From NCBI RefSeq assembly GCF_021028975.2, contig NC_059433.1:50282001-50346000 (forward strand): a stretch of 64,000 nt of DNA. Reading direction: 5' to 3'. Positions 1 to 64,000 of the stretch are shown here, in pieces. The notes under the pieces are model-generated. The model was not told where the DNA came from, ran no database searches, and was given only the letters and a program-made list of their open reading frames with translations. The position numbers and the translations under genes were made by a program. Origin of the DNA: Sphaerodactylus townsendi (lineage: Eukaryota). The first letter of the stretch is position 1. Each line of letters begins with the position of its first letter.

Positions 1-1106
1 AAGTTTGGTTTCACTAAGGCGTCTGATAAAGTCCCCCATGATATTCTTGCAAACAAGCTAATAACATGTGAGTTGACAATGCTAATGTTAGATGGATTTG
101 TAATTGGTTGACTGACTGAACCCAATAGCTTATCTTCATCCTGGAGAAAAGTGACTAATGGGGTGCCATAGGGTTCTGTCCTGGGCCCAGTGCTATTCAG
201 TATTTTTATCAATAACTTGGATGATGGAATAGAGGGCATGCTAACCAAATTTGCAGAGGACACCAAACTAGGAGGGGTAGATAATACCTCAGAGTACAGG
301 GTCAGAATTCAAAATGATCTGAACAGATTAGAGAGCTGGGCCAAAACTAACAAAATTAATTTCAGCAGAGATAAATGCAAAATTCTATGCTTAGGCAGGA
401 AAAAGGAAATGTACAGATATAAGATGGGTGGCACCTGGCTTGAAAACAGGACATGTGAAAGGGATCTGGGAGCCTTAGTAGTCCACAAACTGAACATGAG
501 TCAGCAGTGTGATGCAACAGTCAAGAAAGCCAATGTGATTCTGAGCTGAATCAATAGGAGTATAGTGTCTAGATCGAGGGATGTAATAGTACCACTCTAC
601 TGTGCATTGATCAAACCTCACCTAGAATACTGTGTCCAGTTCTGGACACCACAATTAAAGAAGGATATTGACAAGCTGTAACAGGTCCAGAGGAGGGTGA
701 CCAAAATGGTAAAAGATCTGGATTCCATGCCCTATAACAAGAGGCTTAGGGAACTGAGTATGTTTAGTCCAAAGAAGAGAAGGTTAAGGGATGACATGAT
801 AGCCATATTTAAATATTTGAAGGGGTGTCATGCTGAAGATGGAGCAAACTTGTTTTCTGCTGCTCCAGAAATTGCAGGAAAAGAGAGTCTACCTAAACAT
901 CAGGAAGAACTTCCTGATGGAAAAGGCTGTTCAACAGAGGAATATGCTTCCTTGAAATGTGGTGGAGTCTCCTGCTTTGGAGGTTTTTAAACAGAAGCCG
1001 AATGGCCATCTGCCAAGGGTGCTTTGATTATGTGTTCTTGCATGGCCAGGGGGTTGGACTTGATGGACCTTGTGGTCTCTTCCAACTCTATAATTCTATC
1101 ATTCTA
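1..1106 (+). mobile_element. CR1 LINE 3' fragment (degraded RT C-terminus and 3' tail)
   Basis: LFSIFINNLD...[18 protein letters not shown]-like segment, and (ATTCTAT)-type 3' repeats near 1085-1106. Confidence 0.93.
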
Positions 1107-2040
1107 CCATTGCACTCTTGAACAGTACCTTTTGTCTGGCATGAAGCAACTGCTACTGCCAATCCCTGGACAGTGTGTCAAGTTTTGGAGGTGCACTTTT
1201 TCTAAAAAATGTTGCTACATAAATACTTCAGTGGATAAGTATGCTGGGTGTGTGGGAAAACAAGGTTTAAAAAAGCAAACACTGTCTTGAAGCATGGTGA
1301 GGAAGAGCAATACTGGACTGAAGCCAGATGCATGTGTCAGGAGAGGAGCAAGAATGGAGAAAAGCAGAATTTGTTCTACATCAGAGAAATCTATTTCTGG
1401 TCTTGCAGAGAACTGCTCTCTCCACTCATGAGCTGGGAGAAGATGCTTCCCCTTCTCCCATGGGAAAGATGAGCAATCTCTCTAAGACTCCTCACACAAA
1501 ATGGATTCACCTGAAGGAGGTAATACATGGTTTCCTTTACTGGGGAAAGTGATCAGTCACTCTTCTGTAACTTTCATGCAGTGTTTACCTTTTTCTAGTT
1601 AACTAGGTAAAATACCTGGGGTTACTTTATTCTCTTCTGAATGAAACATACATTTTTATGGAGTGATGGCAAGTCTAATACCGTATGTACATAGCAGACC
1701 AAGATCAGAATTTCAGGAAAAATGGACGCCTTTTACACGTATATAGCTGTAGACTCAGAAAATAATTAAAACCAAAAGAAAAGGATTCGAAGAGGAAATG
1801 TTTTAAAATAAACTTGTTTGATAAGCAAATGTAGATAAAAAATAATGTTAAGAGCTACTGTGAAAGCACTGTAATGAAACCTAGTATAGAAACAAGTCAT
1901 TAGAAAGATATGCAATACATTCTATACATAGTTGTTAAATTTACTCATTGTTCCTAAATACTGTAAGAATAATAAAGTCTTTAAAATGAAAATTTTAAAA
2001 AATGAAACATGAATTCTTCAGAATATTTCAGTGTTCGGAC

Positions 2041-3207
2041 CATAAGAACATAAGAACATAAGAACAAGCCAGCTGGATCAGACCAAAGTCCATCTAGTCC
2101 AGCTCTCTGCTACTCGCAGTGACCCACCACGTGCCTTTGGGAGCTCACATGTAGGATGTGAACGCAATGGCCTTCTGAGGCTGTTGCTCCCGATCACCTG
2201 GTCTGTTAAGGCATTTGCAATCTCAGATCAAGGAGGATCAAGATTAGTAGCCATAAATCGACTTCTCCTCCATAAATCTGTCCAAGCCCCTTTTAAAACT
2301 ATCCAGGTTAGTGGCCATCACCACCTCCTGTGGCAGCATATTCCAAACACCAATCACACGTTGCGTGAAGAAGTGTTTCCTTTTATTAGTTCTAATTCTT
2401 CCCCCCAGCATTTTCAATGAATGCCCCCTGGTTCTAGTATTGTGAGAAAGAGAGAAAAATTTCTCTCTGTCAACATTTTCTACCCCATGCATAATTTTGT
2501 AGACTTCAATCATACCCCCCCCCCCCCCCCAGACGTCTCCTCTCCAAACGACAGACCCCCAAGCGCTGCAGCCTCTCCTCATAGGGAAGGTGCTCCAGTC
2601 CCTCAATCATCCTTGTTGCCCTTCTCTGCACTTTTTCTGTCTCTTCAGTATCCTTTTTTTGAGATCGCGTGCAACCAGAACTGGACACGAATACTCTCCA
2701 GAATGCTTGATCGCACCGCGTGCTTCTATAAGGGCATGACAATCTTTGCAGTTTTATTATCAATTCCTTTTCTAATGATCCCCAGCATAGAGTTTTGCCT
2801 TCTTTACGACTGCCATGCATTGAGTTGACATTCCCATGGAACTATCAACTAAGACGCCTAAATCCCTTTCCTGGTCTGTGACTGATAGCACTGACCCCTG
2901 TAGCGTGTATGTGAAGTTTGGATTTTTTGCCCCTATGTGCATCACTTTACATTTTGCTACATTGAACTGCATTTGCCATTTCTCAGCCCACTCACCTAAT
3001 TTATCAAGGTCCGCTTGGAGCTCTTCGCAGTCCTTTGTGGTTCTCACCACCCTACATAATTTGGTATCATCTGCAAACTTGGCCACCACGCTACCCACCC
3101 CTACTTCCAGGTCATTTATGAATAGGTTAAAGAGCACTGGTCCCAAAACGGATCCTTGGGGGACACCACTCCCGACATCTCTCCATTGTGAGAACTTCCC
3201 ATTTACA
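2041..3207 (-). mobile_element. Young 5'-truncated CR1 LINE
   Basis: Minus-strand GVPQGSVLGPVLFNLFINDL...KFADDTKL; (TTCTTATG)3 tail at 2041-2065. Confidence 0.95.
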
Positions 3208-3916
3208 GAACTTCCCATAATCAGTTGCCAGTATACCCATATGAATGTCAACATCCACCAAACTGTAGGCTTTTAGTCTACCACAACAACACAATCAAAC
3301 TCTGATTTCAGTCTTCTGTGGATTTGCCCTAACTTCAAACTAAGCAATATCAGACTTTGAGTGAGTCAGCCTAAGGAACTCCCTCACTCTCTTTGCAAGA
3401 TACAAAAGAATGAATTAATCATAGGTACGTGCCGGCCAGTGTCTTTTCTTTTGCTGGCTCAGTTCAAGATAGGTGTGGCATTTATGAATTACAGTTTGAG
3501 AAAGTTTCGCTGAGAATAAAAAGTTAATTTTTACCTACAGTCTCAGCACTTCAAGGTGGAATCTTTTAAAATGACATTACCGTGACATATTGCTATCTGG
3601 GGTGGAACAAAAGTAAAAAGCAGGACTTGTGCTCATCATTAAAGAATGTTTTGCATTGGATTTCCTTATTCTACCACTGACCAATGGAATCACCCAATAC
3701 AAATAGACCTGTTTAGAAAGTGAGTGTGGACAACTGAATTTGATTCTATATTTAGCAATTCTGGACTGTTGGGATAGTATGGCAACGAAGAGAGGAGGAA
3801 GCATAGATATTATAGTTGTCAGAAGCTAAGTTTTCCATTCCACTGTTATGGATGTATAGTTCTCTCCTTTAGGCTTGTCCTTCAGTGGCATACGTCAAAG
3901 AAGACAGACCCTATAC

Positions 3917-4023
3917 CAGTGATGGCGAACCTATGACACGGGTGCCAGAGGTGGCACTTGGAGCCCTCTCTGTGGGCACACACACACAGAGTTCATCATG
4001 TGTGGGGCAGAAAATCACCTCCT

Positions 4024-4072
<49 letters not shown>

Positions 4073-4414
4073 CTAGGCTGGCCTGGGCCACTGAGCATGA
4101 CGCGTTGAGCAGGGAGGACTCGGCTGGTGGGCCTGGTGCCTGTGCTCCGGGTGGCTGCTGCCTGAGGGGGGGGGGGCGCAGATGAGGCAGAGATGCTAGA
4201 GAGGCACAGAGCGGTGTGCGTGGGACTTGCTGGAGGCAAGAGCAGGCTGGCCCCTGCTCGAGCGGGTGAGGCAGAGGAAGAGGGAGCCAACTGGTTTTTT
4301 CTAAACTAAAACCTCAGCATTCATATTAAATTGCCGGGTTGGCACTTTGCGATAAATAAGTGGGGTTTGGGTTGCAATTTGGGCACTCGGTCTCAAAAAG
4401 GCTAGCCATCACTG
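3917..4414. mobile_element. Non-autonomous hAT DNA transposon with an internal (CA)n microsatellite
   Basis: TIRs CAGTGATGGCGAACCT / AGGCTAGCCATCACTG; perfect 8-bp TSD CCCTATAC (3909-3916 and 4415-4422). Confidence 0.92.
4026..4071. repeat. (CA)n microsatellite
   Basis: About 23 perfect CA units. Confidence 0.97.
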
Positions 4415-4989
4415 CCCTATACCAAAAAAAGAGAGTAGTGATTCTTAATTATTGTAGGCATGTCCTCAATGGGTCTTGTGTTAGGAAAGTGTGAGTACCG
4501 GTCATGGTTTGGAAAAGCTGATCCAACAACTAACTGAAGGAAGGGCAGAGTACAGGTGTGGGCCTGTATGTAAAAAAGAAATTATGGAAGAGACAGGGAA
4601 TACAGTGGAGTGATAGTACTGTAAGTTGACTGAATTTTGTTTTCCTCAGATTTCCCAATACTCAGTTGTAAATGTATTGAAGTATCAAGCAGATTACACC
4701 ATAGGGATCTTTTCTCAAGACAAACTTTTATGCCACTAACCTCAGTGAAAAAGCAGCAGCAGCCCCCCCTACAATCCCTTGTTGTTAAGCAGCAGCAGTT
4801 TCTCTCACCCATGTTCTCTAGCTTACCCCATCCCAAGGCCTCACTGACAACAGCCTAGGTGCCGTGGCTCTGGGAATGACATTACATCAAAAGCCTGCAT
4901 TCCAAGCAATTAGCAAAACAGCAACTGTCACATAAGCAATGTAATACTGTATAGATAGAAACCCATCAGATGCCACAAACTCCTGGCCC

Positions 4990-5400
4990 CTCCTGGACAC
5001 ATGACATGACCACCAAACCTTTTAGGTCTTGACACTCTGCCCCCCCCCTTTTTTGACAGTCCTTGCCTGTGAGAATATCACCGATGGAACTGGCAGACTA
5101 GCCAGGAAGGCAGTAACATCATAGGCATTAACCCACTCGTTCTCCTGGAGTGGAAATGTTTCCAAGCAATTAAATATTGCAACTGCCCCCTATGTAAGCA
5201 AGAGTTCAGAATCTGTGACAGTTTGTAACAGGCATTCTTGTCAGTCATGATAGGCCGGGGGATTTCCATAGCAGGATGCTAGAGATTGGCAGGTGGCACC
5301 TTCTTCAGTAAACTGCAATGAAACACAGGGAGAACTGACTGATATGTCTTAGGCAGTTCAATCTCCACCATTACCCCCTTGGGATTCATTATAATTCCGA
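4990..5400 (-). mobile_element. Chromovirus-type Ty3/Gypsy remnant (integrase C-terminus, chromodomain, PPT, start of 3' LTR)
   Basis: Minus-strand PVFHCSLLKK, ILNSCLHRGQLQYLIAWKHF, then a polypurine tract AAAAAAGGGGGGGGG followed by TGTCAAG. Confidence 0.8.
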
Positions 5401-5580
5401 AGGGGATATTTCCAAATTCCATATTTGTGAAGCCACCAAGAGGGTCAATCTGGAGGACAAAAATGCCTTTCCAATGGTTTTCCTTTCAATACAGTTCTGG
5501 CTTCAGCCGCTAAGGGCACATGGAACTCTGATCACAGTAAAAGGCAATCATGTCCTTTTCCACACACACCGTTTCCATCA

Positions 5581-6820
5581 GTTTTTTAATAGTAATTTTT
5601 ATTCAATTCTTAGCAACTACATACCACAATTAAAATGATACACTGCACAACTCTACAGTACCAGTAACCCTAACATTTAAAAACCCTACATAAACAGCAA
5701 AAAACATAAAACTATATTACTTCCCACCCAAAACCCATTGCTAAATGTATCTTTAATATTATATTGTTACCATGAATGGCTACACCAGCATTTTTAAAAA
5801 ACAAAGAAAAAGAGCTATGCAATTACTATTCCATTTCAAATAATGTACTGACATAGTGTAACCTTATCTAACTTATTTCTCAGATTTAAAGGCAATTTAC
5901 AGAAATATTCTCCAATCCTTCCTTCTCCTTCTCCTTCTCCTTCTAACTTACCAAGTCAATGCTTAAGACTGTTATCTGACAATCCTCTTTTTAATAACAT
6001 CTAGCATTCTACTCTGTTTTACTGACTTTTATCTACAACTATTTAACGAGATGTTTTTAAGTAGACTAATGTTTTCTTACAGAATCCTTTGGCACTTGCT
6101 GCAGAAGTTATTCTCTATAAGTGTCCTTTGTATGTAAAGAGAAGTCTTTCCCATTTGAGTCAAGTGAGTCTTATTTGTTTCATCTTTAAGAGTTCCTGGT
6201 AGAAAAATATAGGCTTTTCACTTCTGCGGGACAAGGGGATTTCCTTCATAATGATGATGTCTTTGTCATCCATCTTAAACGATGATATCCAATAGGCCTC
6301 CATAATTTGATCTGCAGAGCCTTTTGCATAGAAGAAGACAACAATACCTCTGCACAGTCCCCATGATTTTGGATTTTTGGTGTTTACGTTGTATACTTTT
6401 TCAATCTTTGCAGCCATCTCATGTCATAAATTTGGTTAAAGCTGAGGAAAGTTTCTTTTGAAGATTCTCTTTCAAAGGGTCTTTTCTCTGCAACTTTTCT
6501 TGGTCTTAAGGTCTTCTCTCTATCTTGGTCCTAAGGTCTTCTCTCTAGTCTGATATTCCTTGGGGAAGGCAAAGTGGCAGGGAATAATGGTGTTGCCACT
6601 GACTCAGCTTCTCTACCCCAGCAAATCACTACAGTAAGCATTCCTTTCATGTGTGATCCCAACCAAGGAGAACAGTCTTAAGAGTCTATGCAGCTTCCTC
6701 TGGCTCTCCCCTTAATCTGAGGAGGCATGTGGCTCTCTTTGAACTGTAGACTGAAGCTTCAGATCCTGGAGCAAACCTGATTACAACCATCTTATGTCAT
6801 AACTAGACCAGAACTTCCCA
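5581..6820 (-). mobile_element. L1-derived element with an ORF1 remnant and no ORF2
   Basis: AAGATGG motif near the 5' end, ORF1p-like C-terminal peptide (6160-6417), AATAAA plus an A-rich tail, and flanking direct repeat TTTCCATCA (5572-5580, 6821-6829). Confidence 0.62.
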
Positions 6821-7607
6821 TTTCCATCATTTTAAGCCCATTAATGAAACATTTCTTTCAAGGAGTTCCATACTTTTCCCTGTTTGGTTCCAAAAGCATT
6901 TTCAAGTAACTTTTGCTTCATTGCTTTTGAAAACACTTTTACTATATTGTTTTTTGCTGAAACATTTCCAAGTCAGCTTCCATTGCAGTGTGGTCATATT
7001 TGAAACATTTTATCTTTCCTGCTGAAAAGCCTGGCTGTGAAAGAAGATTGTCAGATCGAATGGTTTTCATACTTACAATTAAGAGAAAAGTTTTTAATGG
7101 ACAAGGAAGAATGGGGATTTATAAAAGAAGCTAATGAGTTAGACGAAGGAATCAAATATATAGGGAAGAAGGAACTTACTAATTTTTACCATATACTATT
7201 AACATAAGTCACAGAGACCGAAATTGTTAAAAATGGGAAGATTATGTTGTGGTTTTTTGAAAGCTTCTTCCACTCACACAACTCAATGTCTTTTATTAAA
7301 AGATTTTGAAGCTGAGGGAAAAAAATACAGTGAATGGTAAATCTCATTCCAGCAGGCATATTGTTGTTCACCAGCATATAAATATGTTGTTCACATATTT
7401 GGGTAAAACATGGCTGTGATATTACTCATAAGGAAAACAGAGTGTTCTCAACATAAATGGGATGCTGAATTCCCCACATTGGTCTCCCTTGCTGTTAGGG
7501 CTCAGCCTAGTCTGAATGGGAACCCCTAGGAGGAAGACTCAGATAGAGAAGAGGGGACAGTGTTAGTTCCAGATGCTCAGGCACTACCTGTAGATGCATA
7601 GTAGATC

Positions 7608-7743
7608 CAGAGCCGTAGCGAGAGGGAACTGTGCCTGGTGCACATGTGTGCCCTGTGCCCCTGCCATGCTCTCGTTGCCCCCACACTGGCGTGCGCCCAG
7701 TACAAGACACTCCCTCCCCTGTCCCCTGGGCGCTACACCACTG
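7608..7743. mobile_element. GC-rich MITE
   Basis: Imperfect TIRs CAGAGCCGTAGCG / CGCTACACCACTG; related ends at ~35847 and ~59565. Confidence 0.55.
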
Positions 7744-9847
7744 CCAGGTCCACAGGCTCAAGCAGAGCATTCAGGCCGGGATCCACAGCCAGGTTGAAGC
7801 TCTGAGATTCCCTAGCAAGAGCCTAGCTCTGAAACTCTTCAGCCCCTTCATACAGAGCCAGAGGGGACCCTGACAGCTCCCTCACTCCCCTCCCCTGTCT
7901 CCAGAGCCCCAAGAGCAATGCAGGAGGAGACTACATACTTGCTTACAGCAGAGGAGACGCAGCAGCAGGTTCGTAGCTATGGGGCGAGCTAGAGTAGATG
8001 CAGAGTCTTTTCAGGAGCCAGACTAGAGTAATCCAGCTGCAAGAGGTTATTACACAAGGGAATGGGAGGCTGGCTATAAAAGAGAGGTTGCAGCTGAGCT
8101 GGTTTGTGGCAGCAACACTGTGGCTTAGTTTGCAGGTTACTGTTTCTTGTCTCATCTGGATTCCTTGCTCTGTGCACATTAGGGTCACATCTGAACCGGC
8201 TAAGACCTGTGTGTGGACTATCCTTGGTTCCTGAGGTCTATGACACTTTCAAAATACTCTTTCTCCTGGTAGTTTTCCATGATTTGTTCCAGGTTGAATT
8301 CCAAAATCTGTAGTAAGCCCTGCAGGAGGAAAAGCAGTTTGAGGAGTGAATTTACAGAAAAGAACAGCAATCCAGAAGGGTTTCCGCACTTTTTCTCCCA
8401 TCCAGGCTCACCCTGATTATAAACTGGAGTCCATTTGGCAGTTGCAGGTTGGGTAACATATTGTTGTAGAGAGAACACGTAATTCCACTTTTGAGTCAAT
8501 TATCCCCTCATCCAAGGAACATTCCACAAAGGACTCATTAAATGTGAAAAAGGCTTGTTTCAATATCTAACGATAGTGACAGGAAAAGCAAAAGACTCTC
8601 CAGACTATGACATCTGGCTTTTTGAGCCATCCTCTGCAGAATTACACCCTTCTAAATCTGTTAAAGGTTAATGGGTTTAGAATGGAATCCTGCTGAGGTT
8701 AACAACACAATAAACCTGGCAGTGTATAAAAGAATGGCGTACAGAGGATGAGATACCTCCCTACCCCTCCCAAATTTTCTTCTTTGTCTCTTACTCAGAT
8801 TTATCTCTTTAGCTTCTGCCTGCTTCCCTTACTCTGTTTGATTCTCACCTTTCCCCATTGTATATTATTCACCACTTTTGTATACCATTGTACCTTTAAA
8901 GAGCTCTTCTCATAATACATGAGATTATCCTATTTCACTCTCAAAACTGTTTTGTAAAGTAGATGAGGCTGAGAGAAGGGGAGCAGCCCAAAGTACACCT
9001 AATAAACTTCAAGGCCTGGGGAAATTCACATTCAAGTATATCTGATCCAATTTCAACACTGTATCCTTTATACTACAGTTTCTGCATTATGGTATCTCCC
9101 GCCCCCTACCACCCAACAGTTGATTAGTTATGAGTCAGCTGGACAGTCATTTCAACATTTATAAATGTGGGAGCTGAGGTGGAAGCATTTGTGTGGGATT
9201 CTGGTCTGTATATTAGTTATTGATGAGAGAACAGTATCAGTAATTCTTTTTTAAAGAATTTTTTTTTAATGCTGACATCCTGCCATACACTGGTATCCCA
9301 TCCAAACCCGGGATTTTGAACAAAATGCTCCAGAGTAGGGTGCTCGCAGGAATCTTATAGGTTTACATTGCTAAGAACTAAAGAATAGGCAACTGGAGGC
9401 TTTTGCACCCCCCTCCCCCCCCCAAAAAAAAACAAGCCCAAAATCCCTTTGTACAAAAACCTAGCTTGGGACAAAGCATCAGGGCACGTCTCATTGCAAA
9501 ACATAACATCTAGAACCAGGTGGTGAATTATATGATTATTTTGGGATTCAGCAGCCTCCAATTTTTGTTCTTCTGTTTGCAGTGCAAACCCCTGGAGTTT
9601 TTAGGGTCACTCTCCTTTAGACCACATCGCCCAATATCCAGGCTTTGGACCATATATCTTTCAGTGTCACACTACAGAGAACAATCTCCAGAGTCCAGAA
9701 ACACAGGATTTAGGGTGTAATGGTTAGTAATCTCCAGTTTCCTATTCTTCAGTTTTTAGTAATACAAAGTGATAGAAACTCCACTAGGCATTCCACTTGG
9801 AAGCACATGGCGCACAAAACCTGCTTTGAATAGGGCACCCCTGTTCA

Positions 9848-10232
9848 GGATTCCCAACTTTCAGGTGGGGCAAAAGGTTGTCCTTGAATTACAACCAATT
9901 CCCAGAAAAGATAAATTCCTCCAGGCAAAATAGCAGCTTCAGAAGGCAGGCTCAATGACATCACACCCTCAGAGTTCCTTTCTCAGGCACTATTCCAAAA
10001 TATCTCCAGGAATTTTCCAAGATGGAGTTGGCAAGCCTAGCTAGGGTTACAATCCTCCAAGAGGAACCTGGAATTCTGCAATTACAAGTACTGGAATTAG
10101 TTCCCTGGAGAAAATGGCACCACAAAGGAGCAGGATCTATGTCTGAGCTTCTTTCCTTCCTCAAATTCTGCCATCTCCCAGCAACACCCACTAATCTCCA
10201 GGAACTTTCCTTGGCAATCCTATGCAATCCTA
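9848..10232. mobile_element. Two adjacent degraded copies of a TAGGGTTGCCA-type MITE
   Basis: Shared internal sequence (gaattaca...cctggagaaaat...aatctccaggaa...ttggca) occurs twice here and again at 20487-21160. Confidence 0.55.
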
Positions 10233-10479
10233 GGCTTCCCACTAATTCAGATAGATTTTCCAAAAAGTTTTCTCCTCCATACTCAGCAGCAGCGTACGAG
10301 GGTCAAGCAACAGAGGTGGAAAGCAAGCGAATAATTGTTGGTTTGCAGAGTTTCAATGTGATTATATTAATCCTGGGTTTTTATATATTCCTTGACGATG
10401 AGGTCGAACCTTCCCAATCCCATGCCTCTCGAATGACTGTCCGAGGAGGGGGAAATGCAGCCATCCTGATTTGCATGAA

Positions 10480-10830
10480 GAACTTGTTTGGCTTCGCTGC
10501 AGGGCTCGGATTACGGCGCTGCCTCACGGAAGCAGGTAAGTAGCGGGAGCTATTGTGCCCCAAAGCGGGACGACGACTCACTTCCACGGCAGAGGGCAAA
10601 GAGCGAAAGAGTCGCCCCCTCCCGAGGCCTGACGCACAAGGCGGGCGTGGCTCCCGCACCCACCAGGTGAACCCTCCCAGCGCGACGCTCTCCGCCCCTC
10701 CGGCTTCTCCCTCACCCGGCTAGGCGGCCCCATTTTATTAGCGGCAAAGGGAAAAGGGCAGGCGCGGTCAGTCGGTAGGAGAAAGCAACGCTTGAAGCCG
10801 AGGAGGATACCGGGAAGCTGAACCTTCGCC
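10480..10830 (+). promoter_or_regulatory. CpG-island promoter of DSG2
   Basis: Dense CpG in an otherwise CpG-poor sequence; GC boxes (ggcgggcgtggc, tccgcccc) and E-box CAGGTG at ~10664, immediately upstream of exon 1. Confidence 0.85.
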
Positions 10831-10875
10831 ATGGCTTGGCCTCTGGCTGCAGGACTTGGGATCTTGCTCGTTTTG
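10831..10875 (+). CDS. DSG2: DSG2 exon 1 coding part ([15 protein letters not shown])
   Basis: Strong Kozak context gccATGG inside a CpG island; 45-nt hydrophobic signal-peptide start; donor GTAAG at 10876. Confidence 0.9.
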
Positions 10876-13800
10876 GTAAGGTTTTTTTTTTTTTTTTGGG
10901 GGGGGGGGGGATGGCTGGTGTTTGAAAAGCTCACTTGCAGCTAGTCAGCCCCAGAGAAACGATCCTGTTGATTTTGAGGCGCCTCTAAAGAGATTTCGTT
11001 TGAGCTGCCCAGAGAGGGGCGCGAAAGAAAAAGAAAATATTCTCTGAGCCATGGAGATCTGAACTTTCCTGCAGTTTGATTCTGTGTTTTTGCGGAGTGC
11101 ATTCTGCGCTGTTGAATGAAGAATTGTTGCACCCCAGGGGCTTGCTGGAACTGTGTGTCCTCGCCACACCCTACATTCAGTCATTATAACTTGGGCGAGC
11201 GCTTGCAGCGATAAAGTTCATGGCTTCGTGCCTGAAATTACCTATACGGAGGGATAAAGGTGAACGCTGGCATGGTGCTAAAGCGCCCCGGAAAGTTGTG
11301 GTTTGGGGAAACTGGGAGTTTCTCTCCAGATGTGTTGGAAACTGGGAAGTCAGTTGTAGCCAAAAGAAAAAAAATCCTACACCGGAAACCTCGCGGGAGA
11401 TCTTCGGAGCATCGGGTTTTTATCTAAATACGAAACCGTTCCTTGATTTTAAAAGATCGTGGCAACAGGATTAATTTGTTAGAATTGGGTTGTGCTCTGG
11501 GTTGTTGTTTTTAAACTAATTTACAAATTCCTGCTACTATGATGAGTCCTTTCTGGCTTTTTCTGATTTGTAAAACAAGGTTACAAACAGCCTGCTGCCT
11601 GGTCACCTCTAAAGAGTGACTTATAGGTGATCAAGTGAGGGAACCTTTTGTAAACCGGTTTCAGAAGGTTAGTCCTGTCGGTCTGCAGCAGAAGAGTTAG
11701 ATTTGAGCCCAGTAGCTCCTCAGAAACGATCAAGATTTTCTGGGTATAAGCTTTTGAGAGCCATAGCTCTCTTCGGCTCATTCCGCACATGCAGAATAAT
11801 GCACTTTCAAACTGCTTTCAGTGCTCTTTGAAGCTGTGCGGAATGGCAAAATCCACTTGCAAACAGTTGTGAAAGTGGTTTGAAAACACATTATTTTGCG
11901 TGTGCGGAAGGGGCCTTCCTCTGGGGAAAACTATTCCCTGAGAATCTTGTTGCACTGTAAGGTGCTGCTAAATTCGAATCTAGCTCTTCTGTAAATGAGA
12001 AAAGGGGGTGGTACTTTTTCTCCTTCCTATTATCAGAAGTGAGTTCCTTCCATAAATGACTATTATTAGGAAGGTGTGGGTTGGTAGACTTTTAACACAT
12101 AAAAAGCTTTTGTGAATTTGTTGTTGGTTGGTTGAAAAAGCAAGTAGTGGTCACTTTTTTCTTTGCTTATGATGTCCAAGAAAGTTTGATTTTTTTTTCT
12201 TGTAGGAATAATTTTAGTTTTTCCATATGAGAGTAATAGCCCCAATGTTCTTATTTTTTTTTGTAATAAACTAATAGGAATCAGAATCAGCATATATATT
12301 GGAAGTTCAAATGGGTTATTAATCCCTCTGCTCCTTTGTGGCTTTCCAAAGGAAATAAAATACTTCTTTCCCATCAGTTCTACATAGATTTATTTCCTGG
12401 ATCAGTGCCCTAATATTCATCATTTACTATACCACCTGAGGTTATAATTTGACAGCCTGCTACTTGACAAAGCTGCACACAAGGCCTTTCTTGGCGTAAA
12501 TCAGTTTATGAGAAAACTGTTTAGAATCACAGACAGGTGCAAGTTCCATCATGCTTGGATTTCCTTGCCACATTTTAGAAATTTGGTATGGCAGCCATTG
12601 TCATTTGATTTGACCCCCCCCCCCACTTTTCCGTGGAAAATGTTAACTGTTTCATAGCTGATCATTCGAACATACAAAGTACTAATAAAGTGGAGAGTAT
12701 TTCTGGCCATATATGCTGTTGCTGCCAGTCTCTCACACCTGTCCCATTACTATGTTTAGTCTGGAATGATTTCCTACTCTAAAACTGATTTTTAAACATC
12801 ACAGACAAGAAACAGCTAGAATCTTGAAGTACAGAACATAACAAAGCCCATGCTCAGAAATATGACTGTGTATATATGAGGCCCTGCAGACATGTGTTTA
12901 AGAAGTGCTTATTCTAGGCTAAAGTGTCAGAACTCTGACAGACAGCCACATTTTTAGATAGGCAGAGTGCCACTTTTTTAATGCTGCCCTTGTAAAAATG
13001 TGTATTATAAGCTAGTATAGTCTTTTGATTACTAAAGGGAAACATCACTAAAATGGCATCTCACCTGTAATCTTTTCAGACCTTTGTGACCAGGAATTCA
13101 CATGCCTTAGGAGTCTTGACTCCCTGTGTGAATTCATGAAGTAGTTTTGCTCTATTTTCCAGCATGAGTCAGTTAACACACCTCAAGGAAAAGAAGTTTG
13201 TAAGCCACAATGAGTCTCCTTACATGAGAGAAAGGCGAGAGAGAAATCCAAACTCTTCTTCTTGACTGTAATAAACAAATTTGCTAACATTTTTCCACAG
13301 TTATTTGTTATACCATCTCCCAAGAGTGGAGAAAACAGCCCAAGACCCATCCTCAGGCCTTTTCTGAAATCAAAACGGGTGCCCTCATCCCTCATTGTTT
13401 CCAGTGGGAGCGAATAGGAAATGGGTCTGTGCTGTGATTTTATGGACCTTTGAGGGTCCATAAAATTGTATCTCCTGAACCAAACATCACCAAACCTGGG
13501 TGGTATCATCAAGAGAGTCTCCTAAAGATACCCCGAAATTTTGGTCCCACTAGCTTAGAAAATGTGCCCCTGACAGGCACCCCAAGAAACTTCCCCAGAT
13601 TCTCCCTTTGAACTGACCTGGCTCCATTGCAGCTAATGTGACATTTCTGGGTATGTGTAAGCAGGGTGTACATGTTTCAAGGTAGAGGCATGCAACTTTC
13701 AGGGTGGCTCCAGGAGACACTCATCTCATCCCTGGCTGATGGCCTCCTGGCCACCTCACCAGCCTCTCTCTTCCCCTGAAGGAAGTACAGCCTGGTGGTG

Positions 13801-16800
13801 CTTCTTCAAATGGTTCCAGAACTCAGATGTCGTGAGATGATATATGTCTCTTCCACGACTGATCTATGCCCTACCGAATCACCAAGCAAGGAAGTGGAAT
13901 CAGTGTATTAAATATTAGAGCAATTTTTAAACTCCTAGTTGTAACCCTTCAGTTCATGATGTACTAAAGAAACGCTTGGCGTGTTGGAGTTTGTAGCATT
14001 TTGTTGGAGGCAAGAGATCACAGCAACAAACCTTCTGCATTTTGAAACAGAAATTGGGATTTATCTTGGCTGTTCTAGGGTGACTTACCCAGAATATCAT
14101 GCTGTTTAAGACAATCTAGTGTGTTTGTGGGTGGGATATTCTGTTTCATGCTTGTCCATGCGCACTGCAGAGAATGAAAGAAAAGAGATAACTGTATGAA
14201 GGCTGTTACTGGCCAGCTCCTGACTGAGAATACATGAGACTGAATTATACACACATTTTGCTTGTTTACTGGTATTCCCCCAATTGCATATTATATTCCA
14301 GTAGAAACAATTTTGTTCTTGTAGTCCAATTAGTTTCCATTTGCATCAGTGGCAACCTGACAATGGCCACCACAGGGTTTTTACAGTGAATAAAAATAAT
14401 GCAGTATTTTATGTGGACAGGCCAAGCAATTTCTCCTAAACTACTTCTTGCTCAAGAGCTATCAACACAATGTTAGGATTTCCTAGGATGCTTGGAAGTA
14501 CTACTCATTTTCCACATGATACTGTATTGGATTTAACACTAAAATATTGCCATCGAAATATAAATCTGCTTTGAATGAGGTACTTCTGGTGGTTATTCCA
14601 GGGACAAACTGAACACGTACAGCAGTTCTTCACTTAATTTGTTCCGTGATCATGGTGCTGAAATTGCCTCAGCAACTGCTCTTGTTGAGGTAGCATTTTG
14701 AGGAATTAATCCTATTGTTCTACACTGGAATGACTTCATCCTTGTATAAACTCCCTCTTCTCTCAGGTTTTGATTTCTGTGCATGTATACTTACTATCCT
14801 TCAGTTTGAAGTTGGACTATTCTGGCTATATAAAAATTTGCTTCAAGGGCCACATGTTCAGACATCAGATCTCTGAGATGTCTTGTCCACTGAGTCATCA
14901 CAAACTCACAGGGTACAGAAGATCTAAACCACAAACTACGAAGAACCTGATTAACAAGTAAGCACAGATCAATCAGCAAGTTGCTCTGGAAATAACCATT
15001 ACCACTTCTACTTATGTAGAGTGTTAACAAACGCTCTGCTCTGGAGTTTAGGTTGTTTTTTAAAATTTAACATAAGTCACTGAAAACTGATTTTGGAAGT
15101 AGAACATTGCTGGATCAACCCTCAGAGCCTATGCACTGTTGGCAGAGTTCTAATTATACATAGAAGGGGCAGATTCGCTGATTAAAGATAAAGTTAAATG
15201 TTTATTAGGTAATTACATTTCCGATAGGAAAGATGAGACACAGCCTCAAGCTATCTAACTGATTAAGGTTTGGGAGAAAGAGAAGTGACATCCAAGAAGA
15301 AGGAGGAAATCTAAGGACAGACAAGAGGTGACAATCTAAGGACAGACAAAAGGGGACACAAAAGGACAGAAGGGTCTCTGACCTTACATCCCTGTCTAGC
15401 TGACTACTTGCCCGTCCCTGCTGGGTCTTCTCAGTTCCTTTGCATACTAGACATTGTTACTTTCAGCAAGCACACAGTAGTGATCCTGGTCATATACCTA
15501 AACTAGTAGCAGTATAGGGATGCCCACAAAAGTATGCCTATGTTTTCAAGTGTCTGTCAAGCCCACAAAAGCCCTACAGATCATAAAAAGCCTTCATCTA
15601 GAAGCCTCCTGTAAGTAGGTCAGATTGGGACCTGCTGGGTCCAGTTGAAGTGCACTCAGAGAATCCATTTTAAAAAATTGTTCCTGAATCCTTGAAAATA
15701 AAAGTTTTCATCAAATAATATGTGTGTTTTGGGGTCTTCATGTTGAATCAGTGAAGCACATTCAAATGTTTGTAATGTCTCCAAAATCATTAGGACGTTT
15801 GATGAGCAAAGTCTGTTTAATTCTGCCAAGCTCTTTATGCATGTTTAATGAAAACAGAAACTCAGCTTTGCATACCTGTTTGGAAAGGTTGCAAGTAGAA
15901 TAATAATATGTCTCCGCATCATGCTGAGACTGAAAACAACTTAAGGAAAGTGATCTTAAACTGAAAAAATTTAGAAGGGGGGGGGCGAAATCACCTCTCC
16001 CTGCCTGCTCATTTTCTACTGAGCAGCAGCCAACCATTGGATTTAGGGGGAAAGTAGGAAAAATTGTGGAACACTAACTCTGATGTTAACTATCTTTACT
16101 TGGAAATAAGGCTAATTGATTTCAGTAGAATTTATTTCCAAATATTTATGACTAGGATTAATGACCTAAAAGCTATATTCTCCAGTCAACATATATATGC
16201 AATAAAATAAAGCTTTCTTCCATGGCCTGTATTGAATGGGTGAAAATAACTTGAACCGGAGGTATGATTTAGACTTAAAAAAAAAAGAGTATAGGAATCT
16301 TTCTTGGAATAATTTTGAGATAGCCAGTAGCCAAAGAAGAAAACACTAATGCTACTAAAAATAGTGGTTGTAGACATTCCTTTCATACGCATATCAAATG
16401 TTGACTGAATAATAAATTTTGAAAAATCTGAAGGTTCTGGACACAATTGAAATAGCAGTTGGGATTAGCAGATTGTGATTCTGAACAATAAAAAAGACTC
16501 CGTCTCACCTCACCTGCCCTCTTTTGCTGAGATGTTGCCTCCCTGCAGGTTTCATTGCCATAGATCCTGTCTCTGGATTGGCACTTGGAGAGAGGTGTGA
16601 CACTGGCTCATCTTTACCCCCTGTTCTTGTCAATCTCTTCTGTAAAGTCCTTAAGAGAAATCATTCATACATTTGGGGTAGGCTGTCATCCATATTACTT
16701 TAGCCAGATTGACTGATAGTGCTATGGAGATCCTGATCCAGTACTTACTGCTGTGGTTCAGTGGTAAACAGGGGAGAACAAGTTGAAGATGAATCTTGGC

Positions 16801-19800
16801 AACATGGATATAAGGCTGGTTGAAAAGGCTGTGGTCTTGAGGAACACTGATTCTCAATTACTTAGTTAACAGCAATGGGGTTATAGTGGACCCAGCACTA
16901 TTACTGGAGAAGCAAGTTAATGCTGCTGCAGCAGCAGCAGCAAAAAAAAAAGGTATTCTATTAGTTTCATTTAACCCAGAAGATGGCCCTCTACCTTGAC
17001 TCGGCTGATCTGGCCACATGGATCCATGCTATGATTACCTTGAAACTAGACTATTGTGATGCACTCTGTAAGGGCCTGTTCTTAAAGACAACTTTAAGAA
17101 ACTCCAGTTGATGCAGAATGCTGCAGCCTGCTTAGTGTCAGGTGCTAGGTGGGACATGCATGTCATACCCATTCTGCAGATACTGCTTTGATTGCCAATC
17201 AGTTACTGAGTTCAATTTCAGGTTCTGGTTATCATCTACAAAGCCCTTGATGACCTTGGATCTGCATACTTGCAGTGCTGCCTCTCCCGCTACTCTTCGC
17301 TGCAACCAGTTTTTTTCATCCAAACAAAGCCTCCTAAAGAGGCTACCCTTCAAAAGCCTTCCATAGAATGTGCAAACCAGAAATGTTCAGGAGATATTTT
17401 TAAAAGGAATGTATTAGAATGGAACAGTTCAGGTGGGGACCTTTATAATGGAATAGAATTGTAATCATTGCTGTGATTATTGTTGGTATCACCAACTTTT
17501 ACAGCCTTGTTTTATACCTTGTAATTCATGTTGTCTTCATTTGTTGTTAGCATTGTTCTCTGATTCTGTAAGCCTATTCCCATTGCATTGTCTATTAGTT
17601 GTTTTATGTAGTTTGATTTTACTCTTAGCCATATAACTACACCCAGGCCTTGACTTAGCATAGCTACAGCAGTACCTTATGGTCTAAGCAAAGAAAGACA
17701 GTGCTGGGTGTCATCAGTATATTGATGATACTGTACTTCAAACCTCCAAATTATCTTTGACAGAGGGTTTTATCCAGGGACTGCCTATTTCTAACTGCTA
17801 AAAACCTTGAACAGTAATCACAAACACTGTGGGGAGGTACAGAAAAACAGGTGCTGGGCTTTCTAGTGAACTGTATATATGAAACAAATATAAAGTACTT
17901 CCGCCCTCACTAAATTAGTGTGAGATATATTATAAACAAAACTCAGAATGAATGGCCAAACATCAGAACCAAAAGATTCCTATGTGCTTTCAAACATTTT
18001 GGCGGTGACTGTGCCCCACAATGTAAGTGGGAAAAATGCAAACTTCTCACACCACCTGCAATTCAATAAATTAATCATTTAAATTCCATAGAATCTTTTG
18101 GATTGAACCAAAACTTATCTACCTTTATATGAGTTGTTGCAGTCTCTCAGCATAGAAAGTGGCTTCATGAGGTCATCAATCATGACTCAAACCCAGATTT
18201 ACTTAATTTAGCAGAGTGACACTTATAACGAGGACTAGAGCGGGCATTACTGATCGGGTATAATACAATCCTGAGTAATTCAATGTGATTTTTTTAAGCT
18301 TGATGACAGAAAAAAATATTGTCCCGAATACAATCATCAGTGGTTATCACATTCCTCTAAATAGGAAAGGATCAAACTATTACTGCTTGAACAGTAAGTA
18401 GAGCAGACTGCAAATTGCTTCACATTAATGCCTCAGTCAAGCTAGGGAAGCAGCTGCATGCTGAAGTAATTTGCTTACTGTATTATAACTGAATTGTTGA
18501 GTTGTGTAATAGTTCAATGTGATATAACTTTCTTGTTCTTCAGATTCAAATCCCAGATAAAGTCAGTCATAGCTTATCGTAACAGAAATACCTGTATAGG
18601 AATCGAAGGCGTATCTGGGCCAAACTGTGCCGGGGCGGACTCTATGTTTTCCGAGACCTTGGGGCTCTCAAGGTCTCCTGGGTAGTGTAGTTCCCACCAG
18701 GGCCCTTTTCAGGCCATTTCCCAGGCTGAACTTTTTCAGGCTGAACTAAGAAGTAGGGGGGTGCAGGGGGCCACAGGAGGGAGGGGCAATTTTCCTGGCC
18801 CCCTAGATGTGCACCTGGTGCAATCCCCCCACCCCCTTGTAATTTTGCTACTGATAGGAATGAATGCAAAATATGCAAGGGATTTTAGATAAAGCACCTT
18901 CATATTGATCCAAAGTTTCTTTACTATCTTTTTCCTAGTCTGTACCTGCACAGGTCTGAGAAAAGGCATGAATCAGGTTGAACTGTGCTGGAGAATATGA
19001 CAGAATTATTTGTAATGCCAGGGCAGGGTAGAATTTGGCATGAGACAAAGAAACGTATGTCTCATCCAGAACAAAGAAATCCACCCTGGAACAGAAACCT
19101 CTCCTGGGCTAGACATGCATCTTTGAAACTTGCTGGGACTTGAAAAACAATGTCATGACAGACATACTGATTTTTGTACTAAGGACTGGGAGACGCCCTC
19201 AGAAATACTTATTGTATATACTGTCTATTTTCTTAGAACAGTATTTACAGTTCCAGAGGGGCATGTGCATTTTCATGAGAAAACCATAAATTCAAATCAT
19301 AACTACCAACAACTGAAAATATTTTAAAAGTACATACAAGCCTTCTTATTTGGCAGTTTATATTTGCATGGCATATTTAAAACCCTAGTTCCATTAAGAA
19401 GCATGCAGCTGATGAAATAGGCTCTTGCCCATGTTTCTGTAAGGCTGCATCCCTAAATACACTTTTTATGGAGTAAGCACCACTGACTCGTAACCTCATC
19501 CGTAGCTCTCGGCATCAGGATACAGTGCTTCTGTAGCGCTACTCCACTTCCTCCAAGATGGCTTTCTAGTGGCATGGGGAGCAAAAAATGCAACCCTCAC
19601 CACCACCTCCAGAAAGCCCACCATAGGACTTACAGGACCACCAAACAGGCTCCTGGCCCTAAACTAGTGTTGGCTCCTGGGAACACCCCTTCCCCACTCC
19701 AAGACTGGCGTCCAGTTGGGACACCAGCTCAGCCCTGCTGTGGTGTGAACATCTGGATTTTGTGGCAGCAGGTCTGAGGGCAGGTGGCTGCTGATGCATC

Positions 19801-22800
19801 TGCCTCCTCTGCTGGGGAAAGTGCCCTGGGGAGGGCAAACGCAATGGTGCAATGCCACACTGCTCTTTCAAGCCGGTTTGCCTCCCCCAGTTGGGGCTGT
19901 CAGTGGGGCTTAATAATGAGCAAACCTGTTTAAGACCATGCTGCACATCTCTCTTTAAGTTGCCATGAGGGTCTCTTTTGTTTGTGAGTGAAGTAAAGAT
20001 GAATGAATGAATATAGGCTCACAATTCAACTCTCACTTTATTTGTTTAGAAAATTTCCTTGCTACTTCTGTAGGGCAACTGCTCTAGCTCTCTAAAAAAA
20101 CTGGTTGACAAAGTAAAACTTCATAAACCACACTACAATAAAAGCATTGAAAGCTGCACATAACATTTAGCTGCTTAAAATGAGCCTCATGCAACAGTTC
20201 TCAAGCTTTTTTAAAAAGTATTGTCAAAGGCTTTCATGACTTGAATCAACTGACTATTGTGGGTTTTCGGGGCTGTTTGGCCAAAGTATCAGACCACAGC
20301 CACATAGCCTGGAAATCCCACACCAGTCAGAAAAAAACCTATAAAAATGGTGAAAACTCAATTAATGAATTTGAGTTTTAATTAAAATTAATTGAAAACT
20401 CAATTAATGAATTTAGACTGTAATTCTCAGTAGCACAACATTGCTGTATTTTTGATGTTTACCAAATAGACATTCTGTGCTATTTGTAGAGTTGCCAATT
20501 TCCAAAGGGAACCTGGGGAGCCGCTAGAATTACAATGTATTGTTGAAGGCTTTCACGGCTGGATTCAACTGGTTCTGGTGGGTTTTCCGGGTTGCGTAGC
20601 CGTGGTCTGGTGGATCTTGTTCCTAACGTTTCGCCTGCATCTGTGGCTGGCATCTTCAGAGGTGTATCACAGAGGGAAGTCTGTTACACACTATGTCCAG
20701 AGAGAAGGAAACGTTTGGGGGTATATATTGTCCATGTCCCAGGGTGGGGAACCAATCAGTAAGTGTTTGGGTGGAACTTGTTATGCAAAGATGTGGTTGA
20801 TGGTATTGTATTGCGGGTGGGGCTTATCAGTCCAGGGAGTGATTCACATTTTCACTTCTTTCTGGACAGTGTGTAACAAGACTTCCGTCTGTGATACACC
20901 TCTGAAGATGCCAGCCACAGATGCAGGCAAAACGTTAAGAACAAAATCCACCAGACCACGGCCACACAGCCCGGAAAACACACCAGAACCAGCTAGAATT
21001 ACAGTTTGTCTCCAGATGACAGAGATCACTTCCCCTGGAGAAAAGAGGCTGCACTCAATGGCATCATTCTCCACTGAGGACCTACCTTCCCCAAACCCGT
21101 CTTACCCTGGGGCCATCCCTGTTATCCAGGAATTTCACAACCCAGAGCTGGCAACCCAGAGCCGCCCCCCCCCCATCTCTCCTGACATCATGATGTCCTG
21201 ATAGCATTTCACAGAGCGGTTGCTCCCATTCCACAAAACTGGCTCCAGACTGTTCAGCCTGATGTCAGGGCACACTGTAAGCAGTAGCAGAGGGGAAGGA
21301 GGAAATGCCATCGAGAAGCAGCCCTGTATTTATTTATCATGCCGCTTCAGTTTGAATTCAAAGACTGATGCTTCAGAGATAATTTATTCATACTGATAAG
21401 AAGCCAGTGGAGCATCTTGTTTCAGTACTCTGTTAAAATCTAAACTGGATTTGGAACATTATTGGGTGAATGAAAGGAGGAAAAGCACTTACTGGGTAGG
21501 ATCCAGCCAACTTTTCTGCCATGAGGTCCTGTTTGACACAAAAAGCTATGCTAGAAGTCATGAGACCAGCATGGTCAATGGCCATGTAAAACAAGCTTTA
21601 GTAAGAACAGGAATTTGGTGAAACTGACAGCCCAGGGTGGGGGTGGGGTGGGGGATTAACAGGTCGATGGAAGCTGGTCTGTTTGTCCCTCCACTGGCAT
21701 AAGAGGCACCCCTGCTGGCTGAAAGGGAAAAGGTGCCAGCGGCTAGGCACCCCTCTGCTCTGTGGCAGTGAAACCAGGAAGTAGCCACTGCAAAGGAACA
21801 CTGTCGGAGAAACACTATCAGAGACTGGCACCACGGGAGGGGATGAGGTGTGTTCCCGGGACTGGAACTGACAATAATTGTCTTCCACCCAGGCTTTATG
21901 GCCAGGAACATGGAACCCAGGGCTTAGGGAGGGTTTCCAGGCAGCTGGGTTATTTTTTGGTTTAGCTGCCCCCTGGTGCCACCTGAGAGCCCACTGGAGG
22001 TGATGGTGTGGCAGTGGCATCATCCCCAGCTACTAGGAGAACTTGGAGTACACTGTGAGTGAATAAACTGGCTGGATCCAACCCACTATTATTGCCAGTA
22101 AGGGTCTTATTGATGAATCCTGCCCACTGATTTCCATTTCTGCTATGTAGATTTGCACAGTTTTCCTATTTGCATATTTAAAAAATATTTTCATTTTTTT
22201 CTTGCAGAGCTGCATAATTTTTGGAAATGGACTTCATGTAGAGGTAGGAGACTGAAATCATCATGTAAAAATGTCAATAAAAGGTGCAAGGATGACCAGA
22301 GAGATCATATAATTCTCTGGTAGTGATTGGGCAAGGAAGCTAGGCTACTAGCTGGCCTGCAAGTTCTCTGTACTGAGAAAACTCATGTAATCTTCTATAG
22401 AACTGTGTAATAGTTAGTCTCAGTATTTCTGAAATGTATACCACCCACTTGTTAACACGTAAGCAGTCAAACCTCTCCTCACATTAAGGGGTTCCATTGG
22501 AGACACAGGGACAAAAAACTGACATAAGAGCAAGATATTGCTCTACCTAAAATGGATGCCTTTCAGAGAGTTTGGGCATCCATCTTGAGTGTCAAGTCTG
22601 AAATGACTGCTGAACTTTTCCCCTAGCCCTAAGGTGTGCCTGGCTGGACAATAGGGGCTAACCCCCACTGTGTCACCCTAAAGTGATTTAAGCAGTGCTT
22701 CAAACAGACCATTACCATATATACTTGTGTATAAGTCGACCCGCATATAAGTCAAGGCACCTAATTTTACCACAAAAAACTGGGAAAACCTATTGACTCA

Positions 22801-25800
22801 CGTATAAGTCGAGGGTGGGAAATGCAGCAGCTACTGGTAAATTTCAAAAATAAAAATAGATACCAATAACATTACATAACATAACATTACATAACATTAC
22901 ATCAATAGGTTAAATGTTTTTGAATATTTATTTCAAAGAAAAACAATAAAATAGCTCTGTAAGTGGAAAAGAGGGTCAACAAAAACAATATGGTCTCAAC
23001 AATAACTTTAAAAGGACAAAAACCTTAGCTCAACCAGCAGCAACCAAAGGTAAGAAACACCACGAGTTAAAAATCAGCTTCAAAACTGGATTTTTTTTGG
23101 TCAGGGGAGGAATGTTTATGTTAGCAGTACCAACATTTCAGAGTATCTTTAGGAGACCCTCCTGATGATACCACCCAGGTTTGGTGAAGTTTGGTTCAAG
23201 GGGTCCAAAGTTATGGACCCTCAAAATGTAGCCCCATCTACTATTACTTCCCATTGGAAACAATGGGGGATAGGGGCACCCCCTTTGGGGGTCCATAACT
23301 TTGGACCCCCTGAACCAAAATTTACCAAACCTGGGTGGTATCATCAGGAGGGTCTCTTGAAAAATCCCTGAAATTTTGGTGCTGCTAGCCTAAAAACTGC
23401 GCCCCCTGGCGGCTGACAAAGTAAAAACCCTAAAATATTTTTTTTAAATACACCTGATTCGCGTATAAGTCGAGGGGGGCTTTTTCAGCACAAAAAAATG
23501 TACTGAAAAATTCAACTTGTATGTGAGTATATACGGTACTTATCCTGTCTGCACCCATCCAAGCAATCAATCATTATTCAGGAGAATAGCCCAAACATCA
23601 AGCCTCTCCTATCTTTTTGTTTGAACCCTGGAAAAGCAATCAATACTTTTGTCTCTTCCTTTCCTGCCAGCTTACCTAATACCACCTCAGACCCATTTGG
23701 GGGTATATAAATTGGTCCTTTGGCCACTCATAGTGTGTGTGTTCTGGATCCACACGCACACTCCCACTTCTATGTGGGCTCTTTCCTTTGCTCCTGAAAA
23801 CACTGGTGGTTTTCCTCTTTAGTGCTGCTTTCTCTGGATGACCCTTCAAGACTGGTAACTGTCATCCATCCCTGAAATCCTAACAAATTTATTTCCTTTT
23901 CTCTTAACCCTTGTTTCCTTTGTGTGCACATGCACATTGTTTAAAATGCATTTCTTGTTTTACTATGTTTATCTTACTATATGATTGAGCAGCGTGTTCC
24001 TCATGATGAACAAGAAAAAGTGGCCATCTGGGAGGGCCAAGAGCTGCACTTCCCAACAACTTGAAAAGGGTTCTGCTATAGGGAACGCTGCTGCCTTCAT
24101 GCAGGCACTTTCCAGAGAGGCGGGGGTGCTGTTGTGAAAGCAGCTGTGCAGAGACAATAGGCACCCTGCTGACCCCCCCCCCCCTTTGTAAAGCAGGGAT
24201 CCAGCTTTGCAAGCAAGGGGGATGCTTATAGAGATAGGGAGCACTCTCCTCATCTCCACAGGCATCCTGCTGCTCCCCTTCTTTGCAAAGCCAGGATCTA
24301 GCTTTGCAAATGTTGGGGGAGGTATACCTATGGAGATGGGGAGAACAACAATTTTCTAGAGCCCACTGTATCTTCTAACTCGTCAGGCTTTATTGCAAGT
24401 TCATTAATAAAATCAATTTTAATTGTACAACTGCCTGCTCATTTGAGAGTTTTCACCCAGGACTATCCTGGTATGCATAGGTTATTAAGCCAGTCTCACT
24501 CTGTCCCCAGTTAATTTCGCCCAACTAACGTGGAGACTTCCTACTGATAAAACCAAACACATAATATGCATCCAAAACCAACATAAAAATTAAAGCTGAT
24601 GAGGGCAATGTAGTGCCAAAGCCTGAGTAGATCAGTCCTAGAGGAAGGAGGAGTTTGTGTTTCTGAACACAATTTGGCTATCTCTTATAGAATAGACTGC
24701 TGTAATCTGTTTAACATGTGTGTGGATTAACATTTCTAGAACAGTTTTCTTTTAAAATATTTTATTTAAAGTATAATCAAATTGTTGTTTGCATTAAATT
24801 ACATTCTGAAATGATTCTTTACAATTAAATGAAAAATAGGCATGTATGTGCAGTGTGCTATCAACCTGTAAGTTTTGAACTGATAGCTGGGAAGTGAAAA
24901 CAAAAATGACTGGATACACTAACTATTGCCGTTGAACCTTTTTTCCCTTGTCAGATTCTTGGTGGCAAAAGTGATCAGCTGTCAAGTACAAACAGCCTAA
25001 TGAGGCAGAAGCGAGAATGGGTTGTTCCACCTGCAGTCATCACGGAAGGGCAGGACAACTCCAAGAGGAATCCAATTGCTAGAGTAAGGCACATACAAGA
25101 TGAATAAAAGCCTGATGAGTGTGGATACATGTTTCTCGCTTGGAGGGGGGGCATCTTGATCTTTGGGTTACTTCCATCAGCTGTTTGAGGAGTCAGGGCT
25201 AACTTAAAATAAAGGAACAAGAAACATCAACAAATAACAAGTACAGCATCAAGCAGACTGCTAGGACAGGAGAAATACTGGAATTCCTTCACCAGCCAGT
25301 CAAGCATCAAGGGAGGATAGATGATACATCTAACCTTCACCCAAGAATAGTTTCTGTTTACTGGCACATTTTTATGTTACAACGTAGTTACCACCTATTT
25401 TTGTTAATGTTCTCTGTTATATTCTTCCTTCAAAAACAAATCACTATGCCTTAATGACACTGATTCAAAAACCATTTAAAGTGCAAAGTGCTTTTTAACG
25501 AAGTGAAGAATAAGTTAACTCTGCCTCCATGAACACCAATGGGAATAGCCCAAAGATCATGATGCCTTCTTTGCCTTGGAGCAGAATCAACCTTCATGCT
25601 GATTATCCAAGATTCTGCTCTGTGACATTGTCATATTCCCCCTTCCTCAATAGAACTTTTTGAAGGAAAAAGCATTTGCACTGGGATGGAAATGTATTTT
25701 AACCAACTCATGAATACAGTCTCAGTCTCCTTCTGATTTCTTGGTTGCAGCCTCCCTTTTGAGTGATGATGGTGTTGGAATAAGCTACTTCTGCATGCCT

Positions 25801-28800
25801 GGACAATGGGGGGCGCTGTGTATCTTTAAGCTGTTCTATCATTTGCTCTCCATGTCTGCGCTCCGCCCACCAACTCCTCCTTCACCTTGCAGCCATTTTC
25901 TTTCTTCTCATTTGCACTGAGCACATGTAATGGCTACTTGCTCCTGCTAGGGCTTTCCCACAGAAGCATATCACACTCGCACATACATGGCAGGAAGTTA
26001 GAATGCCCACTTGTTATAGGGAAGTTATCTCTTTAGACTAGGGTTTCTGTCTATCTACTTTTCACCAGGAACATTGCTTGTGATCCAAAGTTACTTGAAA
26101 TAAATGTAAGTTTTCCCTTTTTGCATATGTTTGTTTGGTAGAGCTCTTTTACTGCACTCGCACACAGGTCTGGGCTGATCCATATTTAAATCAAAATTTC
26201 CAACAGATGGAGCCAAGGAATAGAAAATGCTGAACAATTTCATTATCTTCATAATTTGCCTTAAATGTTGCAAAATTATCCAGGTTTTTTTTTTATGTTC
26301 AGTTGTAATCCTTCTTTGGCACCTTCTGCCTTGACCTTCATCAATCATCGTTTCCTGGCAGGGGATTGGACTTGATGGCTCTTGTGGTCTCTTCCTACTC
26401 TATGATTCTGTGATTCTGTCTTCCCTATTTTCTGCCATTAATTTTGTGTCATCTACATATTTCATAATGCTTCTTCCTCCAATTTTCACTCCACCTTCCT
26501 CTAAATCTAATCCAGCATTCTTTACGATACATTCAGCATACAAATTGAAGAGGCTGGAAAATAAAATACATCCTTGTCTGACACCTTTACCAATTGGAAA
26601 CCATTCTGTTCTTCTTCAGAAAATTCTTATTTGAAGGAATCTTTCATTCTAACATCTCTTGCATAGCTTTTCAGTGTATTGTTTCCATTTTTATTTTGAC
26701 CTGTTTAGTTGGTGTATTTCCATGTTGATCTTTCAGCATGCCCAAATGTGCTTTCAATTTCCCTTTGCTTTCTTGGATCTAAAAGAACAAGTCTTTTGTT
26801 CTTCCTTTTTTGATGTTCTCTTCTATTTCTTTACAGTTTTCTCTGTCTCTATATGCAGGTCACTGGAACGCTGCATGTAGGCTTCTGATTCTGTCACTTT
26901 TTACTTTTGCTCCTTGTCTACCTTAGCAATTTTAAAAAGAAGAAGAGTTTGGATTAATATCCCCCCTTTCTCTCCTGTAAGGAGACTCAAAGGGGCTTAC
27001 AATCTCCTTTTCCTTCCCCCACCCACAACAAACACCCTGTGAGGTCAGTGGGGCTAAGAGAGCTCTGAAGAATTGTGACTAGCCCAAGGTCAACCAGCTG
27101 GCATGTGTTGGAGTGCACAAGCTAATCTGGTTCACAACTCAAGTGGCAGAGTAGGAAACCACCCTTCGGGGGTGGGCGGTTCCCAAATCTAACAAATAAA
27201 TAAATAAACTAACGTTGGTGCTACCCTAGGAATGCCCCACTCCCACGCCAACATCTGATTGGATGCCAGTGCAACTCTGCGGCGGCCTGTACTTCCAGCT
27301 TTTGCCACTGTGAAGCTAAGGGGCAGTCGGCTTGTGGCACCTTTGCCCCCTCCACCAGCGAGGGTGCTCCTTGCCTGACAGAGGGGACAAATCGGCACAG
27401 CACCACTTCTTCCATGATGCGATTCATCCCCCGCTCTCCCCCCCCACAGGATTAGGCTTAAGACTTTTTGTCAATAAAAGCTTTTCTGTATTATTTTTCA
27501 GAGGCATTTAATTTCCAGAATATTTATCTCATGTTCTTTACAGATACGATCTGATCTTGAGGGTATACCAGGAGTAGTTATCACGTACATAATTTCTGGT
27601 CAAGGGGTCACAGAAGCACCATATGGATTGTTTGTTATGAATGGAAAAACAGGAGAACTGAATATCACTGGAATAGTTGATCGGGAACAAACACCAATGC
27701 TCCATGTAAGTTCAGCAACTGGGGTTACTTTTCCAGTTAAGCACCATCAAATACATGTCTGTACTGACCTCTTGACTTCCTTCCTCATTTGCTATGTATC
27801 CATTGTATGCTAACTAGAAACATTTAAATTCAATTTATTCCAGCTAAAAGGTTTGGCTATCAATTGGAATGGTACTTACATGGAAAAACCATTAGACCTG
27901 AGAATTAAAGTTCTGGACATAAATGATAATAGCCCAGTATTTTCAGAAGAAGTTTTTGTGGGCTCTGTTGAAGAGTTAAGTGATGTAGGTAAGTTTTAAA
28001 ATTCTATTTATGTTTTAATTTTGGTTCATATACGATGCAATCAGACAAAATGACAAATTAGGGTTTGTCAGTGCGGGAATGACCACTGTCTTAGAAGTCC
28101 TTAGATTTGCCTGCTCTCCTCCCCCTTACCGTCAAGTATGGGTCAGACTTCCTGGTTTGTGACAAGCTGTGGCTTGCTATGACGTCAAAACTGGACAAAA
28201 TAACAAAGTGTGCCTACTACATTCCAGGATTTTTCCCCATGGGGTAGACAAGCATAGCTTCTTGTGAACAAGAAAATCTTTCATTTGCAAGCCACACGCG
28301 AGGGGATGAGGAGGAAGTTTGCAAGCCCTAGCAGTCAAATTTCCTGAAGAACAAACAGTGATGTGTTGGTTCTGAATAGATCAGTTGTTTTCTCTAGATA
28401 GCTATTTTGAATTCTGGGTTTTTTCCAAGTACTCCTGACCCCTTAGTTACTTAATTATATTTGTGCAGGTTTTACTGATGTCAGTGAGATTTTGTATGTA
28501 AAAATGGATGAAACAACATTTGACTGGCTAAAACAAACCACAAGCAGGTTATGATAAAACCTTAAAGAGAAGGAAACCCGTAGTTAAAAAGCTTGATGAA
28601 AAGTTATGTTTGGCCCTGGCATAGAGGACAGAAATGTAGGTGTTAGGTGAGCTTCGAGCAGGAAGGAATTCCAAAGGCAGGGTGTCCTGTTTCTGTTAAC
28701 CACCCACTCACCTCACCTCCATAGGTGAGGAGTGCAGAGAACAGGCCTTGTGGAGAGTCTGGGCTAAACTGTATTGGAGGAAGCGGTCCCTCAAGTGCTT

Positions 28801-31800
28801 TGTGAGCAAACCATGTAGGACCTTCAGAGTAAGAACCAGTGCTTAAATTTTGTACAGAAACAGATGGGCAACCCCATGTAGCTCTTTCAGGGCAGAGAGA
28901 TATGATTCCTTCATTCCTGAACAACAGGCTGTATTTCATGGCCTTTTTACGCATTTTGCAGAGACAAGCCCAAATTAGCCATCAGGTCCCCTAGAGGCAC
29001 CTTTCCCTGTTCACTCTGTTCCACCCATTTGTGAAAGAGTCAGAGCCCACTCCTCAATCCCATCCCACAGTTTAAGAATCACTGTCCTGGATTGTGCCTG
29101 ATCACACTGAGGCCCTTTCCGCACTGCGGAAAGGGCGCTTCCCCACCGGCAGGAATTCTGCCGGTGGGGAAGCGGGGGCCGTTCGCACGAGAGCATGCAA
29201 GCGGCCCCCAAAGAGGCCAGCGCAAGAGAGGCGGCTCCGCACGGCGTCGGAGGACAGTGAGGGAGGGTCTACGGAGGCCAGCAGGGCGACGGAGGCGATG
29301 AGGTGAGTGGGAGAGGGACGGGGAAAACAGTGCATTCCTGGCGGTGGAGGTTTTTGGAGGGGGAGGGGAGCCAGGTCAGCGCTGCTGCGTTTTCGCAGCG
29401 CCGCCTGTGCGAACGGCTCCCTGGGGACAGCGTTTTTGCCGTCCCCAGGCCGCCGTTTGTGGCCCGTGCGGAAAGGGCCTTAGAAATGTGATGTTCAGGA
29501 TTTTTGAATTTTTTACTACAGCTTGCCAAGCAGCACTGTGTAACAGTATATTCTTCTTTAATTCTTAGGTACTGTTGTGATGAAGATAAATGCAACTGAT
29601 GCAGATGAGCCAAATACCCTCAACTCCCAAATTGCCTTCAGGATTATTTCTCAAGAGCCCAGTGAACCTCCTGCATTTATAATTAACAAAGCAACCGGCT
29701 TGATTCAGACTGCCACGTTCCAGCTTGACAGAGAGGTCAGTTCTTTTTCCTCTTCTAATTATCTGTACAAAACTGAGATTCTTAGGAACTGAACCCTTGA
29801 AGCCCTGTCCACGTATCCCTCATTGACCTACAATGTCAGTTCTCCAGCACTTCTACTGACTCTCCATTGATTTCTTAGCACTGTTTAATGTGCTCTCTGT
29901 TCCTTTCAAATGCCGAAATTCCTTATGCCTTGGATCGTGGGTGCTTCAGAGACTGCCTCCTCCCCTGTCCTCTTGCAGTTCTAAGCTTTGAGGACATCTC
30001 TTATTCTGTGTCTAGGAAGACAACTCTGTGTCATTCTTGTGACTGTCCATACAGTAAGCACAAAGAATATTCCCAATGGGTGCCCAGCCCCGAATTTGTA
30101 AATCACTTCTTGTATGACACCCACAGGAATCAGCACAATGTGAGCATTGTCCAGAAACATTACTAAACCTTAGTTTCTGTAGGTTAACCATATTGGTCTG
30201 CAATAGAAGAGCTAGATTTGAATTCATTACCACCTTAGAGACCATTGAAATTTGGGAGATATTCGCTTTTGAGAGTCAAAGCTCTTTGTGTCATCAGATA
30301 TCTGACAAAAGAAGCTTTGGCCCCTTCCGCACACACAAAATAATGTGTTTTCAAACCACTTTCACAACTGTTTGCAAGTGGATTTTGCTATTCTGCACAG
30401 CTTCAAAGAGCATTGAAAGCAGTTTGGAAGTGCATTATTCTGCATGTGCGGAAGGAGCCTTAGACTCTCAAAAGCTTATGCTCCAAAAATATTGTTGATC
30501 CCCAAGGTATTACTAGGGTTGATTCTATCTCTGCTACTAAGCTTTGTTTGGACTTGCATGCTAGTCAGTGTTATTTTGTAGATCTTAATTTTTGAAAGTA
30601 TTATATAGTTTTTGTTTTTCAATTCTTCCTCTCTTACCCTGAGCCAAAGTGCTACCTTTAAGTCCTCTCACTTTACAGGGTGAAGGTGGGAAAAACTCCT
30701 TGTATAAACTCCTCCTTTCTCAGCTTTTGCTTTCACTTCAGCTTCTTCATTGCTGCCTCCCATGATCCAGTCAGCTAGCATCAAGGCTCATCCTCTCTGC
30801 CTGCATTTTCCTTACAGGAAAGACAGACATGAGGAGCCCTTTCTACAATTGCTGTGTCTGTTGAAATAGCAGCATTAAGCATCTGATTTCAACTTGCCCA
30901 TCTGTTTTTATACTTCACTTATATCTACCTATTTGGCTATCATGCAGGTACACAGTAGCTACTCCTTAATTGTGGAGGCAAAAGACCGGAATGGAGCTGC
31001 AATTGGGTTAGGGAAAGAAACCTCCGTACAGATCAAACTTTTAGACGTCAATGACAATATTCCAGTTCTTGAGAAAGCCACGGTAAGTAATTTGGCTAAA
31101 AACCTCTGAGTCCCAGCATGCGCGTTAAAATGTCTCACTGTCATGAGTTGCTAGTGACTGCCTTGAGAAGATGGGAGAGAGATTAAGAGGCTTGTTTGTT
31201 TGCAGTATGAAGGAAATGTTCAGGAAAACATGGCAAATGTGGAAATCATGCGACTGAAGGTCTTCGACAAAGATGAGGAATTCACCGACAACTGGCTAGC
31301 ACAGTTCGAAATTGTGTCAGGCAATGAAGGAGGCTATTTCCATATCGAAACAGATTCTCAAACCAATGAAGGAATTTTGACCCTTGTTAAGGTTAGTGTC
31401 TGTTGTGGAGAAAATTGAAGTTTGGTACACTGTTTCTGATCAAGAGAGGCGTCAGGGCACAACATTGTTTTGTAAGGGAGTTACGCATTCTGAGGGAGAT
31501 TGTCCTGCAGATTTAGTTTCAGATACCTTTCATAAGCTTATTAGGTAAAGATAGTCCTCTGTGGAAGCACTGAGTCATTACTGACCCATGGGATGATATC
31601 ACATCACAATATTTGCTAGGCAGACTATGTTTATGGGGTGGTTTGTCATTGCCTTCCCCAGTCTGCTTCACCTTACCCCAGCAAGCTGAGTACTCATTTT
31701 ACTGACCTCAGGAGGATGAAAGGCTGAGTCAACCTTGAGCTGGCTACGTGAAACTGAATTCCATCATGATCAAATTCAAGTCATGAGCAGAACTTTGACT

Positions 31801-34800
31801 GCAGTACTGCAGCTTACCATTCTGTGTCTGGAGACTACATAAGCTCATTGCATATAAATATATATACTCATTACATATAATATCACCCGTCTGAAAAAAG
31901 ATGTGCACTCAGCACCATCATGTTACTGTTTTAGCCATGTCTGCACAGAAAGTAGCATGGTAGATGTAGATCTGCCCACTTTTTCTCCATCAGCAAAGAA
32001 GAATGGCATGGTGCTTCATGTGTGGAATGGTTCTGCTCCTGGACTTCTTTGGCTGTAACAGACTAGCATGGCTACCCCTCTGAAAACCTAAAAAGTCTTG
32101 CTTGGCTTTACTTCTAGTAATAGCAAATGGAAAATTTGATTTTAGTATTTTTGATCTGAACATTTGCTATTCTTATCAGGGAAATTTGTCGATTTGCATT
32201 CTTCAGTGTGGAAACTGATGTGTGTATCTGCTAAAGGTTTGTTGTTCTCTCTGCAGGAAGTTGATTATGAACAACTACAGACAATGAACTTAAATATTGT
32301 TGTGTCTAACAAAGCAGCATATCACAAATCAGTTACTAGTAGTGGTTACCAAGCACAACCAATTCCAGTTAAAATTAATGTGATAAATGTAAAGGAAGGT
32401 CCTGTGTTTAAGCCCCAAACGGTGATAATTAAAGCAAACAGAACAATGACAGTGAACCAGAGTCTGGGAAGGGTTGCAGCATGGGATGAAGACACTGGAA
32501 AAATAGCAGAACGTATCAGGTAGGATTTCTTACTTTTATCCAGGATATTACTTAGAGTGTATTACAGCTGCAGTCAGATGTCACAAAGAAATCCCAGTTT
32601 GTTTCTGATAAGAGCAAGTGAGAACATTTACACAGTTGCTCCTTGATCTTTCCTGCCCTTAGGTGCCGTGTTGATTTAGTACACTTTGTGCCTCTCTTCC
32701 TCCAAAAAGTTCAAGTAATATACTTTGTTTTCTTTTCCTCTGTTTTAACTTCACAATAACCCCGTGAGGTAGAACTGCAAACCAGGAAGTCTTAAATAAA
32801 ATACAAGGTCACTGTGACATCCAAATGAAGCACTTAAACAAAGTGCAATTTGTGAATCATCAAGTTGAAGATTTCCTGGCTCATAGTTTCTGTACAAACA
32901 CAAGAAGTGGGGGCAGGGGGGGATGCGCTAGGCCAAGTATTTTGGCTTATTATCATCAGAAACAAGCTGAGATTTGTTTGTGATGCACAAATGCAGCCAA
33001 AGTCAAGTCAGGCTGATTCCGCATGGGCCAAAAACAGTGGTGTGAAAACGGTGTGAAAACAGTTTGAACCCTTTTAAACCCTTTTACACCATTTTCACAC
33101 CGTTTTCACACTGCTGTTTTTGGCCCATGCGGAATCAGCCTCACTGAATAGCAATTAATCTCAGATGGAAATTTCATGTGACAATGTACTGAAATGGTTA
33201 TGCTGTTTTTGCCAGTTCTTTGTGATTTCAATTGCAACCTTGCTGTTAGATAAACAAATGTAATGAAACTGCAGTGCAATCCTACGCAAACTTTCTTGGG
33301 AGTCAGCTCCATTGAGTAGATTTCAGTGTGAAAGTCCCATGAATTATATAAATTCATCATTTTAGTGTATAGACTATTAAATAACACAGATTTAGAATTT
33401 TGCAGATGCAGAATTTTCCTAATAAAATGCATCCATGTGTAGTTCTGTTGTGCTGTATTACTATATATTGAAAGGGTTTGTATGTGCTTGCATATGTGTG
33501 TGTGTGTGAAGTGCCATTAAGTTGCTTCTGACTTATGGTGACCCTATGAATCAATAATCTCCAAACCATCTATTGTTAACAGCCTTGCTCAGGACTGTAA
33601 CTTCTTTTATTGATTTATTCCATTTAATGTTGAGTCTTCTTCGTTTCCTTCTCCCTTCAACTATTCCTGGCGTTATTGTCTTTTCCTGTGATTATTATCT
33701 TCTCATAATGTGATTTAAAGTACACTAGCCTCAGTTTAGTCATTTTAGCTTTTAAGGAGAGTTCTTGCTAGATTTGATCTAGAACCCACCTATTTGTCTT
33801 TTTGGCAGTCCACAGTATCTATAAAACTCTCCTTCAACACCACATTTCAAACTTTCTTCCTGTCAAGCTTTCTTCATTGTCCAGCTTTTATACTCCTACA
33901 TAGTAAGGCCACATAAATACATTTCCTTTAAAAGAAAATATGGAAAGACGCTTGGGAAAAAATTTAGGACAGAAAAAAACATGGAAAAATAAAATTTACA
34001 CATTTCATTATTTTGCAAAACAGATGAGCGCTATATGTTTGTGCATCAAACTGGCTTTGTATACCAAATTCCCTTGAATAGTTAAACATCTATTAAATTT
34101 TTGTACAGGTATGCCAAAGATCGTGATGTTGAAAACTGGTTTACAATAGATTCTAAAACTGCTGAAATCAAGCTTATTAAAATACCTAGATTCGACTCAT
34201 CTTCTCTAGTCAATGGTAGTTACATTGCAACAATTTTGGCTATAACTGAAGGTAAGTAATGGCTCTCTTTCCCTTATTTCCAAAGAACGATCAACATTTA
34301 AACAGCTGCAGTATCAAGTCAGTATCTGAACAATGACCAGGAGGCAGTCTAAACATTTTTGGTTTGGTTACTAGTGACCAAATCTTAGGCCTGTTCCGCA
34401 TGGGCCAATAAGCAGGTGTAGGACAGTAAAAATCCCATTTTGAGGGAGAACTTCACACAGATTCCACCCTAAAACAAGTCTGCCCCATGTTGTTTTCCCC
34501 AAACTGTCTTTTTGAGAATCACGCTATTAGCGAGTCTTTTGGAAAAACTCTGGGAGCAAATGGTCAGGCAGGAGGCAATTTATTCACCTCCATTTTCCTT
34601 TTTAAAAAATTTTGCAGCTTACATGTGCGTAGCTACGCAGGTGCAAATATTCATATCATCAGACATCAGCATGGCTGTGGGGGTTCATTTGTGCATATCT
34701 GTGTAGCTACGCACGTGTGGAAAGTAATTTTTAAAAAATAAATGCATCTCCATGCGAAGGCACAACAGCAACCCAGATTGTTTCTGTGGGCTCCGATCAC

Positions 34801-37800
34801 TGCCTGCATGGATGCATGTAAATGTGAAAACAGGGAAACGGGTTGCTTTATCCCAACTGGAACCTCTTTATACATTTGCTGCGCAGAAGGGGCCTTAATC
34901 TTTTGGCAAGTATAGCGGGCTTGGGGTTTTGTTCTCATTTGAATTAATGTATAGAAAAGGTTAGGAGTAGCAGGATATCTTCTCACTGCTCTGAATCACC
35001 TCTGTTGTTGCTAATCAGAGAGGGGATCTTCTCAGCACCCTGTTCACCTGATGGTTGCATTCATGGTTGCCCAGCAAATGTATCCCTTCGCCGTTTTGTG
35101 GAGCACCTGATGCATGTCTGGCACAGAGAAAATCTAATCTAGTAAAGATAAAGCCATCACATTTCCAGTATGACAACAAATTGTGATTTACTCACAAATG
35201 TAAATGCTCTATGACTGTTGTGAAAATCATTCTCCAAGATTACTGAACAAGCATATCTGCTGCTCATATTACCCAAGGAATTGTAATTTTAGCTGATTGT
35301 CATGAGGTCCAAAGAATTGGAGTAACACATTGTCTGTAATCATTTCTGAATAGCTTCCCAATTGACATTATAAAGTGTCTGTATCCTTTAGTAAAAAAAT
35401 TCTAGTCTACCATTAAAATGAATTGTAGATCAGAACAAAGCATTGAATTCACATTAAAAGTGTTCACATGTTCAGGAAAGCTAACTCACTTCTAAACAGT
35501 AAAGAAATTTTGCATTTTTGTACAGTAAAATGCAGTGTTTTGCCTCATATATTTTGCAGATTTCCCTTCAAAAACTGCAACAGGCACCATCGCTATTCAA
35601 GTACAGAATATTAATTTCCATTGTCCAACTATCATAACACGGGCAACAGCCATCTGTGCTGAGGAAAAGTTCGCTAACATCACTGTTGAAGATCATGATG
35701 TTTATCCATATGGTGGTCCTTTCACTTTAACTATTATCGATGAGCCTGAAAGAATGTCAGACAAATGGGCTATTGGCCAGGTACATGGTAAGTTGGGGTC
35801 AGTATAATATATTTTGTTGTTTTACATGACCCTTATTTCTGATCTCCAATGGCGTAGCACCCATGGGGTGGGGCGGCGTGATGCCCTGGGCGGAGCCACA
35901 GCGGAGGCGTGGCCAGGCCGTGGCGAGGGTGGGCAGTACCACGGCAGGGGTGCAGGGTGCATGCGTTTGCTGGGCACAGTTTCCCCTCACTCCACCTCTG
36001 CTGATCTCCCCTTAGAGAAGGGACCATAAAACAGTGGTAGAGCATCATTTTTTCATGCAGAAGGTCCTAGGTTTAGTTTCCAGTTTCTTCAGTTAAAAGG
36101 GCTAGGTAGTAGGCGATATGAAATACCTGGAGCCCTGGAGAGCTGCTACCAGCCCAATCAGGCAGTACTGATCTTGACAAAGCAACAGTCTGACCCGGTG
36201 TAAGGCAGCTTCATATAAGTATGCATTTCCAAAGGGAGCGTCAGCCCTTGTCAGGGGGGTGCTATATGAGAAACACTACAAAGATTATCCTTTTTCTTGA
36301 TAGGCTAGCTTGCTACCTACTTGATTTGAAGGTTTTGAAGGTTTTGTATCTTGTGAAGCTGAAATACGAGCTAAGAAAGTATACATAATGAATAAATACG
36401 TAGAGAAGACAGTGATACCGTCCAATTATATGCCACTTGCTAGAATGTTAGAGCAATTTTGTATATATAAACAACTGTTGTAAGGCAAGTCTTTCATAGG
36501 AAAAAGGTGGAGCTACTGCATCAGTCTAAGGTAGTAAAAAACAGTTCTAGCTACCTGTAAAATCTGAATAATCAGATGTAGGAATGGGGAGTGCAACCCA
36601 TCCTAAGAATTTTTTTCCACCGTCCAGCTCATCTGAAACACTATCATTAGTTCCCATTTTGGGTGGATTAATTTCACCTTCAGCTACATTCAGTTCATTA
36701 CCTGCCTCAAACACTGCTTGACAGCTGTTCACATGAGTTATGACATAGTTAATGTTGAGTTGGTGAATATGCGCTGACCTAAAGCTCTCTGGACCTCTGG
36801 AGTTGTGGATGCAGGAGCAGGAAGGCCCCTGCTAGAGCCAGGCACGGAATGTCTGGAGCTGGATTGACATATTTTAGGTAATACCAGTCCCCACAATTTT
36901 GTATTATCATGGCAAGTACTGCCGGGAGAGATTCAGCATATTAAGTGCCCTCCTTAATGCCATTCCCACTGGAATAGCAGCAATTTTAATATTCCTCCAG
37001 ATAATGTAGTTTATCCATAAAGTGGAATTATCTATGACTTTTATAATGTCCTCTTTCAAATGGAGGAGGTGGGAATCAGTTGCTTCCATAACTACACCCT
37101 AAATATAATACCAAGATTCAACTGTTGACCCGATTATATGGAATGTCATGAACTCATCATCAGCATTGTCTTGCCTTTTTATCACTATTTACTGCTTTTT
37201 TTTTTGCTAGCATTCATATATGCCAAATATATGTGTGTGTACCAAAAATATTCTCATGGTTGTTCAGATTCTTTAATGGCTAGGTGGGATTTGGATATCT
37301 CTGAGATTTCCTTAACCCTAGAGATGTATTTTATCTACCCTTCAGAAACACTTAGTGAAGATGAACAGTTAAAGCTTATTAGACTGGTGCACTTGGGTCT
37401 TTGAAAAAAAATTACCAACAGCAATATAACCTAGAAACTGGGTTATCTGGGCTGTCTCATCTTTATAACAACGCATTTGCTTGATAGCTGCTCTAGCGAT
37501 AATTTTGGTGAACTGAAAAGAGGTTTTTAACTTTGTATTCCATTGTTGTATTTTTGGCATTATGTGTTGTTGTTTTCTTTTTTGGAAAGGATCTAGAGCA
37601 CAGCTTGTACCAGTGGATGTGCATCCTGGCAATTATGCTATTTCCATTTTGGTGAAAGATAACCAGGGTTTCAGCTGTGTTGACAAACAAATTGTTCACG
37701 TCTCTGTTTGTACTTGTGGGAAAGATGGAGTCTGCGTAGGAGAGAAAATTGTTGGCTCTTCGGTTGCACTAGGACCTGTTGCAGTTGCGTTGATGATCCT

Positions 37801-40800
37801 GGCACTCTTGTTGTTGCTGTGTAAGTATAACTAGTGTGGTTACAAAATACATGCTTTGCTCTCCACAAGACACTGAAACAGTTTCTCCATTGAGGAGCTT
37901 GTCAGTTTATACATTATGAGCAAAATGAATCAGTTGGGTAATAGTCCTTCTTAATCTTCTGTTCTGTTTAAATCAAAACGGAGTAAGGGCTTTATGTAAA
38001 ATATTTTGATTGGTTTTTCCAACACAGTAGAACCAAAATGGTTCACAAGACTATGCTACGTATTGTGATACACGCTAGTGACAGAGGATAGCAGATGCTA
38101 CCTAATATCGGGGGGCATTAGCTTATTTCCTCTCTCCTAGCCTACTGCACTGCTTTTGATCACAGGACAACTTCATACAGGATGAGACACTCCCTATTCT
38201 ATTCCCCAGGAGATTTAAGCCAAAATTTAGGCTCACAGGACAGATCCTAAGATTTCCAAATATTACCGTTGGTAGGTTATTTCACTGTGGGTTAGTTTTT
38301 AACAATTGAGGTGTCTTCAGCTCAGGCATCCATCCATCTGTGGATTATTTGATTATCTAAGATGGATGAATATAGATGTTGATTTTACAAATTGAAACCT
38401 TTTTATGCCTTTATTTGAGTTTAATGGTTGTGGTTCATAGAGACACCTGTTTTCTTTTACAGTGTTGCCCCTCTTGCTGCTCCTGTGTCGCTCTGGGGCA
38501 GCGGCTAAGAAAGGCTTTGCAGCTATACCTGATAATAGCGAAGAAATGTTGCGTAACTGGAACAGTGAAGGGGCAGCTCCTGAAAACAAGGTTTCTTTGT
38601 TTTACCCTCATTTTGTATTTAATGCCTAGGGATTTTGATTCTTTGATAGAGGCTGAAGCTACTTATAATATTATACATGTGTTAATTTTGGTGCTCAAGA
38701 TATAATTCATTTCTGTGTACTTTTTCTGGTCTAAAATGAAAGTTTGGATAAAATAGTTGGGCCAATAGAGACATGAAAATGTATGAGCAGACCTGTAATC
38801 TTAATGGTTACTTGGTACTAAACCTATTTGAATCAGTGGGGCTGTGACCTTCCAACCACTGCTTGTAGTGGTAAACCTGCATCTGGGCTGTCCCATTTCA
38901 TCTTGCAGGTTGGACACACCTGACTGAATGCTCTACACAACATTTTTCCAAACAATAAATATCCCTGCTGATTAGATTAATTCTGCCTTTCTCCTTCCTT
39001 CCTAGATTTTTATAAAATACTTTATATGCTGGAGTACTCCATCAGATAAACCCCACCACCTCCAGTATCAAGTGGTGCAATCCAGATGTAATTCCTGCCA
39101 CCACCCCTGCATCTGTTGTTTGTTGAGAATTGGATCTTATTTCCTGGCCAACAGAAACAGAATCAGGGAGTAAGGCAGCTATTTTCAGACTTTCCTCCCC
39201 GCAGTACAGCTATCACTGAAGGGTGTGAGAAGAAAGATTGCATAAAAGCTGTACTTATCTAGCAGACATTTTGGGTGCTGGGAAACAACTTGGCTCTAAG
39301 CCCTTCTGAATTGACTTTGGGAATAGTACATCAAACTGAACTTTTTGATGTTTGGTCTAGTATTCGGTATCCTCTCATGGATAAAAAAGCTGTTCTGACT
39401 TTTCTTCCAGTGCATAAAATACCCCATAAGGAGTCAGATTAGCCTCCAGTCACCTCCACCCAATCCAGTCTGCTGTGATATTTAGAGATTGAACTGAATT
39501 CTAATTATGTTTTAATTATTGTCTGTGATGCTAGGCAATCCTAAACCTCGTCTCTCCCCCTGCATTGGACAACTCGGGGTTTGGAGCAGCTGCAGTGGGT
39601 GTAGGAGCAGCAGCCACACTGGGTGGTGGCTCTTCTTCAATGTTGAAAGACAGTTACAACAATGTCAAAGTGACCAACAGACAATGGGAAGAGCAACGAG
39701 CTCTTATGTCTGGTGCAGGTTATGGTGGCATGGAATCAGGGGGTGCATCAGGCATGGCAGCTGGAGGAGGCATGGCAGCCAGAGGTACCATGGTAATGGG
39801 CTCTAGAGGAATTATGGATGCTGGAGGGGCTGTTGCCATGGAAACTGGAGGAGCTGTGAATGAAGATTTCTTAAGGAGTTACTTCAATGAGGTAAGATTT
39901 CTACTACTGGTAGAATCTATCGTAGTTGGCTTTTTTATTTTGTTTGTGTGTCCTAAGACTAAGAGTTATCTTTGACTGAAATGGGTTGTAGAGATCATAT
40001 CAGTCCAGCCTTGTTCCATCTATACAGGCTCCCAGTTTACTTCTGAGCCCAATTCAAGGTGCTGGTATTGACATTTAAGTTCTATATGGCTTGTAACCAG
40101 CATACTTTAAGGACCACTTTCTCTAATATGAAGTTACCCATCCAATCTGGTCATCTTCAGATGCCCCGCTTTGTGTCAGAGACATCAACCTGAGAAAGGG
40201 TTTTCTCAGTCATGGCACCAAAATCTCAGAACTCCCTCCACAGGGAGAGTCATCTGTGTCTCTCTGTGACATAGAGAGTAGGTGAAGACTATTTTTGTTC
40301 TGTTTGGAGTACTTTCAGTTTCCGTAATTAGCCCACCTCTCTCATCATTTTGTTATGTGTGTTTATATGTTTTTATTGAATTGTTTATTTTATATATAAT
40401 GTGTTTTAAATTCTGTACTTTAAATTCTGTTAAATTCTTTAAAGTACATTTACTGTACTTTAAATGCATGTTTTGATGCATGCCACCTTCAGGATCTTTT
40501 GAGGGAAAGGTGGCATGGAATTTTTAAAATGAATTTACCCAGTCCCCTTTTAAAAGTGGTTCATGACAATTCTACTTGTAGTTGTGACTTCTATAAGAAA
40601 ACTAGCAGAGTGTCGTGATTTTTCTTTGTTGTCCAAATTGACATTTTAGAAATGACGAATTAATAAACACTTTAATATATGCTGATACTAACCTGTGTAG
40701 TATTGATAGGTTTGTTTAAATTTTAACAAAAAGAACAAAAAGAAAAGTATGAAAATTAATAAGAATGACTAAGTGACAAGAACTATTTATATGCCATTAA

Positions 40801-41884
40801 AGGTATTCGATTTGAACTAAATTCAAATTCGACTAAGTGACAAATGAACAGGGGTTGCTAATGGATAGAAAGCTGGAGTATGGCAGAATTGAAAATCACA
40901 TATTTTAATGGGTTTTTAATGAACACCATTGCTGGTTGTTCTTCATTTTAGAAATATGTTGCTTTTGCTGATGAAGATGAAGGTCACCTTGCAAAAGACT
41001 GCCTATTACTTTACTCTCAGAAGGAGGAAGGAGGCTCTACCCATGGCTCTATTGGCTGCTGCAGCTTTATTGAAGATGAATTTGATGACAGTTTCCTGAA
41101 TGACTTAGGAGATAAATTTAAGACTCTGGCTGAGATCTGTGTGGGTAAACGCATGGGCACATTAGCTGGGCAGCACGGTTCTCAAATCCTGAAAGATACA
41201 GTGGATGAAGTGGATGTACATGGTTTGAGTTCAAAGCACAACTATTCTTCAGCCTCTGGCTACCAACTACCTGAAACCACAAAAGCTTTTGGTGCAGATA
41301 CTGTAATGGAAGAGCTGGTAACTGAGTCAGCTTTTTCATCCAGATCTGGCCTCCAGCCACCTAAGCCTATGCCTGACCCCATGTTAAGCAGCAATGTTGT
41401 TGTGACAGAAACATCTTATGGGGCAGCACCCCCTACAGTGATCCTGGACCCTCAAATGGAAAATGTCGTTGTGACAGAGAGGGTGCTTGCTCCTGCTTCC
41501 AGCTTGCAGGAAGTGTTGGAAATACCTCATGGAGTCTTTCACGATCTCCCAGATTCAAAGTACGTTGTAGTGAGAGAAAGGGAAAGGGTTCTTGTACCTA
41601 GCTCTAACCTACAAGCTTCCTTAAGTATCCCCAATTTATCAGAAGGACAGAACATGATAGTAACTGAAAGTACAGTTTCATCCTCCTCTGGTTTGCAGGC
41701 TGCAAGTACACAAAGCATGACAGAGCCAGCCATGTATTCTGGCAGTGATAGGCACAAACACATATTGATCTCAGATCCCCTTTTTCACCAAGGCAGCACA
41801 GAGGAAGTACTTCCTCTGGGTTCTTCTTTGAGCAAGTCCTCACGGCTCACAAAATACAGCTCTGTGCAATATACTCGTTCCTAA
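10831..41884 (+). CDS. DSG2: Desmoglein-2, complete 15-exon gene span (spliced CDS 3288 nt, 1095 aa)
   Basis: Signal peptide, RQKR furin site followed by EW, four EC repeats plus an anchor domain, TM segment [26 protein letters not shown] segment SIGCCSFIE...[16 protein letters not shown] repeat-unit domain, and C-terminus [13 protein letters not shown]. Exon sizes and phases match my recollection of human DSG2, and the gene lies directly upstream of TTR. Confidence 0.96.
11690..11992. mobile_element. Palindromic repeat, probably Penelope-derived, interrupted by a MITE
   Basis: Ends agaagagttagattt / aatctagctcttct are inverted; same family as 30204-30538. Confidence 0.6.
11775..11915. mobile_element. 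PIF/Harbinger-type MITE (141 bp)
   Basis: TIRs GGCTCATTCCGCAC / GTGCGGAAGGGGCC; 3-bp TSD TTC; near-identical inverted copy at 30319-30459. Confidence 0.85.
16860..17340 (+). mobile_element. L2-clade LINE RT C-terminal remnant
   Basis: Degenerate LDYC..L..GL...[10 protein letters not shown] motif. Confidence 0.8.
20219..20330. mobile_element. Short Penelope-like inverted terminal remnant
   Basis: Similar to the ends of the element at 20535-20991. Confidence 0.7.
20535..20991. mobile_element. Penelope-like element with inverted pseudo-LTRs, nested in a MITE
   Basis: ~125-bp inverted arms; 12-bp TSD GCTAGAATTACA (20523-20534, 20992-21003). Confidence 0.85.
20622..20662 (-). ncRNA. Minimal type I hammerhead ribozyme motif (Penelope-associated)
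   Basis: Minus strand reads CCU-CUGAAGA-U-GCCAGC-CACAGAU-GCAGGC-GAAAC-GUU-AGG: intact core, stem II and a 3-bp stem I. Confidence 0.7.
22208..22243 (+). CDS. DSG2: DSG2 exon 2 ([12 protein letters not shown])
   Basis: Acceptor tttttttcttgcag, 36-nt phase-0 exon, donor gtagg; resembles human ICFNVGSGLHLQ. Confidence 0.88.
22715..23536. mobile_element. Non-autonomous Tc1/mariner (Tc2-like) element
   Basis: TA-flanked TIRs CCATATATACTTG / TGAGTATATACGG; repeated subterminal GTATAAGTCGA motifs; long internal palindrome. Confidence 0.82.
24955..25083 (+). CDS. DSG2: DSG2 exon 3 (propeptide, RQKR, EC1 start [23 protein letters not shown])
   Basis: Acceptor ttttttcccttgtcag, donor gtaagg; furin site and adhesive Trp2. 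Confidence 0.95.
26415..26935 (-). mobile_element. RTE-clade LINE fragment, preceded by a short CR1 3' end (~26355-26415, +)
   Basis: Minus-strand [16 protein letters not shown]...LFNLYAE...GVKIGG...YVDDT. Confidence 0.85.
26939..27160 (-). mobile_element. Squamate tRNA/CORE-type SINE (Squam3-like), 3' part
   Basis: Reverse complement matches the SINE at 43001-43273, including the (CTT)n tail. Confidence 0.8.
27544..27705 (+). CDS. DSG2: DSG2 exon 4 (IRSD...[10 protein letters not shown])
   Basis: 162 nt with AG/GT boundaries; EC1 DRE motif. Confidence 0.95.
27844..27988 (+). CDS. DSG2: DSG2 exon 5 (LKGLAINW...[10 protein letters not shown]...EELSDV)
   Basis: 145 nt with AG/GT boundaries; DINDN Ca2+ motif. 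Confidence 0.95.
29111..29479. mobile_element. Young CpG-rich PIF/Harbinger-type MITE
   Basis: Perfect 14-bp TIR GGCCCTTTCCGCAC; flanks TGA/TTA; many intact CpGs. Confidence 0.85.
29569..29735 (+). CDS. DSG2: DSG2 exon 6 ([14 protein letters not shown]...LDRE)
   Basis: 167 nt with AG/GT boundaries; ATDAD and LDRE motifs. Confidence 0.95.
30319..30459. mobile_element. PIF/Harbinger-type MITE (141 bp) nested in the palindromic repeat 30204-30538
   Basis: Inverted copy of 11775-11915. Confidence 0.85.
30948..31082 (+). CDS. DSG2: DSG2 exon 7 (VHSSYSL...[14 protein letters not shown])
   Basis: 135 nt with AG/GT boundaries; AKDRNG and DVNDN motifs. Confidence 0.95.
31206..31391 (+). CDS. DSG2: DSG2 exon 8 (YEGNVQEN...NEGILTLVK)
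   Basis: 186 nt with AG/GT boundaries; DKD and SGNEGGYF motifs. Confidence 0.95.
31542..31830 (-). mobile_element. Sauria SINE-like element
   Basis: Characteristic tactcattttactgacctcaggaggatgaaaggctgagtcaaccttgagc segment and an ACCT-type tail. Confidence 0.78.
32257..32519 (+). CDS. DSG2: DSG2 exon 9 (EVDYE...NVKEGP...AWDEDTG)
   Basis: 263 nt with AG/GT boundaries; desmoglein-type NVKEG linker. Confidence 0.95.
33011..33140. mobile_element. Near-perfect palindromic MITE (130 bp)
   Basis: GGCTGATTCCGCATGGGCCAAAAACAG...CTGTTTTTGGCCCATGCGGAATCAGCC with TSD TCA. Confidence 0.9.
33490..33905 (-). mobile_element. RTE-type LINE 3' end
   Basis: RTE-like 3' UTR (cataagtcagaagcaacttaatggcac) with a CA-type tail. 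Confidence 0.68.
34109..34251 (+). CDS. DSG2: DSG2 exon 10 ([11 protein letters not shown]...LAITE)
   Basis: 143 nt; acceptor ttgtacag, donor gtaagt; phase consistent with neighbouring exons. Confidence 0.93.
34388..34894. mobile_element. PIF/Harbinger-type MITE (507 bp)
   Basis: Termini GGCCTGTTCCGCA / GCGCAGAAGGGGCC with TTA TSD. Confidence 0.75.
35560..35787 (+). CDS. DSG2: DSG2 exon 11 (FPSKTATGT...CPT...KWAIGQVH)
   Basis: 228 nt with AG/GT boundaries; extracellular-anchor cysteines. Confidence 0.94.
36021..36216 (+). mobile_element. tRNA-derived SINE with a CR1-like tail (Squam2-like)
   Basis: A-box-like cagtggtagagca, degenerate B box, and 3' tail gtctgacccggtgtaaggcagcttcatat. Confidence 0.7.
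37590..37820 (+). CDS. DSG2: DSG2 exon 12 (DNQGFSC...CTC...C, start of TM segment)
   Basis: 231 nt with AG/GT boundaries; DNQGFSC and [11 protein letters not shown]. Confidence 0.94.
38463..38590 (+). CDS. DSG2: DSG2 exon 13 (end of TM segment, [11 protein letters not shown])
   Basis: 128 nt; acceptor ttttcttttacag; intracellular-anchor WxxEGA motif. Confidence 0.94.
39535..39891 (+). CDS. DSG2: DSG2 exon 14 (Gly/Ala/Met-rich; WEEQR; [11 protein letters not shown])
   Basis: 357-nt phase-0 exon; acceptor ctag, donor gtaag. Confidence 0.9.
40020..40525 (+). mobile_element. L2-clade LINE 3' end
   Basis: [15 protein letters not shown]-like segment followed by a T-rich 3' UTR and terminal stem. 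Confidence 0.65.
40952..41884 (+). CDS. DSG2: DSG2 exon 15 coding part (ICS, IPL, RUD and terminal domain)
   Basis: Acceptor cattttag; open frame to TAA at 41882-41884; [18 protein letters not shown] and VVVTE repeats. Confidence 0.96.
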   Translation, partial: KYVAFADEDEGHLAKDCLLLYSQKEEGGSTHGSIGCCSFIEDEFDDSFLNDLGDKFKTLAEICVGKRMGTLAGQHGSQILKDTVDEVDVHGLSSKHNYSSASGYQLPETTKAFGADTVMEELVTESAFSSRSGLQPPKPMPDPMLSSNVVVTETSYGAAPPTVILDPQMENVVVTERVLAPASSLQEVLEIPHGVFHDLPDSKYVVVRERERVLVPSSNLQASLSIPNLSEGQNMIVTESTVSSSSGLQAASTQSMTEPAMYSGSDRHKHILISDPLFHQGSTEEVLPLGSSLSKSSRLTKYSSVQYTRS

Positions 41885-43000
41885 ATGCTATATTTTCATC
41901 CATCATTTTATAGTTACAGGTGACATTGATAAGAGTAGTGGCTTGTTTTTCTCAAAATCTGAATAGGTTGCCTTGGTCTTCCCACTGTACTTTCTCAAAA
42001 ATAGCATGTCAGGATTAAAAGAACTACTGGAAGTGGCTACTCATGGGCTAGAGCAGGAGTCACTGTGGGAAGCTGGGAGGGGAACATAGTTGTGAATTTC
42101 CTGTGTAGTGCAGGAGTTGATGAGATGACCTTTGAAGTATCTTCTGGTACTCTGTTTATATGTTGCATACATGAAAATTATTTTATTAAGAAAATGAAAT
42201 ATGCTTCTTAATGTAGGTATATAGCTATATACATTTTAGGATCCAAGGAATAGCTCAGTCAGATTAAGCTAGTTATGCAGCAGACTTTTAATAGCTGTTT
42301 CTCACTAACTTGTAGTGTGATCCTAAATACGTTGAATTAAAATTAAGTTACAATGAGTTTATACAATTTATTTCATAGTACATATGTTAAAGATTATTTT
42401 TACTGTTGCCAATGTACTTGAATTTTAATTTAGTAGGGGTATTGCCTTCGAAGTTGCATTGTCTTAACTGTCAGAACTGTCTCGTTTACCTGAATTCTTA
42501 ATCAGGTTGTTTGATAGCAATAGGAAGTGTGTCTGGTAGATTAACAAGTATTATCACCATTTCTAGCCTACAGTTTTTCACACATTTAGAAGTAAACACA
42601 TGTAAAACTTGATGGATTGAGAAAAAGCAGTTTGGTTCAGTCTTTTTTCTTTACCAGTCACTAAAACGAGCTCTAATATTTTGCAGAAATTCTCAGAGTC
42701 ATCAGTTAATGTGTATCCCCTAGTTTTGCACATGGATTACTTTGAGATGAAGCATGATAGACCAGAATAGAAATTATTTTCTGTCAGGAAGTGAGGTATC
42801 TGCAGGTGTACATCATACCTTCCATACATCCATCTGCTTTGCCTCTGAGTTGGCAAATGGAGAGTTGGTTTATGCTCTGTGCAGATAGTTTTGGCCAGTG
42901 GAGGCATAGAGAGGGGAGTTGATTATCCTTAATACACATCACAGAAACCATTGCAAAGAATGGGGGAAATTATTCATTTATCCTGCTTTTCTGCATCCCA

Positions 43001-43273
43001 ACATGGTGTAGTAGTTAAGAGCAGGTGAACTCTAATCTGGAAAACTGGGCTTGATTCCCCACTCCTCCACATGAGTGGCAGATTCTTATGTTTCCCCACT
43101 CTACATTCCTGCTGGGTGACCTTGGGCTAGTCACAGTTCTTCGGAAGTCTCTCAGTCCCCCCTACCTTAGAAGGTGACTTTGGTGGGGAGAGGAAGGGAA
43201 AGAAGTTTGTAAGTTGCCTTGAATCTCCTTCCAGGAGAGAAAGGTGGGGTATAAATCAAAACTCTTCTTCTTC
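43001..43273 (+). mobile_element. Full-length Squam3-like SINE within the presumed DSG2 3' UTR
   Basis: A box tggtgtagtagtt, B box gcttgattcccc, CORE-like gctgggtgaccttgggctagtcac, and (CTT)n tail. Confidence 0.82.
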
Positions 43274-44249
43274 ACCATCATTTGCAAGTTCCTGGTTCAG
43301 CAGGTTTTTTGAAAGGTTTCACACATATTTCACTGCTTCTAGTGGTCAATTTTATAACACACCCAATTTTATCAAGACTAAAAAGCTGCTGGTTAACTCA
43401 GCAAGGAAATAAACTAGATTTAATAGTGTTCTGTATCAAATTAACCACTAGAGGAAGCAAAGTACATTCGGGATTTAAAGAAACACAGAAGAAACCAGGA
43501 ACTTTGAGATAAGGAAAAAGAGAATGCAGAAAAGGCTTTGCTGTCCAAGTAACACTCAGAAAGTGGGAGATTAGTTTAATATTATGCTCAACTACAGTTC
43601 TTCCAAGCATTATTTGTATAGGAAAGAATGAGTAAGGCCAGTGAAGCTTTATATCAATAACAGATACTGTGCTCCTTTTGTATGATGTAGATCTGGCATT
43701 CTGTTGGAAACTATGAATGTTCCTATTTAACAACCATAGCCAATAATGAATCCTTATTTAAAAACTCCATGTGAGCTGTAATGCATTCAGGGAATATCCC
43801 TGTTTACAAAGAATGTCCCAACCATTTCAGCAACAACAGCTGGTCTTTGTATGTGTATTTGTGCATTTATATCAGCTTCTTCCATTCTGTACATGCAAAC
43901 CAAAAAAAACCCACCCTGTTTGTGTAAGTGTACACAAAGATACAGTCATGCAGTCGATCACAAATTTTGCAAGTACATTGTGCATCATCAGGGCTAGAAC
44001 CAGGCTGGTTCAAGGGATATTAGATACAGATCAGGGAAACACATGTTGAGATTCCCGCTCATGTTGGATGCCCTTAGTTGCTCTCTTTACCTATATATAC
44101 AAATATATATATATATAATTGAAAAAAGAAAAAAAATGAGATAAAAAGTTTCAATCATGGCAAATATTTTGATAAAATACATGTACCTTAATTTTTTTAA
44201 AGGACAAGTCCTTTTTCAAGTCTACTGTTTTTAATACAAGTATTCATCC

Positions 44250-44477
44250 AATAAATGATACACAGGGGTTCGTAATCAATATGGGAATAATAGATGTGTC
44301 CTTGTTTTCCTACCCATTAAGAATAAGTATTTCTTATTGCTGGCTTCTTCTTATATGAAAAACATGGATTTCTGTATATACAGCTTTGTAATATTTTTAT
44401 ATAACTGGACTTGGTTTTGCACTATTGTCATACATGGGGTAGGGCTGTGTTGTACTTTTGATAACATTTGAAATAAA
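44250..44477 (+). terminator. Candidate DSG2 polyadenylation signals (AATAAA at ~44250 and ~44472)
   Basis: AATAAA hexamers at the end of an AT-rich 3' UTR; the second is followed by a GT/T-rich tract (ggttggtttgttttt). Confidence 0.45.
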
Positions 44478-45579
44478 AGGGATACATAAAAGCGTGGAGT
44501 GAGCTGGTTGGTTTGTTTTTCAGAAAATGCATCCATCTAAAAATTTGGACCACTGCTTGAATGATTGGGCGTGCCATCCCTGGTAGGTGGTGGAAAACAC
44601 GGCAAAGGATCCACAGTTTTATTCTGTGCAGAATTACTTAGGGGATAGTGATGAGGGTGAATGCCATGTAAATGCACAGGACTGCAGCATTAGCAGGGCA
44701 TCATCTATGATCTGTTGACAGTCTGTTATGTTTAAAGAAGCAGAGGTGAAGTGGCATCTTTTACAGGGGAAACAAGCTGCATTAAACATTCACTTAATGG
44801 TGGGCAACCATCTTAAAATAGGGGTGTAGTTCTCATTGAAATAGGAAACGTGTGTCTGTGTAGTAGACTTCAGACTAGAAGAGGGGGTAATATGAATAAA
44901 TGCTCTTCCATATGAAGCAGTTCTGCCACAGAGGATAAAATGTCATAGAAAAGGGTTCCATCCTGTCCTAGCTGGCACGCCGAGTTTTCATTTTAATGTA
45001 AAGGAGGTCTACTTGTATGGAGAAGTATACTATCATGTGAGCCTCCACCTGCACTTTGGAGCTGGGAGAACTCTCAGTGAGAACTAAGCCACAGTTGAAG
45101 CTTGACTCTTTGGAGGTAGCAGCATCTCACTCCAGCTATATCTGTGTTGTGTGGAAACCATTCCTATTGTATACAAGCATGGTTGTTGCAATGTGAATTG
45201 ATGCAATTCCCTCCCTCCCCTCCCTTGCATGCCACCCCTCACTCTCTCCCCTCCCTCCCTCCCCTTCCTTTGCATGGCACCCCTCCCTCTCCCTCCACTA
45301 GGGTGGGTGGGCCATGTCCAGATGCCAGGCCCCCTCCCTCCCTTGCATGCCTCCCTTTCCCTTTCCCCTCCCTTCCCCTCACTGTGCATTAACTGTGCAT
45401 CTAGGCATGCTCAGCCCCATTCATTTCCCCTGGAACTGAAGTCTGTTTTACTGTGTGTTCAGTTGTGGCTGGTAGGAACACTTCTAGAGAAAGAAGTGGG
45501 AAAACTGTATATTTGAACATTCAGAGAAAAATAGAAACTTGGTAAAAACACTGCTTAGAGATCGAAATACACTGTGTGT

Positions 45580-45868
45580 ACTGGTTGTTGTAGGTTTTCC
45601 GGGCTGTGTGGCCATGGTCTGGTAGATCTTGTTCCTAATGTTTCACCTGCATCTGTGGCTGGCATCTTCTCTCTGAGATACACCTCTGAAGATGTATTGT
45701 ATTGTAAATGCTTTGGTCAAAGACCGTAAATAAATCTTACTTACTTACCTCTGAAGTTGGTAGCCACAGATGCAGGCAAAACATTAGGAACAAGATCTAT
45801 CAGACCATGGCCACACAGCCCAGAAAACTCACAACCAGTTGAATCCAGCCATAAAAGCCTTCAACAAT
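45580..45868. mobile_element. Penelope-like inverted pseudo-LTR pair with decayed hammerhead motifs
   Basis: Same arms as 20535-20991. Confidence 0.82.
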
Positions 45869-48007
45869 TAATTACATCTGTGTAGCTTGTGCATGTCAAA
45901 CATACTGAGTCAACGCCCTTGCACATTCACAAGGTGGCCAAGGAGGAGCCAAAGTTGCACAGAATCCACCATCCATAAGAACTGACCAACCGAAATAAGA
46001 ATTACTGAAGAAAGTGCTCAGAACCCCCAACAACCTGTCTAGCATCAAAAGTTGCTGAATATCAGTGCCTGGATAAAACTTTTTACTCTCATATTTTTAC
46101 CAACTTTTTAAAAAGCCCTTCTGTGATGATTTCAGCATAGCTATGTGACATTGCTGCTATTCAATTTTTTACTGTTTTGTGCTGTTCTGTGCTTTTTATA
46201 TTACAAGTGTCCAAAGAATTTCTGAGAATCCTATCAGCTAGGATATGTAGGTGGGTTCCAAATGCTTCATGAATAACAGAGCAGCAGCTTCCAGCTGTCA
46301 AGATTTATACAGACTAGGAAGCAAATGAGCTCAAGGTTCAGAGACCCTATTCCAGGCTCCCTGCTCAGTGTCTGCAATCTTAATACCAGCATACCCATTT
46401 CACATGAATCACAAAAACATTCTTTCTGCTTTGTGCCACTAGATGGCATAATTATTACGCTTGCAAAAGTAATTATTGAAAGTCCCCTCAGACAGACTCG
46501 TTGTTTAAGTGTGTTTGCAATACATAACCATTTTATTTAAGAAAGCAAAATTGTAAATTTAAAACATGAACATTTATCTCAAACTGACAAAATTTGTATG
46601 TCCATGCTGGTTTGGAAAGGAGCTGCCCCTGAAGTGGATATGTATCTGAAGCAATCTATTTATTTATTTAAACATATCCTGCCTTTCTTTGCAGATCAAG
46701 GTAATTTACAATAATAGTTTAAAACTTTCCCAGCTAAAATTAAAGTATAATAGCAAACTGGAAATCTTCCCCCCTTAAAAGATGCCTGCCATTTAAACCC
46801 CCTCAGAGAGCCCTTTTGCGCTTTCTCTGCACAATCTCCCCCCTGCTTCTCTCGTCCTTCCCTTTTTTATCCTCCCTGGTTGCCACCCTCCACTGGGCCA
46901 AGACCAGTTCCCAAGCCACTATTGACTCGCAAGCTGTCCGTCAAGCCCTACCGGCCTGCAAATTGGTCCTCTCACCTGAGAGCCCGCCTGCTCCTTTAAG
47001 GGTCTGGGCATAGGGCATAGCCCAGCTCTGCTGAAGCATAAGGTAGCTGGTCAGCAAGTCCCACCATCTGCTGTTGTCCAGGCAGTGGTGTATCTGCCTG
47101 GGGACGTGGTTTACCCCATGACCCCGGGCACAACTAATCTGGTCACGTGGGGAGTGCAAAATTGACCCCCCACGTGACCAGATGCCTTTCCCCACCCCCA
47201 GAGTCTTCAGCCTCCTTCTGTCTGCCCACATGGTCGACGACGTGGGCAAGGGAAGCGGCATGGCCATGGCTGGAGCTCCAGCCACAGCCACTTCCTTTCC
47301 TTTCAGAGCAGGTGGTGCCTCCATGGCTGGTGCTCCAGTCGCTTCTTTTCCTTTCTGAGGGAAGGCAAATGGCGCCGGCATGGCTGAAGCTTCCCTTCCT
47401 TCCTTTCAGCCGTCTCCATACACCCCTCTGCCCTGCCCTGCCAGGCCCGGCAAAGGTAAGTGAGGTGCAGGGGGCGCCCGGAGCAGGTTTTGCCTTCCAG
47501 TGCCATTTTCCCCTGGTATGTCTCTGTGTCCAGGTTTTTCTCTGCAGCCTCCTGATTCAGCCACCCACTGTGTAATGCCTTAGCCACCTCCTGTCCCTCC
47601 AGCTGCAGCCCTGGGCTTGTCCTGCACCATCACAACCAGCTCCCAACTTGCCAACAATGTGGCCTCTCCTGAGCAGGTTCTTTCCACTGGTGCCAGTTCA
47701 GGCTCCCAGCCTCTGCTTCCCCGCAAGGTGAGTGCTGGCTGGAGGGAAACGTCCAGGCCTGCTGTGGGCACCATCTCTGGACATATACTAGTTTTAAAAA
47801 CAAAAATAAAGGTCAGTTTTTGCAAATGTTTCATTTATCTTTTATTTATCTTCTCAGAGCTAGAAAGAGAGAGAGAATTTTGGACCCATTCATTCCCTGA
47901 GGGCTTGGGGAACCCAGAAAGGTGATGAGGCAGTGCAGCTGGGTTTGCTTACCTGTAAACTTTGTTCATTGAGTGTTCTTCTGTGCAAGCACATACTGGA
48001 CTGCACA

Positions 48008-48067
48008 CTAGTGTTTTCAATAATGCAAGGAGCACTTCTAGTGTTTTCAATAATGCAAGGAGCACTT
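48008..48067. repeat. Perfect 30-bp tandem duplication
   Basis: CTAGTGTTTTCAATAATGCAAGGAGCACTT x2. Confidence 0.95.
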
Positions 48068-51000
48068 CCCTCTCCCCTGGCTTGGGCTGCAGTTTTCTGG
48101 CCAAACTAGCATGGCAAGGAGAGGGAGAGAAGAACATTCCATCAGCAACAGTTGTGGGTAAGTGCAACCCTGTTTTCATCATTGTGTTCTGTGTACAATT
48201 CCACACTGGATAGCAAACTGTCTTACCCAGGAGGATGTTGTAGAGCTACTGGTTGAATAAGCTATGGAGACCACTCCCATCTGCTGCTTCAACTCTTGAA
48301 TAAAACTGGAGGCCAATGACCATTTGACAGCTCAGCGTGATCCCTTTGAGAAGACCAGTGGAAGATGGCTGGACTCTGGTGAAATGTGCAGAAACCTACA
48401 ATGAGCAGGAATACCTACAATGCATACAGATGTACAATAGTGGAAACCATCCATTTGAAGAGAAGCTGGGTAGATACAACACATCCCTTTATGTTGTCCA
48501 GATAAAACAAAAAGCAGTAGAACATGAGAGATAAGAGGGAAGATGGAAAGCAAATACAAATGTACCTTTAATAACGATATAGGAGGCTGATATTGCTGTT
48601 AAATGAGCCTTGATGGAAGTGAGAACCAAGACCCCACAGCTTCAGCAAATAATAAAAAATGTGTAGTAGAGGCCAGAATTCTGGGGTTAACCAACATGTC
48701 AAAGCTCAGTTGGCAAACCTGCCACTTAGTAGTATATGATCTGTAGGTAGAAAGTTTGCATAAATTATGTCAAACCTGGACAACCTAAGATGAAGAAAAT
48801 GTTGTTAAGTTATATACCATGCCATGGTTATGTCCTGGGACAAATGTCTCAGGACAGATGAAAGAAAGCATGGAGAATCATATGTGCCACAAATATGGAC
48901 ATTTCATATATGAAAAGTTGGCAAACAGGTCTCAGCATGAGCACTCCCCCCCCCCGCACCGCAGTTAGCTATAGATAATACAGTAACAGTGTCCTACATC
49001 AACAAACATGAGGGTACAGGTTCCCTTTCACCATGTGGCAAACCATTAATGGTTAGGAGACCATCAAGAAAAGGATGGCTCTTACAAACTTTTGTCCAGC
49101 ATTCAGTTGACGCTTTCCTTCCACCGCCACTGTTTCCCACGTCCACGTGGATGTGGAAAAGAACTATGGACCTGGGAAAGGGGGGAGTGGGGCTTGAGCT
49201 CCAGCTGAAAAGCTGGATCCTGTTCAGCTTTTTCAGCCTCAGGACTATTCAGCTCTACCAAATTCCCCGGGGGGGGGGGGGGGGGGTTCTTCAGTAAATG
49301 GGTAATATGAAAAAAAAAGCCATATCAGCTTTTTCCGAGTTAGCCTTTTACCGCCCCTACTGGTTAATACTTTTATGGGAGATCACCAAGAGAGTCCTCA
49401 GTTGCTATGCAGAGGCAACCAATGGTAAACTATCTCTGTTCATCTCTTGCCTTAAGTGACTATGGAGTCACCATAAGTCTGCTGTCACTTGACGGTACTT
49501 ACTACCATAAAGCAGAAACAAGACATTTATTATGAGCAAAAATGATATTGTAGCTGAAAAGGGACTTGCATGAGTATTCTGCAAAAATTAAAATGTACTT
49601 GAGATATGCTTCAGTGGATCCTTCAGAAACAGACTGGAACCAGGACTGCTAAAGCTGTGCATCAGTATGCTATAAGGATACTAACAATACCGTTCTATAC
49701 ATAATTACCTCAGACTGTTGAAATCAGTGGGCTTAGACTAGAGTAACTCTGCATAAGATTGTACTGCACATTACCTGGATCATAAACATATAAACTGTTT
49801 TGTTCAACAAACCTGTTCAACAGTCCACCCATGCTATCTCACCAAGCTCTACCCAGCCAGAAGTATAGTAATAGGATTGGTATTCTGAAGACTGTTTGGC
49901 CTTTTCATTCAAAAAGAAAAGTCATTTTATATAATCGTTTTGGAACAATGAATAGGACAAAAATCAGGCTGACAGCCAGAAAGCATAATCTATCCCAGTG
50001 GGAAAGCATGAGATTTATATTAGAGCAGGGGAACTGCACATAGTAGAAATTTATAATTACACTGGGGGACTAACTGCCAATCTAATTTAATTTATGATCT
50101 GTTAAGCTTCTTTGGTTAGCACCAAGCAACAGAATTACTAATTGAAGTCAGCTTTATTTAGGTCTATACCTTGTCCAGTTCACATGAAGGAGGTGCCACT
50201 GCACACATTTTACAACACTGAGGACTGCTTCACATATTTCCCCCAGCTCTTACATAACAGGCTGTTGTGCAGGGGAGTAATGATTGTATTTAATAGTGCA
50301 CACACATACAAATAAATGTGGACCGTTGTATGATCATGCTTAGGGATTTGATTAATCTGCTGCAGAAAAATGGGGGACAGGTGAAAGCTGGGAACTGATT
50401 TCATTTTTCATGCTCCCCTTTCCTGTCCTGAGTATTCATGCCTTGATCCTTTTGCCAGTAGTTCTATAGATTTGGTTCTGCTGGCTTCATTAAAAACAAC
50501 AACAAAGAACTCTCATCTCCTGTAATCCTTTTTTAATATTCACATTATGTTGCCTTTTGCAACTGAGCTTGCTTGATCACTTCTCAGCGGTTTAACATTT
50601 TCAAGCCAAATAAAGAATTTCAGGGAAAACAATAAAATACTTGGAAAACCTGGCAAAGAAAAACCAATAAGAATTGACTTTCAATCAAGTTGGAAGAGGG
50701 AAAGCCAGCAGTATAATAGCATGCAAGGTTTGAAAACCTGCTGGCTGAATGAAGCATTTTATTTTATTTTATTTTATTTTTGCCATTTGGAAACATAGGC
50801 ATAGAATAAAATATAAGGCAGTGCACGTTCAAAAACTAAATGAGTAGCATTCTGGAGACAGTGGGGAAGATCCAGCCTTCCTCCAAGTAGTCTTCCTCCA
50901 GCATGACTTTCCCCCCATTGAAGACCACTGAAGTTGGAGAAAAGCTTCAGATCTGAGCCAAAAAGAAAAATGGAGTATAAATAATAATTAAGTAAATAAA

Positions 51001-52479
51001 CAAACTTTGCTCATTGAAGCTGTGGAGGCAGGATCCACCTCAATAGACTGGTACATAAAGAGTATAGACAGGCTTTGTCAAAACACCATCTCCTGTACAA
51101 GGAGTTCACAGGCCCATTCCTGTGCTATAACTAAGCCAGCTGGTTCTTTTGAACCTTCAAGTTGATAAATTGATTCCTTTCATTGGGGTTAGATTGTGGA
51201 CATAAATTCATCACGTTACACTTTTCCCAGCAGCCCGGTGCCAGCCTCCTTCCTGAGTCCACCTCAGGTCTCACCACACATGCTATTACAACATCAGACT
51301 GCTCATTATCAGTGGAAGACAGTGTAAGTAATACTTACTGTACTAGAAACTTTAAAGATATTTAGGAAGGGCAGAACATTGCTGCATTTTACTGATTTTA
51401 CTGACCGATTATCTACGTCTGGCTCTGCACCGCCCTTGCCCCACTCTGGCGCAAAAGTCATGTCAGAGGTGCTCTTGTTTTCCATGCAGAGAGCAAGAAG
51501 CACAAGCAGGGCAAAAGGAAGCACACTGGGGCAAGAAATCTTACCCCAACACACTTCCTCCCTTGGTGTGTCACAGGGAAGAAGCATGTTGGGACAAGAT
51601 TTTTTGCCCCAATGTACTTCCTCTCCCAGCACATGCCATGGAGGAAGAGCATCAGGACAAGATTTCTTGCCCAGACGCACTCCAGCTGCCAGCGCACAGC
51701 AGCTGCCCCATGGGTAATCAGCCACTGAGTGTTCACTGCACATATGAGAACTGAGCATTCACAGGCTAGGCACAGACATTCTAAAAGTTTTTGGCAGCAC
51801 AAAATGTTCCCCACCTTTCAGTGCAATTTTCCACCCCAGCGGCCCATGAAAGGGCACCTCCCTCTCTCAGTTTATTGAGGTCACCAGTGGAGAAAGATAC
51901 AACCATAGGAAGACCAAAGAGAACTCACAATGGAGACTGAGGGAAGGATATCTGCTACACAGAAAAACACTTGATGAATTTTATCTACAGGTTAACTGAA
52001 ACCACGTTTCCATCATCATATCTTCTGTATGGTCGCACATAGGAGAGTAGCAAGCTAACTTACCTAGGAGACAGGAGTGATGTGCTTAATAATGAAGATT
52101 GTGCAGGACTGTTTTGCTTCCTTCAGAGTTGCCCTTTAAATCCACATTGATAGCATAATGGTTAATGAAGGTTGATGGAACTGACAAAGTGGCTGTTTTG
52201 CAAATACTGAGAAGAACTCTATCTGAAGGAGGCTTGAGATCTGGTAAAGTGTGCTGTGACCTGGAGGGAACATGAATTGCCTACTTCCTTGCAGTATTCA
52301 CTAATGAAGAATACAATCCAGTAGGAGATTGTCTGAGTGCAAGTCTTACAACCTTTTGGGGATCCCTGAAAAGCTACAAAAAGATATTTGTCTTTTCTTA
52401 GCTGACATGTCCAATGTAAATAAAAATAACATACTTACCTTCCAAAGACGGCAATGTCTTTTCCTTATCATCCTTTGGC

Positions 52480-53620
52480 TGGAGAAAAAAAAATACAGGA
52501 AGAGCTGGATCTTGATTGAGGAGGAAGGAAGAGACTAGGATGAAAGGAAGCCTGGGATGAAGTACAACCTTCTTGTAGAGCTTGAGGAAAGGAGATTCAG
52601 CCTGAGTATTTGAATCTTGCTCTCACTCCTGGCTAAAGTGACAGCAACCAAAAAGGCAGTTTGGGCTGATAGGAGTTGCAGGAAACAGGTGGCCATAGCT
52701 CCAAAGGATTTTGACTTGAAAGTGCTAAAGTGCACTGTAGAGTCCCCACAACGGATGGAGGAGTGGTAAAGCCAACCCCTTGAGCAACTGTTCATGTTCA
52801 GGTTGTGAGGAAACAATTTTTCCTGTTGTAGGAACATGAAAGACAAATATAGCAATGAGGTGGACTTTGACCAAAGAATTAGCTAGGCCCTTATCTTTCA
52901 GACTGACTAGGTAATCAAAAGAAGGACTTTTGGGACCCTGCTCCATACTTGGTCTCAAGAAGAACACACAGTGCTGTTTGTACCTTCTGCAAAGGACTGT
53001 GAAGAGGATTCTGCTATAAGAGAATGGTTAGTGAACCAGTGCTAATGCTTTCTGTTGTATTTTAATAAATTAAAATTATATTTTGAGTTTATTAGAATTA
53101 CCTTCAATATTGAACCTGGCCCTTGGGGACTCATGGGATGACATATGTCACACTCTTGGCCATGGAGGAACCAGGGATTTCTGTTCTAAAGATGAGGATG
53201 CCCCAAGTCCTGTTGGTGTGGGCCTTGACTACCGCCCTGTTGAGGAGACCAAATGATGGGAAGAGGTACATAAATTTCCTACTCTGCAAAACTGGAACAC
53301 ACCTCCCAGAGACATTGTGCCTGTGACCACTCTCAAGCATTATCTCTTGCACTTGATGTTGTCCTGCAAAGCAAACATAACAATTTGCAACTTTCCCCAT
53401 AGAAGGAAAATCTAATTTTGGCACAGAACAACAAAACCAGAACGTGTTGTGGGAGTATGAAAAGGAACCATGAGTTTTTGGCATAATCAAGATGTCAAGC
53501 AACACCATCAACAAATCCTCAGCTGGGATGCTAAAGATTCCAGACCAAAAATCACCTGATATGATGGGGAGGGCATAAAGCAAGTAATCTATCCCAGTCT
53601 TTACTCAATTCTAGGCCTCT
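52480..53620 (-). mobile_element. Degraded DIRS-type tyrosine-recombinase retroelement
   Basis: Minus-strand LLSAQTAFLVAVTLARSESKIQIL resembles the DIRS YR motif KTAFLVAITSARRVSELQAL; NRAVVKAHTNR resembles the RNase H motif DNTTAVAYINR. Confidence 0.7.
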
Positions 53621-54625
53621 GCAAGAGAGGACTTTTTCCAGAAGACCATAGTAACTCTACCATCTCAGCCTAAGAATATGGCTGAACAATGTGGAGATAA
53701 TTCCATGTAGCTCATCAAACAATTTCTTGGGATCAGCCTGCTCAGTTAGTACCAAAACTGGGTGATAAATGTTTTGGCACGGTCTGGCCTGCTGCTGTCA
53801 CTTTAGTTGTTATCCTTGTGATAGATGAAAATGTTGCTTTTACATATGCCAAAGAGGTGTTACTTTTATAAAGTATACACGGGACAATGACAATGATTGC
53901 CTTATAAGTTATAAAAGAAGGTAGCTTTAGGTGTTTTCATAAGGTGTAAGATTATATTGAGTTATCTACACACATAAACATATTTAGTGCACAAATATTG
54001 GATTTAGAAGTCACAAAGAATATACCCTTCACAGAATCACAAGATTTAGTAGGTGAACTCTGAATATAAAGTCCATGTGTAGTATCTACACTTGAATAAA
54101 GCCTGTTAAGTTGGATGGAATTCAAAGAGAGATGGGAGTATGATGCTTAGTATATTCCATTTTGACATTGTAATTTCTTATCATATCCCAATTAAAAGCA
54201 CACCTGCTTTAAAATAATGAGCTAGCAGAAGAAGAAAGGTCAAGGGTTAGAGTGGAATAATAGGTGATGTGGTGATGTAGTAGTTTATAATCATGTTTGT
54301 ATATTTGAATGCTTTTATACTGTAGCTAAATAATAAGAAACTTTAAAAGAATATGTTAATCACTCATGTTTCCAATATATGTGTATCCCTAATGCTTCAT
54401 GTGTAAAAAGAATCCTGCTATAAATGTTATTCTCTCAGTTTAAAGTTAATAAAACAGCTAAAACAGCATGCTTCACTTGATCCTAATCAGAAGGTGCGAT
54501 TAAGCAGAAACTTCCCATTCAAGAGAGCTTCTTAAGGACCTCTAGCTAAAAGTCTTTTTTCTAAAGATGCTTCACAGGAAGCCTGGTTTCAATAGTCATA
54601 AACAGTAATGGAACATGTGAGTTCT

Positions 54626-55243
54626 TGTTGCCAAACAAGGACACTGCCTGCTGATAAGAGGGCCCCTAGCAAGCTTGGGATGAGTGTCTTCAAAGCAGGA
54701 GTGGGTCAGGAAGACCCTAGGTTCAACTTGTGCCAAAAAAAGAGGTGCACCAGCTTATAGGAGGCTAAGATCCTGTACCAAGGTAAGAAGGCCTTTGGAT
54801 GAAGAGGGTAAAAAAAATATGATGAATTGTCTTCACAGTAAAGATAAAGGGAACCAAAGGACGCATTGGCTTAGGTGCATGTATATATATCATGAAGAAC
54901 ACTAACAAAGGAGTTGACAACTAAGAACCAAATATTAATTACCAGGAAATGACCATATAGAGATGTATTAATTGGAGGAGATACCACCTGAGTATATGAC
55001 ATAGGTATGCCTAGATGAATTGTAATAGGCTATGGCCCTCATCTCCTAGCCAATGGAGAAGTGAGGGAGGGATTGGGTGGTCCTGAAAAAGTATTATAAA
55101 CTGTTGTAGAACAAAGGAAGGGTGTGCCTACTACTGGGTGGACACCCGATCTTGCAAGACCGTAAACCAATAAAAGCTTTGTTACCTGCTTCACCAACTT
55201 TGTCCAGATTATTTTGAGGGTCCTTGGACCCACGTTTCTAACA
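54626..55243 (+). mobile_element. Solo LTR (ERV-like, 618 bp)
   Basis: TGTTG...TAACA termini; TATAAA at 55095; AATAAA at 55169; flanks TTCT/TCCT form a 4-bp TSD with one mismatch. Confidence 0.75.
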
Positions 55244-56164
55244 TCCTTTACACGTGTTACAACATACACTTTTTATAAATAGGTTAGTTTTCAAGATGCA
55301 CACCTCTGTGAATGTATATATTCCCAAAATCAGATAATTAGAGAGCATTAAAATTTTATTCCATGAGTATTTGGTTATGTATCTATTACATTTATACTCC
55401 ACCCTTCCTCCAAGGAGCTTAGAGGAGCATATATATTTATCTCTTCTTCCATTTTATCCTCACAACAAATAGAACTTTGATCTCTCTAGTCTGACTCTCT
55501 AGCTATTGCACTATGCTGGATCTAAAACCCAACCTACCTTGCTGTAGATCTAAATATTTTATATGCATAATATTAACTTTTGACATAAGACAGCAGTAGA
55601 TAGTATTTGCATGTGTTTGACAATCTGAGAGGAAAGTACATAGCAATTGCAGAACAGCTTTGATGTAAGCAAGAGACTTAGTAGGAAAAAGTTCATTTCA
55701 AGAACAATGTTGACTTCCAAAGAGTCCTGTTAATTTGAAATCTGCATTCTAACTAGCAGCAGGTGGACTTCAAATACTTTGGAATCCAGATAATCCTCTA
55801 GGTGTTCAAATATTTGTGGTTTAATCCATGTTTCCATAACCCCCCTCCCCCAAGTACCCCTTACCCTCACACTAATCCCTATCCACCATCTGAGCTCATT
55901 TCATCCCAGACCCAAGTACACCAATTGAAACTAGCTTTCAAATATTGCCTTAGATTGGAGATAGGGAATGGCATTGGACTGTGAACTGAGGCCCTTCAGA
56001 TAAATAAATAACAATCCTAAAATCAAAGTTAGTCACTTTGGGAACCCTGGTGTGTGTGAATAAAGTGGTGGCATTAGAGCCAGATGTTCGGGCGAAGCCC
56101 AGGAGTGAGGCCCATAAGTTCAGCAGAAGTGGGGCAAAAGCAAGTGGTAGCTTCACATTTTACT

Positions 56165-56400
56165 CTTTTTATTATTGTAGATTTCACAGCTGCCAGATCT
56201 TTAGCTGGTTGTTGGCCTTTTATTACAATTCGAGCCTCTCCCAGAGGCCTAGGAAGTGTAAATATCAGTGTAGTATTTGTGCAGATCCCAGCAGGGCTGC
56301 CTTCTGAATTTGACAGATGTTAATTTTGTCAATTCGAAGATTTTTCAAGCGCTGCCCTAGTGTTTTCGGAATGGCGCCCAGAGTGCCATTTACCATCATG
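56165..56400 (-). mobile_element. R4/Dong-like RLE LINE 3' end
   Basis: Minus-strand GTLGAIPKTL...QIQKAALLGSAQIL* followed by a short UTR and an AATAATAAA tail. Confidence 0.75.
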
Positions 56401-56503
56401 TGTTCCATGAGCTCAAAGGGTTTTAGGATCTGCTTTTCTTGAACTCTATGATGCATTCAGACCTAAGGGAAGATTCTAAAACAGTTTCAGACATGTGGAA
56501 GTG

Positions 56504-56723
56504 CTGAATGACAAGAAAAATGTACAAACTTACATTTATGGCTTTAGTTACAACATGGACCTCTGCAAAAGAACAGATGATCATTTCAAGTAAAGGCACT
56601 GGAAAGAAGGGCAACTGAATGACAAGAAAAATGTACAAACTTACATTTATGGCTTTAGTTACAACATGGACCTCTGCAAAAGAACAGATGATCATTTCAA
56701 GTAAAGGCACTGGAAAGAAGGGC
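56504..56723. repeat. Perfect tandem duplication with a 111-bp period
   Basis: Unit starting CTGAATGACAAG at 56504 and at 56615. Confidence 0.95.
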
Positions 56724-59700
56724 TAACTGTAAAAAGCGGACAATTGGAGCAATTTGAGATGGAAGGAGGAGTGGGCTTATAGAAAGAAATAAGAAATGTC
56801 ACGGGGCTAGTGCAAGTATTGTGCATCAGCCTAATAAGCAGATCTTTGGGTCCCAACTAGAGATGTTTGATGAACCTTCTGTTTAGATGGCAAATTGATC
56901 ACAGCATCTAGAACATGGGGAAACGATCAGCTTTTTCCAGCATTCAAAACTGGATTGCAAATGCTTTGTTCATAAATATTCTCATGTTGATTTGCCATGG
57001 CTGTGTCCTTCCCACATCCATCCTGCCATGCACTCTATGGGACAAAGAATAATTTACAAAAGATGCTATTGTCTGGATTGGGTTCCAGGGGAACAGTTTA
57101 AGTTGGATAGAAATTGCTAGGCTCTGGTCTTGGCTACAGTATTTACTACTATCAGTGCTTCAGGTGAAGCCATAATTGTTCCAACATATGAAAGGGCTCC
57201 TTTGATGTACCCTCCAATTACCGTTGCATTAGTCTATTATTGATCTCCAGCAAATGATACAGAGCATATCTATAGACAAGGTTATGGCAATGGATGGAAG
57301 ATTTTCCAATTATTGGTCCAGAACAGATAGGGTTTAGAGAAGATTCATCTACTATTCACCATGCTTATACACTTTCCTTTTTAGCCGATATGTATCTTTA
57401 CTTTTAAAAAAAAGCTATATTCAGCATTTATCAATTTACAAAACTTTTTATTCAATCTGGCACCCTTGTCTACGGATTAAATTTAAATGATTAAATATGT
57501 CTGGAAGATCGCTGTTTCTCATTAAAATGCCATACTGTCTTTCTCCGTGAAAGTTAGATGTTCTGTTTCCAGTAACTATTCAGACCTGATCTTTGTGACA
57601 AAAGATGGTCTACAGAGCTGTGTCTTAGCACTCGAGCTTGTTAATGTACATCCACATGATTTACCTCATAGATTAGTGAATTTCATTCTCCTTCTTCCAT
57701 CCCATTTATGTTCTTCCTTATGCAGGTGATGCTGTAATTTTGTCTTGCACCAGAGTGGGACTAAAGCATGCACTCCATGATACAGCAGACTTTTGTAAAA
57801 ATAACCATCTTGTAATCAATGAGTCTTAATCTAAGATTTTGGTATTTCAGAAGTTTGGCACTAGTAAAAGTTCCAAATTCAATTCTAAATGATCACCTTA
57901 TCAAGCAGGAACATTCTTTTTGTCATTTGGGATACCATTTTCTGACATATAATAAATGGGCTGCACATTATAGTTATGTGCTTGAGACAATTACAATTCA
58001 ACTGTCTCCAATTTTAAGGTTTTCTCATCAAGTTCATGGCCAATATATTCCTATGGGTCCTGCAATAAGTTGCACTATGATCTTGTCTCTTCTGTTCTAT
58101 GGAACTCCTTTATGGGTATCCACAATTTCTGTTAAAGCAGAATCAGCTCATGCTTCCTTTCTTTGGGCCCCATCGCAGGCCCCAAAATTTATTTTAATTC
58201 CAACTTGCTTGTGGTTGCAGGATGTAATACTTTTTCATTGAAACCTTGGGCTGCTGCCGTTAAATTTAGATCTTTCTTGTTATATCATGGTTCATTAACT
58301 GATTTTACTAAAGTGGACACAGCAGAATTCCCATGCATCATCTTGAAGCATCTTAGTAGACAGGAAGTTAAGAAGCATTGGAGTGGCTTTACCATCCTCT
58401 TCTTTGGATATGCCCAGTATTAGGTAGAGCACTTTTGAATTGTTAAATAATTATGATCAGGATAGAATTAACCATGATGTTAAAAGCATTTGTTCTATAC
58501 TTTACTGGGGCTTTGCTAGTCCTTTATTTCCTGTCCAGTAACAATATTTGAACTTTCTTACAAGCCCAATATAACATCAGCTTTACCTTTTAACCCAGCT
58601 AAATGCACTACTTTGGGCAGAAGCAGTGGACCATTGTGCTAGAGTCTCTTGAGCCCAGAAATCTAAGAATAGACATTGAATCATTAACTGATTTTTTTCT
58701 TTGCCTACAGGTACAGAAAGTGCTGACACTTTTGTAAGCTTCCAGACCCCACCCCTGCTATGGCACAGGAAACAGAAACTGACATGAGTACAAGACATTG
58801 CTTAACATAAAATGGAGTCTTCCCAGAGACTTTGGACCTCCACCTTGTGCGCTGAAGTGTGGGAGTGGAGGGGAGAGAGAGAGGTTGGAAGCTGTACTTT
58901 TCCCATGGCCCAAGGTGTGCTTGACTGAACAATAGGGTAGCTAATCTCCATTGTCTCACGCTAAGATGATTTAATCAGTGCTCCTAGTTGATTCTATCAC
59001 AACAATTACTCAGTATCCACGTGAAAAACTTGCACCCATTCCAGAACTCATTTGCACCTATCAGAACCAGGCACATAAGTAAGGGGTAGATTCAAGGGGT
59101 TCAAACCCCTCCCATTATACATGGAACAGTTAATATAATGGCCAGAAGCAGAGGAAAATGGTGTCCCAAGACAAACCTTCTCCAGACGCCCCCCCCCCCC
59201 CTGCAGCCTGGCTTCTGCCCTCCCCAGAGCCTGGGGAGAGCAAAAGCCACTGCCAGCCTCTGGTGATGTGCTTTTATAGGCACGGAGGCGGGGTGGGGCC
59301 ACATCCCTGAGGCGGGGCTTTCCCCACCCCCAAACCCCACCCCTACCTTGTTGTTGGAACACTGGAAAAGCAAGTAGTTCTTTGGCTTTCCTGCCAGCTT
59401 ACCTTATACTTCCTCAGGGCTAATTTCTGACTACAAACATTATTCCTGTGTAGCCACTCATAGTGTGTATGTTGGATCTGTATGCACACCCCCATGTTTG
59501 TGGGGGGCTCTTTTTTTCTCAGCTTCTATTTTCATTAGACCGCCTCCTCTGCAAGACAGGTAAGCAGTGGCGGAGCTATAAGGGGAAGGGGGTGTGATGT
59601 GTACTGGGAGAGCGGCAGTGGGGGTGGAAAATCATCTCCGACCCCCCTCACCCTGCCCTGCCTCACCAGGCATTAAGATGGCCCCACCCCACCAGCCTGG

Positions 59701-60166
59701 CCCATTTTCTGCCAGCAGAAAGCTCTTTTCAGCCAGCAGAAAGCTGTTTCTGTTTCCATTTTGCCCTGGGTGCCATTTTCACCCACTACACCCCTGCAGG
59801 TAACTATCACCCCTACTAGTTCCATCAACTAAAACAGGAAACAGCCTACTTTGGATAACACTTCAATGGCCCAACTTTATTCAATTATTTATTTACATTG
59901 ATCCAAGGGGATCTGCAAGGCCCACATGCCAATCCCCATTTCAATCCCATTTGCAGTGCATGTGATTGATGGGATAAGAAGAGTTATGTCTCCTCGTGTT
60001 TGTGCATACCTGAATTTATGGTCAAGGACACCTTGGCTCCAAGCCTTGAGTCATCAATTAGAATGGGTAGGGCTCCTCCTTGCCAAGCCTTTGTGATGCT
60101 TGAGAAAGATGTGCCATTTCCTACTCCTCTTGCCACATGATTTATGGGATCAAGGATAATGACACC

Positions 60167-61326
60167 CCAAACCGTAATAGGGCCAAGAAAGGTGTTACTA
60201 GATATATGGGGAAAATGGAGAGGTAAATGGATGCCCGGCACTCTGGACGTGGCACCTTTGGCAAGTGTGGCCGGAAAAGATGGGGAAAAAGTGATAAAAA
60301 TATTGAAAAGACAAGGAATTCAAACTGTTGCAAATCTGATAAGAGAAGGAGGAGAAATTATGACATTACAAAATTTTATAGAGTTAGGAGGTAATGAGAA
60401 CTGGTTGGTCTTGAGGGGCATTTGGGAAAGGATAAAGGTTTCACGAATAAGAGGAGAATGTATAATGGCTAAATGTTTTGAACTATATGAAAAATGTAAA
60501 GGGAAAATTTTGGGACATATATATAAGTATATGGTTGATGACAAAGACTTTATGATAAGAACATTGAATCAAAAATGGGAGAAGGAAGGTTTTCTAGACA
60601 CTGAAAAAACTGAAAATTTAATAGACAGTTGGAAAAATATAAAGATTGAGAAATATATGGAGTTGGAAAGAAAAGTGATATTGAAATGGTATAGAACACC
60701 AAAACAACTAGCATATATGATTAAAGGACTCCGTCCTAAATGCTGGCATTGCGGAGATCAGGAGGCATATTATAGCCATATGTGGACGGAATGTATAGAA
60801 GTGAAAAAAAATTGGACAACCATAATGTTATATATCGAGAAACTGGTGAAGATTAATATTGGGATAAATAATGATTTAATGTTCATGGGTGTATGGAGGA
60901 TAGAAGGGTAGATAAAAATATAGCTATATGTATAAAATAATGATCAAAGCAGCACATGCAACAATAGCTTTAGGCTGGAAAGAAAAGAAAAAATGGACAA
61001 TCCTGAAATGGTTGGAATATATCTGGGAACAAGTAACACTGGACATTTTCAATCTAATAACAAAAAATAAACTGTGGCAAGATAAACAGGGCGAAATTTT
61101 GAAGATATGGTCAATATATGCGGACTGGATGAAAGAAACTGGAGTCAATGAGGAGATACAGGAGAAGAGATTACAAAGAATGAACTTACTGCTGTATGTT
61201 TGATAAAACTATGAAGAAAATATAGGGGGAGGGGGAAAGGGGGAAAATGTATTGTTTGAAAACGAATGAAGAAGAGTATTAATAAAAAATGGAATATTCA
61301 AATGATACAATAATTTTTTTTAAAAA
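60167..61326 (+). mobile_element. 5'-truncated L1-clade LINE (ORF2 C-terminus with CCHC zinc finger)
   Basis: KWYRTP...CWHCGDQEAYYSHMWTEC; G-rich 3' UTR, AATAAA, A tail; 15-bp TSD AAGGATAATGACACC (60152-60166, 61327-61341). Confidence 0.92.
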
Positions 61327-62959
61327 AAGGATAATGACACCACTCCAGGTTTTCCTGTCCCAGGTCTATAAAGCCGCAAGGCCTGGTCTGTGGGTTAAGT
61401 CTTCACCATCCAAAGTGTTCACCTAAGTTCCCCCAGAGTGCTCACCTAAGTTGTACTGTGTACCATTCAAACAACTTGACCTGCACAATTACCCCTATGG
61501 GGGTGGCAGATTGCCACTTGGTCAACCACTATCCCATCAGCCCCCAATAGAAGCTATGCTGCAGATTCCCCTGAAGACATCATTGCCCACATCCATGAAA
61601 GACCCTGCCAGCCCATATCAGGTGGTCATACCAGGCCTCCCAAGTTGGGCAACCCCAGCAGGTACCCCATGCCTCTTCCAGTACCTCTAACAAGCTCCAT
61701 GACAGGACATGCCAGACACTGAATCATTAACTCATTTTTTCTTTAGCTGGGGTTTATGTTCCACTTAAAGGGCTTGCTTAATAACACATCTTAATGCTAA
61801 GTTTCCTGTCTGCTCGCATACCTTTTATTTGTCTTGTCTGGTAGTGATAAGAGAGTTAATGTGGTTAAATTTATTATTTTTTGCTCTTACAATTAGGGAT
61901 TTGTATGTATGATCTAAACCTTGAGCTAGAACATTTTAAAAATGTATGTATTTATTTAAATATTTAATAATTGTGGACTTGTTTTTTTTATTTGCCCAGT
62001 TGCTTTAGCACTAGGTGTTCTATTTTCTTTGTAGTCCCAATCCTACTTAGGCAGGGGTGAAGGAAGCTGCATGGTTTTTCTCTTCAGTTTCTGGCCTTGG
62101 CCATTTTACCTCCTTTCTTGACTTACATTTACGTTCAGTTGTATTAACCGTATTTACGCATTGGAATTAATTGAATTGCTCCTATTAGATGCCCAATTCA
62201 GCTTCAAGTGGTCATTCTCAGCATGATACGTTCGATTTTTCAATACCGTCAGTGCATTATTTAAGAGGCTGGCAAAGGTGCAGAATAAGGAAACAAAAAT
62301 GAACTTCGACTTTGCCAAAAGCATTTTGTAAGTGTGGCTACATTAAAATGTCATAACAAAGCACAGTTTATAAACCAATGTTAGACTGAACTCTGATTTA
62401 TCATTATGTCTGAATGCAGACTGCCCAACATTCTCATATCCCTGGAAAAGGCAAGTGACCTAGGGCCAACTAAATGTGACACCATCCTCATGGCCCATAG
62501 TCATTTTAAATGCTGCAAGGGTCCGGTCCTGATAAAGCACACAGTGTGGTGCTCTTGTATCAGTCTAAATAGATTATACAAAAAGCTACATCCATGCAAA
62601 GCCAAGAAGAAAACAAAATTATTAAAGAAAAAGTGTGTACCAAATTAAGCAAGAATAACTTCTTGCTGCACATTTTTTAGCAAGGGAAAATATGCACAGC
62701 AAGGTATATAATACGCAGTAAGTACACTGACATAAATAACTGGCGTGGGTGAGGCCTGAAGACAGTCATAAAATTTTATAGTTGGAGAGAATTCAAAGAA
62801 TCATGAATATACTTCATTACTGAACTAAAGCAACAGCTACCACAGCTAGTGTACTAATTAAAGTAAATTAACATGGAAGAATACAGGTAAGATATAAACA
62901 GAACTACAGTTTGCCAATACACTATGAGGATTCTATGATAGGTAATGTTCAAGCAAACA

Positions 62960-63276
62960 ACTGGTGTCTGTTTTTTTCACATTTGATGTCTTAATCCCTG
63001 CAGACAAGGTTCATGGTTGTGTGGGTTACTGATTCTCTTACTCCCAATACCTGTGCAGCTTTTCCTTACACACACAATAATCCCATGGATTTGTGAGGGG
63101 CCAACTAATGGAAGAAATGCACAGCTGGACTGCTTACTAAGTAAATAATCAGAATCAGCAGGTTTAGAGTCATATGGGCCAACAATAAGTAGCATGTTTT
63201 GTAGTAGGATAGAGTATAAAATCTCAGGCTGCACCAGCTACTAGTTGCTTACAGAGGTTCTCTGACTGCTTATACA
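62960..63276 (+). promoter_or_regulatory. TTR proximal promoter and 5' UTR
   Basis: HNF4-like CAAGGTTCAT (63005-63014), HNF1-like GGTTACTGATTCTC (63024-63037), FoxA-type ACTAAGTAAATAATCAGAATCAGCAGGTTT (63136-63165), TATAAAA (63215-63221), probable start site ACAGAGGT (~63251). All resemble the mammalian TTR promoter as I recall it. Confidence 0.88.
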
Positions 63277-63345
63277 ATGGCCTCTTCCTCTCTGCTTCTT
63301 ATTTGTTTGGCTGGAGTGGTATATCTTGCAGAATGTGCACCACTG
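63277..63345 (+). CDS. TTR: Transthyretin exon 1 (MASSSLLLICLAGVVYLAECAPL); gene continues beyond the window
   Basis: 69-nt signal-peptide exon resembling sauropsid TTR leaders; donor GTAAGT; TTR-type promoter upstream; synteny with DSG2. Confidence 0.93.
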
Positions 63346-64000
63346 GTAAGTATTGGATTAGTTGTTCAGTGACTAATAAGATTTTTAAAAATACAATCTT
63401 TTCAACTATGTAACATCAAATCCTTACTGTAAACAGCCAGAATCTTTGATGACTATATCATTAAGGTGTCTTAGGTATGCGTTACTTTCATCATTTTGGT
63501 ACAAGCCTGATTTGGAGACTCATTCATGAAATTCTATAAACTGAAGTTCTGATGACTGGTAATTGTAAAAACTCTAGTTTTGCTATGGATAATGACATAT
63601 GTCTGTCATATGTCGTGTGTGTTGTGTTTTTCATTTAAATCAGATTATCGGTAATTAGGGGAAGTTCACACATAAATCTCAAGGCTTTTATTGTATGATA
63701 TGTGACAAATTTTACCATCAGTGAAATCTCCAAGTCCTCAGACATAGCTATTGTGTCTAGTTCATTTTAAAACAGATTCAACGGTATACTCTAAACGTGT
63801 ATGTAGTCCATATGAAATTTGAAAACCTTAAATGGCAACTGCTTTTTCAGTATTTGCATTTTGAGCAAACATCTGGAGTTCAAGATATGAAGGCAGTATC
63901 AGTGGTAAATGAGCCATTAGCACTGGGTTTTCTAATTCTGTAAAGTGGGAATATATTTTACTTCTATCACAGAATAATGAACATTGGTTCTCTGGAATTC

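Follow-up and report, generated by a model that had tools for sequence, protein, structure and literature searches.

A 95-nt middle segment in the TTR proximal promoter of Sphaerodactylus townsendi, probably a functional module rather than a decaying transposon

The mouse promoter and its counterpart here

TTR has a textbook liver-specific promoter, which is also a workhorse of gene-therapy vectors, and the tissue switch of the gene, with choroid plexus expression starting in reptiles and adult liver expression confined to birds and some mammals, is a classic of comparative endocrinology. The closest described system is the mouse TTR -202 proximal promoter, which PMC1464811 and PMC12786076 cite from Costa, Grayson and Darnell 1989, and the mouse site coordinates used below are those of Costa et al. 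1989 as quoted in PMC1464811. A review names HNF4 and HNF3-S as the most critical sites in this promoter and reports that the enhancer compensates for the loss of HNF1 or HNF3-W in mouse. With respect to physiology, Richardson's reviews describe albumin as generally the sole plasma thyroid-hormone carrier in adult fish, amphibians, reptiles, monotremes and some marsupials, place TTR in the blood during development (juvenile crocodiles included), and date choroid-plexus TTR synthesis from stem reptiles.

The window, that is, the whole 64,000-nt stretch of Sph. townsendi DNA analyzed here, shows the usual synteny, with DSG2 followed by TTR on the same strand. DSG2 exons were searched one by one rather than as a joined spliced model; a cadherin exon at 32164-32520, upstream of TTR, matches PDB desmoglein-2 (E=7e-18), and the homologues of the last-exon open reading frame (41141-41884) include proteins named "desmoglein-2-like". 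The coding part of TTR exon 1 starts with an ATG at 63277, encodes 23 codons of signal peptide (MASSSLLLICLAGVVYLAECAPL), and is followed by a GT donor at 63346. An exact look-up of ten window ORFs in the protein collection gave no match. The promoter was compared by eye with the mouse TTRmin sequence as printed in PMC9835819, mouse being the sole mammal compared, and contains the following features (a dot instead of a strand in the lists of this text means that no strand is assigned).

62992-62997, + strand: TAATCC, a K50-homeodomain/OTX-type motif from a motif scan; by eye TAATCT in mouse (PMC9835819); outside the coverage of the deep relative L003 (below)
63002-63013, + strand: HNF4-type DR1 remnant AGACAAGGTTCA; mouse AGGCAAGGTTCA at -151/-140 (PMC1464811)
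63012-63022, + strand: weak FoxA counterpart CATGGTTGTGT; mouse CATATTTGTGT; match to TRTTTRY lost
63025-63037, + strand: HNF1-like site GTTACTGATTCTC; three mismatches to GTTAATNATTAAC
63038-63132,.: 95-nt spacer (middle module), missing from the mouse promoter in the by-eye comparison; present in the related organisms C, D and E and in L003
63133-63172, + strand: block 2, ortholog of the mouse segment from HNF3-S (-106/-91) toward TATA; 36/40 identical
63139-63147, - strand: strong FoxA site TATTTACTT; mouse TATTGACTT; perfect match to TRTTTRYTW
63215-63221, + strand: TATA box TATAAAA, 42 nt after block 2; conserved in L003
63277-63345, + strand: coding part of TTR exon 1, from ORF translation and GT donor; same donor in L003

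The two promoters share the order and orientation of their sites (HNF4, weak FoxA, HNF1, strong FoxA, TATA) as well as their position between DSG2 and TTR exon 1. Block 1 (63005-63037, with the HNF4 half-site, the weak FoxA and the HNF1 site) matches mouse at 29 of 33 positions (88%), and its last element, GGTTACTGATTCTC, ends at 63037; block 2, with the strong FoxA site and the bases that follow it, reaches 90%. TATA follows block 2 at much the same distance (after 42 nt here, after 39 nt in mouse); the 39-42 nt preceding TATA are unrelated in sequence. The main difference lies between the blocks: the halves stand 95 nt apart here vs. 6 nt in mouse, a difference of 89 nt. The HNF4/weak FoxA/HNF1 block sits 95 nt further upstream than the mouse footprints (-151 to -109). 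A strong FoxA site ~100 nt upstream of the start and a TATA box at about -30 are both present. Given the orthology of the blocks to mouse, the HNF/FoxA cassette is older than the mammal-reptile split.

The individual sites differ in how well they have been kept. The HNF4-type site shows one difference from mouse, in its 5' half-site, and its 3' half-site is intact. The weak FoxA core has been degraded (ATTTGTG in mouse, GGTTGTG here), and the AP-1-like heptamer has one mismatch more than in mouse (TGACTAA in mouse, TTACTAA here). The HNF1-like site carries the same three mismatches as mouse GTTACTTATTCTC; it differs from mouse only by a T>G at the unconstrained central N, and the constrained positions are as in mouse. 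The strong FoxA site reads TATTTAC here vs. TATTGAC in the mouse promoter, and this G>T change presumably removes the Onecut/HNF6 core ATTGAY. That is, the most critical mouse sites (the strong FoxA site, the HNF4 half-site, the constrained HNF1 positions, and the TATA box) are, as far as their letters go, intact here.

Much of the original prediction, all coordinates of which proved exact when re-checked against the letters of the window, is borne out by this comparison. It had identified the region as the TTR promoter, which agrees with the position between DSG2 and TTR exon 1 and with the mouse-like blocks; it had described a cassette whose HNF1 and strong FoxA halves lie ~90 extra nt apart relative to mouse and which predates the mammal-reptile split, and both statements hold; and the altered weak FoxA and AP-1-like sites that it had pointed out are real.

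A few further motifs were seen around these sites. The upstream TAATCC (62992-62997) may be an ancient site, given its alignment with mouse TAATCT. A second perfect FoxA consensus, TGTTTGCTT, occurs at 62951-62959 (- strand), ~290 nt before the predicted start and beyond the mouse-alignable region. Finally, the window held no match to an approximate, and hence unreliable, mouse distal-enhancer pattern.

Age and constraint of the spacer

The spacer is shared among relatives of very different divergence. Contigs of organisms C (99% identical to the window), D (~97.6%), and E (~95%) cross it without an indel. A more diverged relative, L003, was found through a chance antisense ORF over the promoter (62980-63234, - strand), for which a single ORF-like protein was recovered, on a 940-nt Logan contig; a second antisense-frame protein search yielded no candidates, and a metagenome scan for a conserved 22-mer returned 0 matches. 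The L003 contig carries the TTR promoter and exon 1; the latter encodes MASSSLLLVCLAAMVYITEATPL, with 77% of its nucleotides shared with the window. Identity drops to 61% in the 5'UTR, where there is also an 11-nt indel, and intron 1 can hardly be aligned. Such a divergence is comparable to that of the DSG2 class at 62% protein identity, whose 3'UTRs align at chance level.

L003 holds the whole spacer, which is 97 nt long there (i.e., 2 nt longer) and is identical at 75 of 95 positions (79%; 77% with gaps included). By comparison, 42 equally long intron windows averaged 48% identity to L003 and reached 62% at most. In block 2, 39 of the 40 positions are identical to L003. Two uninterrupted runs of identity fall within or extend into the spacer:

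63077-63091,.: ATAATCCCATGGATT, a TAATCC plus inverted GGATT palindrome; 15-nt run identical in L003
63122-63166,.: 45 nt without a single difference in L003, in which a CAGCTG E-box (63122-63127) is fused to the strong FoxA block

Since the spacer's identity to L003 exceeds that of both the intron and the 5'UTR, and the 15- and 45-nt perfect runs survive, we conclude that the spacer is under purifying selection.

The comparison with organism E, for which only that organism's difference rows were counted (apparently complete up to 63382), points in the same direction for the blocks: 0 of 103 block positions are changed vs. a flank rate of 7.2% (P=0.0004). Block 1 alone is unchanged as well (0/55, P=0.016) and has therefore stayed under constraint after the spacer arose. 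Within the spacer, three of the 95 positions are changed vs. 6.9 expected from the same flank rate (P=0.08), and all three changes lie in stretches that are variable in L003 too. Overall, the spacer behaves as an old, single-copy, and selectively maintained promoter module, with the constraint being read from one deep pairwise comparison (i.e., with L003) and from the listed differences of the close species.

Transposon, filler, or mammalian loss

The original prediction had taken the extra sequence for a small decayed TE on account of two pairs of repeats:

63037-63042, + strand: left CTTACT of a 6-nt direct repeat; right copy at 63133-63138, inside the conserved FoxA block 2; both kept in L003
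63051-63065, + strand: left arm of an imperfect inverted repeat; right arm at 63110-63124; 15 nt, 12/15 complementary

Both pairs are real, but each is close to what chance would give. A flanking 6-nt direct repeat was found at 7.5% of random boundary pairs, and a 12/15 inverted repeat in 2.5% of the shuffles and in 5% of 95-mers from the genome; the DNA fold of the spacer has a z-score of -1.77. In L003 the inverted repeat stands at 11/15 (counted on the alignment) and the changes are not compensatory. Its arms are set back from either boundary by 8 nt, these outer stretches of 8 nt show no complementarity by eye, and there are no terminal inverted repeats at the very ends of the spacer. The likeness to MITE-like insertions consists of the size of ~90 nt, the short flanking direct repeat, and the internal imperfect inverted repeat; unlike in such insertions, the repeats are non-terminal, no second copy was detected, relatives show no empty site, and the sequence is constrained.

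The copy number of the spacer was assessed at two levels. Other copies were not found in the 64-kb window (30-32-mers with 3 mismatches; blastn-short), and when whole-genome contigs of organisms C, D, and E were aligned to 62500-63700 at a likeness of at least 80%, exactly one contig in each of the three genomes covered the spacer. The spacer hence came out as single-copy at both levels, and no empty orthologous site was seen among the four relatives C, D, E, and L003. Searches for tandem repeats and Rfam families over 60-64 kb gave nothing relevant. In the same contig alignments, a short dispersed repeat at 62504-62551 drew three or four extra contigs per related genome, unlike the spacer. 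We also considered an origin of the spacer by tandem duplication and rejected it, as the alignments to its flanks were no better than those of shuffles (74/500 and 178/500 reached the score).

These results bear on whether a small, decayed transposon between HNF1 and strong FoxA split a cooperative liver cassette in this lineage and thereby lowered adult hepatic TTR, which we now regard as quite improbable. The explanation draws on the 89 extra nt relative to mouse, on CTTACT at both ends together with the 12/15 inverted repeat (each in just 2.5-7.5% of controls), on the altered weak FoxA and AP-1-like sites, and on the reviews, which give adult reptiles no plasma TTR and name the choroid plexus as the producer. 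However, neither the window nor the contigs of the three related genomes hold a further copy, the repeat arms start inside the boundaries, a target-site duplication would imply zero spacing between the halves before insertion, and the spacer is conserved in L003 well above the intron level, so that the description as a decayed TE is not supported. Furthermore, block 1 remained unchanged after the event, the sites that count most in the mouse promoter have been kept, and adult plasma TTR is reported to be lacking in fish, amphibians, monotremes, and some marsupials as well. An ancient TE that has since been co-opted is a different matter and a possible origin of the spacer, because the direct and inverted repeats would occur jointly at only ~0.4% if independent.

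It is also conceivable, albeit very unlikely in our judgment, that the spacer is neutral filler whose conservation reflects anchoring between ultra-conserved blocks or a locally low mutation rate. The organism E changes, which are not significantly below the flank rate (3 vs. 6.9 expected, P=0.08), and the 2-nt length difference in L003 would fit such filler; the 77% identity to L003, compared with no more than 62% in any of the 42 intron windows and with 61% in the neighboring 5'UTR, as well as the persistence of perfect 15-nt and 45-nt runs, would not. Alternatively, the spacer might be ancestral to amniotes or sauropsids and lost in mammals, with the compact mouse layout being derived. Squamates have kept the module for long and under constraint, and with mouse as the sole outgroup both a gain here and a mammalian loss fit the data; yet the conserved motifs of the module leave no trace between the mouse blocks, and no third lineage gives positive evidence for a loss. 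We consider such a loss unlikely. With respect to a bird, the quail locus L001 (Callipepla squamata, GCA_002218305.1) has an annotated TTR model of 161 aa whose first exon (18300-18311) consists of 4 codons and is separated from DSG2 by 5.2 kb. The next 4.8 kb, up to the 10 kb after DSG2 that were examined, contain neither a TTR-like exon nor a promoter block. The annotated first exon is probably spurious, with the true quail TTR start located more than 10 kb from DSG2.

A middle module and its possible role

We favor, as reasonably probable, the reading that this is the orthologous squamate TTR proximal promoter with an extra, functional 95-nt middle module, and not a liver cassette being broken by a decaying transposon. 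Under this reading, the promoter would have three parts: the HNF4/weak-FoxA/HNF1 block, the middle module, and the strong-FoxA block plus TATA at a mouse-like distance from the start. The middle module is old and has become fixed, being common to four close species and one relative whose intron barely aligns, and it evolves about as slowly as the signal-peptide exon. Because it is single-copy and this slow-evolving, we read it as a putative functional element of the promoter, to which additional factors probably bind; the TAATCC...GGATT palindrome and the CAGCTG E-box are the candidate sites.

By its sequence, the palindrome is a candidate K50 paired-like (OTX2/CRX/PITX) TAATCC element: its TAATCC is perfect, only 3 nt separate it from the inverted GGATT, and the deep relative has kept both. 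The arrangement is not that of the canonical P3 dimer site. A GGATTA in the intron (63355-63360) is not conserved and reads GCATTA in L003. OTX2 is a regulator of the choroid plexus and the RPE, two tissues that both make TTR. It is tempting to speculate that the module was a squamate (or sauropsid) regulatory gain within a 300-million-year-old liver promoter, whose OTX2-type palindrome and E-box shift TTR toward choroid plexus/eye and away from adult liver. We consider such a gain with a tissue shift doubtful; if true, it would offer a cis-regulatory handle on the long-standing puzzle of why vertebrate classes differ in the tissues that make TTR.

None of the results supports the proposed link between the spacer and weak adult hepatic TTR, and weak TTR expression in adult liver is probably the ancestral condition. 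According to the reviews, plasma TTR is generally lacking in adult fish, amphibians, reptiles, and monotremes, and therefore no lineage-specific break of the promoter is needed. The conserved HNF/FoxA blocks would fit continued use, e.g., in developmental liver expression. Our literature search returned nothing usable on lizard liver TTR RNA-seq. The finding should be viewed as a modest cis-regulatory curiosity and not as an explanation of reptile TTR physiology. Nonetheless, a conserved module between the HNF1 and FoxA sites suggests that the tight mammalian arrangement of these sites is not obligatory, and it represents a concrete element for tests in hepatocytes and choroid plexus.

Finally, a few observations concern the surroundings of the promoter. 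LINE-type reverse-transcriptase-like ORF fragments with a FADDTKL motif lie at the start of the window (190-549 and 2244-3276). An open ORF of 255 aa with a CWHC...H...C motif near its end extends over 60144-60911 (+ strand), ~2.3-3.1 kb upstream of TTR; neither Pfam nor an exact look-up in the protein collection gave a match for it, and we take it to resemble the C-terminal part of an L1-type ORF2. At 62912-62916, ~330 nt upstream of the TTR start, a short stretch that is absent in the window and in organism C adds ~33-34 nt (CAAAAAAGAGAAGG...TTTTC) to the sequences of organisms D and E.
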